A program made the position numbers and the translations under genes. The notes below the pieces were generated by a model. It was given only the letters and a program-made list of their open reading frames with translations. It had not been told where the DNA came from and made no database searches. 64,000 nt of DNA from Camelus ferus (taxonomy: Eukaryota), in NCBI RefSeq assembly GCF_009834535.1, contig NC_045696.1, positions 67,272,001 through 67,336,000 on the forward strand. The letters run 5' to 3'. The number at the start of each line of letters is the position of its first letter. Positions within the stretch are counted from its first letter, which is position 1. Below, piece by piece: positions 1-64,000 of this stretch.

Positions 1-64
1 CCTCTTCATTTTGCTGTGAACATAAATCTGCTCTTAAAAATTGCAGTATTTAAATTAAAAAAAG
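1..64 (+). mobile_element. Extreme 3' end of an old L1 (L1MC/L1MD-type)
   Basis: ttttgctgtgaacataaatctgctcttaaaaa resembles the old-L1 terminus ttttgctgtgaacctaaaactgctctaaaaa, followed by an A-rich tail. Confidence 0.55.
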
Positions 65-1540
65 TAACAATCTTTTGATTAATTAAAAAGACAGAAAAAA
101 GATCTAGAACCTAATATACGAAGACTCATGTCACAGGAAGGACAGGATGTAGTTACGTCTAAAACCAGGGCAGGGATGAGCGTGTCAGCTAAGGGACCCT
201 CCAGAGTGGCAGGTGCCGGACCTTCTTCCAGCTTCTGTCTATAGCTTCTTTCCCATGGTCCTTTCTCATCAGCCAGACTACTAACAACTCACACTTTTTT
301 CACTCTTAAAATGGTGCTTTTCAAGTTATAATTACTTGGCAGTAGGTCACGTTCTTCCATTACGCTGGGAGCTCTTCAAGGGCAGGATCCGTATTTTGTT
401 CATCGCTGCTTCATTAACCAACCGGAGGGAAGCCTGGCCCCTTCTCAGAGCTTGTGGAGGGAACCTTCTCATTCAAGCTGCAATGACCAGTAGTTCCCAC
501 CAGATGGCAGTGCGTGGACGTTTTTCCCTTACCAATCAGAAGGGAGGGGACGGTTTCCGGCAAGTTGCCTTTTATCTCTGTCCTTGCGGACAAACAAATC
601 TTTGCAGACATGGGGACTTGTGACTGGGCGGGAGAATTCACGTCGCTGAATCAGAACCTCAGGCGGCCTTTATACTCCCTAGATACCGCCTCTCTCCGAA
701 AACATTCCTCCCGAAGGCTGAGAAAGGAGTATACTGTTTTGTGTTCTAAGACGGAGAAGCTGGGCGTTGAGTTTGACTGTGACAGGCACAAGGTGACCAT
801 CTTTTCAGCACTTAGGGAAAATGGCTACCAACACCCACTGATTGCTGCCATCTGTTGAGGTTCCTTAACCCCCTGCCCACCCCCATCTGTCAGACCCAGG
901 CAGCAAGCAAAAGTCAGCCAAACACACCAGCTTACTTCTGAAGACAGCATCTCCCCTGGGTTCCTGCCTCTTTCCCCACTCCAGAGCAGCAGACTGGTCA
1001 GGCCAGGGGACCTGCAAGGGTTCTGAGTGCAGAATCCCTCACCTCTTCACCTGGGAACATGCGCTCTGCTCGGGAGTGTCTCAGAAGCAAAGGACTCCCA
1101 AATGAAAGACGTCCCCAGTCTAAACGAAAAGCATTGAGAAACATCCCTGAAAGATCTCCCAAACTGAAAAAGCCCAAAGGCAAAAAAAAAAAAAAAAAGC
1201 CTCATCTTTTCACTTCCTTCTGTTTCTGTGTATCTCTCTCCTCACCCCCATCCAGGAAGGCAGGAGTCTACACTGACTGCAATTTTGAGATCTTCCATTT
1301 TGTTTCTACCATCGTCCAAGATGCTCCAGCTCCTCCTAAGGTGTTCTGTTCATAAGGACCTCTCTCCTTCCTTCAGTGCTAGAGAGGAGGTTATAGTGGA
1401 CTATGAGCCAAGAAGATTCCAGAGAGCTCAACTTCTTTTACCCAAACAAGGCTCTCTGTTCTAAGGGGTTCTCCCAGGAGATGGGACTCGATGGCTAATC
1501 CTGCCCCACCCTGGGCAACATGCCTCAACCAATGGAGAAT

Positions 1541-1776
1541 CTGGTGGTTAAGACACAAGTTCTGGAGTCCGCAGATCTGGGTCGGATTTTGGCTCTGTCA
1601 CATCCTAGCAGGGTGACTGACCCTGGGTGGATTGCCTAGCCTCTCCAAATCTTAGCTTCCTCATCTATAGAATGGGGAAAGTGTCTCCATACCTCAGAGG
1701 GATGTTGCGCCGATTAAATGACAACGGCGTGCAAAGTGTTTAGCTCAGTACCCACGCAAGGTGTGCTAAATAAATG
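1541..1776 (+). mobile_element. MIR SINE, near full length
   Basis: gtggttaaga...ctggagtc head, core cttagcttcctcatctatagaatgggga, tail gattaaatgacaac...aaagtgtttagc. Confidence 0.85.
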
Positions 1777-1934
1777 CCAGCAACTAGCATTAGCAGAAAT
1801 ACCCCACAGAAGACGCAGCTCCCTAGAAGTAATTCATGGTGTTGCACTCAGCACTGCTGCAGAAACGTACAAGAATCCAAAAGCTCTCCGTGAATCATGT
1901 CGGAACTCATTCCTCAAACGAGATCTGTATTGCC

Positions 1935-2160
1935 TTCATTTATTTATTCTTTCATTCAGGAGGACTTAACTCAGTATATAAGATGTGGCAAACTCAGGGG
2001 AGGCCATGAGGACACAGGGATGTATGAGACATGGTTCCTGTCTTCAAGGAGCTCACGGTGCATGGACGAGCCCCTCCATAAGCCATTATAATACAGTGGG
2101 ATTCGTGCTCTGACCTGGTCATGCACATGATACAGCAGATGCAGAGGGGAGGAACTTGAG
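1935..2160 (-). mobile_element. L2 LINE 3' fragment
   Basis: (ttca)n-like tail followed by gacatggttcctgtcttcaaggagctcac, the typical antisense L2 3' end. Confidence 0.7.
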
Positions 2161-2639
2161 ACCCAACGCACCTTGCAAGGCATGGTCAGTCCTTAATGCT
2201 CTAACCCTTGCCTTCCTGGCGGTGTCTACTCCCAGAAGTAATTGTCTTCCAGATGATACATTACGATGTCTCATACCTCTAACCTTGGCACTTTAATGGA
2301 ATCCTCTCCTTCCTGGAAAAGGCTACCAATCCTCCAAGCCTCTGCCTAAAGTTGGCATCCTGCGAGAAGCCCTCCTCAGCCTCCACCCCCAGGAGACTTG
2401 GGGGCTTCTTTTGCTGAGCTGTGATCTCATTGAAAATGGGGGCCACATACTTTTACTTTGGCCCTCAGCACTTGACTCAGTGGCCAGTACAAAACTGTCA
2501 TTCAGCAACGGTGGTGTGCAAATGAAGCCCGCTCCTGGCCACCAGCGCTGCCCTCCTTTCAGCCAGGACCCAGGGGAAACTAGCTCATCGGACAGAAGGT
2601 CCCACCGCCTGCCGCGTCACGCAGATCCGCTGTAGGAAA

Positions 2640-4187
2640 GCTCTACTGCTACAGAAGTTTTCGAATGTCATCCCAAGTTCCCTTCCCTTGAACTCCCACC
2701 GATCGCAGCCTGATCTTGCTCTTTAGAACAATGCAGAATAAATACATATTCTCCTCAACACAGCAGCCCTTCACATATATGAAGACATCAAACAAATGTA
2801 ATGTCAATATACAGTTCTCCTCTGTGTTTTTTCTCTTCACACACAGCTAATTAAGCCATCATTAACACACATTTTTAAGTGCCTAGCGTATGCTGAGTAC
2901 TTCTGAGAAGCTTTTTGAGTGTTATAAATTTAGTCCTGATACCCCCAACAGCACCAGCATACGCATACCTTAAGTTCTGATTTATTTCTTTGTGTTGGTT
3001 TCAGTCCTATGTTCTAGAAGCTCTAGACCGTTTTAGATACTAATGCTCCATTGTTATTACTGATATTGCATTAATAGATTAAAAACAATATGCTAAGCTT
3101 GAAACTAGGCTTCTTTTTAAATACTCATTGAACTTAAAAGGCAAGTGACTATATTGCTTCTTTATAGATGATGAGACTGAGCCGTCAGGGATTAACCCCT
3201 GTTCAACGTGACCTTGCTGATAGGTGTCAGAGACAAGAGGCAAGGTCAACGCAGCCTTCCTCCATGGCCAGTGCTCCTTCCACTGTATGTACAAAGCTGT
3301 CTTTTTGTGCCAGTCTGTGGCATTTGCTTTTCATTTTAGTTAGGTGTCATCTGTAAATTTGGACATCTCTTCTTCTAGAGAACCTTTCAAGTCATGAATA
3401 AAAAATATTGGCCAAAAGCATTTGTGGCAACATGGATGGACCTAGAGATCATCATACTAAGTGAAGTAAGTCAGAAAGAGAAAGACAAATACCATATGAT
3501 GTCACTTATATGTGGAATCTAAAATATGATACAAACGAACTTAACTTACAAAACAAACAGACTCACAGACATAGAAAACAAACTCATGGTTACCAAAGGG
3601 AAGAGAGGAGGAACAAATTAGAAGTTGAGGACTAACAGATACACACTACTGTGTATAAAATAAACAACAAGGGCCTACTGTATAGCACAGGGCATTATAT
3701 TCAACATTTTGTAATAATCTATAATGGAAAAGAACCTGAAAAAGAATATATATATATATATGTGTGGGTATATATAACTGGAAAAAAATATTGTCCAGGA
3801 AAAAGGGCTTTGTTCATCACCAGAGACCTCTTTCTAGCCAATGTAGAGCAGTTAGCAACCCTTAAGATGTCTCTTAATGTCTTTTTCTTACCCAACTGTG
3901 AATAAGACATGATTCTGCTCATATGTCACCATTTTGTACACAATCACATCACAGGAAGCCATGTGAAGTCTGTTACTAAAATTTCCTCATCCTGCTTATT
4001 TACTGATTTAGTGGCACAATCAGAAAAGGAAATGGAGTGTGTCTAGCATGACTTGTTAGTGGTAAACTTGCATTAACTTCTAAGGATCAGTGTCTTTTTT
4101 TTTAAATGCCCACAAATCAATTGTGTAGTGATCTGTTCCAAAATTTCAGTAGGAATCTAGATAAAACTTGTATTATTTCCTGGGTCC
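2640..4187 (-). mobile_element. Ancient CR1/L3 LINE ORF2 (reverse transcriptase) remnant, interrupted by an L1
   Basis: Minus-strand translations give collinear CR1 motifs: DPGN..IPTEILEQI (~4130-4187), FTTNKSC*THSISFSD (~4020-4070), KFTDDT*L (3337-3360; FADD motif) and VFIYVKGCCVEENMYLFC (~2730-2790). Confidence 0.8.
3415..3782 (+). mobile_element. Artiodactyl-type L1, 5'-truncated (ORF2 end plus 3'UTR)
   Basis: gcaacatggatggacctagag...agaaagacaaataccatatgat...tactgtatagcacaggg; flanked by aaaaaatattg(g/t)cca at 3400-3414 and 3783-3797 (14/15, probable TSD). Confidence 0.9.
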
Positions 4188-5477
4188 TGTGTTTAGTCCT
4201 GTGATAAGATGCCAAGTTAATCCCTTCATTAAGAGGAGAAATCCTTATGAACTTGCCAAAATGTTATCTGTTCCCAGGGAGATGGAGAAACATCTTCAGT
4301 AACATCAAATGTTCAGCTGGATGGCAGAACCTCCTCTTCTTCATTTTGGTGCGTGATGTCACATGTTCCTTTTTTTTTAAATCGCCTTTATGTCACCGGG
4401 CAGTGTTTGGCTAAATTTTCCTAACCCCAGAATTAAAGGCTGAGAACTCTTTAAAATTGTAGGGATAAATGGTTGCCTATGAGGTTTGTGGATCTCGGAA
4501 GTCCACTTACAGAAAACAGCTTTCTGGCCACAACATGTTCCATCCAGGAGATCGTGGGTGATATCTGCTTGTTCATCATCGTGGTCCCAGTGCCAGGAGC
4601 ATAGTAAGTGCTCGAGAAGTATTTGTTACAGAACATGGGGGAAGGTGCAACAGCTGTATACTGAAAAATAAAAATATGAAAATACGCATACCTTTAGGAG
4701 ATGGAGCTCAAAGTTCTAAATTCACAGTAAAATACGTATGACTGAGGTTTGAGCCTTCCTAGAAACCAGGTCTTGTTGGAAGACTGAAGGAAGTGTTCCC
4801 AGAGATTTCTAAAGAAAGATGAGGAGGCTACAGGGAAAGCAAAGTGGAGGGAAAAGTAAGAGGGTTGGGGAGCAGCTCTGGAAGCAATAGAATAAGTCAC
4901 AGTGGCCCAAGGTTTAAGCCCCCGGTGCTCATTATCGGCTGCTTGCCATCGAATAAATCTCACACCTCAGCAGGGACTCCATCCTAAGTGATGGGACAGA
5001 AACAAGAAGTCACATTTCACAGAAGTGCCGTGAGCATCGAATGCGGTAAGAATATGAAAGCACATTACCAAATCAGTGTCACCTACACCAGCGTCTGTGT
5101 TGGGGGTCAGCCTGAAGAGAAGAGCAGTGGGTAATAAGAACATAGTTAGGATGGATTAAGAGACCACTTTCTACCTGTGAACAAACTTGAGATGTTTCCG
5201 ACTTAGGGAAAACATTGATCCCCACCAGGTTGAAAAGACAGCATTTACATGTTGGAGTAGCTGACAGACAAAGCCATACAGATATGCATCCAGCTCCGGG
5301 TTCTCTACTCCATGTAACTCAGCACGTCCTAAGCTGAATTTATAATCGTTTGCAGAGAATCAGGCACCCCTGTCTGTTACTGATAGAACTGTGTCTCACT
5401 GTCAGCCCCCTACCACGCTGAGGAGGGAGAGGGACGGGAGGAAGAGACCCGACTCACGTAACTGTCATCCTGAGACA

Positions 5478-5590
5478 CCTTTCCTCATCTGTCGAATTGA
5501 GATGATTCTACCTGCCCACTGGGGTTCAGCATTTTATGAGAATCAACTGATGAATGTAAAAGCTTTTTGAAAACTAAAATGCTCTGAAAT
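5478..5590 (+). mobile_element. MIR core/tail fragment
   Basis: tttcctcatctgtc...gatgattctacctgcc...atgtaaaagctttttgaaaact. Confidence 0.6.
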
Positions 5591-6496
5591 TTTTTTAAGA
5601 TGTTCTTATTATTTGCAATAGTATAAAAGTAAACTTGAAATATTGCCTCTGTCTACCTTGCGCACAGAAAACTGAGTCCAAATACGTTATATTTAGTAAT
5701 ACCAAAAGATATTGGTTCAAAGAATTCTGACCACCACTTGTATAATTTTTCTACTTGTTGCCTAGCTAAATAGCTCAGATCTATGGAGTTCTGATGCGGA
5801 AAGAATTAAGGCAATCGTTACCACATTAAAGGTGCAAAATTTTTAAAAATATATTAATGAGGTGGTGGGAAGTGAGCTGACAGTAAAGTAGGTTTGGAAG
5901 TGTTTGGTTTCCTTAATTAAATGGAGTTAATGAGTTTCTCCTCTGAGCCTGAGTGCTGGGCGAAGCGGTCTAACCTCAGATTTCTGTGATCTCAGTAAGA
6001 GATGCCCAACTGGCAGCTGCAGATAACCTGCGTCATGGGGTGAGTCATCCTTCACACCTTTGGATGAAACCTTCCCACCCATCAGAAAGCAGGAGCAGGT
6101 CGCAAATACTGCCATGTCACTGCGAGGTACAGAGAACTGCAAAGTGAAAGCCACTCCAGACCATGGATCCGAGCTGGGAACAAAATGGTAAAGACGAGAT
6201 GGAATTTAATTTAATCAACATTCACGAAGCATGGAGGTGGGGGCAGGATACAGAGACGTAAAAGGCATACCTCTGCCTTCCTCATACAAGCTATTGAACA
6301 AGTTGAGGAAATAGATATGATTTTTAAAAATTAAAAGACAATTTAGAACATCCTCAGTGCTTCTATGGTATCTCTCTATATAATCAATCCCTCCTTCTTC
6401 ATTTCTGGCCACTCCCCGAGCTTCTGGCCAACGCACTAGTCAAGGGGTGTGGATGGAGCTTCTCTCAGACCCGGTGTGTCCTCTCAGGACACCATG

Positions 6497-6498
<2 letters not shown>

Positions 6499-6543
<45 letters not shown>
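6499..6543. repeat. (GT)22 microsatellite
   Basis: Perfect dinucleotide run. Confidence 0.98.
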
Positions 6544-6546
<3 letters not shown>

Positions 6547-6659
6547 ACCCTTCTGCTTGAAATGACCTGTTTTTCCCTCTGGGCTTGAAGAATCATCCTT
6601 AGTGGGGCTCCCTTCCTGATCGCTCCTTCCTGACAACGTGTTTTTCCCAATTCCTCAAG

Positions 6660-7290
6660 CTCTCCAAGCTCATCCCTTCCCCAGGTCTTCGCACATGCAC
6701 TGTTGGATCTCTCCCATTCTTACTATTATCGGGTGTTCACTTAAATAAAGCACAGGGAAGCATTCCTTGATGCCCCGCTGCATCTAAATCACAGCCCCAT
6801 CTTATCATCTGCTAGATTCCTGTTTTCTTCCTTCATTACACTTACAGCAGCTTTTAAGTGAGTAATAAGTAAGAAATTGTGTGTAGACATTTATATCTTT
6901 GATAACTTTCAAGGGCTGTATGTTTTGTTCTTCATAGACCCAGCACACACGGGCCTTCAGTGACTATTTGCAGAGCGACTTCTCCCTGCAAAGTGCTCCA
7001 GGTACTTTGTAAAATCTTTGAATGTAACCCTTACTCCACAGCAGTGCAATGACTTGCTTGCATATTTATCCCCATCTCTGGATTTGTGAGCTACTCAGAA
7101 CTGGGTGAGGTGGCCCCAGCGCATCCCACACTCAGCACTATTGTAGAACTTATCACCCCACACCTTAACTGGCTCAATCTGTCTGCCAGCTTCCTTGTGG
7201 CAGGAATGGGTCATATACCACTGCATCCCTGGTGCCTAGCACTGTGTCTGGCACCCAAACAATTTTTAAGAGGATGAATGAATGAGTAGA
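6660..7290 (+). mobile_element. Cluster of degenerate L2 fragments
   Basis: gcatccctggtgcctagcactgtgtctggcac...gatgaatgaatga tail and related upstream pieces. Confidence 0.65.
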
Positions 7291-8129
7291 ATCTCTTTCC
7301 CATTCTGTTCTGATCCTCCAAAATACTCTTCAAATACTGAAAGAATATTATACTTTCTGTGCCTCTGATCCTGCTTGGAACACATCCAGTGAAACCTGTA
7401 AAACTTCAGATTTACAGAATAGATGCACAACGAGGGCATCGACTTCCTTGAAAAAAATTACTTTTCTCCCGAGGATGCTGCAGAGACTGTAGCCATGAGG
7501 TGCCCCTCCTCCACTGAATTTACAGCATCACGGGACTTACTGAACATTGCTCATCGTGAATTTCCCAAGGAGAGGCCTATTTTGTAAGGCTCGGTGTAAG
7601 CTGGCAGATTGTCACTCACCGCCAGGTAGGACCCAGCTGATAACAAGTCTTCTCCAAACACCGTGCTCAGTGTAGCGCAGACATAGCCGAGGAGACGGGC
7701 CAGGCTTGTCAGGAGACTCAGTGCTGCACCAGACCAAGAAGCTGAAGGAAAAAGATGGGCTGAAGGAGAGCGGAGAGTGTTTGCAGGGTGTCTGACAGCC
7801 TCTCCAAATAGCAAAGGGCTACCACCCAACCCCACTTTTGTTGTTTGTCCCAGAAAAAAGGATCAATCAAAGATTGTGTTTAATATGAGGCAAAACTGTT
7901 TCACAGGTTGTACAGAAGAGAATGGGCTGCCTTGGGAGGGACTGACATCCTGGACACTAGAGGGGCACAGGACCAGAACAAGAGAACAATGGCGGGTGAT
8001 GTGGGAGGAGACACCTAAGCATCGAGCTGGGAATGGGGGGGTAGGACAGAGGCAGCGGGCACTCACGGGCGTCACTGACTGACTCAGGTGTGCACTTAGG
8101 CATTTGGTCTTCCACAGAGTTGTGGGGGT

Positions 8130-8265
8130 GCTCTTATTACCCTCCATCTCACCCATGGAGAAACTGAGGCACATGAAGCTTCAGAATGTGCCCAAGGCCA
8201 CCAAGCCAGGGATGGCTTCCAGATTCAAGCCCAGGTTCATCTGAATTCATATCGGGGCTCTTAGC
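8130..8265 (-). mobile_element. MIR SINE
   Basis: gagaaactgaggcac...tgcccaaggccac...attcaagcccagg antisense core. Confidence 0.8.
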
Positions 8266-9244
8266 TCCAAAGACTGCTAAAGTCCCTTGCCAATCGGAAA
8301 TTCTGGAACTTTATGAATAAGGAGAGATTAAGGAAAAAAAAATCAATAAACAGGGCTCAAATGTAACTAATGGAGATGAGTCCTTGGCCCTCTCTCTTCC
8401 TTTGTCCTCCAGTGTAATTCCTATGCTTGTGAGTACAGAGCATCTAACCGGGTTTCAAGTTTCCTGTGTGTCTGTGTGTGTGTGCGCGCGCATAGATCTG
8501 ACAGGGCTGGTTCATTTCAAGTAACCAAGTATGTCTTTGGACAGCTCTTGTCAAGATCCAATAGAAGAGCCAATTCCAAAAATATGTTCCTTTAGTGGTT
8601 TTTTAGGGTTCTCTGCTCTGCACGGATTGACAATGTGGTAACAAGAGACATTCTGGAGACTGGATTTAATGCAACCATATGCTAGACAGAATGAGAACCC
8701 ATATTGCAGCAGACCAGCCGGTACATTTCCATGTTAACAGAAGCTTGATTGCAAATTACATTTAGTCTCAACAGCTCAGTTCACTGCACACAGATGCCAT
8801 GGGGGACTGTAAAGTTAGCGAGATGTGGGGGAGTACGACTAACATTTTTTTTTTCCAAAAAAAAAATCCTTCAGCTGATAGAATGCCAAGGAGCATCAGC
8901 GCTGATGCTGAAAAGAAAATGCTGCTATATTTGTTTTGCCAGGAAAGGAAAAATAATCATTGTCGCGAGTTGTTAGTCAAATTATGAATACGAGCTCGGC
9001 TGGTAATTGTCTGATAATACAAACAGTGATATTAGGGCTGTCAGGGGCTGCATGCGCTGTTTGACAGCTAACATGAACATGCTCTCTGAATGAGCAGTTA
9101 GTTCACGGATTCCAAAAGTCAGGCCGACAGAAGGCCAGGTGATTGAGGAGAATTTCCCCAGGATCCTGGCTTCACATTCAGGACTGGATCTGGGTCAGCT
9201 TCCCAAATTGTGGTCAGCATCTCCGCCATCCCCAGGTGGATCTG

Positions 9245-9455
9245 TGGAATTGTGGAAAGAACACAAAATGGGTTTCAGTTGCAGGTCTGTCTCTTTTTTG
9301 CTGTGCAACCCCAGATAAGTCACTTAACCTCTCTGAGCATTAAAATGGGGATGATAATACTCAAGCAGTTTCTCTTCCCAAGGATATTGTGCAGATCAGC
9401 TGAGAACTGGTGTATGAGCATACAGTAAACACATGGTGCTCTATAAATGTTGGGG
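9245..9455 (+). mobile_element. MIR SINE
   Basis: ataagtcacttaacctctctgagc..taaaatggggatgataatac. Confidence 0.75.
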
Positions 9456-9779
9456 TTATAAGCCGTATACTTGGCTGGGTTTCTTTTCCCATTTTAAGAG
9501 CTGCGCTGAATGATTTCTTGTCCATTATCTCATGGCTGGAGCAGAACTTTTTGTCTAGGTACAAGGGCTTTTCAGTTAGAATCACTCATCTTCTCTGAGG
9601 AGTGTGGCTACAGGGCACCTCTCAGCTAGAGGCTGCCCTGACTCCTTTATCACATGCCTTTCCCATAGGGAAGTTAGAAGGCTTCCATCAAATCCCATCA
9701 AGGATGCAGAATGCCTTTATTCTCTCTACCCTCCTGTTCTCCAGACTCCCAGCTGTGGGAGAGGTGGTTCTGCTGATCA

Positions 9780-10146
9780 GTACCTGTTCTCCCCTTAGCC
9801 GCTGATTCCCAGAACCCCATTGCAGCCAAGTGTGGCTAGGTTCTGGCCACAGGAAGGTGAGCAGGTGTGAAATACACACCTTCCTGGTCTTAACCTGTAA
9901 GTTTCCTGCACATGCACAATCCAGCCTCCTGCTCTTCCTCCATCCGCTGGTGGAGTGTCAGAGACTCAAGGACCCACAGGAGGGCAGAGCCACAGATGGA
10001 GGGAACCTGGGCCCCGAGTGGCTGCGAGGAGTGTAACCCCCTGCCAGCCTGCACTGCACTGTGCTCTGAACTGAATGAGAAATGCAAAGTCTACTCTTTA
10101 ACCCACTGAGGTTAACTCGTCCGTTGTTAAAGTAGCTAGCCTACCT
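9780..10146 (+). mobile_element. MaLR (MLT1-type) LTR, 3' part
   Basis: ggcagagccacagatggaggga...aatgagaaat..tttaacccactgagg...tgttaaagtagctagcctacct resembles the MLT1J-like 3' end. Confidence 0.65.
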
Positions 10147-10167
10147 TAAAACCTAAGCAATCATCTA

Positions 10168-10317
10168 TTTTTTTAATTTTATCTTTTTTTAATTGAAATA
10201 CAGTCAGTTACAACGTGTCAATCTCTGGCGTACAGAACAATGTCCCAGTCATGCATATACATACATATATTTGTTTTGATATTCTTTTTCATTAAAGTTT
10301 ATTACAAGATACTGAAT
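10168..10317 (-). mobile_element. Camelid/artiodactyl L1 3' tail
   Basis: poly-T then aattgaaatacagtcagttacaacgtgtcaat...tattacaagatactgaat. Confidence 0.85.
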
Positions 10318-12399
10318 TTCTCACTACATAAAGTGTGTTTCGACCAGAAACACAGTGAGTATCTCATCCATCCCTCCCTGAAGACACCAGGCACGTTCAC
10401 ATCTCCAAGCCTTTGCTTCCATGGTGACTTTTTCCCCTGCTTCCCTGACCCCACCTCGACCCCAACTATACTTTTCTCCTGAGCAAACTTCCTCTTCCAG
10501 GGCTCAGCTCTGAGGAAGCCCCTCAGATGGAGTTGATGACTTTCTTTTTTGAGTTTTCTCAAAACTTGTACATGCCCCTGATCGGATTGTAGCAGAATTA
10601 TGATTAACATACATTTCCCTCCACCTAAGGCAGAGAAACTGTCTCATTCAAACCCTTAATGATGTCTGAGACAGCATTACTCTTCTTTTGCTTCTGTTTT
10701 CCTCTATGCATTCTCAGCAGGATGAGGTGCCCGGGGGCTATTTCTCCAGCTTTAAGATGGAGGGGCACAGAGGCAAATGTAAATGCCCATTTACCTTTGC
10801 AGGGTCTCTCACTACAGCTCAGGGAAAGAAAGACTGTATCTTCTTTTCTATGCATCCACCAACCAAGGTCTGCCCTGATACCTACAGAGATGTGAGGACA
10901 GGGAGGGTCCTGGCCTGAAAAAAGCCCACAGAATGTGTTGTGCATATAAAGGATGCCCCTGGGGATGGAGGCCTCCTCCCTCTCCCAGCTCATCCCGTCC
11001 CCCTTTGCCACCCCACCGAGACCCCTATTGATCATCCTTCTAAAGGCACGAGGCAAAGCTGTGTCCTGTTCACATCTGAATCCAGCTCAGTCTGTCAAGC
11101 AAGTCTGCCTTGATGTAGAGCCATGTTCACAGCAGGACACGATGCTCACATCAAACACTGCTTTGTACGACTGAAGGACACCTGCTGGGCTCCAGCTCTG
11201 AGGGAACGCGTGGTCTTGTTTCCGAGCTCCAGGGGCTGGTGCTGCTAGTCCTGGCTTTGGTTTGAGATCTGTTCCCCTCCCCCGGCTTTGGAATTATCAG
11301 ATGCTGGTCTATCTTCTTACTGTCTTCTGTTTGTTATTGTGGGCTCTTCTGTGTGCCCCTCTCACATCCATCTGCATCGGCATTAGCTGTTTTTTTGCTT
11401 TTTCTGTTAACTCTTAGAGAGTGCTCAGGGATTTTCCAATGGCAGTGAGGAAGAAAGATGGCAAAATCAGAGTCATGGGGTGGGACCGGCAGCCCAGGGG
11501 AGTCCCAGCTATGCCACCTACCTTGGACGCATCACTTCCCCTTAGTCTCCTTGTCTCTAAAATAGGAATAAAACTATGAACTCTGTCCCTTTAGACTGTA
11601 AGTGCCATCAGGGCAGAGATCATGTCTATTTTGTTCAAAATTGAATGTACCAAGTGCTTAGTATGTTGTAGGCCCTCAAAAAACTAATGACTGTTCAGCG
11701 ACTGACTGGCTGACACGGAGACCCAGTAAGGTCATCTATATGGAAATACTTTGTAAGTCGTGCGGTGGTATACACAGGAAAGCGTTATCAGCACACAGAT
11801 GGGGAACGCAAGGGCTGGCCCCAAACCAAGAGTTACTTAGCTGTCTTAAGGTACTGAAAGATACTTTGGCAAATGTGTATCAAATATGCGTAATATCCGT
11901 GGAGTGGCCCAGGGATGCAACGCAGCTGGGAGACAGGACAGAGAGGTACTTGCTATCTTAACAGAGGTGAGGAGAGGAGAAATCAGCGTGTGTGAGAGAG
12001 ACCTGGGATGCTCCTAAGCAGGAAAGAGTTACGCATCAGAGTGAAATCTTATGCTCGGTTGTTCTAGCAAACTAGATCTTATTGGTTGGCCAAAGTCGTT
12101 GGAATCTAGAGTCAGATAAAAATTTTCCCAAGGAGTCATTATTTCTTAGTATGTTTTACATGTAGTTTTAATCCCACCAACTCTGAAGAATGACTTAAAG
12201 CAGAACTCATCAAAATAGACCATCCCAGCTGACATTTGAGCTGGTCGAATCTTTCATCTCATAGATGGGAGAACTAAGAAGATGATGTGTCCAGGGTAAC
12301 TCAGCTAGATGTGATATTCAGTGCTTGCCACATTCTGACACAGCTTTCTGAGTCACAAACAGCTGGAAGCATTAACACTGCTCTCCAGTAAGAAAGATT

Positions 12400-12612
12400 A
12401 AAACAGACACACAGAGAGAACAGGGGCAAAACTAGAGCCACTTCTTTGGTTCCCTGTGGCTCTCTATCCCCTGCTTCCAGCTCAGTTCCAGGCCTAGCTA
12501 CTTCCTTGCCCTTGGATTCTGACACCCCCACATCCTTGAAATGAATTTCCCTTTGTAGCCCAGCTAGCAGAGTTGGGTTTCTGTTCATGGAAACCAGGAG
12601 TCTTTACCAATC
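12400..12612 (+). mobile_element. ERVL LTR fragment (LTR16/LTR33-like)
   Basis: aatttccctttg...gctagcagagttgggtttctgttcatggaaaccaggagtc resembles the LTR16/33 3' end. Confidence 0.55.
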
Positions 12613-12954
12613 CAACCACTTACTAGAAGCTCCTTGAGAACGCATGTTTCCCCACAGCTCTGGCGCAATGCCCTGCCCAGAGCAGGGTGCTCAGAAAATG
12701 TAAGATACTGAAGCTTCCAGAATTTCCCCTAATATCTGCTCTCCAGGAATGGCTCTCCTTTCCTAGAAGTCCTCTCCCAAATGGATCTTGTATTGTAATT
12801 GCCGAGATACTTGTCCCATCTGCCTTTCTCAATGTCCCCATGTCCCAGCATAACCCTGACTCGTTGCCATCTAGATCAGGTAATAGTGGCAGGGGGCGGG
12901 GTCAAGAGGCTGGAGACCAGGGTGCAAAAATTGTAAGCTTGTGTATTGCATGAA

Positions 12955-13850
12955 ATTCATCAAGCATCCAGCATAAGTTACTCAGTCAATGTTAAGGAAG
13001 TGAAAGAAAACAGAACTATTTCAGACTTGTGACAGAGAAACAAGTCAAGTGTAGTTCCCAACCCTTAAGGAGTTTAGAATGTGTTGGGAGATAGACTCAA
13101 ACAGCCACAACTAGAATATAATTTAAACATTATAATTGACACAAGTACACAGCTCTTTGATTGCTCAGAGGTTATGCTGGGACGTAGGATCAAAGAAGGC
13201 TTTACAGAGTAGGAGATGTTTGAACTGGGCCGTGAAACATGCGTAGGATTTCCCCAGATGGCAAGAGTCAGGGAGAAGGGCATTCTAAGCAGAGGAAATA
13301 ACAAGTGCAGTGACAAAGAGGGGTGGACAAATGTGACAATGGAGGGGGGGAGGTTCGATTCATCTGGAAAGGCTAAAATAGCATTTTCCAGAAGATGCTC
13401 TGGGAAAAAAATGTTCTATGGCCAATACATTTGGGAGATGCATCCTATATTCCCATTTAGAAATTTTAAATACATGTTTGCCTATCAAAGTCTCCAAGAA
13501 ATAAGTTAGGAGGTTACATAGACGGTCCAAGGAAATATGGTGGAAGACCTGAAGGAGGGCAGTGGACATGAGTACAGAAGGGCATGTGTGTGAGAGACTC
13601 AGAGACACACAATCAGGATGCAATGCCCAAGAGGAATGGATTTTAAAGGACCAGGTTTTAGCTTGTTGGACTGAATGGATAGCAATGCAGTTTGAGAAGA
13701 GACCTGTGTGAGGAAGATAACACAGGTTTTGCTTCGGTCATGTTGAATGTGAGCTGACTCTGGGAAAATCATGTGAAGTTATCAACAGATAGCTGACAGT
13801 ACAGGGGTAGGTTCCAGAAGTGAGGGTGTAGTTCAAGACGATGCTGGCCA
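12955..13850 (-). mobile_element. Degenerate L2 LINE fragments
   Basis: aaagaaggctttacagagtaggagatgtttgaactgggcc...ggcattctaagcagagg; ttcggtcatgttgaatgtgag. Confidence 0.7.
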
Positions 13851-15089
13851 ACTATTATAGAAAAGATTAAGCACTAGGACAGGGCACTGGATCAGATGAA
13901 CTCCAAGGACCCTTTTGGCCCAGAGCTAGTATGATTCTATGGCCGGAGGGCCCCACGCTGAGGAGCGTAGACAGTCCGATCTCTGCCTGTTGATCCCGTG
14001 CGAGCACATGAGTTCTTGCAGCTGTCATGGGAGTGATGACCACAGATGAGTTTGCCACCTGCACAACCATCCCAGGGAACGGAAGTGGTTTTTAAAGAAA
14101 TGTCTTTCACTAGTAAAACTTTGCAATGATTCTGTAAAATGGCTCCATTTCTTCTGTCCTAGCCTCACTGGGAGGAACAATGGAAATACAGGATCTTCAA
14201 GAGGCATCGTGGAAACAGTTTTCCTCGCAGTGCACTTCATTGACCCTTCCTAGGCGTCTGTGCAGCCTGGGAGAGCTGAGACAGCACCGGGCTGAAAGGC
14301 AGGTAGCCGTGGTCCCAGTCCTGACTGTATTTTATGTCATTAAATCACTTCGTGTCCTTCAGAAAATTACCTACTTTCCATGTGTCACTATGCCTCTATT
14401 CATACATCTGTGAAATCCATTAAAATAATGATACCTGCACTTCTTATTCCCAAAGTTGCCAGGAGGGTTCAATGAGATGAGTTTGTTTGGGGAGAGATAA
14501 CATTAACTATGAAGATCACCTATTCTGAATATGCATCTTAAGCTGTTGGCTTCAAGGCACCCTGGACACTGAATCATGGAACAGACTTGTTTTACAGATA
14601 GGAAACCAAGTCCCAAGGAGGGGAGGTGATTTACCCAAGGTCAGACAGGTAAGCAGAGCAGTGTCAGCAGACAGATACACGCACTTCATTCCAAGCATCA
14701 CTGGCTTCCAGAGACCAAAAAGGCTCGGACCATGGCTGGAAAGAAATTACAGGCTTGGGGAAGAAAAATGGCTGAGTAGCCAACATATAGTATTCAGAAC
14801 ACCTCTCAGCAAAGCAAGGCTGCTCAAGTAAGAGTGACCAGCTCAAACTCTGCCCCACATTTCTACAAAGTGAGCGATCTTCCTTTATTTGTGTCAAACT
14901 ACATTGGCCACAATTGAGTCACCCTGACCCCTCAGCTCAATGATTTCAACATACACTAACACATTCTATGATGGTGAGCATTTTTATATTGATCTCCTCA
15001 CTGACTAGATTAGAACTTCAGACATACGAACTTCACCCTCTCTTGCAGATCCTCTCCTCTCTAACCCCAGAGGGAATGTTCTAGGTAGG

Positions 15090-16146
15090 GAGCAATGAGC
15101 TATTTTTACTCACAACACTCTGATACCAAATATATGTGGGAGGGTTTCACACACCAACCAATTCTCCAGCTATCTAACAGTCACGACTCAGAGTTAGGGC
15201 AGACCCCACAGTTTAGGAGCTCATTTCCACAAGACTGTCCCCACTTCAGATGCCAGTCTTACCACGTATACTTCTGATCAAACTGTTAGAAATTCACGGG
15301 GTGCCCACAGCCTTCTCCTCACATTTGATAATTTGTCACAATAACTCACAGGACACCGGAAAACACTACTTACTATCATGGATTTATTATAAAGGATACA
15401 GGTCAGGAAAAACCAGATGGAAGAGATGCATAGGATAACTTATGGGGGGAGGAGTATGGGACTTTTATGCCTGTGGCTGTGCCACCCTCCCAGGAGCTCG
15501 ATGTGTCCATTAGCCTGGAAGCTCACCAAACCCTATTGTTTAGGGGCTTTTACAGAGATTTCCTTATATTAGCATGGTTGATTAAATCAATGGCCATTGG
15601 TTTTTGTTTTTTTTTTAACTGAAGCATAGTCAGTTTACAATGTTGTGTCAATTTCTGGTATACAGCGTAAGAGTTGAGTCATGCATATACATATGTATAT
15701 TCCTTTTCATATTCTTTTTCATTATAGGTTACAAGATATTGAATATAGGTCCCTGTGCTCTACAGTAGAAACTTGTTGTTTATCTTTTCTACACACAGTA
15801 GTCAGTATCTGCAAATCTTGAACTCCCAACTTATTCAAGCTTCAGCCCCTCTTCCCTCTCCTGAGGTTGGGAGATAGGTCTGAAAGTTCCAACCCTCTAA
15901 TCAAATCTTGATCTCCCTGGCAACCAGCCCTCATCCTGAAGCTCTCTGGGAACCCCCATTCACTAGTCTAACTCATTACAAAGAAGAAACATTGCTATCA
16001 CCCAGGAGATTCCAAGGAAGCAGAGTGTCAGAAGGTCAAGATGCTCGTATCACTTCTATTACTCAAGAAATTACAAGGGTTTTAGGAGCTCTATGCCAAG
16101 AACCAGGGACAAAAATCCAATAGTGTATATTTCTTATTATGCCACA
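15090..16146 (-). mobile_element. MER21-type solo LTR, interrupted by an L1
   Basis: Reverse complement begins tgtggcataataagaaatata...gagctcctaaaaccctt; contains caagactgtccccacttcagatgccagtc and ctgaaagttccaaccctctaatca; left boundary approximate. Confidence 0.85.
15601..15835 (-). mobile_element. Camelid-type L1 3' end nested in MER21
   Basis: poly-T, tagtcagtttacaatgttgtgtcaatttctgg...atctgcaaatcttgaactccc. Confidence 0.9.
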
Positions 16147-17539
16147 GGGGCCAAAGTTTATTTAAGCAAGTGTCTCCTAACTGATCTTCCTGGATCTTGC
16201 TTTTCTTTCATCTTTTTTTTCCCCCAGAGTTGGCATTGTTATCTTCCCATAGTATCACTGTTTCTCCCCCTCCCCATCTCCACAGCATATGGGACAAGAC
16301 CCAAAGCTGCATCTTGGCATTAAAACTCCTTTTGGATCTGGCTCTACTCTGCCTTTCAACCTTTATTTCTTAAACCCCCCTGAGTACACCACATGCCAAG
16401 CTAAACCTGGACTCACTGCTGAATCCTGAGTACACGCGGGTCTTTTTTCACACTCATCTGTCACCCTGGTAGACCATTCACCAAGGTCCACCTCTGTTTC
16501 CTCTGTACCCTCATAGTCTCATGTTTTTCCTTTTTTCAGCACACATTTTCTTTCATAATATCATATTATGGGATGTATACTCATCCCACTTCCTCATTAG
16601 ATGGTCCTCGTGTCCATCCCCCATGGCACTTAGCTTAGTGCCTGAAAACCAAGTCTCAGCCGGAAAATAACGTATTATTTCAGGAAAGAAAGATACAGAC
16701 ACTACACCAGAACTGAAGAACACCATACTTTAAAAAAAAAAAAATCAAAAATACAAAGAAAACAAAAAAACACCAAGGAAACAAAAAAACACTGTTGGCT
16801 GAAGATGAAAGCATTTCCATGCTGCTTCAAATGAGGGTTGAGTAGCTGGTTCTCCAGACAAGCACTTGGAGAAGCTGTTTTACCTGTTCCCCCTCTTGCC
16901 TGCTCAGTTGCCTAGGGTGCTTTGAAGTCTGTAAAATGGCCAAAGCCTCCAATCAGGGCAGCGCTTCCTCTCCAGACAGGAAGACGGCTGCTTCGTGGAG
17001 CAGCCACGCTTGTTTTTGCGGTCTGGGCTGCAGCAGTGACTCATTCAGCAAAGCCAGAGGCTGTCTATTTTGATCTTTCTATGTTCAGAGTCTATTTATG
17101 CTTGCAATTTTCTTTCTTTCTCTTTCTCCCTCTCCGCCTCTGGTGACATCTGAACGGTCACACACATTTGACAAGCAGAACCTGTGTAAGGAGAGCGTGA
17201 GCACAATTGCACAGACTTTCAGCTAAAGCCCGGGACCAAACGCTTGTGTTTACAGCCCTGATGATAGGGTTCCGGTAATGACTTGGCCTTTTTCTCCTTG
17301 ATTGAATATTCCCCTGGGCCTGGCAGTCTGGCCTCCTGTTATTTAATGAGGACATTGGAGCACAACCTCAAGATGTCTGCAAAAATGACCTTTTCTTTGG
17401 GCTCATTCCAAATGCAAAGAAAAGTAGAGCCCCAGTTAGACGGGGCGCTTCTGGAATACAGCTTTGGAATCCACTCTTTCCCCCAGAAGCTCGGAAGCCT
17501 GGAATCACACACTATCAGGAGCCAGAGAGAACCATAGAG

Positions 17540-17680
17540 ATGATCTGGTTACCAGCTCTCATTCTGCAGATGAAGAAATCCAGGACCAGAGGGAAAAAGC
17601 AAGTCACCATAAATCACAGGGCAGACACGGTCACAACAAACTCAGGCTGGGAACCTAAGTCCCTAAGTAGTAGTCAGTAT
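17540..17680 (-). mobile_element. MIR fragment
   Basis: ctcattctgcagatgaagaaatccagga. Confidence 0.6.
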
Positions 17681-18597
17681 ACTTTTGAATGCTTCGAGAT
17701 GGAAATTAACAGCTGGCCAAATGGTGGCTTAAAGAAAGGAAAAGCTTCTCTTAACCTCCCCTGTGGTATACCGTGCCAGCCTTATGCTCTCCTTTTAGCT
17801 TTGCCCATGAGGTGGGACTAGTGGTGCAGGCAAAGGAATTAGTCTCTAACTGTAAGCTCAGTGGCTCACTGATAGCTTTAAAAGCCGATATAGGATTAGC
17901 ACAAAAGTCAATGGCATGGAGTCTTACCTAGGACAATCTCGGAGGTCCCAGTCTGGCCTCGTTCACTCTACATCTGCATGTTGGCTTCACCTGCAAAATG
18001 GAGAATTAGTTTACTGACTGTGAGCATTCTTATAAAGTTTAAATGAGAAAATAAGGTCAGAAAGTTCTTGGTGATGTAGAGCTCTGTTCTACTCGTAAGA
18101 AGGATTATTATGTTGTTAGACTCCTACGTGTGAGGGTCTTCTTTTCTTCAACATGATGATTTCATATTCTCCTGTTCATAGAGACCACTTAATTCTAAAT
18201 GAGAGATTTTAAACATTATTTTTGGCTAACAAATTTTTTCACATGCTCATTGTAGACTATTTGGAAATCCAGAAATGTATTTTTAAAAAAGAAAATGAAC
18301 TGTATCTCATTACCCAGCTATAACCATATGCTTATACAAGAACCAAATTACTATAATTTTTCCTTTTGTGTGAGCTTTTTCTCCCAGGTCATTAAATATT
18401 TTATTTTATGTGTGTGTATGTGTGTGTGCGCATATACATTATATATCTGCATACTATTCCAACATCAGAATGCATCAGAATATATTTAAGTGATAATTAT
18501 TTTTTTAATATTTAAGTAGTTTATTAGTGATTTCTTTAACATGAGTTTAAAGATTGAATGTAGCTCAAGTTAGAATTTCTCTGAACCTTCCTAGAAA

Positions 18598-18732
18598 CAG
18601 GGTAACTATATGTTCTCTGGTCCAAAACAAGGCACGTTTTTTGAGTAGAAAGTCATACTATTGATCATTATGCTGTGACAAGAAGCATAAATCTGAGCTG
18701 CTCTGGGCAAACTGGGACATGTGACCACTCTA
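18598..18732 (+). mobile_element. MER94-like hAT-Blackjack MITE
   Basis: 135 bp; ends cagggtaactata...gggcaaactgggacatgtgaccactcta match the tagggtgacc/ggtcacccta TIR pattern. Confidence 0.75.
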
Positions 18733-20029
18733 TCTACAGTTATAAAACATTGTAGAAACATCACCGACCACAGGCAATACTGCATAAGGTAAAAAAATAC
18801 ACAATCCAGAACCAGAGTATTTGGGTCAAAGATCAGGATCCATCATTGTTAGCAAAAATCACAGAATGGCATTGAACCTCATCTTTAAAATGCAGGCTAT
18901 TACCTTCGCGTCAGATTTACCTGTGTTTAAGTGCAAATGTAAATGAAAGCCTGTTGTAGCTGAAATAAGCCCAACTGTTGGGAAGACTTTTTTTTTTAAT
19001 GGTGTTAGAGCTGGGTTCTCTTCACATCAGCGTTCTTCATGGGGAGCCCTCAGCAATTCACATTCTGCCTGCATATGCAAATGGTTCCTCTGACAGGAGA
19101 TCGGATAGTAAACCACTGACCCACACAAGGAGAATCTACACGTGCCCCTAGAAGGACCTCATTATGTTCCACGTAAAATAATAACTAGTGCTTTACAGCT
19201 GTCCTTTGGCTTTATTGACTGCTGGTTAAAATAGGCTACGGTTTGGAAATTGTTTGACCACGTCAGTCCTTCATCCTCTGATGATATTTGGGTCACTGGG
19301 ATTATACCTAAATAGTCTGTTCCAGTCACCTGTTAAGAAAGAAAACACCAAGAACAGAAGTTTAACTTTTCCAAGTATTATATATAAGTTAATTCCCAGT
19401 TTCCTAATGAGGATCAATGCTTGAATTCTCTGCAGCCTCATAGTCTGCCTCAGGCAGGAAAGAAACGGTGGGTCCCCAAAACAGTCAAAAGGTTATCTTC
19501 TAGTTGGGTTCTTCTCTCTATGAATTAGGAGAAAGAAGCTAAGAGGCTTATGACTCTATGAACTAAGGCACCCAATTTCTGCATATAGCTCATGATCACC
19601 TGGTTGGGATGTTCTACACCACACAGAGCTGACCTTGCAGTGAGGACTTGCTAACTGCATCGTGAATACACCTGTCCTTGCCATAACCATCACAGTAATC
19701 ATGTATCAGTTCAATATTCAGTTGAAAAGTTTCATTATCATTTTTATAAAGAGTGCCTTAGTAATAATCTTTGATTTATCAGCCTCTTGAGATGTGTACA
19801 TTTTTCTTTTCTTCACAGTGCCTCATACAATGCCTTTTATAGAAATAAGTGTTTGATCAATACCTGTGAAATGAACAAAACAATACCCACCCCCTTTCCA
19901 CCGCGTACTTGAAACAATCAGACCTTTACAGTAACCCAAACTCTTCCACATTCTCCTTCACCTGTGCGTTAGTGACAAGAGCAATAAATCCAGAATTACA
20001 ATAACTGCTGTTTAAATGAGAGTGAAGCT

Positions 20030-20770
20030 ACAACTTTTCCCTACAGATGAACTTCAATTAATCAACAGAAGGAATAAGAAAAATAGAAAATGGCCAGAAT
20101 ACCACAATAATTGTGGCAGTAAGCAAGATCCAGCAAGAGATGCTAAAATTAGTTGGGAAAAGTTTAAATAGAAACAGGATATTTATATCTTCTTAAAGCA
20201 TGTCCTTTCAAATTATTTAATAATTACAGAGGAGAAAACAGTAAATTTAGAGTGGAGAGACCCAGCAGATGCCATCTTTATCAAGTGATCAAGGTTAGTG
20301 TTACCAATCGTATCTATCATCATAACCTGATGTGCCCTGAGAAGGACACAGCACCTCAGCACGGCCCTTCCCAATACCTTCAATCCAATCACAAGAAACA
20401 ACAGACTTGCCAAAACTGAAGGTCATTCTACAAAATAACTCATTGGTGCTCTTCAAAAGTGTTAAGATCGCGAAAGACCAGGCACTACTGTGAGGAACTC
20501 TTCCAGGTGGCAAAGATGAAGGAGCCATGGCAGTGACAGTGCTGTGGGAATCACACACGCTCCAGGAGAGACCCACGAAGGTGAGCCAGTATCAGGACTC
20601 TGGCTCTGGCAAAGTGAGTTCATGGGGAATGTGTGACTCTGGAGAATTTCCTCTCTCTCTCTCTCTCTCTCTGATTTGTGATCACGCACAATGTATTTTA
20701 AAACTGTTAGGGTATTTTTATTACCCACCCCTCAAAACAGCTCGATGATATGTCTTTGCAGATTTTTAAG
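20030..20770 (+). mobile_element. Old L1 3'UTR (L1MC4-like) with an internal (CT)n at ~20651-20672
   Basis: gatgctaaaattagt...agtggagagacccagcaga...aagtgatcaaggtta...cattctacaaaataact...ctcttcaaaagtgt. Confidence 0.75.
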
Positions 20771-21959
20771 TCACAAAGAGAAATCGGAACCACCATAGCC
20801 CATCTCTGGGGTGTGTGGTTGGAGGAGGGAAAGAGAAAACGAAGGAGCAGTGGAGCACAACATTTTCACAGATGTCAGCTGACCATACGGGGCAGGCTGC
20901 CCGTTCTCACCTTCCTGAGAAGCTGAGACTGAAGAATTCCAACTCTCTCTAACCCATAAGGAAACAGCCATCTTTCTGCTCTAAGCGTTTCATTGCATCC
21001 ATTCTTATTTCTTGTCCATAGCATCTGGTCATCGAGGTTCTGCTCAAAGGCTACCTCTCTCATGAGTTTTCATCCCTGATTCTCCAAAGCAGGTATGGTT
21101 TGTTTTTTCTGACTCTCTACGTTACTCTGAAAAGAACTAAGACCTTTACCTGGGGTTATAGCCACATGTGTCCACCTTGTATCTCCATTTTTGGCTTTGA
21201 GGGCAAAGATTGTATCATGTTCCTGCCAAGATTTCCTATGGTGCCTCCAAAGCAAAGGTGAGACTTTCTAAACCGGGTGGAGAGGCCAAGTCCTGGTTCA
21301 GATTAACCACTAACTTGGCACATTAGTAACAGTACATACTGTTACAGGTACGAGTTTAGCATTGGTAAATACCATCTGTTTATTCACATGCGTAATTGTC
21401 TAGATGATTTCTAAGATTCTTCCAGTTCTGCTCTTCTGAATACTGGGACCCTGACGTCTGGGATAGCAGGCATCGGGGTAATGGTCTGGTGCTGCCAACA
21501 CCTTCCTGGCTACTGAAAACAGCTTCCCACAGATACCACAATCTCCCTTGTGGCTGAGACTCCCACGTTCCTTCTCGCCACCTTGGAGCTGTATCAGAAA
21601 GATTAAAAGCAAGGACCTTCTCTCAGGGATGTCCCAGGCCCTAAGACCACCACTGAGCGAGCAGTAGCAGACTGCCTGTGAACCAACAGCATGAAATCTC
21701 TGAGTGTCTTCTCCTCCAGGTCATCTTCAGGGAGGATGTTTGCTGCCTCAAAGGGAAGATGCAGCTTTATTCTAAGTAACAGCAGTCACAAGCTCTGCGT
21801 TTATATGATGCTCCATGGGATGTTCCTGCTGGATTAGAGTACAGTAACATATTTCCTCTTTCTGGTCTTCAAGTTACCAATCGTTTCACAATGGAAACCA
21901 TATGAAGAAGAGCTGGTCTTCTTTCTTCACAGCATTAGGTAGAAATCAAACAAGACGTA

Positions 21960-22190
21960 ACTAGCAACTGCTTACAAAGTGCCCATCACCAGCCAGTTAC
22001 CGAGGACTTCACATGTGTCATTTAATCCTTCTAATGTCCCTGTAAATTTGGTATTACAGTTCCCACTTGAACAGTGAGGAAATCTATGCTCAGGAAAGTC
22101 AAGCAAGTTGTACAAGGTCACAAATCTGGGAAATAACTGGAATGGGATTCAGACACATAATTCTGCCCCACAAACCCCTGCTCTCAACTA
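21960..22190 (-). mobile_element. MIR SINE
   Basis: catttaatcctt...agtgaggaaatctatgctcagg...caaggtcaca..gggattc. Confidence 0.7.
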
Positions 22191-23289
22191 CTCGCTTCTC
22201 ATGTACAAATGCTTTCAAATCAGAAAGCAGCACACCCATGAAGGAATTGTCACTTCATCCTCACCACACATCAGAAGATGATAAGGCAGATATTTTTATT
22301 CCCACTTGATAAATAAACAGAGATCAGACTTATTTTTGGCCAGCTAGTAAATGGCAAAACCCTGGAGCCAAACTCGTTGTCTGGTTCCATGACCAGATTC
22401 CCTCAACTAAAGAAAGAGGCATAACCTTCAGTTTCTGTCTGAAAGTAGAATGGTGTATGTTTGTTAATACTAGAAGAAGGTCACGCCACCTTACAAGAGT
22501 GTGGCTGCCTCCTTCGTGTGTCTTCTGAGTCAAATTGACTTATTTCATCTGTAACTAGGAGTTTGCCTGATGTCAGCACCTCATAGTCCAGAATGGACTT
22601 TTCTGTCTCATGCATCATCCCCTAAACCTAAATTGCCAGCAAAGTCCTGCTTCCAGAGTTTTTATTATCTATAATGATGCTCTGAACTGAGAGAAAGAGC
22701 CGAGCTCTGTTCCAGGCATCAGCAGTGCCTGTCAGGCTGGGAGGGAGAACTCCACCTTGCACTCGGTCAGGGAAGTTAATCCAACATGAGACCCTGAAGA
22801 TGGAACATCACGAGGGTGAGTTTCTGCAGAAGCATTTTGCTGATCATTTAAGGCATTTTAAAAATAAAGCAAAATAGAACAACAACAAAAAACAACCCAG
22901 AAGCTCCATTTTCTGAGCAATGACATCTCTCACTGAAAAATATTTTTTAAGTCTGCCATGAAGAATCCTGCAAAAGAAGAGGATGGTCTTCTCTGAGATC
23001 AGAGGCCCTAGAACTGCCAGAATCCTAATGCGGCGCTGGAAGGTGCTACTTTCCTTTGTGCCTCGTGATTAAGAAGACACATGAATAGGGAGACCAAAGG
23101 AGGATTAGGTGAGAGAGAAGTTGTTTACATGAAGCTGTGACTTTTCATTTCTTTGCCAATCCCCCACCTCTGTGGACCTTCAAGAGCAGAAGGAGGGGGA
23201 GGAATTAATCGACTATAAACAAACAACCCTGAAAAAGATCATATGGTCTGGCAGGCCCAGGGCTCAACGAATAATAAGCCCCTTCATTC

Positions 23290-23490
23290 ATGCAGCGCTT
23301 TATTTATAGTTCACAGTACACTTCCGGTGAGACCACTTCTCGATTCTCAAAAATAGCAAGGGAAGTCAACGGGGATTAACCCCATTTCACATCTGAGAAA
23401 ACTAAAACCCAGAGAAGGAGAGAAACTCGGCCAAGGTTACACAGCTAGTTCGTAGCAGAGCAAGAATTTGAACCAACTTTCTCTGTCCCT
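23290..23490 (-). mobile_element. MIR SINE
   Basis: cccatttcacatctgagaaaactaaaacccagaga...ccaaggttacacagctagt. Confidence 0.8.
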
Positions 23491-26400
23491 AGAATATAGG
23501 TCCCCCACCTCATTGTGCAACATGATTATCATAAAATAAATGTTGAAAACAATAATACCTATTGTTGGAGCATCAGCACACTTTTTATGCAGTTGCACGG
23601 AAGTTAATTAAATGAATAGAATCCATTTTTACCATCTAAGATCAGAAAAGAGAAAGTATAAGCCAACATTTAGTGCAGGTGATAAAAGATCACCTACTAA
23701 ACTGAATCAAAGTGAGTCCCTCAGGATCTCATTGCAGAATCTATTGTTGCTTTGGTAGAAAGTCTATTTAACTTTAAGGCTAATAAAATACATGCGGTGA
23801 ATGTGAAAATACTTCAGTAGGTGGTTTCATGGAGGAAGAAACAAGGATCACTATTTTTAGCCCTGACTATGAAATAACAAATATTTATTTCAGATGAGTA
23901 TTTCCCTCATATGTAAAATGGGGAGGACCTTGCCTCCCACTACTAGATATATTTATTAGAGCATTAAATAAGTTAATAAAGACCACTTATATGGCTTGTC
24001 TCTATTTTTGGATAAAGCCCTTTGGTCTAAAAAACTTGTAAGAGTTATGTATCTATGAAGTAAGTAAAAGAGGAAGTCTTCAGTTGCAGGGAGGAGGTGG
24101 CTGGGGTTGTACAAGAGCAATCCAATACCTCCTGGTCATCCCGTGTCCAGCCTCCTCCTGCCAGAGTCCATGCAGGGGACCGCTGCTTATTCGTTGTACA
24201 GGAGTGCACCCTCCACCCACGTGAGCTCCCATGGCATTGCATCTGCCTCGCTTCTAAGCTACCATGTTTTATTGTCATGAGGAATTTTCCTGCCTGACTC
24301 CCCACCACCAGACAAAGCAATCCCTGAGGACAGGTCCTGTGTTTTATTTTATGTCCCCACGCTGTCTCTGACACTCTGGAATTCATTAGTTTACATATTT
24401 TGAGGAAACATATGAATTAGTGACAGAACCTCAATTTCCTTGTTTGTGAAAAAACCAAAAGGACAGATAATGTCTTAAATTCTTTAAGGAGGCAATACTC
24501 TTGAAAAATCTGATCTGACCAATACAGTTAAGTAAAGATAACGTTCTGTTGCATTAGTCGAACGTATCTCAAAGCCTCCACCGTCCCAGGGTCACATCTC
24601 TATTTTGCAAATGGAGGAGACACCAGCTTTGATGGGCCTGCCAAGTCCAGCAAGTCAGGGTCTGGGCAAGATGGACCCAAGAGAAGAGTTCCCAGGCATA
24701 TTCTCAATCCTAAGGAGAATGGCTGCTGTCAAGTTCATCAGCCAAATCCTCCTGATTACCAGAGGTCAAGAGCACAGGCAGCAAACCATTTTTCTGCTGG
24801 CTCTGGCCAAGGAAAGTCTTGATAGAGTGCCAGGAAATACAATGAATGTTTCACCTTACAAATGCTGAGGAGACAACATGTTCCTTTTAGCATTAATTGC
24901 TTAATTCAAAAGAAGCCATTTAGCATCTGAGTCTGGTCTTTTTCCTTGATGAGCAATTTCAGGCTGCCTCCCAAAGCTTTTGTTTGTTGGGAGGAGAGAG
25001 GAAGAGAAAGCATTTTGTTAAGGCATTTTAATTTTCATATTTAATGAAACAGATTGGGTAGCAGGTTCCTTTGATTTTATTTTTTTGCTCCCTGAATACC
25101 TTCTTGTGTATTACATATTCTGCTGGCGCTTCCTGTGAGAACTTCTCGACATTTCACAAGTTAACGCTGTCAGATGTTGCCCACTGAATCCAATACATTC
25201 CTTGAGCCAGTATTCAGTTGTTATTATTATTGTACCAGACCAATCATAAATCTCAAAGCTAGAGAAAGGGAACACGTACTGATGTTTTCCCATATTATCT
25301 TGAGCACATAAAATTATATAACTTTCCGAAGCCCTCTTTTGATTGCCGCATCTGAAATGCTTTGCATTCTTTACAGGATAATTTCTTTAAAGGGGTTATT
25401 TCTCCTGAGTAAAAGAGGATTAATCAAGCCATCAGAAATTTCATTTGTTTTAATTAATTAACAAAAATGTAGAGAAAAACACCACTGGATTGGAGTCAAG
25501 AGGCAAGCCTGTTCATTTTGACGATTATTTATTACAGTGTTTTCTCTCTCTTCCTCGCTGATAAAAGGAGGGCAGAGACTTTGTCTTGTTCATATTCAAA
25601 ACAAACCAAGAACAGTCCCTGGCCCACAACAGGGGCTCAGTCGGTATTTGTGGAATAAATGAATAAGATAATTCAATAATTTGACTTGGTTTTTCTGAGC
25701 CTCAATTTCCTTGTTTGTGAAAAAACCAAAAGGACTGATAATGCCTGAGTTTTCCAGCTCCCATAGTTATTATAAGGATCAGAGGAGACAAATGATGGCT
25801 TTGTGGAACTGTTGAGTTATGCACATAATTAAAGGAGTAGCTTTTACTAGTAACAGCAGCAGGTCTGCTGCTAATCAGCCCGTGTGACCTTGGCCAAAAC
25901 ACTGTCAGTTCTCCAGGCTTTTGTTTCCTCACCTACAAACAGACAGGTTTGGACTAGATCCCTAAATTTCTTTCCAGCCCAAACTAAGATCTCTAAACCA
26001 GTCAACAAATACTTATTCAGTACCCACTTTATGCAAAATATTCTTCTAGGAAAAACACTAAGGAATAATGGAAGAGATTGCTAAGAAAAACAAAAACAAT
26101 AACTTTTCTAAAATGCTTCTTTCCCTTTTTTTGTTTTTTTTTTATTTTGTTGTTTTGTTTTTTGAAATATAAACGCAGGCAATTAAGGGAAAAGCATGGG
26201 AAGATTTGAAAACCAGATTTCACAAGAAAAAAGTCATTTGGGGAATCAAAAATTGAGTTAGCTGCTGGTATGCATCTTGTGGAGCTCATTCTGACCTTCC
26301 AAACTGCTTGTGCAAGAAACTTGGATTTGATATTTGGTGTTGGCTTTGACCATCTACCTAATGAGAAATATCCTTACAAAGAGCAAAAGAATGCTGCATA

Positions 26401-26959
26401 ACAATGTTCAGGAAAATGTAAGATTTGGGGAGCTGGGGAGCAGCATAAACATGCTATTGTGATTTATACAAGCTACTTCCTTTGAGTGTGTAGACCACTC
26501 AAGGCAATTCCAGGCACAGAGAGAATAGGCATCTTCACAAGCTCTCAGAGGAATTCATCAACTGGAGAAGTCAGGAAATCTCCTCCAGAATTCAGCTGAG
26601 CTGTGAAGGAACCAACCATCAACAAATGTACGTGTTATATAGACAGTAGGTAGTAGATTCTACAGGGAATTAAACTGTAAGACCACCAGTATATACACAA
26701 AATACCCTCCTATTTGTAGGATTACTCATGATATAAGGTGAAATATCTTTCCAGCATAACATAAATTAAATACCTTTAATTCTCAAATGTACTCATCTTA
26801 ACTCACCATTTTACCTATACAAGCCAAAAAACACAAAAGCTTTTCTTGATCTCTACTCCCTCACCTTCTATGCCCAATGAGTTATCAAATCTTACTGTTG
26901 TAAATCATCTTCAGGAAGCCCAAATAAGGCCATGGGAAGACCTCCAGGCGGAGGAGTAC

Positions 26960-27340
26960 ATTTGTCAGAATGCACCAGGCTGCGACTCAATAACAAATAA
27001 GCCCTGGAATATCTCTGGCTTAACACAACAAATATTTACTTCTTGCTCATGTTACAATCCAGTGCAGGGTGGCTCTACTCAGGGGTTTTTCTAAGCCATG
27101 ATTCAAGGATTCAAGTTGTTTCTGCTTTTTAGCTACAAGAAGCATAATATTGTAGAAAGGGAGACCAAATATATGAGATATTTTTACAGGCCGAGCTTAG
27201 ACCCTATGGTTTACATCTCTTTCACTCACATTCCATTGGTTAAAACTCAGTCACACAAAACTCAGTCCTAATCTAACCCTGGGGAGGATGAGAGATGGAG
27301 CCTTCTAAGGTATTCAGGAAGAGGAAGTTGTGCAGTGAAC
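26960..27340 (-). mobile_element. MaLR (MLT1J/K-like) LTR fragment
   Basis: taacaaataagccc..atctctggcttaacacaacaaatatttacttcttgctca; tcactcacattccattgg. Confidence 0.7.
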
Positions 27341-27839
27341 TCAAAGCCACAAGAACTGATACCTAAATTAGATTACCTACCCTATTGAAAGAGGTTTTTC
27401 ACACTCAGGGTTCTCTACCTAACTGATCAAACCCACCCATAATTAAACTCTTCTTACAGTTCATGTGGTTTCACCCCCTAAGAAAATAAGAATATATAGC
27501 TCTGTGGTTTAATCATCACTTACCTCATTCTGAGACAAAAGACTTGCATACACAGTTCTGCACAAGTTAATGCTTTACCTTTAGCTTTCCACCAGGTGAT
27601 CTCCTTTCTCTTTATGGAATAACATGCTTTACTATTCATCTAAGTTTTCCCATTCTCCTCACATCTTTTGAAACTGCAGAGATCCCAACAAAACCTAGGC
27701 TCAGATAGGGATGTCTGACCATGGGAAGAAATTCAGAAGATTTCAAAACCCTGAAATCAATTGACCCACATCATTGATCCTGACCAGGTGTGCTTCTCAG
27801 GCTGTAATTTAGAGGAAACTCCCTGAGCTCTCTTAACAT

Positions 27840-28220
27840 TTTTGCCTCTCCAGCTCCATTTAGCCAACCAACCCTCATTCATCTTTCAGGTCTAAACCTA
27901 GGTATCACTGTTTTCTGGAAGACTTTCCTGGCCTCCAAAGTCGGTTTGGATGTCCCTTTTATGTAAGCTTAAACTACACTGCTCTTACCTTTCTCACAGT
28001 ATTTGCCACACTCTGTGTTATAAGCATCAATTGGTGGGGGGTGGGGGTGGCAAGTAGACAGGTAATCAGTGTTCCTTGCTGAACTATAAGCTCCTTGACA
28101 CACAGAGTGAGTTGTGGTGGCAGTGATGATGGTGGTGGGTTGTGTCTCTATCTCCTAGGGCCATTTAGATCCTCAAAAACATGTCTGTTGAATGAGTGAG
28201 TAGATGGATGCATGAATAAG
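27840..28220 (+). mobile_element. L2 3' fragment
   Basis: cattcatctttcaggtc...actataagctccttga...gttgaatgagtgag tail. Confidence 0.65.
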
Positions 28221-30309
28221 GAAAAGTAGTAGCTAAATAAATTTCAGATTCCTTTAAGGGAGGACAAACAGTGTTGGCAATTGGTGATCACAACTGAAAC
28301 TCATGCAGATGGGAATAAGAAAGTTTCAGAAGAATGAACTTTGGAAAAGGGAGGTGACTTTCCAGGCAAACTTAAACATCTCTTCTTTCACAAAGCTGGC
28401 TCTGGTCACCTCAAATTAGAAGTGATCATATTCCAATCACAGCACATATAATGCTTTGGGCTTTTCTTATAGCACTGAATATACGTGACTTTGTGTCATA
28501 GTGTCTTTGTCTTATGGTTCTAAATAGATGGTGAACTCTTAAAGACAAGGAATGGGCTCTGTTTCAGTATATTTCTCAATACTTAGTTCACTGCCCTATG
28601 CATAGTGGGACTCCTGAATATGTGTTGTAGATATTATGTCCCATAAATGCATGTTGAATTCGGTGTAGATACAACATACAGCAGAATTTTATATCTGAAC
28701 ATACAATAGGATTTTATATCTTCAAATCTGTCCTCATGTGTCCATATTGATTCAAATCTTACCTTAAAGTCTCTGTTCCTAGTCTGTCTCCCATTTCATT
28801 TAATTGCTTAAGAAGATCAGTGACAAATACTTAAGAGACAACAAAGTAGATGCATGACTTTTGGCAAATTCTTACTCCCTGTGTTTTATTATTCTCTTTT
28901 GGAAGTAGAGGATAGCAGTCCTTTTCCTGGATAAATCACAAGGTAGTGTATAACTCAAATTGAATATTGTTTATTATCACACTTGCAGTATAGAAAAGTC
29001 TTTTAACCATTTTACAAGCCTCTCTACAGGTCACTCTAAGGCAGACTAGCTATTCTCCTTGAGGGAACAGACCAGCAGACTCTTGTGATAATAAAGCTTC
29101 TACTATCATAAGACTTACTCCCAATCCACCAAGCTGTTCCTTTGTGTATCGTCTGGGACCAAGGTGGGCAGTTTAGCTTTTGCCTATAAAAGACTCAAAC
29201 AGATAATTAAAGGAATCCATATTATACTGTAGACCAAACATCCTCTTGTTAGTCTGAATTGTTCCTATTAGCATCATTCCATCATTCAGTACATATAGAG
29301 ACAATGAGATAAATGTCAAAGTAAAGATTACTAAAAAGAAAAATGCAGTATGAAAATGTTCCAGATTTGAACAACAATTTCAATCTGTTATCAAATTCTC
29401 AAGGAGAAATCCAGGTCCAAAAATGAATGTCCTTTCTCACTGTAAGTTTTGTGCCATGAAACAAAATCATCCCTATGCTTTTTTTCTTTTTTCATTTCAT
29501 CCAGAGTGTCGGATGGCTCAGAACCCTGGACAGAGCCTGAGTTCCTGTATCATCCTCAGCCTGAACTATCTAATAGAATAGGGGTAGTTCCTTAAATGCT
29601 TTTCAAATTAAATTAATCTAAGCAAGATTTTCTCTTGCCCCACTAGCTAAAAACATCAGGAAGTTAATAGATATAAATATTATCACAATGCCTGCTCCAC
29701 AACCTCAAAATATATTAAAAAAAAAAAAAAAAGCAAAAATCCCAGCCCTTAGAACAAAGATCTCAGTCAAAATGATGCCCTAGATCTCAAGGTATGGAAC
29801 ATTAAGACACACATAGCTGTTGTGAAGACACAAGCAGACAACCAGGATACCCGAGTAAAGGGGAGTAAAGAGAAAAAATAATATCCACACCTTTTAGCTG
29901 TACCAGTCTCTTGGTCCCGAGTCTACTCTGGATAAAACGTGAAACTTATACTTGGTGAGAATAAAATATCTTATCATTATATTAAGAATAAGGATATTTA
30001 CCCTAATTGCATGTGGGAAGAATGTACTTGTGTATACTCTCAACTTTTCTTCAAAGAGTGAGTGACTTTTCTTGCTTTTTTTTTCAAAGTTTAGAAATTT
30101 TCAGTGGTAACAGCTGCAGGCATCAGGTCATTGTTGAGTTTGTTTGTTTTAGTCAATCCAACATATTAAGCCTCTAAAAATATCCAGCTCTACTTTGCAC
30201 CCATGCTCCTGGTACTTCAGCATTGGGTTGGGAGTGACAGCCGCCACATCCCCTTCTGAGCGAGCATTCTAAGCATAGTGGCTATTGCCACTACCTCTGG
30301 CAAACACTG

Positions 30310-31178
30310 AGTGTCTGCTATTTTTGCAGTAAGCACCTTTGCTACAGACATTTTTGCCACAAACATTACACTGCATAAAATCGGCCTTACGGCAACTTTT
30401 CTGTGAAAGATAAAATAACTGGTTGATGGTTTTTGGTTTGACAGTTTGGTTTCAGCTGGTTGAAATGTGTTAATATTTCTTCCAGTTAGTGACATTATTG
30501 ATGGTTTTAGCGAGCTGACAGGTGACAATGGTTTGCACCAAGAGTTGGTTTCTTATTTTGAAACACACTGCATTGGAGGAGAGAGGCTGCAGGCCTCAAG
30601 GATGCAGAGTTGAACCCACATTTCCCATAGAACTCTGGAATGTTTGTCAATAAACATGTGACAAGATGCCAAGAACAAACATTACAGATTCTCACAATGC
30701 AATTCGAAGCTCCGTTACAAACATGCATTCTAGTATTTGGAAGCTGATATCTTTCTTAATGAAGGAAGAAATTTTAGCAAAAAAGAAAAAGTGTGATGTC
30801 AAACCAGAAGACAAATCAATAAGCAAAAAAAGAAAGTATAAATACTACAAACAAAAGACTTGAAAGACAAATGCTTAGGTACAAGCCACAAAATAAAATC
30901 AGTTTTTTGCTCTGTAGTGCCATGAGTCTCCACAAGTTTTAACTGCATTCAAATGTTTTATATTTCACAACTAAGTCTTTTTAACTCTGCTATTCATTTC
31001 TCATGTTTCACTATGTCCTTCTTAATTCCCTGTCTTATTTTTCATTATCTTATCTTCTATGGCAGAATTGTCTTATGGCTAATTAGCACAAATATTTATA
31101 GCACTAATATCTACAGCACAAATATTTATGGCAAAAATGCTGGCAGCAAAGATGCTTATGGTAAAAGTATCTAGAACC
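30310..31178 (+). mobile_element. Non-autonomous Mutator/MULE (MuDR superfamily) DNA transposon with a transposase C-terminal remnant
   Basis: Perfect 9-bp TSD caaacactg (30301-30309 and 31179-31187); ~58-bp imperfect TIRs (~70% by ungapped hand alignment); 15-bp subterminal units; disrupted frame FLPVSDIIDGFSEL..ELVSYFETHCIGG / EPTFPIELWNV..MPRTN..HNAI..MHSSIWKLI..EE / RLERQMLRY..ISFL..AMSLHKF*. Confidence 0.9.
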
Positions 31179-31187
31179 CAAACACTG

Positions 31188-31236
31188 ATATTTGGGAGTT
31201 TGTTACAGCAGCTGGTATCTCTTACGCTTACTAATA
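31188..31236 (+). mobile_element. MLT1-type LTR 3' terminus (target of the MULE insertion)
   Basis: (cactg)atatttgggagtttgttacagcagctgg...tactaata matches the MLT1 end ccactgagatttgggg..tgttacagcagct. Confidence 0.6.
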
Positions 31237-31539
31237 ATAAAGTCATGATGTCATGAGTTCTGAGTTTTCCAATTGCATTTATGTTCAATCATCTGGTCTG
31301 CCCACATCTCCCAGCATCACATGGTCACATTTTGAACATATTGTTTCATCAGATCAGTATTTATATCAAGCCTAGACACCACCTCTTGTTGACTTCCTGG
31401 ATTTTCCTTTTTGTCCCTGTGTCTGGCACAGTTAAAATGCCCTTCCAGGTTTAATGTTTTCTTACTTGTCTCCCAGATACTTGGCTTGCTCATAGGGCGC
31501 TCAGGATGCCACTGCAGTCTCCAACATCTCACCTGCTGG

Positions 31540-32000
31540 CATGGCCTCCATTGCACCTGCTGTGGCTGGAACCAGAGTAGCTCCAGAAGCCAGACTCTAG
31601 GACTGGGACCTGGTCCAACTCACAAAGATGCTGGTTCCTTCTACCACTCCAGAACTTGGAAGCAGTGCTAACTCATAGGGCATGGAAACTGGCTTCCCCA
31701 AGGACTGCCCCTTTAAAGGGGCCAGGCGATGCAACCTAAAAATGCAAGGATTTCTCTCTATAATGAGAAGTTTGACTATTGAGTGACAGGTGGTGCTAAA
31801 TTGCTGGCAAATAAATTCCTCTTGGCTCCTCTTTCCAGAGATGGTTCACATGATTGGCTAATCATTGGTGATTTTTATGAAGATGTAGAGAGTTCAGTAA
31901 CTCCCACCTTGTATTTGCTTCCCTTCTTTTCCTCTTCACCCTCTTTCCCTTCACTCTCTCTGCTTGAGATTGTACCTCCCAGCAAAGTATTTGCCTCGGT
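31540..32000 (+). mobile_element. Old ERVL-class LTR fragment
   Basis: gcaaataaattcct..., ttgcttcccttcttt...gagattgtacctcccagcaaagtatttgcctc; family uncertain. Confidence 0.45.
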
Positions 32001-32139
32001 TAAAGGAAGTAAGACTGAACTGGAGAAAGAGAGATTTCCTTAAGGAAATGTTGGAGACCTTGGAGGACCAGCAAGTTGATATGAAAGGAAAAGGAGATCC
32101 AGCCAAGCCTAACTTCTCTTTGAGAAGAATATTTTTAGT

Positions 32140-33298
32140 GTTTTTTAAAATTATTTTTATTTGAAATTGTGATAAGTATGTAGAACATAAAATTTACCAT
32201 GCTATAGCCGTTTTTATTTATTTTTTCCTCTTTTTTTCAGTTTTATTATGTAGAATTATTAGTTGGACTGCACATACACATTATATTGCATGTAAATACA
32301 TATATACAGTAGTATACTGCACATTTTTTAGTTTATATATGTGTACTAATTATTGTTTCTAAGAACAGATTAGAGCTTTAGCTTTTTAAACTTACATAGG
32401 TGTCAAAGGAATAAAGCCAACTACAAAATAAGAATCAACAGAATGCGGTAATGCAATCATAAAGGACAGTCAAATGTGCTTACGCATGTTCGAGAGATCA
32501 GTCATCTTAGTTATAAATAATAAGTAGTTCATTTGTGTCCTTATTATTGTTGTTATTATGTTTTAGATTCCTCATATAAATGATGTCATATGGCATTTTC
32601 TTTCTCTTACAACCATTTTTAAATGTACAGTTCAGTACAGGTAAGTACATTCACATTGTTGTACAACCAATCTCCAGAACTCTTTTCATCTCATAAAACT
32701 GCAACTCTACCCTCATTGTAGAACTCTCTACTCCCCTCTCTCCCAGCCTCTGACAACAACCATTCTACTTTCTGTCTCTATGAGTTCAACTCTTTGAATT
32801 CTACATATGAAATCATACAGCATTTGTCTTTTTGCAACTTTGCATGATGTCTTCAAGGTTCATGCGTGTTGGAGCATGTTTCAGAGTTTTCTTTTCTTCT
32901 TAAGGCTGAGTAATACTCCATTGTGTGTATATACTACACATTGTTCATTCCTTTACCTGTCAGTGGACACTTGGGTGGCTTCCACCCTTTGGCTATTGTG
33001 AATAAAGCTTCAATGAACATGGTGTACAAATACCTCTTTGAAACCTTGCTTGTTTATACCCAGGAGTAGAATTGCTGGATCATCTATTAATTCTATGTTT
33101 AATTTTCTGAGGAACTGTCAAGCAGTTTTCCACAGTAGCTCCCCCATGTTACATTCCCACCAGCAGTGAGTGTACAAGTGCTCTAATTTCTCCTCATCCC
33201 TGTTTAAACTTGTTATTTCTTTCTTTCTTTATTTTATAGTAGCCAACCGCGTGGGTCTGAGGTGGAATCTCAGTGCGGTTTTGATTTGCATTTCCCTG
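32140..33298 (-). mobile_element. L1MA/L1MB-type 3' end, interrupted at ~32211-32607
   Basis: aacataaaatttaccat...tgtacagttcagt..aagtacattcacattgttgt...aggctgagtaatactccattg...ttttgatttgcatttccctga. Confidence 0.9.
32216..32607 (-). mobile_element. Nested retro-insertion: short L1 3'UTR start joined to ~290 bp of non-canonical sequence plus an A-tail
   Basis: 32525-32607 matches L1 (ttttagattcc..catat..gatgtcatatgg; gttcatttgtgtc); 32240-32520 does not resemble the other L1 tails in this window; degenerate TSD 32202-32215 / 32607-32620. Confidence 0.65.
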
Positions 33299-35514
33299 AG
33301 AGGATTTTTTTTAAAGAGATTTTTTTAGTTAGTAGATTCAAATAGGTAGTGAGCCCAAGGAAGTCTCACAGAAAAAGAGAGGGATGGTGATAAGAGTTAG
33401 AACTCTATTGTTCTCTCCTTTGTCCCAGAACTGAATGCATTTCCAAATAAGATAAAGAGTAACAGAATTAAGCCATGTTGATATAATGCTAAATGCTAAC
33501 ACCTAATGCAATTTAGACACCATGTCTCGTCCACTGTAGCTTTGTGGAATTAGCTTTAGTTTTTGTAATTTTAAAGTGCAGACCTACAGTCCTGGAAACA
33601 TATGCAGTGCAGGGAACCACTGGTGAATTATTAATACTTTAAAGGCTTGTATAATGAAGCACAACTGCATTGTACAAATCCATGCCTTCTTTGGTCCAAG
33701 GTAATCTGTAAATGTCTATACAAGAGGAAATCCAGCATATGGATAAAACATAAGCCAGTGCCAATCACCTAGGTCAAATACACAAGAGAATTTGGCTTAC
33801 CAAAGTATCAAAGCCTACACTAATTGACTTAGTTACTGTGTAAGGCCCAATTGCTCCTGGAGGTCAGCCTCCAAATATTAGCCCTTGGGACAATTTCTCA
33901 AGGTTCCCAGCCCATGTGCCAATATGTTGGATTTCACAGTGGGAGGCAATATGTAACACTTCTCTCTCCTCTCAAAACCTGATCTATTTGAGAAATAACT
34001 CAGGAATGATCAAAGATGAAAACATCAGTTTTACCATATAGAAATGGCTTATCTTCCTCCTCAGCTTCATGCTACAGTCCTGAATTGAACACATACAGCC
34101 TGCCTCAAGCAGAGCTGGAGAATATAACCACAAGCTCCCACAAAATAGAAGGCATGTCTGTCCTGTACTCAAGTCTCTCCAAGGGTAGGTGACATGGAGC
34201 AAAGATAAGTGCTCTCTTCCCTTTTGCAAAAACAGAAATCTCTAAGAAAGTCACACAGTAGAATTAGAATTCTCCTTACATCTTCCTTCAGCCATAGTTA
34301 TGGTTTAGCTCAGTGGTCCTCTTATAGTTGAAATTTTTCCCTGAATCTTACAGTCCCTCAAGGTTATAACTGAGGAATCCGGTTAACAATCTATTTGGCT
34401 CTCATGTACCTCTATAATCTATCTAGAGTTTCTGTCACCCACCTTTATGGGCCAAGTACAAGGAATCAAGGCCTAGACAAAGTGAATAATGGGATACTGG
34501 ACTCCCTCTCAATGAAACAGGCCAAGAGTGAATCTAGTATTGGCATCACTCGTCCTCTTCTTCCTGACGGTCCATCAAACTGTTATTTGGGGGAAACTGG
34601 AATGGAAAACTCTTACCCTATGTGTCATTCATGGAATAAACTCAATAATCTCACTCTTCCAGACTTGAGCTCGAGTTATTTAAAGAAGAGATTTGGAATT
34701 AAAACATACATACACTTTACTTTCTCGAAGTATTATCTTTGTTCTTTAAGAAAAGTTATCTCCTTTGCCTAAATGGTTGGGAAAGGGCTCTGGAAAGCAT
34801 AAGAAAGATAAAAGCATTTCCCGCTTTAATATCCAAATAGAATTTTGCTGTATATCACACTAGAAGCTTCCAGTTGATAAAATGTATCATTTTTACTTTT
34901 AATTTAAATATTCTATAACAACCATGTATTACCTTTAAAATCAGAAAAGGACACTAGAGCATTTTTTAAAAAATAGAGTGTAGTACTATCACTTGGAGAA
35001 GTTCATGTAAGAAGAAAATTATCAGATTTTATAGGGTACAATTTCCTCACCTATGAAAAGGGAGAAATACTAGTACCTACTGTCTAATTTTTGAAGGCAA
35101 AAACATAACCAGAGTACACAGCACCTACATGTCTGGCACAAAGTTTGTGGCCAAGAAATTGGTTTCCTTCCCTCCAAAATCAGCACAACTTGCCCTAGAA
35201 GTGGTGCCATTGGAGTTGCAATCACTAGTGTTCTCCCCAAACACCCCACAGTAAAGTTATCTTGATATAAACTCCATAATAAAATGTTTTTGGTACTTTA
35301 GCTATCTGCCAGATATGTGAAAAAAAAAAATTAACAAATCCAGACAAATATCTGAATTGTTTTCATCACAAGAAATACCATTTAAGCAAGAAATAATACC
35401 AATTCTACTAAAATTCTTCTAGAATATAAAATAGGAGGGAACATTTCCTAAATAATTTCATGAGACCAACAGTATCCTGATACCAAAATCAGACAAGAAG
35501 AAAAGATAGAAAGG

Positions 35515-35580
35515 AAAAAAAAAAAAAAAAAAACAAAGAAAGAAGGGAGGGATGAAGGAAGGAAGGAAGGAAGGAAGAGA
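35515..35580. repeat. A-run and (GGAA)n low-complexity tract inside the L1
   Basis: Directly visible. Confidence 0.85.
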
Positions 35581-37630
35581 TAAAATCATATAGCAATATC
35601 TCTTATGAACATAGATGCAGAAATTTCAACAAAGTACTATTAAATAGACTTTAATAGTGTTTAAAAAGGACTCAATTATCCTTTTTATATTCATCATGAC
35701 CAAGTAGAGTTTACCAAAAGAATGCAAGGCTGGTTCGACATTTAAATATCAGTCAGTGTAACTCATCATATCAACAGAATAAACAACAAAAAATAACAGA
35801 GAATTTTTTGACAAAATCTGACACCCATTTTGAATAAAAAAAAAAACAACTCTCAGCAGAAAAGAGAGCTTCTACAACCTGCTAAAGAATACCCACAAAA
35901 GAGCTAAGCTAGCATCATTCTTAATAATAAATGCTTTCCTCCTAAGACCAGGATCAAGACAAGAATGTCTGTTCTCACCATTTTTATTAAATATTATACT
36001 GAAAGTACAGACTAGCACAGCAAGGCAAGAAAAGAAGGCATATGGGGTGGAAAGGAAGAAATAAGAGTCTCTATTCATAAGAAACATAATTGCCTAAAGA
36101 GAGAAACTCAAAATGTACCCAAAAAAGCTACTAGAACTAATACATGATGGATAATTAGAAACTTAAATTTTAAAAGTCCTATTTACAGTAGCAGCAAAAA
36201 GCATGAACTGCTTATGTATATATCTTTATATCTTTCAAATTATCTGCAAGATCTTTTTGCTAAAAAGTATACAACATTGATGAAAGAAATCAAAGAAGAC
36301 CCACATAAATGGAGATATATACTGTTTATGGATCAGATTAGTCAACATTGTTAAGAGGTTAATTTTTCCCCAAACTGATCTACAGATTTAATGCAATTCC
36401 AGTCAAAATCCCAGTAGAATTTTTTTTTAGAAATTGACACACTGAATCTAAAATTTACAAAGAAAGGCAAAGAAACAAGTAATGTTGAAACAATGTTGAA
36501 AAAAGAAACAAAGTTAGAAGATTTATACCCCCTAATTTTCAGACTTACTATAAAACTACAATATTGTATATAGTCCATTATTATAATAGTCAAAAGATAG
36601 TCTCTAAAAGGTATCAGAGAAAGGTTAGACTTATAAATTGACAGAACACAACAAAGAGTCCAAAAACAGATCCACACATGGTCAGCTGTGCTTCAAGGAA
36701 GGTACAAAGGCAGGTCAACAGAGAGTCATCTGTTTAACAACTGAATGTCCACTTGCAAAAACAAAAACAAAAACAAAAATAAATCTAGGGCCCTTTGCAC
36801 CTATGTAAAACTTAACTCAAAATGGTTCATAGACTTGAATCCCAATATGATAAAACTTCTAAGAAAATAAGTGTGTTGGGGGTGGAGAAGAGGGGGACCT
36901 TTACATCTCTGGAATATGCAAAGAGTTCTTAGATAAAGCATAAGCCATAAAAGAAACTTTGATATATTGGACTTCATCAAATGTAAGAACTTCTGCTCTT
37001 TACAACATCTGGTAAGAGCCTGATACAAGGCATAGATTGGGAGAAAGTGTTTCCAAGTGATTTGTATGATCATGGACTTGTAGGCAGAATACATTAAAAA
37101 AAAAAACAACTCTCAAAATTCATCTACTAAATAAAAAAACAATTTAAAATTGTATAAAACATTAGAACAGATAATTTACGAAAGATATAAAAATGGCAAA
37201 TAAGTCATGCAGATTAAACCAAAATGTAATACCTTTACATACTTATTAGACTAACAAATTTTTTTTAAAAAATTGGTAATATAAAATAGAGCAAGTAGGA
37301 CTCCTCATACATTGCTGATGAGAATGTAAATTGTTACAGCCAATCTGGAAATCCATTCGGTGGTATCTTACAAAGTTAAACATAAAGCACACAATATAGC
37401 AACCCTATTCCTAGGTCTTCACCCAAGTAAAATGAAAACCTATGGCCACACAGAAACCTGTAGGTAAATGTTGATAGCAGCTTTATTTGCAGTCACCCAA
37501 AACTGTAAACAACCATGATGGGTACATACAATCAAATACTACTCAGTAATTTAAAAAAAAAAACTATCGATACATGCAACAACACAGATGAATTCCAAAT
37601 GCATTATTCTAAGTGAAAGAAGCTAGACTT

Positions 37631-37900
37631 AGAAACAAACTTATGGTTACCAGGGAGAGGGGAAGGAGGTGGGATGGGATAAACTGGGAATCTGAGATTT
37701 GCAGATACTAATATATATAAAAGAGATAAACAACAAGGTCATACTGTATAGCACAGCAAACTATATTCAATATCTTGTAGTGACTCTTAGTGAAAAGAAT
37801 ATGAAAATGAATATATGTATGTTCATGTATGACTGAAGCATTGTGCTGTACACCAGAAATCGACACAACATTGTAAACATAAAACATAAAAAAGAAATTT
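37631..37900 (+). mobile_element. Younger camelid-type L1 3' end nested in the old L1
   Basis: aaacaaacttatggttaccaggg...gagatttgcagatacta...gactgaagcattgtgctgtacaccagaaatcgacacaacattgtaaac. Confidence 0.9.
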
Positions 37901-39339
37901 AAAGGCTTCAACAGTTTTTTTTATTCCATTTATATGACATTCTTGAGAAGCCAAAACTTTAGGGAGAAAAACTGATCACTGATTTCCAGGGAAGAGGGAT
38001 TGACAAGAAAGCCACACTGGGGGATCTGGGGGGTGAGAGACTGTCCAGGTCATGATTGTGGTGGTGACTGCAAGACTAAATGTTTGCCAAAACTTACAGA
38101 TCTGTATACCAAAAGGATGAATGTTACTATTTGTAAATTTTACCTTAATTTTTTTAAGTGAGAAAAAAGTAATTTTTGATTGTACATGAAGTATGCCTCA
38201 GTCTACAAACTCAGGTATACTCTCAACTTTCATTTTCCATAATTCAAAGTAATATTTCTACCCTGAGTTTCAATTCTGCTGGGTAGATGGACAAACATTG
38301 TCAATTCTTCCTGAGATTCATCCCCCTAACCTGTCTCTCCCAAGCTTATGCCGTAGTTAGGATTCCAGATGCAGTAGCAGGGTGAGAGGGCAGTTAGTCG
38401 AGCTCTAGTCCCAAGTCCACTCAAGCTTCTTCATCCAGTGTCCCGTGTTGCACAGCTCATTATATCTGGTAAGCCTCACTGTTTCCCTGTCACTCTTGGG
38501 GAAAGGGAATTTTTCTTGCAAGGCTGCTGCATATCAGTTTTCAGATTGTATTCCGTGCATGAGGCAGCCATTTCCTCTGCAGGATCTCGTTACTGCCCCA
38601 TCAGCGCTGCTGGGAAGTCAGGGGCAGGGTCCTTCTCTCCGGACCACAGAGCTCTCTGAGTCATCCTTTTTCTTTCTCCTTTTTCTTGTCTCCCTCCCCC
38701 TCCTCTCCCAATCCACACACCCTCACAAGCTTACACTGTGCCCAGAGGAATACTCTGCTCTCTCCTCTGCTTGTTTCTGCCAAAATACTTTTGTCTCTAT
38801 CCTTAAATACCGACTTCTTACCTTCTCCACAAAACTCTCAAAGTTCCCCTGAGGGCTTAGGCTTTTCCATGACAAATGTCAGAAAACCTAGCAGGCTATT
38901 TCTGAGTTCAGCCCTTTCCTTGCCTCCCTGCAGGCAATCAAGTACTGAGTTAACTTGTGGGGGTGCAGAAAAGGCACGGAGCAATGGAAACACTGGTAGG
39001 AAAAAAAAACATAAGATTGATATCTTAAAATATTACTCCATCTCACTTGGATAAAAAATTTTAAAGGTGCTACCTTTATTGCAGTTTCCTTTACAGGAAG
39101 ATGGACAGACCCAAGCAAACTACATCATTTTACAAGGTATCATAAATGCGGGTTTTGATCTGACATGGTTAAAATGATGTTATTATGTTACAAAAGTATG
39201 CTATTATACGGAATGCAAAGCAGAAAGATTTTTGAAAGTAAGGAATAATATGTGAACCAATGAGTGAAAAAGAATGAGCATAAAAATCATACTAAGAAAA
39301 ACTGTGGGTCTATCAGCACTCTGGACAATTATTCTGAAA

Positions 39340-39448
39340 CAAGGAAGGAAGGAAGGAAGGAAAGAAAGGAAGGAAGAAAGAGAAAGAAAGAAAAGAAAGA
39401 GAGAGAGAGAAAGAAAAGAAAGAAATAGAAAGAAAGAAAAAAAAAACA
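39340..39448. repeat. Polypurine (GGAA/GAAA/GA)n tract
   Basis: Directly visible; essentially purine-only over ~105 bp. Confidence 0.95.
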
Positions 39449-40814
39449 GATTCTACAAAATAAAATTTATGAAAACTGTGCTGCCAAACGTTAAATAAAA
39501 ATCATCAGTGAAAAAGACTAATTAATTCACGTATTATATATTCTCCTTTTTTAATCCTCCCCAATGGCAATCATGTACTTTTGAGGGGGACATCTGGTAA
39601 CTTAAGCTCACTTAAAACATTCTTTTTCTGGCAAGCAGCTAGCTGGGAATATCCATATTCTGGAAGCTCTTGTCAGCTTACCCCTGCCTCTAGCCCCAAA
39701 TGAAGTCAGCCTGCCCTGCTCCCAGACAGTCTAAACAATTGCACACTGGCTCTGAGTGAGTGCAGAGCACACTCTCCAGATGTTTGGGATTCGGGGAAGC
39801 TACTGTTCGGACATAATGAAGCCCCATGTTTCACAAGCCAGCAGCTTGGTGGGTTAGAGGGACCACATTTAGCTGGGTAAGCAACCAACTTGGTTTAGTC
39901 CTGGGTGTATACACTAGAAGTGAGGCAGTGGCTGTCCCAAACTACTCAAGCAGGCAAGAAGCGACTTTGGAGGATACACTGCAGAGCAGATTCAAAGGCA
40001 GTTGGTCTAAAGGACCTAGAACATCTCCTGCCACCTTAAGACCTCACAGGTCTATGAAATTCCCTTTTTTCAAGGAAGTGAGAAAAAAATCCTGCCTTAT
40101 GGGAAACTTCTCTTCCTTAATGAATCAAAGCCTGGCTGATTCCACACAGAAATGAAAATAATGATATCCTATTCAGAAATTGTATAACCCGAGATATAAA
40201 TCAAAGGTAGTATATAAATTAGGGATTTTTTAAAAAAATATAAACAATTCAGCAAAATATTTGTGCTATACACAACTTTTCATTTGAAGTAAGTGCGTGC
40301 TACACAATCCTTCTGGGATTCTATGGTTTTCTGAGCGCAAAAGAATGAACAACAGATTTTAGTAATTGAAATCATGAAAAAGCGGTACAATTCAGTGGGG
40401 AAAGAAGGCTGGTGTATGGCATTTCTGTAAGGGAATGATGTTGCATTGCTTTCAAGTCTACGTGTTATAGTAAATGTAATGACTAATAAAGTGAAGTGAA
40501 TCCGTAGAAAAAAAGCATCATTTGTAATAAGTATATTATGAAGCGCAAGTTTTGTTCAAGAGCATTTTTAAAAGTTTTAAGCCCTTGGTTTGATAAAAAC
40601 TAATATTTTCATTTTGACCAATTGCTCTCATAAGAAGATACATTAAATGTGTTCAGATGGAGACATTGTTTCCCGCCTTTAATTGTATGTATTACATACA
40701 GCCTGCCTGAAGCCCTGTGGACTCCAAAGAAACAGGCTTAAGTCAGTGACATCCTCTTCTTATATTCTTCTCTACGATAGGTCACATGAAGAAATCAAGT
40801 CATGAGGTTGTGGG

Positions 40815-40891
40815 GAGCAAATGGAAAAAGATCTCTGTACCTTTTGTTTAATTTTGCAATGAACCTAAAACTGCTCTAAAAAAATAAGTCT
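40815..40891 (+). mobile_element. Old L1 (L1MC/L1MD-type) extreme 3' end
   Basis: atctctgtacctt...aattttgcaatgaacctaaaactgctctaaaaaaataagtc. Confidence 0.75.
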
Positions 40892-41056
40892 GGGGGATAG
40901 GGTATAGCTCAGTGGTAGAGTGTATGCTTAGCATACATGAGGTCCTGGGTTCAATCCCCAGTATCTCCATTTAAAAAAGGAGTAAATAAATAAATAAACC
41001 TAAATTGCCTCCCCCCTCCCTCAAAAAAACAAAAACATACAAACAAACAAAAAAAG
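40892..41056 (+). mobile_element. Vic-1-type camelid SINE (tRNA-Ala-derived)
   Basis: ggtatagctcagtggtagag...ttagcat...gaggtcctgggttcaatccccagtatctcca with A box and B box, then aaataaataaataaaccta..ccccc and an A-rich tail. Confidence 0.9.
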
Positions 41057-41224
41057 TTCACTAGGGAAAAAAAAAAATTCAGGGGATTGTCTTTTATCTA
41101 GATCTTTCCAGGAAGCAGATAATATTTTTCCCAAGATTAAAAAAAGAATTACATTATGGGCACTTAAGTTATTTCTAAGTGAAACTCCTTATGCTTTAAA
41201 ATTACTGATGGAAAGAGCACTAGA

Positions 41225-41420
41225 CTAAGAGTCAACATTCAGCCCTCTGATCATAGCTCCACATGCCACCAGCTGAGTAAGTCTGTGTTAGTCAGTTCCT
41301 TTTTCTGGACCTCAGTTCCATCAGATGGAAATCGGGATGGTAATAACCACCCTCCCCTACCTAAAATGACAGAAACATGAAAACCCTTTGAAAGCAACAA
41401 GGCCTATACAAACGTAAGCA
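41225..41420 (+). mobile_element. MIR SINE
   Basis: tggaaagagcactagact..gagtca...ctggacctcagtt..catc...gggatggtaataacc. Confidence 0.75.
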
Positions 41421-41449
41421 GGGAAGAAAGAAATCAGTATGCTGCAGGA

Positions 41450-41920
41450 ATCATTCATTCATTCATTTATTCATTCATTCAGCAAATACGTGAATTCCCC
41501 ACATAAACCACGCTCTCTGCCAGGTGCCAGGGAATTTCATAGTAAATGAAGCAGGCAAAATTGCAACCTTTCTGGAGTTTACAGTGCAGTGGAGAAGACA
41601 GGTGCTAAATAATCATATAAATAAACATATTTAAAATTGTGATGTTTGCCAAAAGAAAGAGTTAAATGCAAGTTGGAAAATACATCATGATGGGTGACAT
41701 GATTTAGATGGGGACTGGGGGGTGGGGGGAAGGTGGGTAAAGACATCAAGGAAAAGTTTCTCAGAGACTTGAAGCATGAGGAGTTGGCAGCCAAAAAGTT
41801 GAGGGGAAGAGGTTGCAGGGAGTACTCTAGGCAAAGGGGAAAGCACGTGCAAAGGCCCTGAGGTTAAAAAAAAAAAAAAAAAAGCTTGACATATTCAATG
41901 CACTAGCAGAAAGCCAGGGT
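41450..41920 (-). mobile_element. L2 3' fragment
   Basis: (ttca)n tail, tgccaggtgccaggga..., gcacgtgcaaaggccctgagg. Confidence 0.8.
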
Positions 41921-42695
41921 TGCCATTGATGGTTTTTGTGTTTGTGCCCCATGACGATGATCTCATACTGCTTTTGAGAATAGACTAGAACAATTATGAA
42001 CATTGACACAGATTTTTACTTAGGCTAAACTATCTTTCCTCAACAAATGTTTCCAATTTAGAAACACTCTATATCCAATGCAAATCCTAATCTCTGTATA
42101 TTTAGTATTTCTTATGCCTAAAGGACGTTTTACATGTCCTCTATTCTGTAGGCTTCAAAGAGAAAGTCAGCCTGTTATAATTAAGAATTTTATCAAGAAA
42201 ATTAATCAGACTCTGTCCTGAGAAAAGCTAGGTGGACCCAAAACTGTAACATGTAAGCAACAATGGAAGGTCCTAAGTTGGTGATGCTGGAAAAGAGAAA
42301 TCTTGTTCCCAGGCACTTACTCAAGCTATTGTGTGGAGAAGAGGAGACTTCCAGCGCTGTCAGTGGACACTGAAGGGTTTTGTGGTTACAGTTTGCAAGA
42401 GGGCAAAACGTTCCTCAGTATAAGAAAGAACTGGATAAGAATGGGAGATGCCTGATTTTGCAGAGGGAAAAATTCGGTATTCCTCTAAAAGTCATAAGTA
42501 AATCACTAAGGTAAGACAGATTAGACCATCCCTCTGGGACATGTAGAGAAGATTCAGGTATCTGTAAATCCACTGTAGTAGACGCTGTCTAAAGTGTCTT
42601 CTCGCACTGAGAGATGCCATTGAAAATTGCCTCCTTAACAGAAAGATATAGGAAACTATTCTCAGTAAAAGAGAAGTTTCATCTCCCAATACTCT

Positions 42696-42834
42696 TTTTT
42701 TCCCCCAAAGGCTTGTTAAATATTTTTTTAATCGGGTTTATTTATTTATTTTTTAGAGGAGGTACTGGGGATTGAATTCAGAACCTTGTGTATGCTGAGC
42801 ATGTGCTTTACCACTTGAATTATATCCTCCCCCC
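42696..42834 (-). mobile_element. Vic-1-type camelid SINE
   Basis: ggaggtactggggattgaa...tgctgagcatgtgctttaccact..tatatcctcccccc; TSD tcatctcccaa(ta/cg)ctct at 42679-42695 and 42835-42851. Confidence 0.9.
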
Positions 42835-43929
42835 TCATCTCCCAACGCTCTTAATCATTTAGGAGACCAGCACTGGAATCAAGAGTAGGATGGCCTTAAT
42901 ACAACCACCAGTGGAGAGTTGTAGAGAGTTTTGTAAACACTAAATGGTTTCTACAAAGTATTTATCAATAAGGAGGAATTTTCATTCATCAGAAATCTTC
43001 TTTAGCATTACCCAGTATGGATTTAGAAAAAAATAATTTGCTAATGGAAATTGGAATAGGAGGTGAGAGCCCCAGGTAGCTGTCAGGAGCAGAAATGTTC
43101 TGTACCAGGTCTGGGAAAAAGTTGTTTTATAATTTCTAGAGGTAGGTGGGTGATGGGTCAGGAAAGTTATAGAGCCAGAGCAGACACTGAAGTTTGAAGA
43201 GCTTTACAAATGAAGGTAGTGGTAATGGGGCAGAAGAAGGCATTTTAATGTGAAATAAAGAGCAAGGTGTGATCCAAGAGAGTACAAGAATCAATAGTTT
43301 GGGTGCATGTTATGTGAGCTAGTTTGGTGAACAGGAACGCTAGAGCTTTGCTCATGAAAAAATAAACATTGATCTAGTAGGCCGGGGGTTCTTAACCTTG
43401 AGTTTCTATTTGTCTTCTGAACACAGGAATATAGTACCTTTTGGGTACAAACGAGGGCTTTGTTCTGTGATGCCCCGGAGTTTTTCTTAAGGAATGTGGC
43501 GACTCAGTCTGAGTCAAGGGCGAGCCCTGGGCTTTATTTATGTTGATGTAAGTACGGTCAGGAGACAAGATGGGACAAAGAGGCTAAGAGAGATTTTATC
43601 AGGGTATCATGCTGATGAAATTTTAAAAAGTGATATGCTATGTATGATAAAGTGCCCCTAAGTCTCCCTTCCAATTCCAACTCAGACGAGGGACTGGAAA
43701 TTTAGACAGTATTTACTGAGTGTCTGCTGTCTGCCGAGTATTGTGTAAGCGCTTTATTCCCAACACAAGCCTGTGAGATACAAATTTTCTCATCTTACAG
43801 AGGAAGAAGGGACCCAGAGAGGTTAACTCCTTATGCATTTTGTTAAGTCATTCATTTATTGAGTCAACATATGTTGGTTAAGCAGCTACAGATGGGGCAT
43901 GTATCAGGTGCTACTTCGGGGGGAACCTA

Positions 43930-44420
43930 CCGGGAACTGCTATGGGAGCTACCTACTGCCTTATCTGTCCAGCACCCCTTCATCTGAACAGTGCCACTTT
44001 TATTTTTGGATCATCCCCTTTCTCCAGTCCGTCTGTCTGTCTATCTATCTATCTATCATTAAAACTTTCACTTTCTCACCCAACCCTACTGTCTGACCAC
44101 AAGTGATGGTCAACTAACTTAGTATTTTGGGATTTGGGACTAAGAGAAAATCAAAATAAAGTCTGGTCAATGGTTGGGAACTATAAGTTGAGATACCGAC
44201 GAGCTGAGGTGGGCTATGATTTTTGCCAGCTGGTAGAAGTCCACAGAGAAAGGGAAACATGAAGCTGGCACAGTGGAGAACAGCAGAGATACAAGACAGA
44301 GACCAGATCCTGATGGCAGTCATCTGTCTGCTCCACTGTTGTGTCTTTCTCTGGGCGTCCACCTTAGACTCCATGAGCATATCCCAGGATCCTTCAAAAA
44401 GTCTTTCTGCTTAAGCTTGC
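43930..44420 (+). mobile_element. ERVL LTR (LTR16/LTR33-like) fragment
   Basis: attttgggatttgggact...gagaacagcagagat..cagatcctgatg...tctgcttaagcttg. Confidence 0.5.
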
Positions 44421-44733
44421 CTTTTCTTTTTTAGCTTTCTAATAAATTGTTACTGTGCTAGGCATGAAAGGCACAGAGATGAAAAGCACACAGTCCCTGC
44501 CTTATGACACTCTTAAGAGGTATTTCATAAGGACATGTGTGTGGACATAGACTATTACAACATTATCAGTGGGGTGGGGACATGATCCCTTACTTTATGT
44601 ATCTGAGTCATCCCACTACCCCTTTCCCTTGCCACGCATCCTCTGCAAGTTCTCAGTCCACTTCCTCCTTCCAGGCATGGGCGTCTCTGACTGAGGATCC
44701 AACTATAGTGAAGCGCAGTAATTGATGCAAGGT

Positions 44734-44954
44734 CAGGGTCTGCAAACATTTTATGCAAAGGGCCAGGTGAGAAATATTTCGGTTCTGTGGACTGTGGAGA
44801 CTCTGTCACAACCAACCACTTCTGCTCTTATAATCTCAAAACAGCCATGCAGAATATGTACATGAATGAGTGTGCCTGTGTTCCAATTAAACTTTATTTA
44901 CAAAAACAACTGAGATGCCGGATTTGGTCCATGGGCCATAGTTTACCAACTCTG
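44734..44954 (+). mobile_element. MER58A-like hAT-Charlie MITE
   Basis: cagggtctgcaaac..aaagggccag...aaaacagccat...tgtgttccaattaaactttatttacaaaaac...gggccatagtttaccaactctg. Confidence 0.88.
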
Positions 44955-46569
44955 GGGTCTAGTTGTTTGGGGGCAAAGTGAAGTTCAGAACCATGATGTG
45001 AGGTGATGTAGAAACTCAGAGGAAAAACCAAACTACGCCACAAGCATCAGGAAAAAACATTCCTGCAAGAGATGGTACCTGAGCTGAGTCTTTAAACAAA
45101 CACAAGCAGAAATTAGCCACAGCAAAAGAAACACGTAGGAAAAGCAGCATTCACCAATGCAGTGAGCTTTGAGAGACCCTGGTACTTGAGAGACTGCCAA
45201 TAGTTCCCTACAACTGGGGCAAAAAGTAAAAAGTTAGGAGAGTAGTGAAAATAAGACAAAGCAGAGTAGCAAAGAGAATATCGGGGGCGGGGGGAGCAAT
45301 ACACTAAGAAATCTAACCTTTATCCTGAAAGCTTTGGGGATCCATGGAAGAATTTTAGGCGGAAATCATCTGCCTAAAATCCTCAGTCAGGTATCATCTG
45401 ATTCCTTTTTCTTCTTTAATAATCTTTCAGGACTATAAAACGTAGAGGCAGGAATTTTACGTAGAAAAATATTGCAATTGTTCAGATATGAAGTGATAAG
45501 GGCCTCTATTTAGGCAATGAGGTCAATGAAACATTAGAATCAGCAGGACCCAACTTGAAGACAGATTATATATAAGTGGGAGAGAGATGGAAAGATAGAG
45601 GTTTATGGTCAAAGGAAGAAATCCTGAAGTTTGTGAAAGTCAAGGAGTTGGACAGCCCTGTAGATAGGGACCACCCAGTTCAGAGGCAGAACTTAGAGCA
45701 GGAGGGAGAACAGCAGTTGTGTGCCTAAGTCTCCAACAAGTGGGGAGAGATTAAGAGGGCCATGGTTGGCAGTGCGGGTGGGGGTGGAATGTGGAGGAAC
45801 TGGATGGTGTAGCCAAATACTGTGTTTCTTTGAAAGAAACAGGGAATAGGAGAAAGAACAATGATTTGGAGGCAGCACTGTGGGGTATAGGAAAAGTTCA
45901 CAAGGCTTCTAACTTCAGGGTAAGACTTAAGAAAACAGTGTGGGAAGTTCAAGTAAGAGCACATCCAGATGAGCTGTACCCCCGGGCGAGACCAGGTTTC
46001 AGTTAAGGCAGAAAATAAAGAAGGAACTCAATGAAGAGACTGAAAATGTGAGTTTGCCAGCATGGACAGGCACGCTTCAAGGGAGCAAAGCAAATGGTTG
46101 GAAGGGGTAACATACAGAAGGGAAAAGAGAGACAAGTCAAAGTGGGACAGGGGTGCAGGGATGTGTCCAGACGAGTGGTAATGACCCAGGGGCACGGGTG
46201 CCAAGGAGAGCTGTAATGTGAAGACTGGCAGAGTTCACTGCCTTCACATTTCCAAAAGAAACTTTGGAATAAACTTGTTTTGATGCTAGAAAACCATGGC
46301 ATTTGCTCAGCATGCTGGTAAAAATACGACACCTCCAAAATAATCTTTTTCTGCGTGCACAGGGCAGGATTTTCTTTTACCAAAAATGTCGGTTGTGGGG
46401 GAAGCTAGTGACTCCACTAACAAATAAGAAGGTACGGGTCTCTCTTGGGGACACCAACTGCTGCCTTGGACTGACCAGGACACCTGGTCACCCAGAGATA
46501 AGATTTGTATTCAAACCCTTATCTGATGGAATCAACATCTGTGCTTTTTGTACTAGTTTGCCTCTATTT

Positions 46570-46709
46570 TATATACTTTTTAATTTTTTGTGGGGGAAGG
46601 TAATTCTGCTTACTTATATTATTTTTTAAGTAGAGGTACTGGCGACTGAACCCATGACCTTGTGGATGCTAGGCACGCACTCTACCACTGAGCTATGTAC
46701 CCTCCCACC
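46570..46709 (-). mobile_element. Vic-1-type camelid SINE
   Basis: gaggtactgg..actgaaccc...tgctaggcacgcactctaccactgagctat; TSD ttgcctct(a/g)ttt at 46558-46569 and 46710-46721. Confidence 0.9.
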
Positions 46710-46938
46710 TTGCCTCTGTTTAAAGCAGATTACCAATAACTGTTCTAGCTGATTCTCAGGGTCACCACAGAGGAAGGATAAAAGAGTTCATATTTGCAAA
46801 AGCAATCAATTTTTCTACTAGAATCCATACAATCTTTGTTTTTTCTTTCTTATTTCTCTTTCTGTGGTTGATTTCTAGTTTCATACCATGATGTTTAAAA
46901 AATTAAAGTCATGCTCGGTTAAAAAAAAAAAAAGGAAG

Positions 46939-47020
46939 GACACAACATTGTAAAATGACTATAACTCAATTAAAAAATGTAAAAAAAAGAATTAAAAAAA
47001 AGAAAAGAAAAAGAAAGAAA
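46939..47020 (+). mobile_element. Very short camelid L1 terminal fragment plus A-tail
   Basis: gacacaacattgtaaaatgactataactcaat followed by an A-rich tail. Confidence 0.8.
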
Positions 47021-49650
47021 ATTCTAGTAGAGATACAGTGTAGAAATATTGGTCACCACTATTACCAAATAATCTGCTCTGTGACAGTCTGAGACGTATG
47101 CTGTACACAAACTATGAAGTACAATGAGTAGGGTAGAGAGGTGAAGCCAGGACCCATGGGGAGCGACACGGCAAGGGCTCTTGGAGATGGAGCTGGCCTT
47201 CAAATGATGTGTTTCATTTTCCCCATAGACCCCTGTCCTCTAGATTCCCAGCCGTACCCTTCCTATCTCCCTTTGAACCAAGATGAGGAATTCGGGCCAT
47301 CAGCAGAGAACGGGGACACCAGCAAGTCTCCCCTGTGCTAACTCAGAGGGTGTGGGGTGGGACAGCAGAGCCCACCTACCTCACAGGCCATTGTCTTCCC
47401 TTGGCAAAAACACTGCGTGCTGCTCCAGCCCAGCTCCTGGGGCCTGACCTCTTTTTCAAGTCTGTGGTCAGCCTGCTTATCGGGCCTGACCTCCTCCAGC
47501 TGGATCTTGTTTTTGACTTGGCGTCTTTCTTCTCAGCTGTTTCCATTTTAGGCCTCTGTTCCTGATTCTTGAAAGCAAAAGTAGCCAAGCTCCTTCCCTC
47601 TGCCCAGGTCAAGGCAAAGGGACTGGTTGTATTGGGGCGCCATGGGTCTAGGTGGGACAGATGACAGGTGTCCGTCATTGGCCTTCTGGTAGAGGCCTCG
47701 TTTGGGTACAGCTGTGCCTTCTCTAGGGGTCTGGGGTTCAGAAGGAGGGGATTAGATAACCCAACATGTAAGAACAAGGTGAAGAGAGATTCAGCAGGGA
47801 GGAACGGCAGGGCAGGGACCTTGTTTGCCCAGATGGTGGCTGAAGGCCAGTCCAGGACCAGACAGAGCAGATCCCTGGGCGGGCGTGCTCCGCGCTCCTT
47901 CCATGTTGAGCAGTTGAGCTCCTGAGGGGCAAGTCAAGCCCCACTTATTACAGAGCTTTTTTCCAGCTATGAGGCCCAGCATGAACAAAGCCAGAAGCTC
48001 ACCCATCCTGTCATAGAAACAACAAAAATACATAGAAACCTTTCCCTGAGTTTCTGTGCCACAGACTGGGGGCTACGTCTTCACCTCTAGGACCAAGTGG
48101 CTTCCTGGGAGGCTAAAGAGGGTAAAAGAAAGCAAGACTGCTTCTCCCTGTTACCCAGTGTCACGCCACCACCCCGGCCGCCCTCCCTCTCCCACCCACA
48201 GCCCCTCCTACTCCCCAAGGGGTGCCATGTTGGAGCCAAAATCCACTCTGTCAGCGCAAGAGCAGCCCTGCCTTCTCTTGCTCCACACACCATGTGACCC
48301 TGGAGAACCTCCAGGGCATATTTCATCTGGCATCAGCAACTAGAGGTCACCGTGACCCAAAACTTCCTGCATTCTCAGGCCTGGCAGCGCCTGCCAAAGC
48401 CAGCCATGGCGGGGGAGGGAGAGCGCCGCTGGGGGGGCGCCGACCACGTGTGGTGTCGGCCGCCCGGCTGCCAGCAGACAGCAGCACTGCTTTTCCACTG
48501 CCGGCCATTCATTGGACTTGGCCAGCTTTGTTCCTTCCCTGGGACTAAGTCAACAAACTGAGACCGGAGGAGCTGAAGCCCTGGCACGCGGAGGAAAGCC
48601 GTCTCTGTTCGCCTGCACACCGTGGCCAGCAGCTGTGCTCCGGGGCCCCCGGACACTCGGATTCCCCACCCGTCCTACCTGCTGGGCACTGTGGTGTGAC
48701 AGGGTCCGAGACTCCCAGGGATTGCTTCTTTCCTTTTTCCTCCATAAGAAAAAACAAATCATTAGAGAGGCCAGAGATTTCACGTTCACAGACACTGGAA
48801 GTGAACCTCTAAGGTCGGGAAACAATTTTAGGATCAGTTTACAGAGTCCCCTTGCATAAAAGAATCATAAAGTTTTAGGGCTAGAAAAGATCGTGAACCT
48901 ACCAAGTTGGTGGTTCTTCAGATTGGTAGAGAAACCTTCGAGTATCTGATGAAAACAACCCACTCCCTGCCCTAAAAAACAAATTAATAAACAAGCAAAA
49001 AACCCATGGATACACAAGATCTTGCTCACAACTTTGGGAGTGCAGGGACCCCTGGAGCCCATCTGTGGATGTTCTTGTCCACCTCCAGCACCGTTCCTTC
49101 CCTTCTTTTGCAGAAGGAGAAATGTGTGGTCCGGAGAGGATGCTGACTCTTGCAAAGATCAAGGCTAGAAGTTGTCCCACTGAACCCAACCTCCTGATTC
49201 AGACCTTTCAACAGATTGCGTCGTGCCTCTCACCCTGGGAGCCCCTCTTCTCTTTGTCTTCTGTTCTTTCCTTTTACTGTCTTTTTCTTCATTTTTTCCC
49301 TTCCTGCCTTCTCTCCTTAGGTCTTTTCATTCTCCTGTTATTTCTCTCCAAACCTTGTTTCCTCCGTGCTTTCTCTGACCCCACTCTTTTATGCGCCATG
49401 TGCCTCAGGCACTCAGTCACTTGATAAGTCTTAGCTCTGGGGTCCTCTGAATAGGTCACCGACTCCTGTTGAATCCAAAGATGTAATGTGTAAACCAAGG
49501 AAAGAATGAAATTGCAGAAAGTAGTCAAATCAAGGATAAAAATCTCTCTCCCCGAGATCTTCAGTAGAGATCTAGCACAAATGAGTCTCTTCATTCCTAG
49601 TAAAGATGAATACATAAGGGGGGCAAAATATAGATGCCCATCCTGTAGAT

Positions 49651-50990
49651 CAGTGGTTCTCAAAGTATCATCCAAGGACCCCTGGGGGACTTTGAGACCC
49701 TTTGAGGGGGCCTACAAGGTCAAAGTTGTTTTCACCATAATGCTAAGATAGTATCTGCCATTTTCACCGTGTCAATATTTGAATCAATGGTACAGAAAAC
49801 ACAGTGAGGACAAATTTCTGAGGTCTTAGCACGTATCAGGGCATTGAAAGCAAACTGGACTCATCGTCGCTGTCATCTTCATTGCTATGTTTTTTTAAAA
49901 AAACACTTTTTTAAAAAAAATAAATTTTCTTAAGAATGCCTTTAAGGAAGCAGTTCGAATTATTTATTTTATTAAACTTAGGACCTTGAGTACACATCTT
50001 TTTCTATTCCGTGACAAAAGCAGAAATGTGTGTAAAGCACTTTTGCTGCCTACCTAAGTATAATAATTGTCTCAGGGAAAAGTAGTGATACGATCGAACT
50101 CTGAGCTACACCAGTTGCTTTTTCTAATTTTACCTGAGAGAAGGGCTGACAAACTGTGGTTGTTTAAACCTCAGTATTTGGCAGATGTTTTCTTAATAAT
50201 GAACAAAGTGAGGATGTCACTTCAAGGGCAAAATTGACAATGCCTTTTGCCAATCATACATTCAAGCTTTTGATCAAAATGTAGAGTGTTGGAAAATGTG
50301 TATCCACCAGCATAAACTTCACTGCTTCACAATACTTAAAACTTTTCTGATTAGGTCCGTGGTGATAGTAACAAATGTGACTATTTGAATTTCAGGATGA
50401 AATGTGTCAACATTTAAAAGATCAGTATATGTCAGTAAACCAATATTTTCCAAACGGCCAATGCATGGTGTTACAAAACCATGCATTTGCAAAATGTCCA
50501 CTTAAAATGCGAGATAGATTAGTAGATTTTAACATATCTGAGTACAAAATTGGTTCCAGATTCCATAATGCAACTAACTTTATGAAACCACCACATACTG
50601 AACTTTTGATGTAGTAGCAAAGAAAAAGATCTACAATTATCTGAAAACACTATTATTTAAATATTCCACCCCTTCTAAACTGCATGTATGTTTAAGGCAG
50701 AATTTCCTTCATCTACTGTAACTAAACAACATATTATTGCAGATTGAATATAATAGAAGATAAGAAAAATGACAAGTCTCAAGACTTTAAGGAGATTTAC
50801 AAAAATGTAAAATAATACTTCTCTCTTTTGAAAATATATGAATTGGTGAATTTTTTTAAACACCTCAGTTTTAATTTCTAATAGAATAAATATGAGTAGG
50901 TATAACTTATATAAGCAAAAACGTTTAGAGTCCTCAGTAACTTTAAAGAATGCAAAGAAGTCCTGAGGCCAAAATGTTTGAGCGCTACTG
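49651..50990 (+). mobile_element. Charlie1(a)-type hAT DNA transposon, internally deleted, both ends present
   Basis: cagtggttctcaaag...gagaccctttgagggg..ggtcaaa start; gtcctgaggccaaaatgtttgagcgctactg end; 8-bp TSD ctgtaga(t/c) at 49643-49650 and 50991-50998; remnant YLADVF..MNKV.MSLQG. Confidence 0.92.
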
Positions 50991-51019
50991 CTGTAGACTG
51001 TCCTAGGAGGAAGCAGGGA

Positions 51020-51380
51020 TAAATCAGTGCAACACTCATTGCTGAGCATCTAGGATGGGTAAGGCTCAGTGCTAAATCCTATGGGGGAGCCAGCTCTTAC
51101 TGACCCCACAGTCTAGTAGGAGGGTAAGACATGAAGGTCCCTAACTGCACTGAGCACACAAGTGCCACTGGAGAGAAGAAATGGAGTGCCACCAGAGCTC
51201 CACTGGGAGTGGAGGGAAGAGGGTCTAGAAAAGTCTTCACAGAGGAGATAACCGTCGAGAAAAGAAACTGAGCATTTAGGGAAAAAAAATAAAAATAGAG
51301 GCAGAGGGGAAGGGCAGGGGTTGATGCCTGCCAAGCAGAGGGAAGAGCATGGGGACGGGAGAGCAGAAGGTTTATTGATT
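51020..51380 (-). mobile_element. L2 fragment
   Basis: cactcattgctgagcatct...cacagtctagtaggg...gtcttcacagaggagataa. Confidence 0.65.
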
Positions 51381-52074
51381 GGAGAGTAAGCACTTTGATA
51401 GGAGCAATGGAGATTCCATATGCAAAGTTTCATGGGAGGAGCCTCTTAGACAGTTGGTGCCCAGTAAATGTTTGTCAGATGAATCTATGTACGAAAATAA
51501 GAATTTACCAAGCCGTGAGTGGGTTTGTCTATGTCTTATCATGCCCACTCCACAATGGAAGTGAGAAAATTTTGCAGATATAACTAGCAGCCAAGAAAAG
51601 TCAGATGATTCATACAAAGTGAAAATCAGAGGCAGACCTGGGCCCTGAATAAACTCCCTTCTCCTGGCATCAAGGTCTCCGTCACCAGAGAATTTCATCT
51701 GAAGTCAAGTCTTGCCTGAGATTCCTCTGTCCTGACTTGGAAATGACACTGAATGAAAGAAGGTGAGATGGACACAAGCTTAGAGATTCATCATTTGAAC
51801 CACTTCCTCTGAACACCCACTCCCTGAGAGGAGCAATGAGAACTCAGGGATGAAAACACATTCCTCTTTTCATCATACACTCTTGAACAAAAGCATCAGG
51901 GGAGAGGGACCCACCCGACCATGACAGAGAGAGAGTAATGCTGCCCTAAAACAAAGCCCAGGGAGGACCATGGAGGATGAAGCTTCCAAGAGGGGATGGA
52001 AAAGATGGGAGTGATTCAAGAGATTTTGAAAGGATGAAGACTGATTAGACACAGAGATACAGAGAACTCATCCA

Positions 52075-52185
52075 TGAATTCAAACTCTCCTGAAGGGTGG
52101 GAGTCTGTCTTCTTTGTATCTGGGTCCCCAACACTCAGCACAGTGCCTATCACAACAAAGACATTCTATGAATGTTTGATGAGCT
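52075..52185 (+). mobile_element. L2 3' end
   Basis: ctcctgaagggtggga..tctttgtatc...cagcacagtgcct..atgaatgtttg. Confidence 0.7.
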
Positions 52186-52241
52186 ACTCTGAATGCAAGG
52201 GTGAGGGAGAGATAGGCTACCAAGACCCAAGCTTTCTCCAT

Positions 52242-53170
52242 GTTTATTAAGACAGTATTGGCATATACCATATGTAAGTTTAAGGTGTACAACATGATTT
52301 GATATACATATATATTGCAAAAAATGATTACCACAATAAGGTTAGTTAACACCTTCATCCCCTAGGATAATTACAATATTTTTGTGTGCGGTGATGACTT
52401 TTAAGATCTATTCCCTTAACAACTTTCAAGTACATGATGCAGTATTGTTAATTACAGTCATCACATTCTACATTAGATTCCTATAACTTGTTCTTCTTCT
52501 GGCTGGAAGTTTGTACCCTTTGACTGACATCTTCCCATTTCCTCTACCCCTCAGCCCCTGGCAACCACAACTCTATTCTCTATCTCTTTGAGTTTGACTT
52601 TTTTTAGATTCCACATATAAGGGAGAACCTACAGTATTTGTATTTCTCTGTCTGATTTATTTCACTTAGCATAATGCCCTCAAGGTCCATCCATGTTGTT
52701 GTAAATGGCAGAATTCTCTTCTTTGTTATGACTGAATAATGTTCCATTGTAAATATATATCACATTTTCTTTATGCATTCATATGTTGATGGACTCTTAG
52801 GTCGTTTCTATGTCTTGGCTATTGTGAATAGTATTGCAATGAACATGGGGGTACAGATCTCTTTTCAAGACAGTAATTTCATTTTGTTTGGTTATCTACC
52901 CAGAAGTAGAATTGCTGGATCATATAGTAGATCTATTTTTAATTTTTTGAGGAATTTCCATATTATTTTCCATATGGTTGCACCAATTTACATTGCCTTC
53001 AACAGTCCACAAGTGTTCTTTTTCTCCACAGGTTCACCAACACTTGTCTCTTATCTTTTTGATAATAGCCATTCTAATAGTCATGAAGTGATATCTCATT
53101 ATGGTTTTGATTTGCATTTCCCTCATGATTAATGATGCTGAGCATCTTTTCATGTACCTCTTGGCCATTT
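52242..53170 (-). mobile_element. L1MA9-like L1 3' end
   Basis: aagtttaaggtgtacaacatga...ttttagattccacatataag...atttcacttagcataatgccctcaaggtccatccatgttg...ttttgatttgcatttccct. Confidence 0.93.
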
Positions 53171-56039
53171 CCAAGACCCAATTTTGAATATGCCACACAG
53201 TATCTGTGCTCTGGTCTGACTCCCCATTCTCCCCTTACCCACCATTAGAAATCTTGTCAGTGATTGGGACTCAAATCTGCCACCACAGGCAGCCTCTCCT
53301 AGACTGGCAATCAAAAGGCACAAGGTGACCTGTGTCACTGCAGACAGAGCCTTGTAGGTAACCAGGACAAATGAGACAGTAGCCACTGCAGATCAAGTCT
53401 CTGTTTCACCTTCACACAGCCTCTCTCACTCTTTCATTGTCCTCTCTCAGCAGGCAGGGGCCAAAATAATTATGCTGGTACCCTAGTTGTGAGCCAGCTT
53501 CTCTGCGAGGAAGGCTACAATCAATATACATGACACAGGACGGATATGATGCCCTGGAACTGGAGGAGCAACCTGCAGAACTGATACCAGTCATCTAAGG
53601 TCGCCCCGTATGCTCCTCCAGGATGGATGAGCTTGCTTCCCACCTTGACCAGAGCAAGGAGGAAGGCTTCAGTGATGGATGACAGCGAGGGGGTTATCAC
53701 TCGTAAAGAAGGGACATTGTGTGCTTCTCTCACCACCCCTAACAGCACTGACATGCACAGAGATTCAGCCCTACCCATCATCTCCAAAAACACTGACATT
53801 TAAAACCTTTCCCCTTTTAGGGATCGGCCACCCACACAAGTGACACCAGGAGATAATTAATTATGCCTAGGTGAACTTCGGTGCCATAACTCACAGAATC
53901 GTGTTCCTCAGAACAAATGACGCAAACTTAAGATGCAAGCAGGAGTCAGTGAGGAGGCGGAGGGACTGCCGCAGGATAAATAGCAAGTTGAATCCCAAAA
54001 CCATGGGCTTGAAACAGGCTGGTCCAACCCAAGACTCCCTAAGCACCATGTAAAAGATAATCTTAGAGCACTTTCAATAGGTTTTTTTTTTGTTGTTGTT
54101 GTTTATAAACAAAGCTTTAAAAGTGGGGGATTCAGATAGTAGTGGAGTGAGCAGGAGAAGCCGGGGGCAGTTATGGAGTATAAGAGGAAGTATAAGGAAG
54201 GCCTAATTGTACTGAAGAAGATCTATTCACCTGTGAGACCCACGTGGAAGGTTGTCTGTCCTGTACTTTCACTTACTCAGGCGGAGGGAGGACCCCTCAC
54301 TCTGCTTGTCTCATATGATGCCCTGTGCATAACCCTCCTCCAGCACACGTAATGTGTCATACATAGCACTCCACTTCCAGGTCTGCCTCCCTATAGGACT
54401 CTGAGGATCCCGAAATTATCTTTGTGTCCCAGGGCTGGAGTGTAGGATTAAGCCCATGGTAGGAGCTCAGTGTGTTTAGAGGCTGTCTTTTGAGTGAGAC
54501 TCAAGTGACAATCTGAAAAATGAACAGTTGATTAAAAGTGCTGGTCGATGCACACAAAGCCAGCAGCCCAAGTGTTGCTCTGACCATATCTTTCTTTTGG
54601 AATGCTTTCTTTACTAAAAACGATACTGTTTGATCTTAATTAAAAACAATTAGAACAGCTCCTGGAGGCACAGTAAATATCAAAGTCTAAAGAAATAGAT
54701 TTTGATAAATATAGAAAATTGGGATTGTGTTTCCTTTGCAAAACAAATACCTTAAAAAAAAAAAAAACGGGATATGTTTTTAAGTGTGTGAGCTTCAAAA
54801 TTCCCAGAACACAACATACTGGAAATTAGTAGCCTGAATCCAAAATACAGATGGTTTCACCTGTCTCTCCATTGTCCATCCACATCTGGAAAATTATAGG
54901 AAAAATCCCATAGATGAAAGATCACATTAAGCTGCAAGTTCAAATCAGTCAGGTGCTCAGATTTAAACAGCCTCTTCTTTGGCATCTAGGTAAATATTGC
55001 CAATGAAATCCCTATACGCTCACAAAATAAGAGACCGTTTTATTCAGCTCACAGAAATAATCCATACAGCACAGAACAAGATGTCCCTCCTATAAACATA
55101 TGAAAATCTGCCTTTTTGTAAGCCAAAATTAATATTCCCCCTGTTCTCCCCGGTTATGTCTGTAAGGTCACCACAGCAGAGCTCTCTCTGAATGTCAAGG
55201 GCTACTCAATTAATCTTCTTGTTTGCAGAGATTTGGAAGCACTTAAGGCAGGTCAAAAACTAACACCAAGCAAAACACAGCTAAATTCCCCACTGCTGTG
55301 CAAATTTTACCTTCACTCTGTTTTCTTTTCCCTGTCTCCTCTTATTTGACACTTTCTCTCTGACTTCTTTTTGTTTCTTCTCTCTTCTCCTCCTTTCTCT
55401 TACTCTCTTTACTCTGTTCCCTCCTCATTTTACAGGGTTTAGCTTTGAAGTCATCCTGGCATATTTGATCTATTTCATCTAAATGACGATGTCTTCTGCA
55501 TCTTTCCATTTACTCTCAGAAATGAAGAACTCAGAGTTTACGATGAGAATAAAGACAAATTGTGCTTCTCAATCTAAGTAAGTTAGAGGGACTGAAAGTA
55601 CAGAAAGGAAGAGTTGATGTGGTTTAGATTTTCAAAGTTTGACTAGTTCTGTCCATTAAATGCGTTCATCCATGGTAGCACGTGGAGTAGTGCCTTTCAT
55701 GCCACAGACACTTGAAAATGTTACTTTAATTGTTTCTAACCTCTTAGCCATGCTGGCCAGCCCTACCCCCAGCTTGTGCTAACCAGTTGGTAGCAGTGGT
55801 TTTACCCATGTGCTAAAGCAGTGAATGTCCGCTCTGAAGTTGGGATGGGACTGGATTTAGAACCCCCACACCTCAATCCTCGCTACCCTGTACTCCTCTG
55901 AGCAGAAGGCTTGCTTCTCAGCCAATGCACAGAAGCAGGTAAGCTATAGGTAACTCTGACAATCAAGAACTTTAAAAAGAAGGAGAAAAGAAGAAAAGAA
56001 AAGGGAAAGGAAGGAAAGGAGAGATAAGTTTTGAGAAAA

Positions 56040-56900
56040 ACCAACAACAGAAGAGAGAAGCTACAAACTTAAATACAAGTATTAACATTCAAGAAACAAA
56101 TAGAGGATACAGAGGAAGACATTTAAAATTCATGACTCATAGCCTCAGAAAGATTAAAGAGGATATCACATCCATGAAAATGTAGCAGCTAGAGCCTTGC
56201 TTCTCAAAGTGTGCTCCACATCACCATGACCCAGGAGCTTGCTAGAAACGCAGAATCTCAGGCCTCTCCCCAGAACGGCTAAAACCGAAGCTGGATTTGT
56301 ACAAGACACACCAGTGATTTGTATGCTTGCTGCTGCTTGTGGAGCCCTGTGCTAGAGGGCCTGGTGTTGGAAATTTTGATCACTGGAAGAAGATGACTGG
56401 CAGGCAGAAAAGAAGAACCAGATTTAGCTAAATTGCAAATTAGCATGTTAAAAGCCCCAGTCGAAGTGGTTTCTTTTAGTACTGCATCTGAGCTCTCATT
56501 GACAAGACTAGACTTTAAAATAACTTAAAGGAAAAGTCCTGTATTTATTATATAAATTATCAATAAAATGAGAGAGTGAAAAAAAAGATGTATTTAGCAA
56601 AGACCAGAATAATTACCCTATGGGTCAGGTGTGGCGGGGTGGGGTGGGGGAGTATTGTGTGAAGCACGAAGGAAATAAATCAAACACTAAATAATATATA
56701 AGATACAAGAACGAGTGTTGAGTAAATAAAGTAAGAAACCTAGATCAGGTTTAAATAACTCCTGATACATAATTTAAAAATATTTATAACTAAAATCCAA
56801 GATAATCTCCAAATAGAAGGTGGCAGAGGGAAAAGAGAGAGGAGGGAAGAGAAACACTGCTTAGGTTCTGGTCCCATTTGGGGGCAAACAGAGGTATTGA
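56040..56900 (+). mobile_element. Highly degenerate HAL1/old L1-like sequence
   Basis: gcctcagaaagattaaagaggatatcacatccatgaaaa resembles HAL1; A-rich strand bias. Confidence 0.45.
56195..56349 (+). mobile_element. MER5A-like hAT MITE
   Basis: gcttctcaaagtgtg...gagcttgctagaaacgcagaatctcaggcc; TSD (a/t)gctagag at 56187-56194 and 56350-56357. Confidence 0.8.
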
Positions 56901-56954
56901 GTAACTGGGTAATAATAGCAAATGCATTTAAATATACGTCACAAAAGATTGCAA

Positions 56955-57200
56955 GCTGTATGACTTTATTCTATTTAACTCTAAAAAAGACAAATCTAAT
57001 CCATAGTGGCAGAGAGCATGTCAGTGGTTACCTGGAGCTGGAGACGGGTGGGGAGTGGGACACGTACTGTGTAGAAAGTGGTACAAGGTATTCTGAGGGT
57101 GACGCAAATGCTCTATATGTCAATTGTGGTGAAGACTGAATGCGTATATAAATGGGTTTATTATACTGCATGTAAATGATACTTCAACAAAGTTGACATT
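56955..57200 (+). mobile_element. Old L1 3'UTR fragment (L1MB/ME)
   Basis: tgtatgactttattctat..aaatctaatccatagtg...tcagtggttacc...gtaaatgatacttcaacaaagttga. Confidence 0.7.
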
Positions 57201-57215
57201 AAAAATGCATGTGTC

Positions 57216-57312
57216 TAATGAAAAAGAATATGAAAACAAATACATGAATGCATATGTATGACTGAAACATTATGCTGTACACCATATACAGCAATACATA
57301 AAAATAAATAAT
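57216..57312 (+). mobile_element. Short camelid-type L1 3' insertion
   Basis: taatgaaaaagaatatgaaaa...gactgaaacattatgctgtacacc; perfect 13-bp TSD aaatgcatgtgtc (57203-57215, 57313-57325). Confidence 0.88.
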
Positions 57313-57459
57313 AAATGCATGTGTCACAAGTACAAAGTTAACTTCGAAGAATAAAAATTGGATGTATCATTTCCAAAACACTAGAAGAAGAAAAGAGGGT
57401 TGGAGCGATCTTGATTAACTCAACAAATACTCCTGAGGGGAAAAAAGTGCATAATGACA

Positions 57460-57700
57460 AAAATAGCTAACATTTATTCAGGACTGACTCCTCCCCAGGA
57501 AGAGTTTTAGATGCTTTACATATAACAGTTTCCTTAATCTCTACAACAAGTCAATGAATTTAGCAATATTATAGTCACTCTCATTTTATCATTGAAGGAA
57601 CTGAGGCACAGAGAATTTACGTACCTTAACTAACGTTACAAATCTAGTATGAAAATTCTGCAGCTCCGAGCCAGGTTATGTAACACTCTGCTCTACTGCT
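57460..57700 (-). mobile_element. MIR SINE
   Basis: aatagctaacatttatt...tgctttacatat...gaaggaactgaggcacagaga. Confidence 0.8.
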
Positions 57701-57829
57701 CTTCATAATAAATGGAAAGCATAAAGTAAAATGGAAGAAACAATTGTGAAAATGTCATTAATCAAAGCAAAAGATTGTATATCCCTTGTAAGTCGGATAC
57801 CAAGATTTGTTTAAAAAATAATCAAACTT

Positions 57830-57942
57830 ATATGAAGATGAATATATGTATATTCATGTATGACTGAAGCATTGTGCTGTGCACCAGAAACTGACACAAC
57901 ATTGCAAACTGACTATACTTCAATTAAAATTTAAAAAAAAAT
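57830..57942 (+). mobile_element. Camelid-type L1 3' tail
   Basis: gactgaagcattgtgctgtgcaccagaaactgacacaacattgcaaactgactatacttcaat plus A-tail. Confidence 0.88.
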
Positions 57943-57974
57943 GTAGCCCAACATCTTTGTTGTTTCCATGCACT

Positions 57975-58610
57975 TACTCATTCAGCAAATATTTAGAGTA
58001 TGTACTATGTGCTAGGCTCAGTGATAAACGCCATGCAATGTAGCAATTACAATTAGTACATCCTTCAAAATTGTGCCCCCTCCAGGTAAATACATAAAGC
58101 AGAATATACGTGTTTCCCACATAACAATGACTCCTATGAGCACAAGGTTTTCCTTTAGCAGAATTTAGTTATACCACAGCGATGGTTGAAGAAGACATGA
58201 ATCAGATAGCGTCCTCTCTCTTAGGAGTCTACTACTTGGTAAGAGGAAAAGATGTTTAAGAAAAAGAAGAAAAGAAAAAAGAAAGAGAGAACAGAAGAGA
58301 CATAACAACAGCACAAGGAAGAGTGAGAATAGCATGAGTGAAAAGACTGTTCAGAGGAGGAGAGAGCCTTCTTTCAGCTGGAGAGAGATGAGACGGCTTC
58401 ACGGAAAACGTGGGATTAGAGCTGATCCTGAAGAATGGTAGGATTTGTGTATATGGACATGAAGAAAAGTGTTTCAAACTGATGGAATAGCATTTTTTTT
58501 AAAAGGTAGGAATACAAAAGCATACCTGGGAAGGACCATTTACTCCATTTGAAAGTTAAAAGGAGATAGAATTCAAAGTATAATTTGGAAATAGCTCCCA
58601 ATGGACCCTG
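57975..58610 (-). mobile_element. L2 fragments
   Basis: cattcagcaaatattt...tactatgtgctaggc; ggcttcacggaaaa..gagctgatcctgaagaatgg. Confidence 0.65.
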
Positions 58611-60344
58611 AATTCCAAGTCAAAGGAGAAAATGCACCGTCTAAACCCACCTTTGCTTCAACTCCAGCCGAGGAACAAAATCACTTCAGTGATTCATGAT
58701 ATCATGATTCTTATTAAGGTCAAAATAAATGAAATAAATGCTTATTCCCAAGAGTGGATGGATTTTTTCAATTTGTTTTCTAAAGGGAGAAATATTTCAA
58801 TATGTATCAAGTCACTTATTCCTGAGCAGTGAAAATCTTTCATCTACAAAGCTACTGGTGCCACTCTTTAACTGGACAGAAGGTAGTCATCTTAGGGTAC
58901 ATGCTGCCTTTTGTTGGTCCAGTATTTGAAATCCACTTTTCAGATAACCCTGGAAGAAGCTGAGGAAGGTAGTTCCCAGCCATTTTGGGGAGGGAACTGT
59001 GTGTTGGGACTCACCCGGAAGCGGGGGTAGAGGAGCCAGGACAAGGTCATCAACCATCTCCTGCAAGTGAAGCAAACGTTCGTCTGGGCTCAGCTGCGGC
59101 ATCCAGTTACTGGAATTTGGTAGGAAAAAACACACACATACAGAGAATGTGCAGAACATTCCTGCAAACTATGGCCCCATCACCACCAGCCACCTTTCCC
59201 TTTTGCTCCCAGATACGGTGGGACAGGAGTCGTATGTCTCTGGTCGGTGAGAAGAGCTCACTCTGGAGCAGCCCCTGGATAGACTTGCCTCTGGGCATCT
59301 TGGATCCTCCACTCCTCTCCACCTGCAGGGCCGTAATTTACATATGCCCCGCATGCTAACAGAGTCTGTTCCGGGATTTGTGTTTTGTTTTCGTTTTTTG
59401 AGTCTAGGCAGCACCACTTAATGATTTATGTGATTGTGGACACAATCACTCAGTCTGTGTGTCCACACTTGTTAAACAGCATCGTCCTTACAGAATTGCT
59501 GTGCGGATCACACGAGAAAGTGCTCACAGCTATGCTCAGTGAAGCGTGTGCACGGACTACCTCTTACCGCTATTTACCATGTTTTATTAAGCAACTACTA
59601 TTTATGAGGTAACAGAAATGACAAAAATGTGGTTGCCTTCCTCCAGGGATGTAAAGCCTGTCCTGAAACAAGGGGGGAGACCATCATATTTGCAGCAACT
59701 GTGTCGATTTACTAGGTACCCTGTTCTCTTGGCATCTGGTAATGATATCACAACAAGACAGAGACACAACAACCTTATGAACCTCCCATCAGTCTGGGCC
59801 ACGTCGCAGGTTCTGCCTGGAGGGTGGGAGGAGGGAGAGGCCTGAGAAACGTGAGGAGAGGTGGCTGTTCTGAGAGAGCCGCACAGGGAGAGGCAGAAAC
59901 CTTCGCTAAGGAGTCACTCTCCTTAGAGGCTGACCAGGAGTGGAAGCAGTTATATGTAGCCTAATTAAGCAAATGCTACTTGAATGCAGTTGAGGAAAAT
60001 ATGAATTGCAAAGGCGGAGAAGACCCCTGGACTTTATTCAGATTCTTGTCAGAGGAGGGACGGAGGAGACCTTGCTGAGAGAAACATGAGGCGTGACAAC
60101 CTGAGAGGAATTCTGAGGCAAAGTTAAATCGTAAAACATCTAGCGAGCAGTGCATTTTAGAAGGATGTCTCCTCATTTTGGGGACAGAATATATCGTCAG
60201 GAGAAAATTTTTTGATTTAGCAAGTCCTCTTGACAAGCTCCATTTTATGAGTCATCTTTGTACACTTTATAAAGTTACATGTTTATTCATAGATTGATAG
60301 TGTCTGTTATTAGAATATCTAATTAAAAATACACTAGCCGTGGG

Positions 60345-60530
60345 CACCACTTACTGGCCACCTACTATGTGCTAGATGCACTGTATGTTTGTCACTAACG
60401 ACCTGACGGGAGGTGTCACTATCCTTATGACAAAGATGAGGAGGCTGAGGGTGGCAGAGGTGAAGAAGCTCGCCCCAAGTCACAGAGGCAGTGAATGACA
60501 AGACCAGGATTTGAAGCTGGACCTGCCAAG
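60345..60530 (-). mobile_element. MIR SINE
   Basis: cacctactatgtgctag...agatgaggaggctgagg..gaggtgaag..ccaagtcaca...ccaggatttgaa. Confidence 0.8.
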
Positions 60531-61359
60531 CATCACAGGTAGAGACAAGCTTATGATTCCATGTCTAGAATTTGTCAATAGTAACTTGACATAAGCACTT
60601 GGAAAGGAGTTGTTGAATTAACTGACAATGGAACAATACACTTAGGAGATGGATACTGTTAGACCTAGGAGGTTCTTTAAGGTCAGATCCAAACTCCTCA
60701 TTTCCTAGACCACAAAACTTAGATCCAGAAAGAAAGGATGACCTGTCAAAGGCAACAGGGTCTAAGTCAGTGACAAAACTGATGTGAAAAGTTGCCTCAT
60801 GATCTCTGCCGTAGCTGTTCCAGACGTCCCTGTACAAGCCACGCACTAGCCATTCAGCTACAGTGACCGGGGCACCTACCCGGGCCTTCCATCTCCTTCT
60901 GTGGGTTCTGCTACTTCTCCATTGCGGCCCACGAACCCTCCAGAAGCCTCACCACTGCTGCTCTAGTCCTAGTTAGAACCCAGCATTCCAGCCAGAGCCG
61001 TCAAAGTTTCCAGGCCTCTGTCTGCACGGCTGTGCCGGCTTCCAGGCAGCGTCAGTGAGCAGCGCCTCCTCCCCAGCTCAGTGCCACCTTTGGTCACTCA
61101 GGCCCCAGAGGTTCTGCTTATGCCAAGAGTCTCACAAAATATTTTTTAAACAGATCTGCCGGCTTCCACCCAACCTCCCCCACCCCAGTCCACACTAATT
61201 ATAGCCACTCGAACCCAGTCAATGGAAAAATAAAGAAATGAACCAGGCTATCTTCTCTCTTTTTCTTGTCTTTCTATTCCCAGGCTCTTTCCCCACCCAA
61301 ACTTCACCTCTCTTCCCCCAGCTATGTGTGATGGGACACTAGTACAGATAAACATTTGC

Positions 61360-61362
<3 letters not shown>

Positions 61363-61391
<29 letters not shown>
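61363..61391. repeat. (GT)14 microsatellite
   Basis: Perfect dinucleotide run. Confidence 0.95.
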
Positions 61392-61395
<4 letters not shown>

Positions 61396-62859
61396 TCTTT
61401 AAATGCAGCAGGGATGTTGTAAGCAGTCAAATATTCTGTTATGCTTGGGACTAATACGCTGGCCTTTTTACGTGTCAGTCACACAGTTAATGGCTACTAC
61501 AGCTGCCTTTGTAAAAGTTCTAACCACTGGAATTTATCTCTTTGAGCTCAAGAAATTCAAGGTAAATTATAAAGCTTGAAACAGAATCAGTCCGACCAAA
61601 TGGCAGCGAGTGACAGAGCCCCTGAGAGTACTTGTCTCTGTTGCTCAAGAATAAGCTGTCACAAGTCTTGACCTGGACTTGGAATCAGCTGTAGGGACTC
61701 CGTTAACAGGGATGTGTAGAGATAAAGCCCAGAAGCCTGCCTGCAACCTGGAGGAGTTAGGCAGCAGAATTCACTAGTTGTTGTCTGACCTTCTGATGAG
61801 AAGCCTAGTAGACTTCTAGGTTTTTGTCTTCCTGGATGAAGTACATATTTAAAAAAAAAAAAATGGTCCACATACTCATCTTCCCTTGGTTAATCTTCCC
61901 AAAAGCCATGTAAGGCCGAGAGAGGTTAATTAATGATCTGTCCAAAATCATGCACCAGGGCTGGCAGGGCCAGGCAAGGACTCAGGTCTTCTCACGTGAA
62001 ATAGCATGGCTTTCCAGTGCACATATGTACCTCCAGACCATCTTCCACATATGAGACACACCCTTTCCCCTCTTTTCACCCATGAGTGTCCCCCTCTTGT
62101 CACTCGCCACTAGTGCACTCCTCCCTGGAGAGACAGAGTTACATTCTACTGTTGCCACTGAGCCAGTAGACTGTAGACAGCTTTTCATCCACTCTTTACA
62201 AATGAGTTTCACCCCCTACTAAGTCTCTTTTGATCTCAGAACAAAAATTAATTGAACCTAGATGACTTCCAGGCAAATTCCAACCTCTGCAGACAGGTAC
62301 ATAATTCTCCAAAAAGAAAGTTTTATCAATACAGAATTACAACCAAGGAAATCTAAAAAATGTAACCCCATTAATGTTCCAGGAAGTTATGTACATTTTA
62401 ACATAGAGTTTTCAGAAGGAAAGAAACGGTGGAAGAGAAGATAGTTATATTGAGTGTGTGTATGTGTGTGTGGTGGATTTTTTTTAATGGAAAAAATGCA
62501 TCACTACATTTTAACAAAACATGAGAATAGAGAGTTAGTCTTTGTTACTAAAAGATACGGAGTAAATCTAGTGAAATGTCTTCTTGGTCTGTATTTTCAT
62601 CAAATGTTCTTTATTATTTAACAGTTTAAGACCATACTTTTTGCCTTTTCTTCCATTCTTTTATTCAAACTCAAATGTTGGATTACCCATTATGTGAGTA
62701 TACTTCACTAATTGAACCATATTTCCTGTTCCTGTGCAATACTGACTTCCCAAACTGCCCTGGCTTGTCTTTTCACTCTCCTTCATAAATTCCATCTGTC
62801 TTCCTGCCTTTTTAATTACGTTCTGTTTCCTTGACTAACTCCTCCTTTTTGTCTCTTGC

Positions 62860-63695
62860 CTCTTCTATGACATTAGCCACGGCTAGTCCTTTACTCTCAC
62901 TACAGCCCCTCTCCCATGCTCTCTCCTTCCCTGTTCATTCTCCTAGCTAGCTGATGACCTCCAAAACCACATTGCCTCTTCTGTTCTTTCAACCATGTAC
63001 CACCAGTATGTCTTCTTTGTTTTCCTAGATTTTTCTGTTCATATCTTTCCATTAGCTCAAATACAACTCATCCAAAGAGTCCTCATCATCTTCTCTCACC
63101 AGCTCACCTCAATTACAATTATTCTTCCAGCTAGGCTGAAAAATTGGCATCATTTTTAATTTATTCTTCATCCTCACCTCCTATAATTTAAAAAGTTTGC
63201 TAAACACTGAAGTCTATTTATTCCTCGCTATACCTACTGCCATTCCCTTGCCAAGACTTGCTGGTCCACATGTGAGTTATTGCAGTGGCTTGATTTGTGG
63301 CTTCCTTGTCTCTAATCTCTTCTTACTCCGATCTACCCCGCATACCCCTGCCAGAAATTCTTCCTTCAACACCATTTCCATCATGTCACTCCTCTACTCA
63401 AATATCTGTAATGATTCTTTTTTTTTTTTTTTTTAACAATTCTGAAGCTCTTAGTCTGGTTTTCAAAGCACACCATACCATGGTCTGACTAGTTTAATCC
63501 CAATACATCTCAACATGCACTTTCTAATCTACCCAGAGTGGCTTTCCTCTGCTGTTGATAAATATGCCACACATCTCTTTGCTTTTGCTCATATAGGTCC
63601 CGTTTTCCACAAGTGCCTCATTCTTGATATTTCAAGTCTTGAAATTCAACTTACCTTCAAGACCTAATCCATGCTCCTCTTTCTTTAGGAACCTC
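62860..63695 (+). mobile_element. L2 LINE, degenerate
   Basis: ctcatcatcttc...ccagctaggctgaaaaattggcatcat...ttattgcagtggc..tggcttcctt...atcatgtcactcctctactca. Confidence 0.75.
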
Positions 63696-63709
63696 TGCTG
63701 GTCAGTTGC

Positions 63710-64000
63710 CAGTTTGCCCCCAGGATCATCCATTCCTTTCCCTTTCTCTCTCTGCTAGGGCTACTTGCCCTCTAGCTTTTAGGTAGCTTTGGCCCTCAGG
63801 ATGCATGGGAAAAGGTTAAAGGAGAAGATGAAGGCAAGCAAGTGTTTTTCTTTTCCTTCTTTTATTCTCTCTATGGCGTCTCGAGCAATGTCTATTTCCC
63901 CTCCATGGCTTCAGCTAATATGGACAGTCTCAGCTTCTTAAGTTTGGAAACTACACCTCTTTCCTTTGGTCCTTATAGTCTAAGGGTGGTTCTTGTTCTC
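63710..64000 (+). mobile_element. LTR33-like ERVL LTR fragment, runs off the window
   Basis: cttgccctctagctttt..gctttggcc...; cctttggtccttatagtctaagggtggt. Confidence 0.5.

What the first reader, a model, noticed from the sequence alone, without database searches (positions are those of the whole stretch)
30301..31187. Structurally complete Mutator/MULE transposon fossil in a mammalian genome
Seen: an 869-bp unit (30310-31178) bounded by a perfect 9-bp direct repeat caaacactg, with ~58-bp imperfect inverted ends and a frameshifted, stop-containing frame (FLPVSDIIDGFSEL, ELVSYFETHCIGG, EPTFPIELWNV, PRTN, HSSIWKLI..EE, RLERQMLRY..FL..AMSL). Established: ~9-bp TSDs and the P.FP..LWN...PRTNN..E..H...HP.IWK signature characterise MULE/MuDR DDE transposases, and MULEs are a rare class in eutherians (Ricksha is the main family I know). 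Inference: this is an internally deleted copy. The N-terminal DD half is missing, and the PRTNN..E motif reads PRTNITDSH, so the catalytic E appears lost. The TIRs do not match my recollection of Ricksha, so it may be a minor or poorly described family, but it may already be catalogued.
Basis: partly seen in the sequence, partly recalled or inferred. Interest (0 to 1): 0.72.

Follow-up and report, generated by a model that had tools for sequence, protein, structure and literature searches.

The report
Mammalian Mutator fossil with flipping interior
This is a dead, shortened copy of a Mutator-type jumping gene with dozens of decayed sister copies in this mammal's genome; its nearest named relatives are in prawns, sea lice and octopus, so it likely entered mammals from an invertebrate, and its sister copies carry their middle part either way round between two unlike ends.

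Summary
Observation confirmed: an 869-bp element (30310-31178) between perfect 9-bp repeats, holding the broken C-terminal third of a MULE transposase. It is one of at least 82 decayed copies in this genome, about 14% from the family majority. The 9-bp duplication is a family trait (21 of 61 anchored copies match at 6+ of 9; null 1.3%). Corrections: the inverted arms are about 100-130 bp with 15-bp tandem units, not 58 bp. The catalytic E is lost in this copy but kept in 25 of 30 sister copies. The FLYWCH and DD half survives in other deletion classes and one near-full copy. The family majority is 62% identical to a Macrobrachium FLYWCH+MULE protein and groups with crustacean and octopus proteins: a Phantom-type MULE, likely horizontally acquired. 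The two 7-bp tips differ, as in nematode Tm1. The interior points either way between them (28 against 27), while same-tip pairs are rare (5 of 60). Dfam and Repbase could not be searched, and a horse Phantom is in print. This scan noted what looks like the same family before, once in this genome and three times in other genomes.

The parts
30301..30309 (.). left target-site duplication, 9 bp
   Evidence: identical to 31179-31187; 9 bp is the family length
30310..30316 (+). terminal tip of type A (7 bp, unlike the other tip)
   Evidence: tip profiles from 43 A and 46 B ends
30317..30418 (+). left inverted arm with 15-bp tandem units
   Evidence: pairs with 31045-31171; tandem units at 30338-30367
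30419..30469 (+). left non-coding remnant and the internal deletion joint; about 900 bp coding FLYWCH and the two catalytic D are missing here (approximate)
   Evidence: 870-bp copies jump from about position 170 to about 1090-1120 of near-full copy L034
30470..30942 (+). broken C-terminal third of a MULE transposase (about residues 310-467 of the prawn relative), 2 frameshifts, 1 internal stop, own stop codon at 30940-30942
   Evidence: blastx E 2e-35 to P0165; 84/156 identical
30685..30687 (+). codon at the catalytic E position, CAG (Q) in this copy
   Evidence: majority GAG; E in 25 of 30 copies
30943..31044 (+). AT-rich 3' non-coding part of the element
   Evidence: shared by the family
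31045..31171 (-). right inverted arm with 15-bp tandem units
   Evidence: D1, I1; 31084-31138, 3.7 units
31172..31178 (-). terminal tip of type B (7 bp)
31179..31187 (.). right target-site duplication, 9 bp

Best explanation
This is a dead, internally deleted copy of a multi-copy Mutator (MULE) DNA transposon of the FLYWCH+MULE (Phantom) type, likely acquired from an invertebrate and likely spread tens of millions of years ago by the transposase of a full-length copy. Shown: the family had an element of about 1.8 kb coding FLYWCH, D, D and E; it gave several deletion classes that multiplied; insertions carry 9-bp duplications; each element has one A tip and one B tip outside 100-130-bp arms built of 15-bp units; the interior lies in either direction between the tips. 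Inferred: the transposase bound the tandem units and cut at the tips, as shown for mosquito Muta1; deleted copies such as this one were moved in trans; the interior was flipped by homology between the two arms (crossover, or template switch during gap repair) while they were still nearly identical; transposition likely needed one tip of each kind; activity was roughly 60-70 million years ago (14% at a recalled rate of about 2e-9 per site and year). The window copy has no sign of function.
For: At least 82 distinct loci (from; a lower bound). Divergence from the majority at non-CpG sites: mean 0.139 over 30 copies, window 0.114. 9-bp duplication 21 of 61 (p 1e-24 against the 1.3% null). Best full-length relatives carry Pfam MULE (6 of 6 scanned) and FLYWCH (3 of 6). 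17 of the 20 loci fetched with the DD half of P0004 also carry this family's arms. L034 covers residues 1-467 of P0165 with 12 frameshifts and 9 stops. Majority against Macrobrachium P0165: 281/451 (62%) overall, 108/159 (68%) in the window's part, higher than sea louse against prawn (59%). In a 32-row tree the family lies in an 11-row clade with Caligus, Lepeophtheirus, Macrobrachium, Palaemon, Octopus and unnamed proteins (SH-aLRT 99). Tips: 28 A-B, 27 B-A, 3 B-B, 2 A-A, 1 untyped of 61; among the 21 with a duplication of 6+ of 9: 10 A-B, 11 B-A, none same-tip. Both directions occur in the 870-bp class (17 and 6) and the N-terminal class (7 and 6). Of the positions separating 7 B-A from 18 A-B copies at p<0.01, all but one lie at the tips. 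Same architecture in Tm1 (PMC3169594, passages).
Against: 40 of 61 anchored copies show under 6 of 9 matches at the duplication, fewer matches than simple decay would give (my arithmetic: about 80% should pass); some ends are mis-anchored, and single copies fit 8 or 10 bp (L003, L013). 18 of 79 elements could not be anchored and were left out of the tip count. The copies were not sampled at random: the first 30 leaned A-B, the 20 fetched later leaned B-A, so 1:1 is approximate. The window peptide itself matches no Pfam family, because the Pfam model covers the deleted half. The tree is the quick search without bootstrap, midpoint-rooted, and most rows are unnamed; no donor is identified, and other vertebrate genomes could not be searched. 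Arms of one copy are only slightly more alike than arms of different copies (0.69 against 0.68, p 0.012), which does not date the flips.
Confidence: 0.85

Rival explanations
1. The family is already catalogued, for example as the horse Phantom of Marquez and Pritham 2010 or as a Dfam/Repbase family of non-human placentals; the element is then simply a known repeat.
For: Dupeyron et al. 2019 (PMC6446971, section 6) state that MULEs were reported from horse. At least 82 copies at 14% divergence are within reach of de novo repeat finders (own judgement). Earlier notes of this scan report similar elements in other mammal genomes (unchecked).
Against: The same paper found no MULE transposase in the horse sequence supplied and counts only 3 placental MuDR entries in Repbase; the human Repbase list has only Ricksha, Ricksha_0 and Ricksha_a (PMC5753468). 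Ten literature searches gave no description of this family. A second, unrelated MULE family in this genome (L031/L049) could equally be the horse element.
Confidence: 0.5
2. It is a member of the Ricksha family.
For: Both are placental MULE fossils with deletion derivatives (PMC5753468, PMC1431705).
Against: Ricksha has 79-bp inverted repeats and one form carries an ERVL/MLT2B piece (PMC1431705). Here the arms are 100-130 bp with a variable number of 15-bp units and unlike tips, and the interior of the majority aligns to transposase from residue 1 to 467. My recollection of the Ricksha ends and peptide also differs (recalled, no call).
Confidence: 0.05
3. The two directions of the interior come from one or two early inversions in master copies, inherited by their descendants, not from frequent flipping.
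For: One inversion in an autonomous copy followed by parallel deletions or conversion could give both forms; star-like decay hides young sub-lineages; lower-ranked copies fetched later were mostly B-A (14 of 16), which hints at sub-lineage structure.
Against: Both directions occur in three deletion classes with shared breakpoints, which needs one inversion per class or repeated identical deletions; only one internal position separates the two forms at p<0.01.
Confidence: 0.3
4. The family was inherited vertically from old vertebrate MULEs rather than transferred from an invertebrate.
For: No donor above about 70% identity was found, and vertebrate genomes other than this one could not be searched.
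Against: [quoted passage not shown]
Confidence: 0.1

Closest known systems
Phantom subclass of MULEs (Marquez and Pritham 2010, not held and not read; features from PMC3169594 and PMC6446971, group 20)
   Same: FLYWCH finger plus MULE domain, 9-bp duplication, sub-terminal or Foldback-like inverted repeats
   Different: fossil family in a placental mammal; placement in group 20 was not tested with named Phantom sequences
Tm1 of root-knot nematodes (PMC3169594, passages)
   Same: unlike 7-bp tips inside a 9-bp duplication, one at each end; a variable number of 13-15-bp units; deletion derivatives; same-tip elements rare. One tip begins CG and the other GG in both families (my comparison with the printed motifs).
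   Different: other tip and unit sequences; the passages read do not report that the interior lies either way between the tips
Muta1 and Muta5 of Aedes aegypti (PMC5225508, passages)
   Same: 8-9-bp duplications, about 150-bp repeats with 12- or 15-bp units, DDE triad; Muta1 shown to cut and paste in yeast
   Different: recent or active elements of 3.2-3.5 kb with introns; terminal motif described as palindromic
FLYWCH+MULE proteins of Macrobrachium rosenbergii (P0165), Caligus rogercresseyi (P0004), Lepeophtheirus salmonis (P0167) and a MULE fragment of Octopus sinensis (P0176)
   Same: 59-68% identity to the family majority in the window's part; one clade
   Different: intact or nearly intact frames; their DNA ends were not seen
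Ricksha, Ricksha_0, Ricksha_a (Repbase/Dfam; PMC5753468, PMC1431705)
   Same: MULE fossils of placental mammals

Membership tests
Mutator/MULE superfamily | DDE transposase of the MULE type (PF10551) | tested here: met
   family level: both D motifs in the majority, E in 25 of 30; relatives pass the Pfam cut-off. The window copy alone lacks both D and the E.
Mutator/MULE superfamily | 8-11-bp target-site duplication | tested here: met
   9 bp; perfect in the window; 21 of 61 against 1.3%
Mutator/MULE superfamily | long terminal or sub-terminal inverted repeats | tested here: met
   arms of 102 and 127 bp in the window
Mutator/MULE superfamily | dispersed copies with unrelated flanks | tested here: met
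   at least 82 loci; both flanks of the window copy match only themselves
Mutator/MULE superfamily | orthologous empty site with one copy of the duplication | not testable with these tools
   no outgroup genome is held; the two DNA runs laid carry both junctions unchanged
Phantom subclass | N-terminal FLYWCH finger | tested here: met
   the majority aligns to residues 1-151 of P0165, which has PF04500 on record; absent from the window copy by deletion
Phantom subclass | sub-terminal or Foldback-like repeats with tandem units | tested here: met
   15-bp units, tip-to-anchor distances clustering near 50, 65 and 80 bp
Phantom subclass | phylogenetic placement with named Phantom elements (group 20) | not tested
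   no named Phantom transposase was in the tree
Ricksha | 79-bp terminal inverted repeats | tested here: not met
   arms 100-130 bp, variable, outer 7 bp not inverted (PMC1431705)
Ricksha | sequence match to the Ricksha consensus | not testable with these tools
   no Dfam or Repbase library on hand

The most novel reading that the evidence does not exclude
An uncatalogued Mutator family that jumped from a crustacean-type lineage into early hoofed-mammal or laurasiatherian ancestors, whose transposase needed two different ends while the sequence between the long arms flipped freely, so that tip order and gene direction are uncoupled; the CG/GG tip pair would be a conserved, unrecognised end signal of Phantom elements from nematodes to mammals.
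Probability: 0.3. Interest if true: 0.6.

Novelty: new member of a known kind. Interest (0 to 1): 0.38.

Why it matters
The latest survey of Mutator elements doubts that vertebrate MULEs are real (PMC6446971). This family has a readable FLYWCH-DDE transposase, 9-bp duplications and close invertebrate relatives, so it settles that point for one placental lineage and adds a candidate transfer from invertebrates to mammals. The uncoupling of tip order from interior direction gives a testable rule about how Phantom-type ends are paired. The window copy itself is an ordinary dead repeat.

Tried and rejected
Pfam on the window peptide and on the ten aligned pieces: no relevant family. An 8-bp duplication (hAT-like reading), considered, was rejected (1 of 45 at 8 bp, 17 of 45 at 9 bp). 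PF10551 in the own genome gave 1 match of 9 candidates, and it belongs to another family. Metagenome contigs: 0 hits with a 22-nt window motif; 96 pattern matches, none confirmed, with P0004; two alignments had no usable conserved stretch. So no DNA ends of invertebrate relatives and no copies from other mammals were seen as DNA. Paralogous empty site: each flank matched only itself. Sequencing runs: holders are near-identical genomes under two organism codes; none of the joints shown (41 were not shown) removes the whole element; the RNA labels are guesses, so nothing on expression. Age by orthology: unnamed protein P0002 and copy L006 are each other's best match (106.6 bits against 80.7 for the next of 18 matches), but P0002 was found with L006 and is as close to the majority (76%) as to L006 (72%); its N-terminus looks to me like a ruminant repeat (recalled), which the Atlas did not confirm. 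Kept as a hint only. Arm homogenisation within copies: weak (p 0.012) in the inner arm, none next to the tip (p 0.35). The careful tree did not finish; the quick tree was used. The supplement of PMC10162687 had no MULE, MuDR, Mutator or Ricksha entry; 12 of 17 supplements of PMC4514817 gave only Ricksha_c.

Full report
Observation. The outer inverted repeat is 49 nt at 78%. The arms in fact run 30317-30418 and 31045-31171, with extra 15-bp units on the right.

A dispersed family. A search of the own genome gave 40 scored loci of 121 candidates at 70-79% identity for the main matches. With there are at least 82 distinct loci, a lower bound. For the 30 best copies, divergence from the majority at non-CpG sites is 0.139 on average and 0.114 for the window. 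At a recalled neutral rate near 2e-9 this is roughly 60-70 million years, an inference. Two DNA runs under two organism codes carry both junctions without a difference; both may be the source of this DNA or close to it, so they say little.

Ends and duplication. Anchoring ends with two motifs read off the copies placed both ends in 45 of 59 elements. Only a 9-bp register is enriched: 17 of 45 match at 6 or more of 9, against 1.3% of mismatched pairs; 1 of 45 at 8 bp and 1 of 45 at 10 bp. With 20 more loci the count is 21 of 61 anchored, of 79. Against this: two thirds of anchored copies fall below 6 of 9, more than decay alone would give, so some anchors are wrong or some insertions made 8 or 10 bp.

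Transposase. Pfam does not see the window peptide. A profile of ten in-frame pieces found 1,844 proteins at E<=0.001. The best long ones carry MULE (6 of 6 scanned) and FLYWCH (3 of 6). Named relatives are from Caligus, Macrobrachium, Lepeophtheirus, Palaemon and Octopus. Searching the own genome with the DD half of the Caligus protein gave 39 matches of 47 candidates; 17 of the 20 loci fetched carry this family's arms. Mapping on the near-full copy L034 shows several deletion classes: the window's 870-bp class keeps only the C-terminal third, a second class keeps FLYWCH and DD but not E, and a third joins the first 300-400 bp to the C-terminal part. The family majority is 281/451 (62%) identical to Macrobrachium P0165, and 108/159 (68%) in the window's part; the window copy is 84/156. 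In a quick tree of 32 rows the family falls in a clade of 11 with crustacean, octopus and unnamed proteins (SH-aLRT 99). Long, distant rows make the root unsure, and no donor can be named.

The catalytic E. The majority has GAG here and 25 of 30 copies keep E. Nearly all 870-bp copies share a 1-bp loss just behind it; L004 and the near-full copy keep the frame. So the 870-bp class was dead as a gene before it spread and must have been moved in trans (inference).

Two unlike tips and a flipping interior. The outer 7 bp differ between the ends: type A begins CGTGTCC and type B GGTTCTA. Relative to the transposase direction, 28 elements are A-B, 27 B-A, 3 B-B, 2 A-A and 1 untyped, of 61. Among the 21 with a clear duplication, 10 are A-B, 11 B-A and none same-tip. 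Both directions occur within the 870-bp class (17 and 6), the N-terminal class (7 and 6) and the third class. Apart from one site, no internal position separates the forms. I infer inversion of the interior by homology between the arms while the family was active, with tips left in place, and a likely need for one tip of each kind. Caveats: sampling was not random, 18 elements were unanchored, and an early inversion in a few master copies is not excluded.

Comparison with what is known. Tm1 of root-knot nematodes has the same build: unlike 7-bp tips inside a 9-bp duplication, variable 13-15-bp units and a FLYWCH+MULE Phantom transposase (PMC3169594, passages). The passages read do not mention both interior directions, and the search listed only this paper. 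Conversion and recombination between long repeats are discussed for Galileo (PMC3573991, passages). Muta1 gives the experimental model for cutting and pasting (PMC5225508, passages). Human Repbase lists only Ricksha forms under MuDR (PMC5753468, passages), with 79-bp repeats and a retroviral piece (PMC1431705, passages). Dupeyron et al. (PMC6446971; passages, first part of section 6, supplement search) doubt vertebrate MULEs but cite a horse Phantom from Marquez and Pritham 2010, which is not held and whose supplement may hold this family. PMC9004415 was seen as one table passage; PMC10162687 and PMC4514817 as supplement searches only. Ten searches gave no description of this family, but Dfam and Repbase could not be searched.

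Earlier notes of this scan. One note in this genome lies 13.96 Mb beyond the window's end, which is the place of my L033/L060, a member of this family. Three notes in other genomes describe elements with the same invertebrate relatives; I could not check their DNA. They agree with the reading I had already logged and are not independent support; one gave me the lead to PMC3169594.

Verdict. Real, well-defined and dead: a new or poorly described member of the Phantom-type MULEs in a placental mammal, with about even odds of being catalogued. The likely invertebrate origin has been noted by this scan before; the uncoupled tips and interior are the addition here. Interest 0.38.

Noticed in passing
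L031/L049 (G000:C25:37,232,700-37,234,200), L035, L045: A second, unrelated MULE family with a near full-length decayed transposase; 72% DNA identity among these loci over 1.3-2.2 kb, almost no DNA similarity to the window family, 34% protein identity to P0165, and a distant branch in the tree.
   Followed up: partly
L034/L052 (G000:C9, about 40,490,950-40,492,900): Near-full-length copy of the window family, about 1.9 kb, with a private duplication of about 130 bp near the right arm; B tip at the 5' end; 12 frameshifts and 9 stops.
   Followed up: yes
L018: A copy with a tandem duplication of about 200 bp of its left part.
   Followed up: no
P0087 (unnamed database protein): A prawn-like relative in which the FLYWCH part is joined directly to the C-terminal part, a deletion much like the third mammalian class.
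   Followed up: no
P0002 and L006: Possible orthologous copy in another mammal, sharing several private changes and the same frame shift; the host clade is a recalled guess.
   Followed up: partly
window 31188-31240 and 31520-31720: The right flank looks like fragments of old LTR repeats (MLT1-like and LTR16-like; recalled, from no call); a search with 31179-31300 matched only itself.
   Followed up: partly
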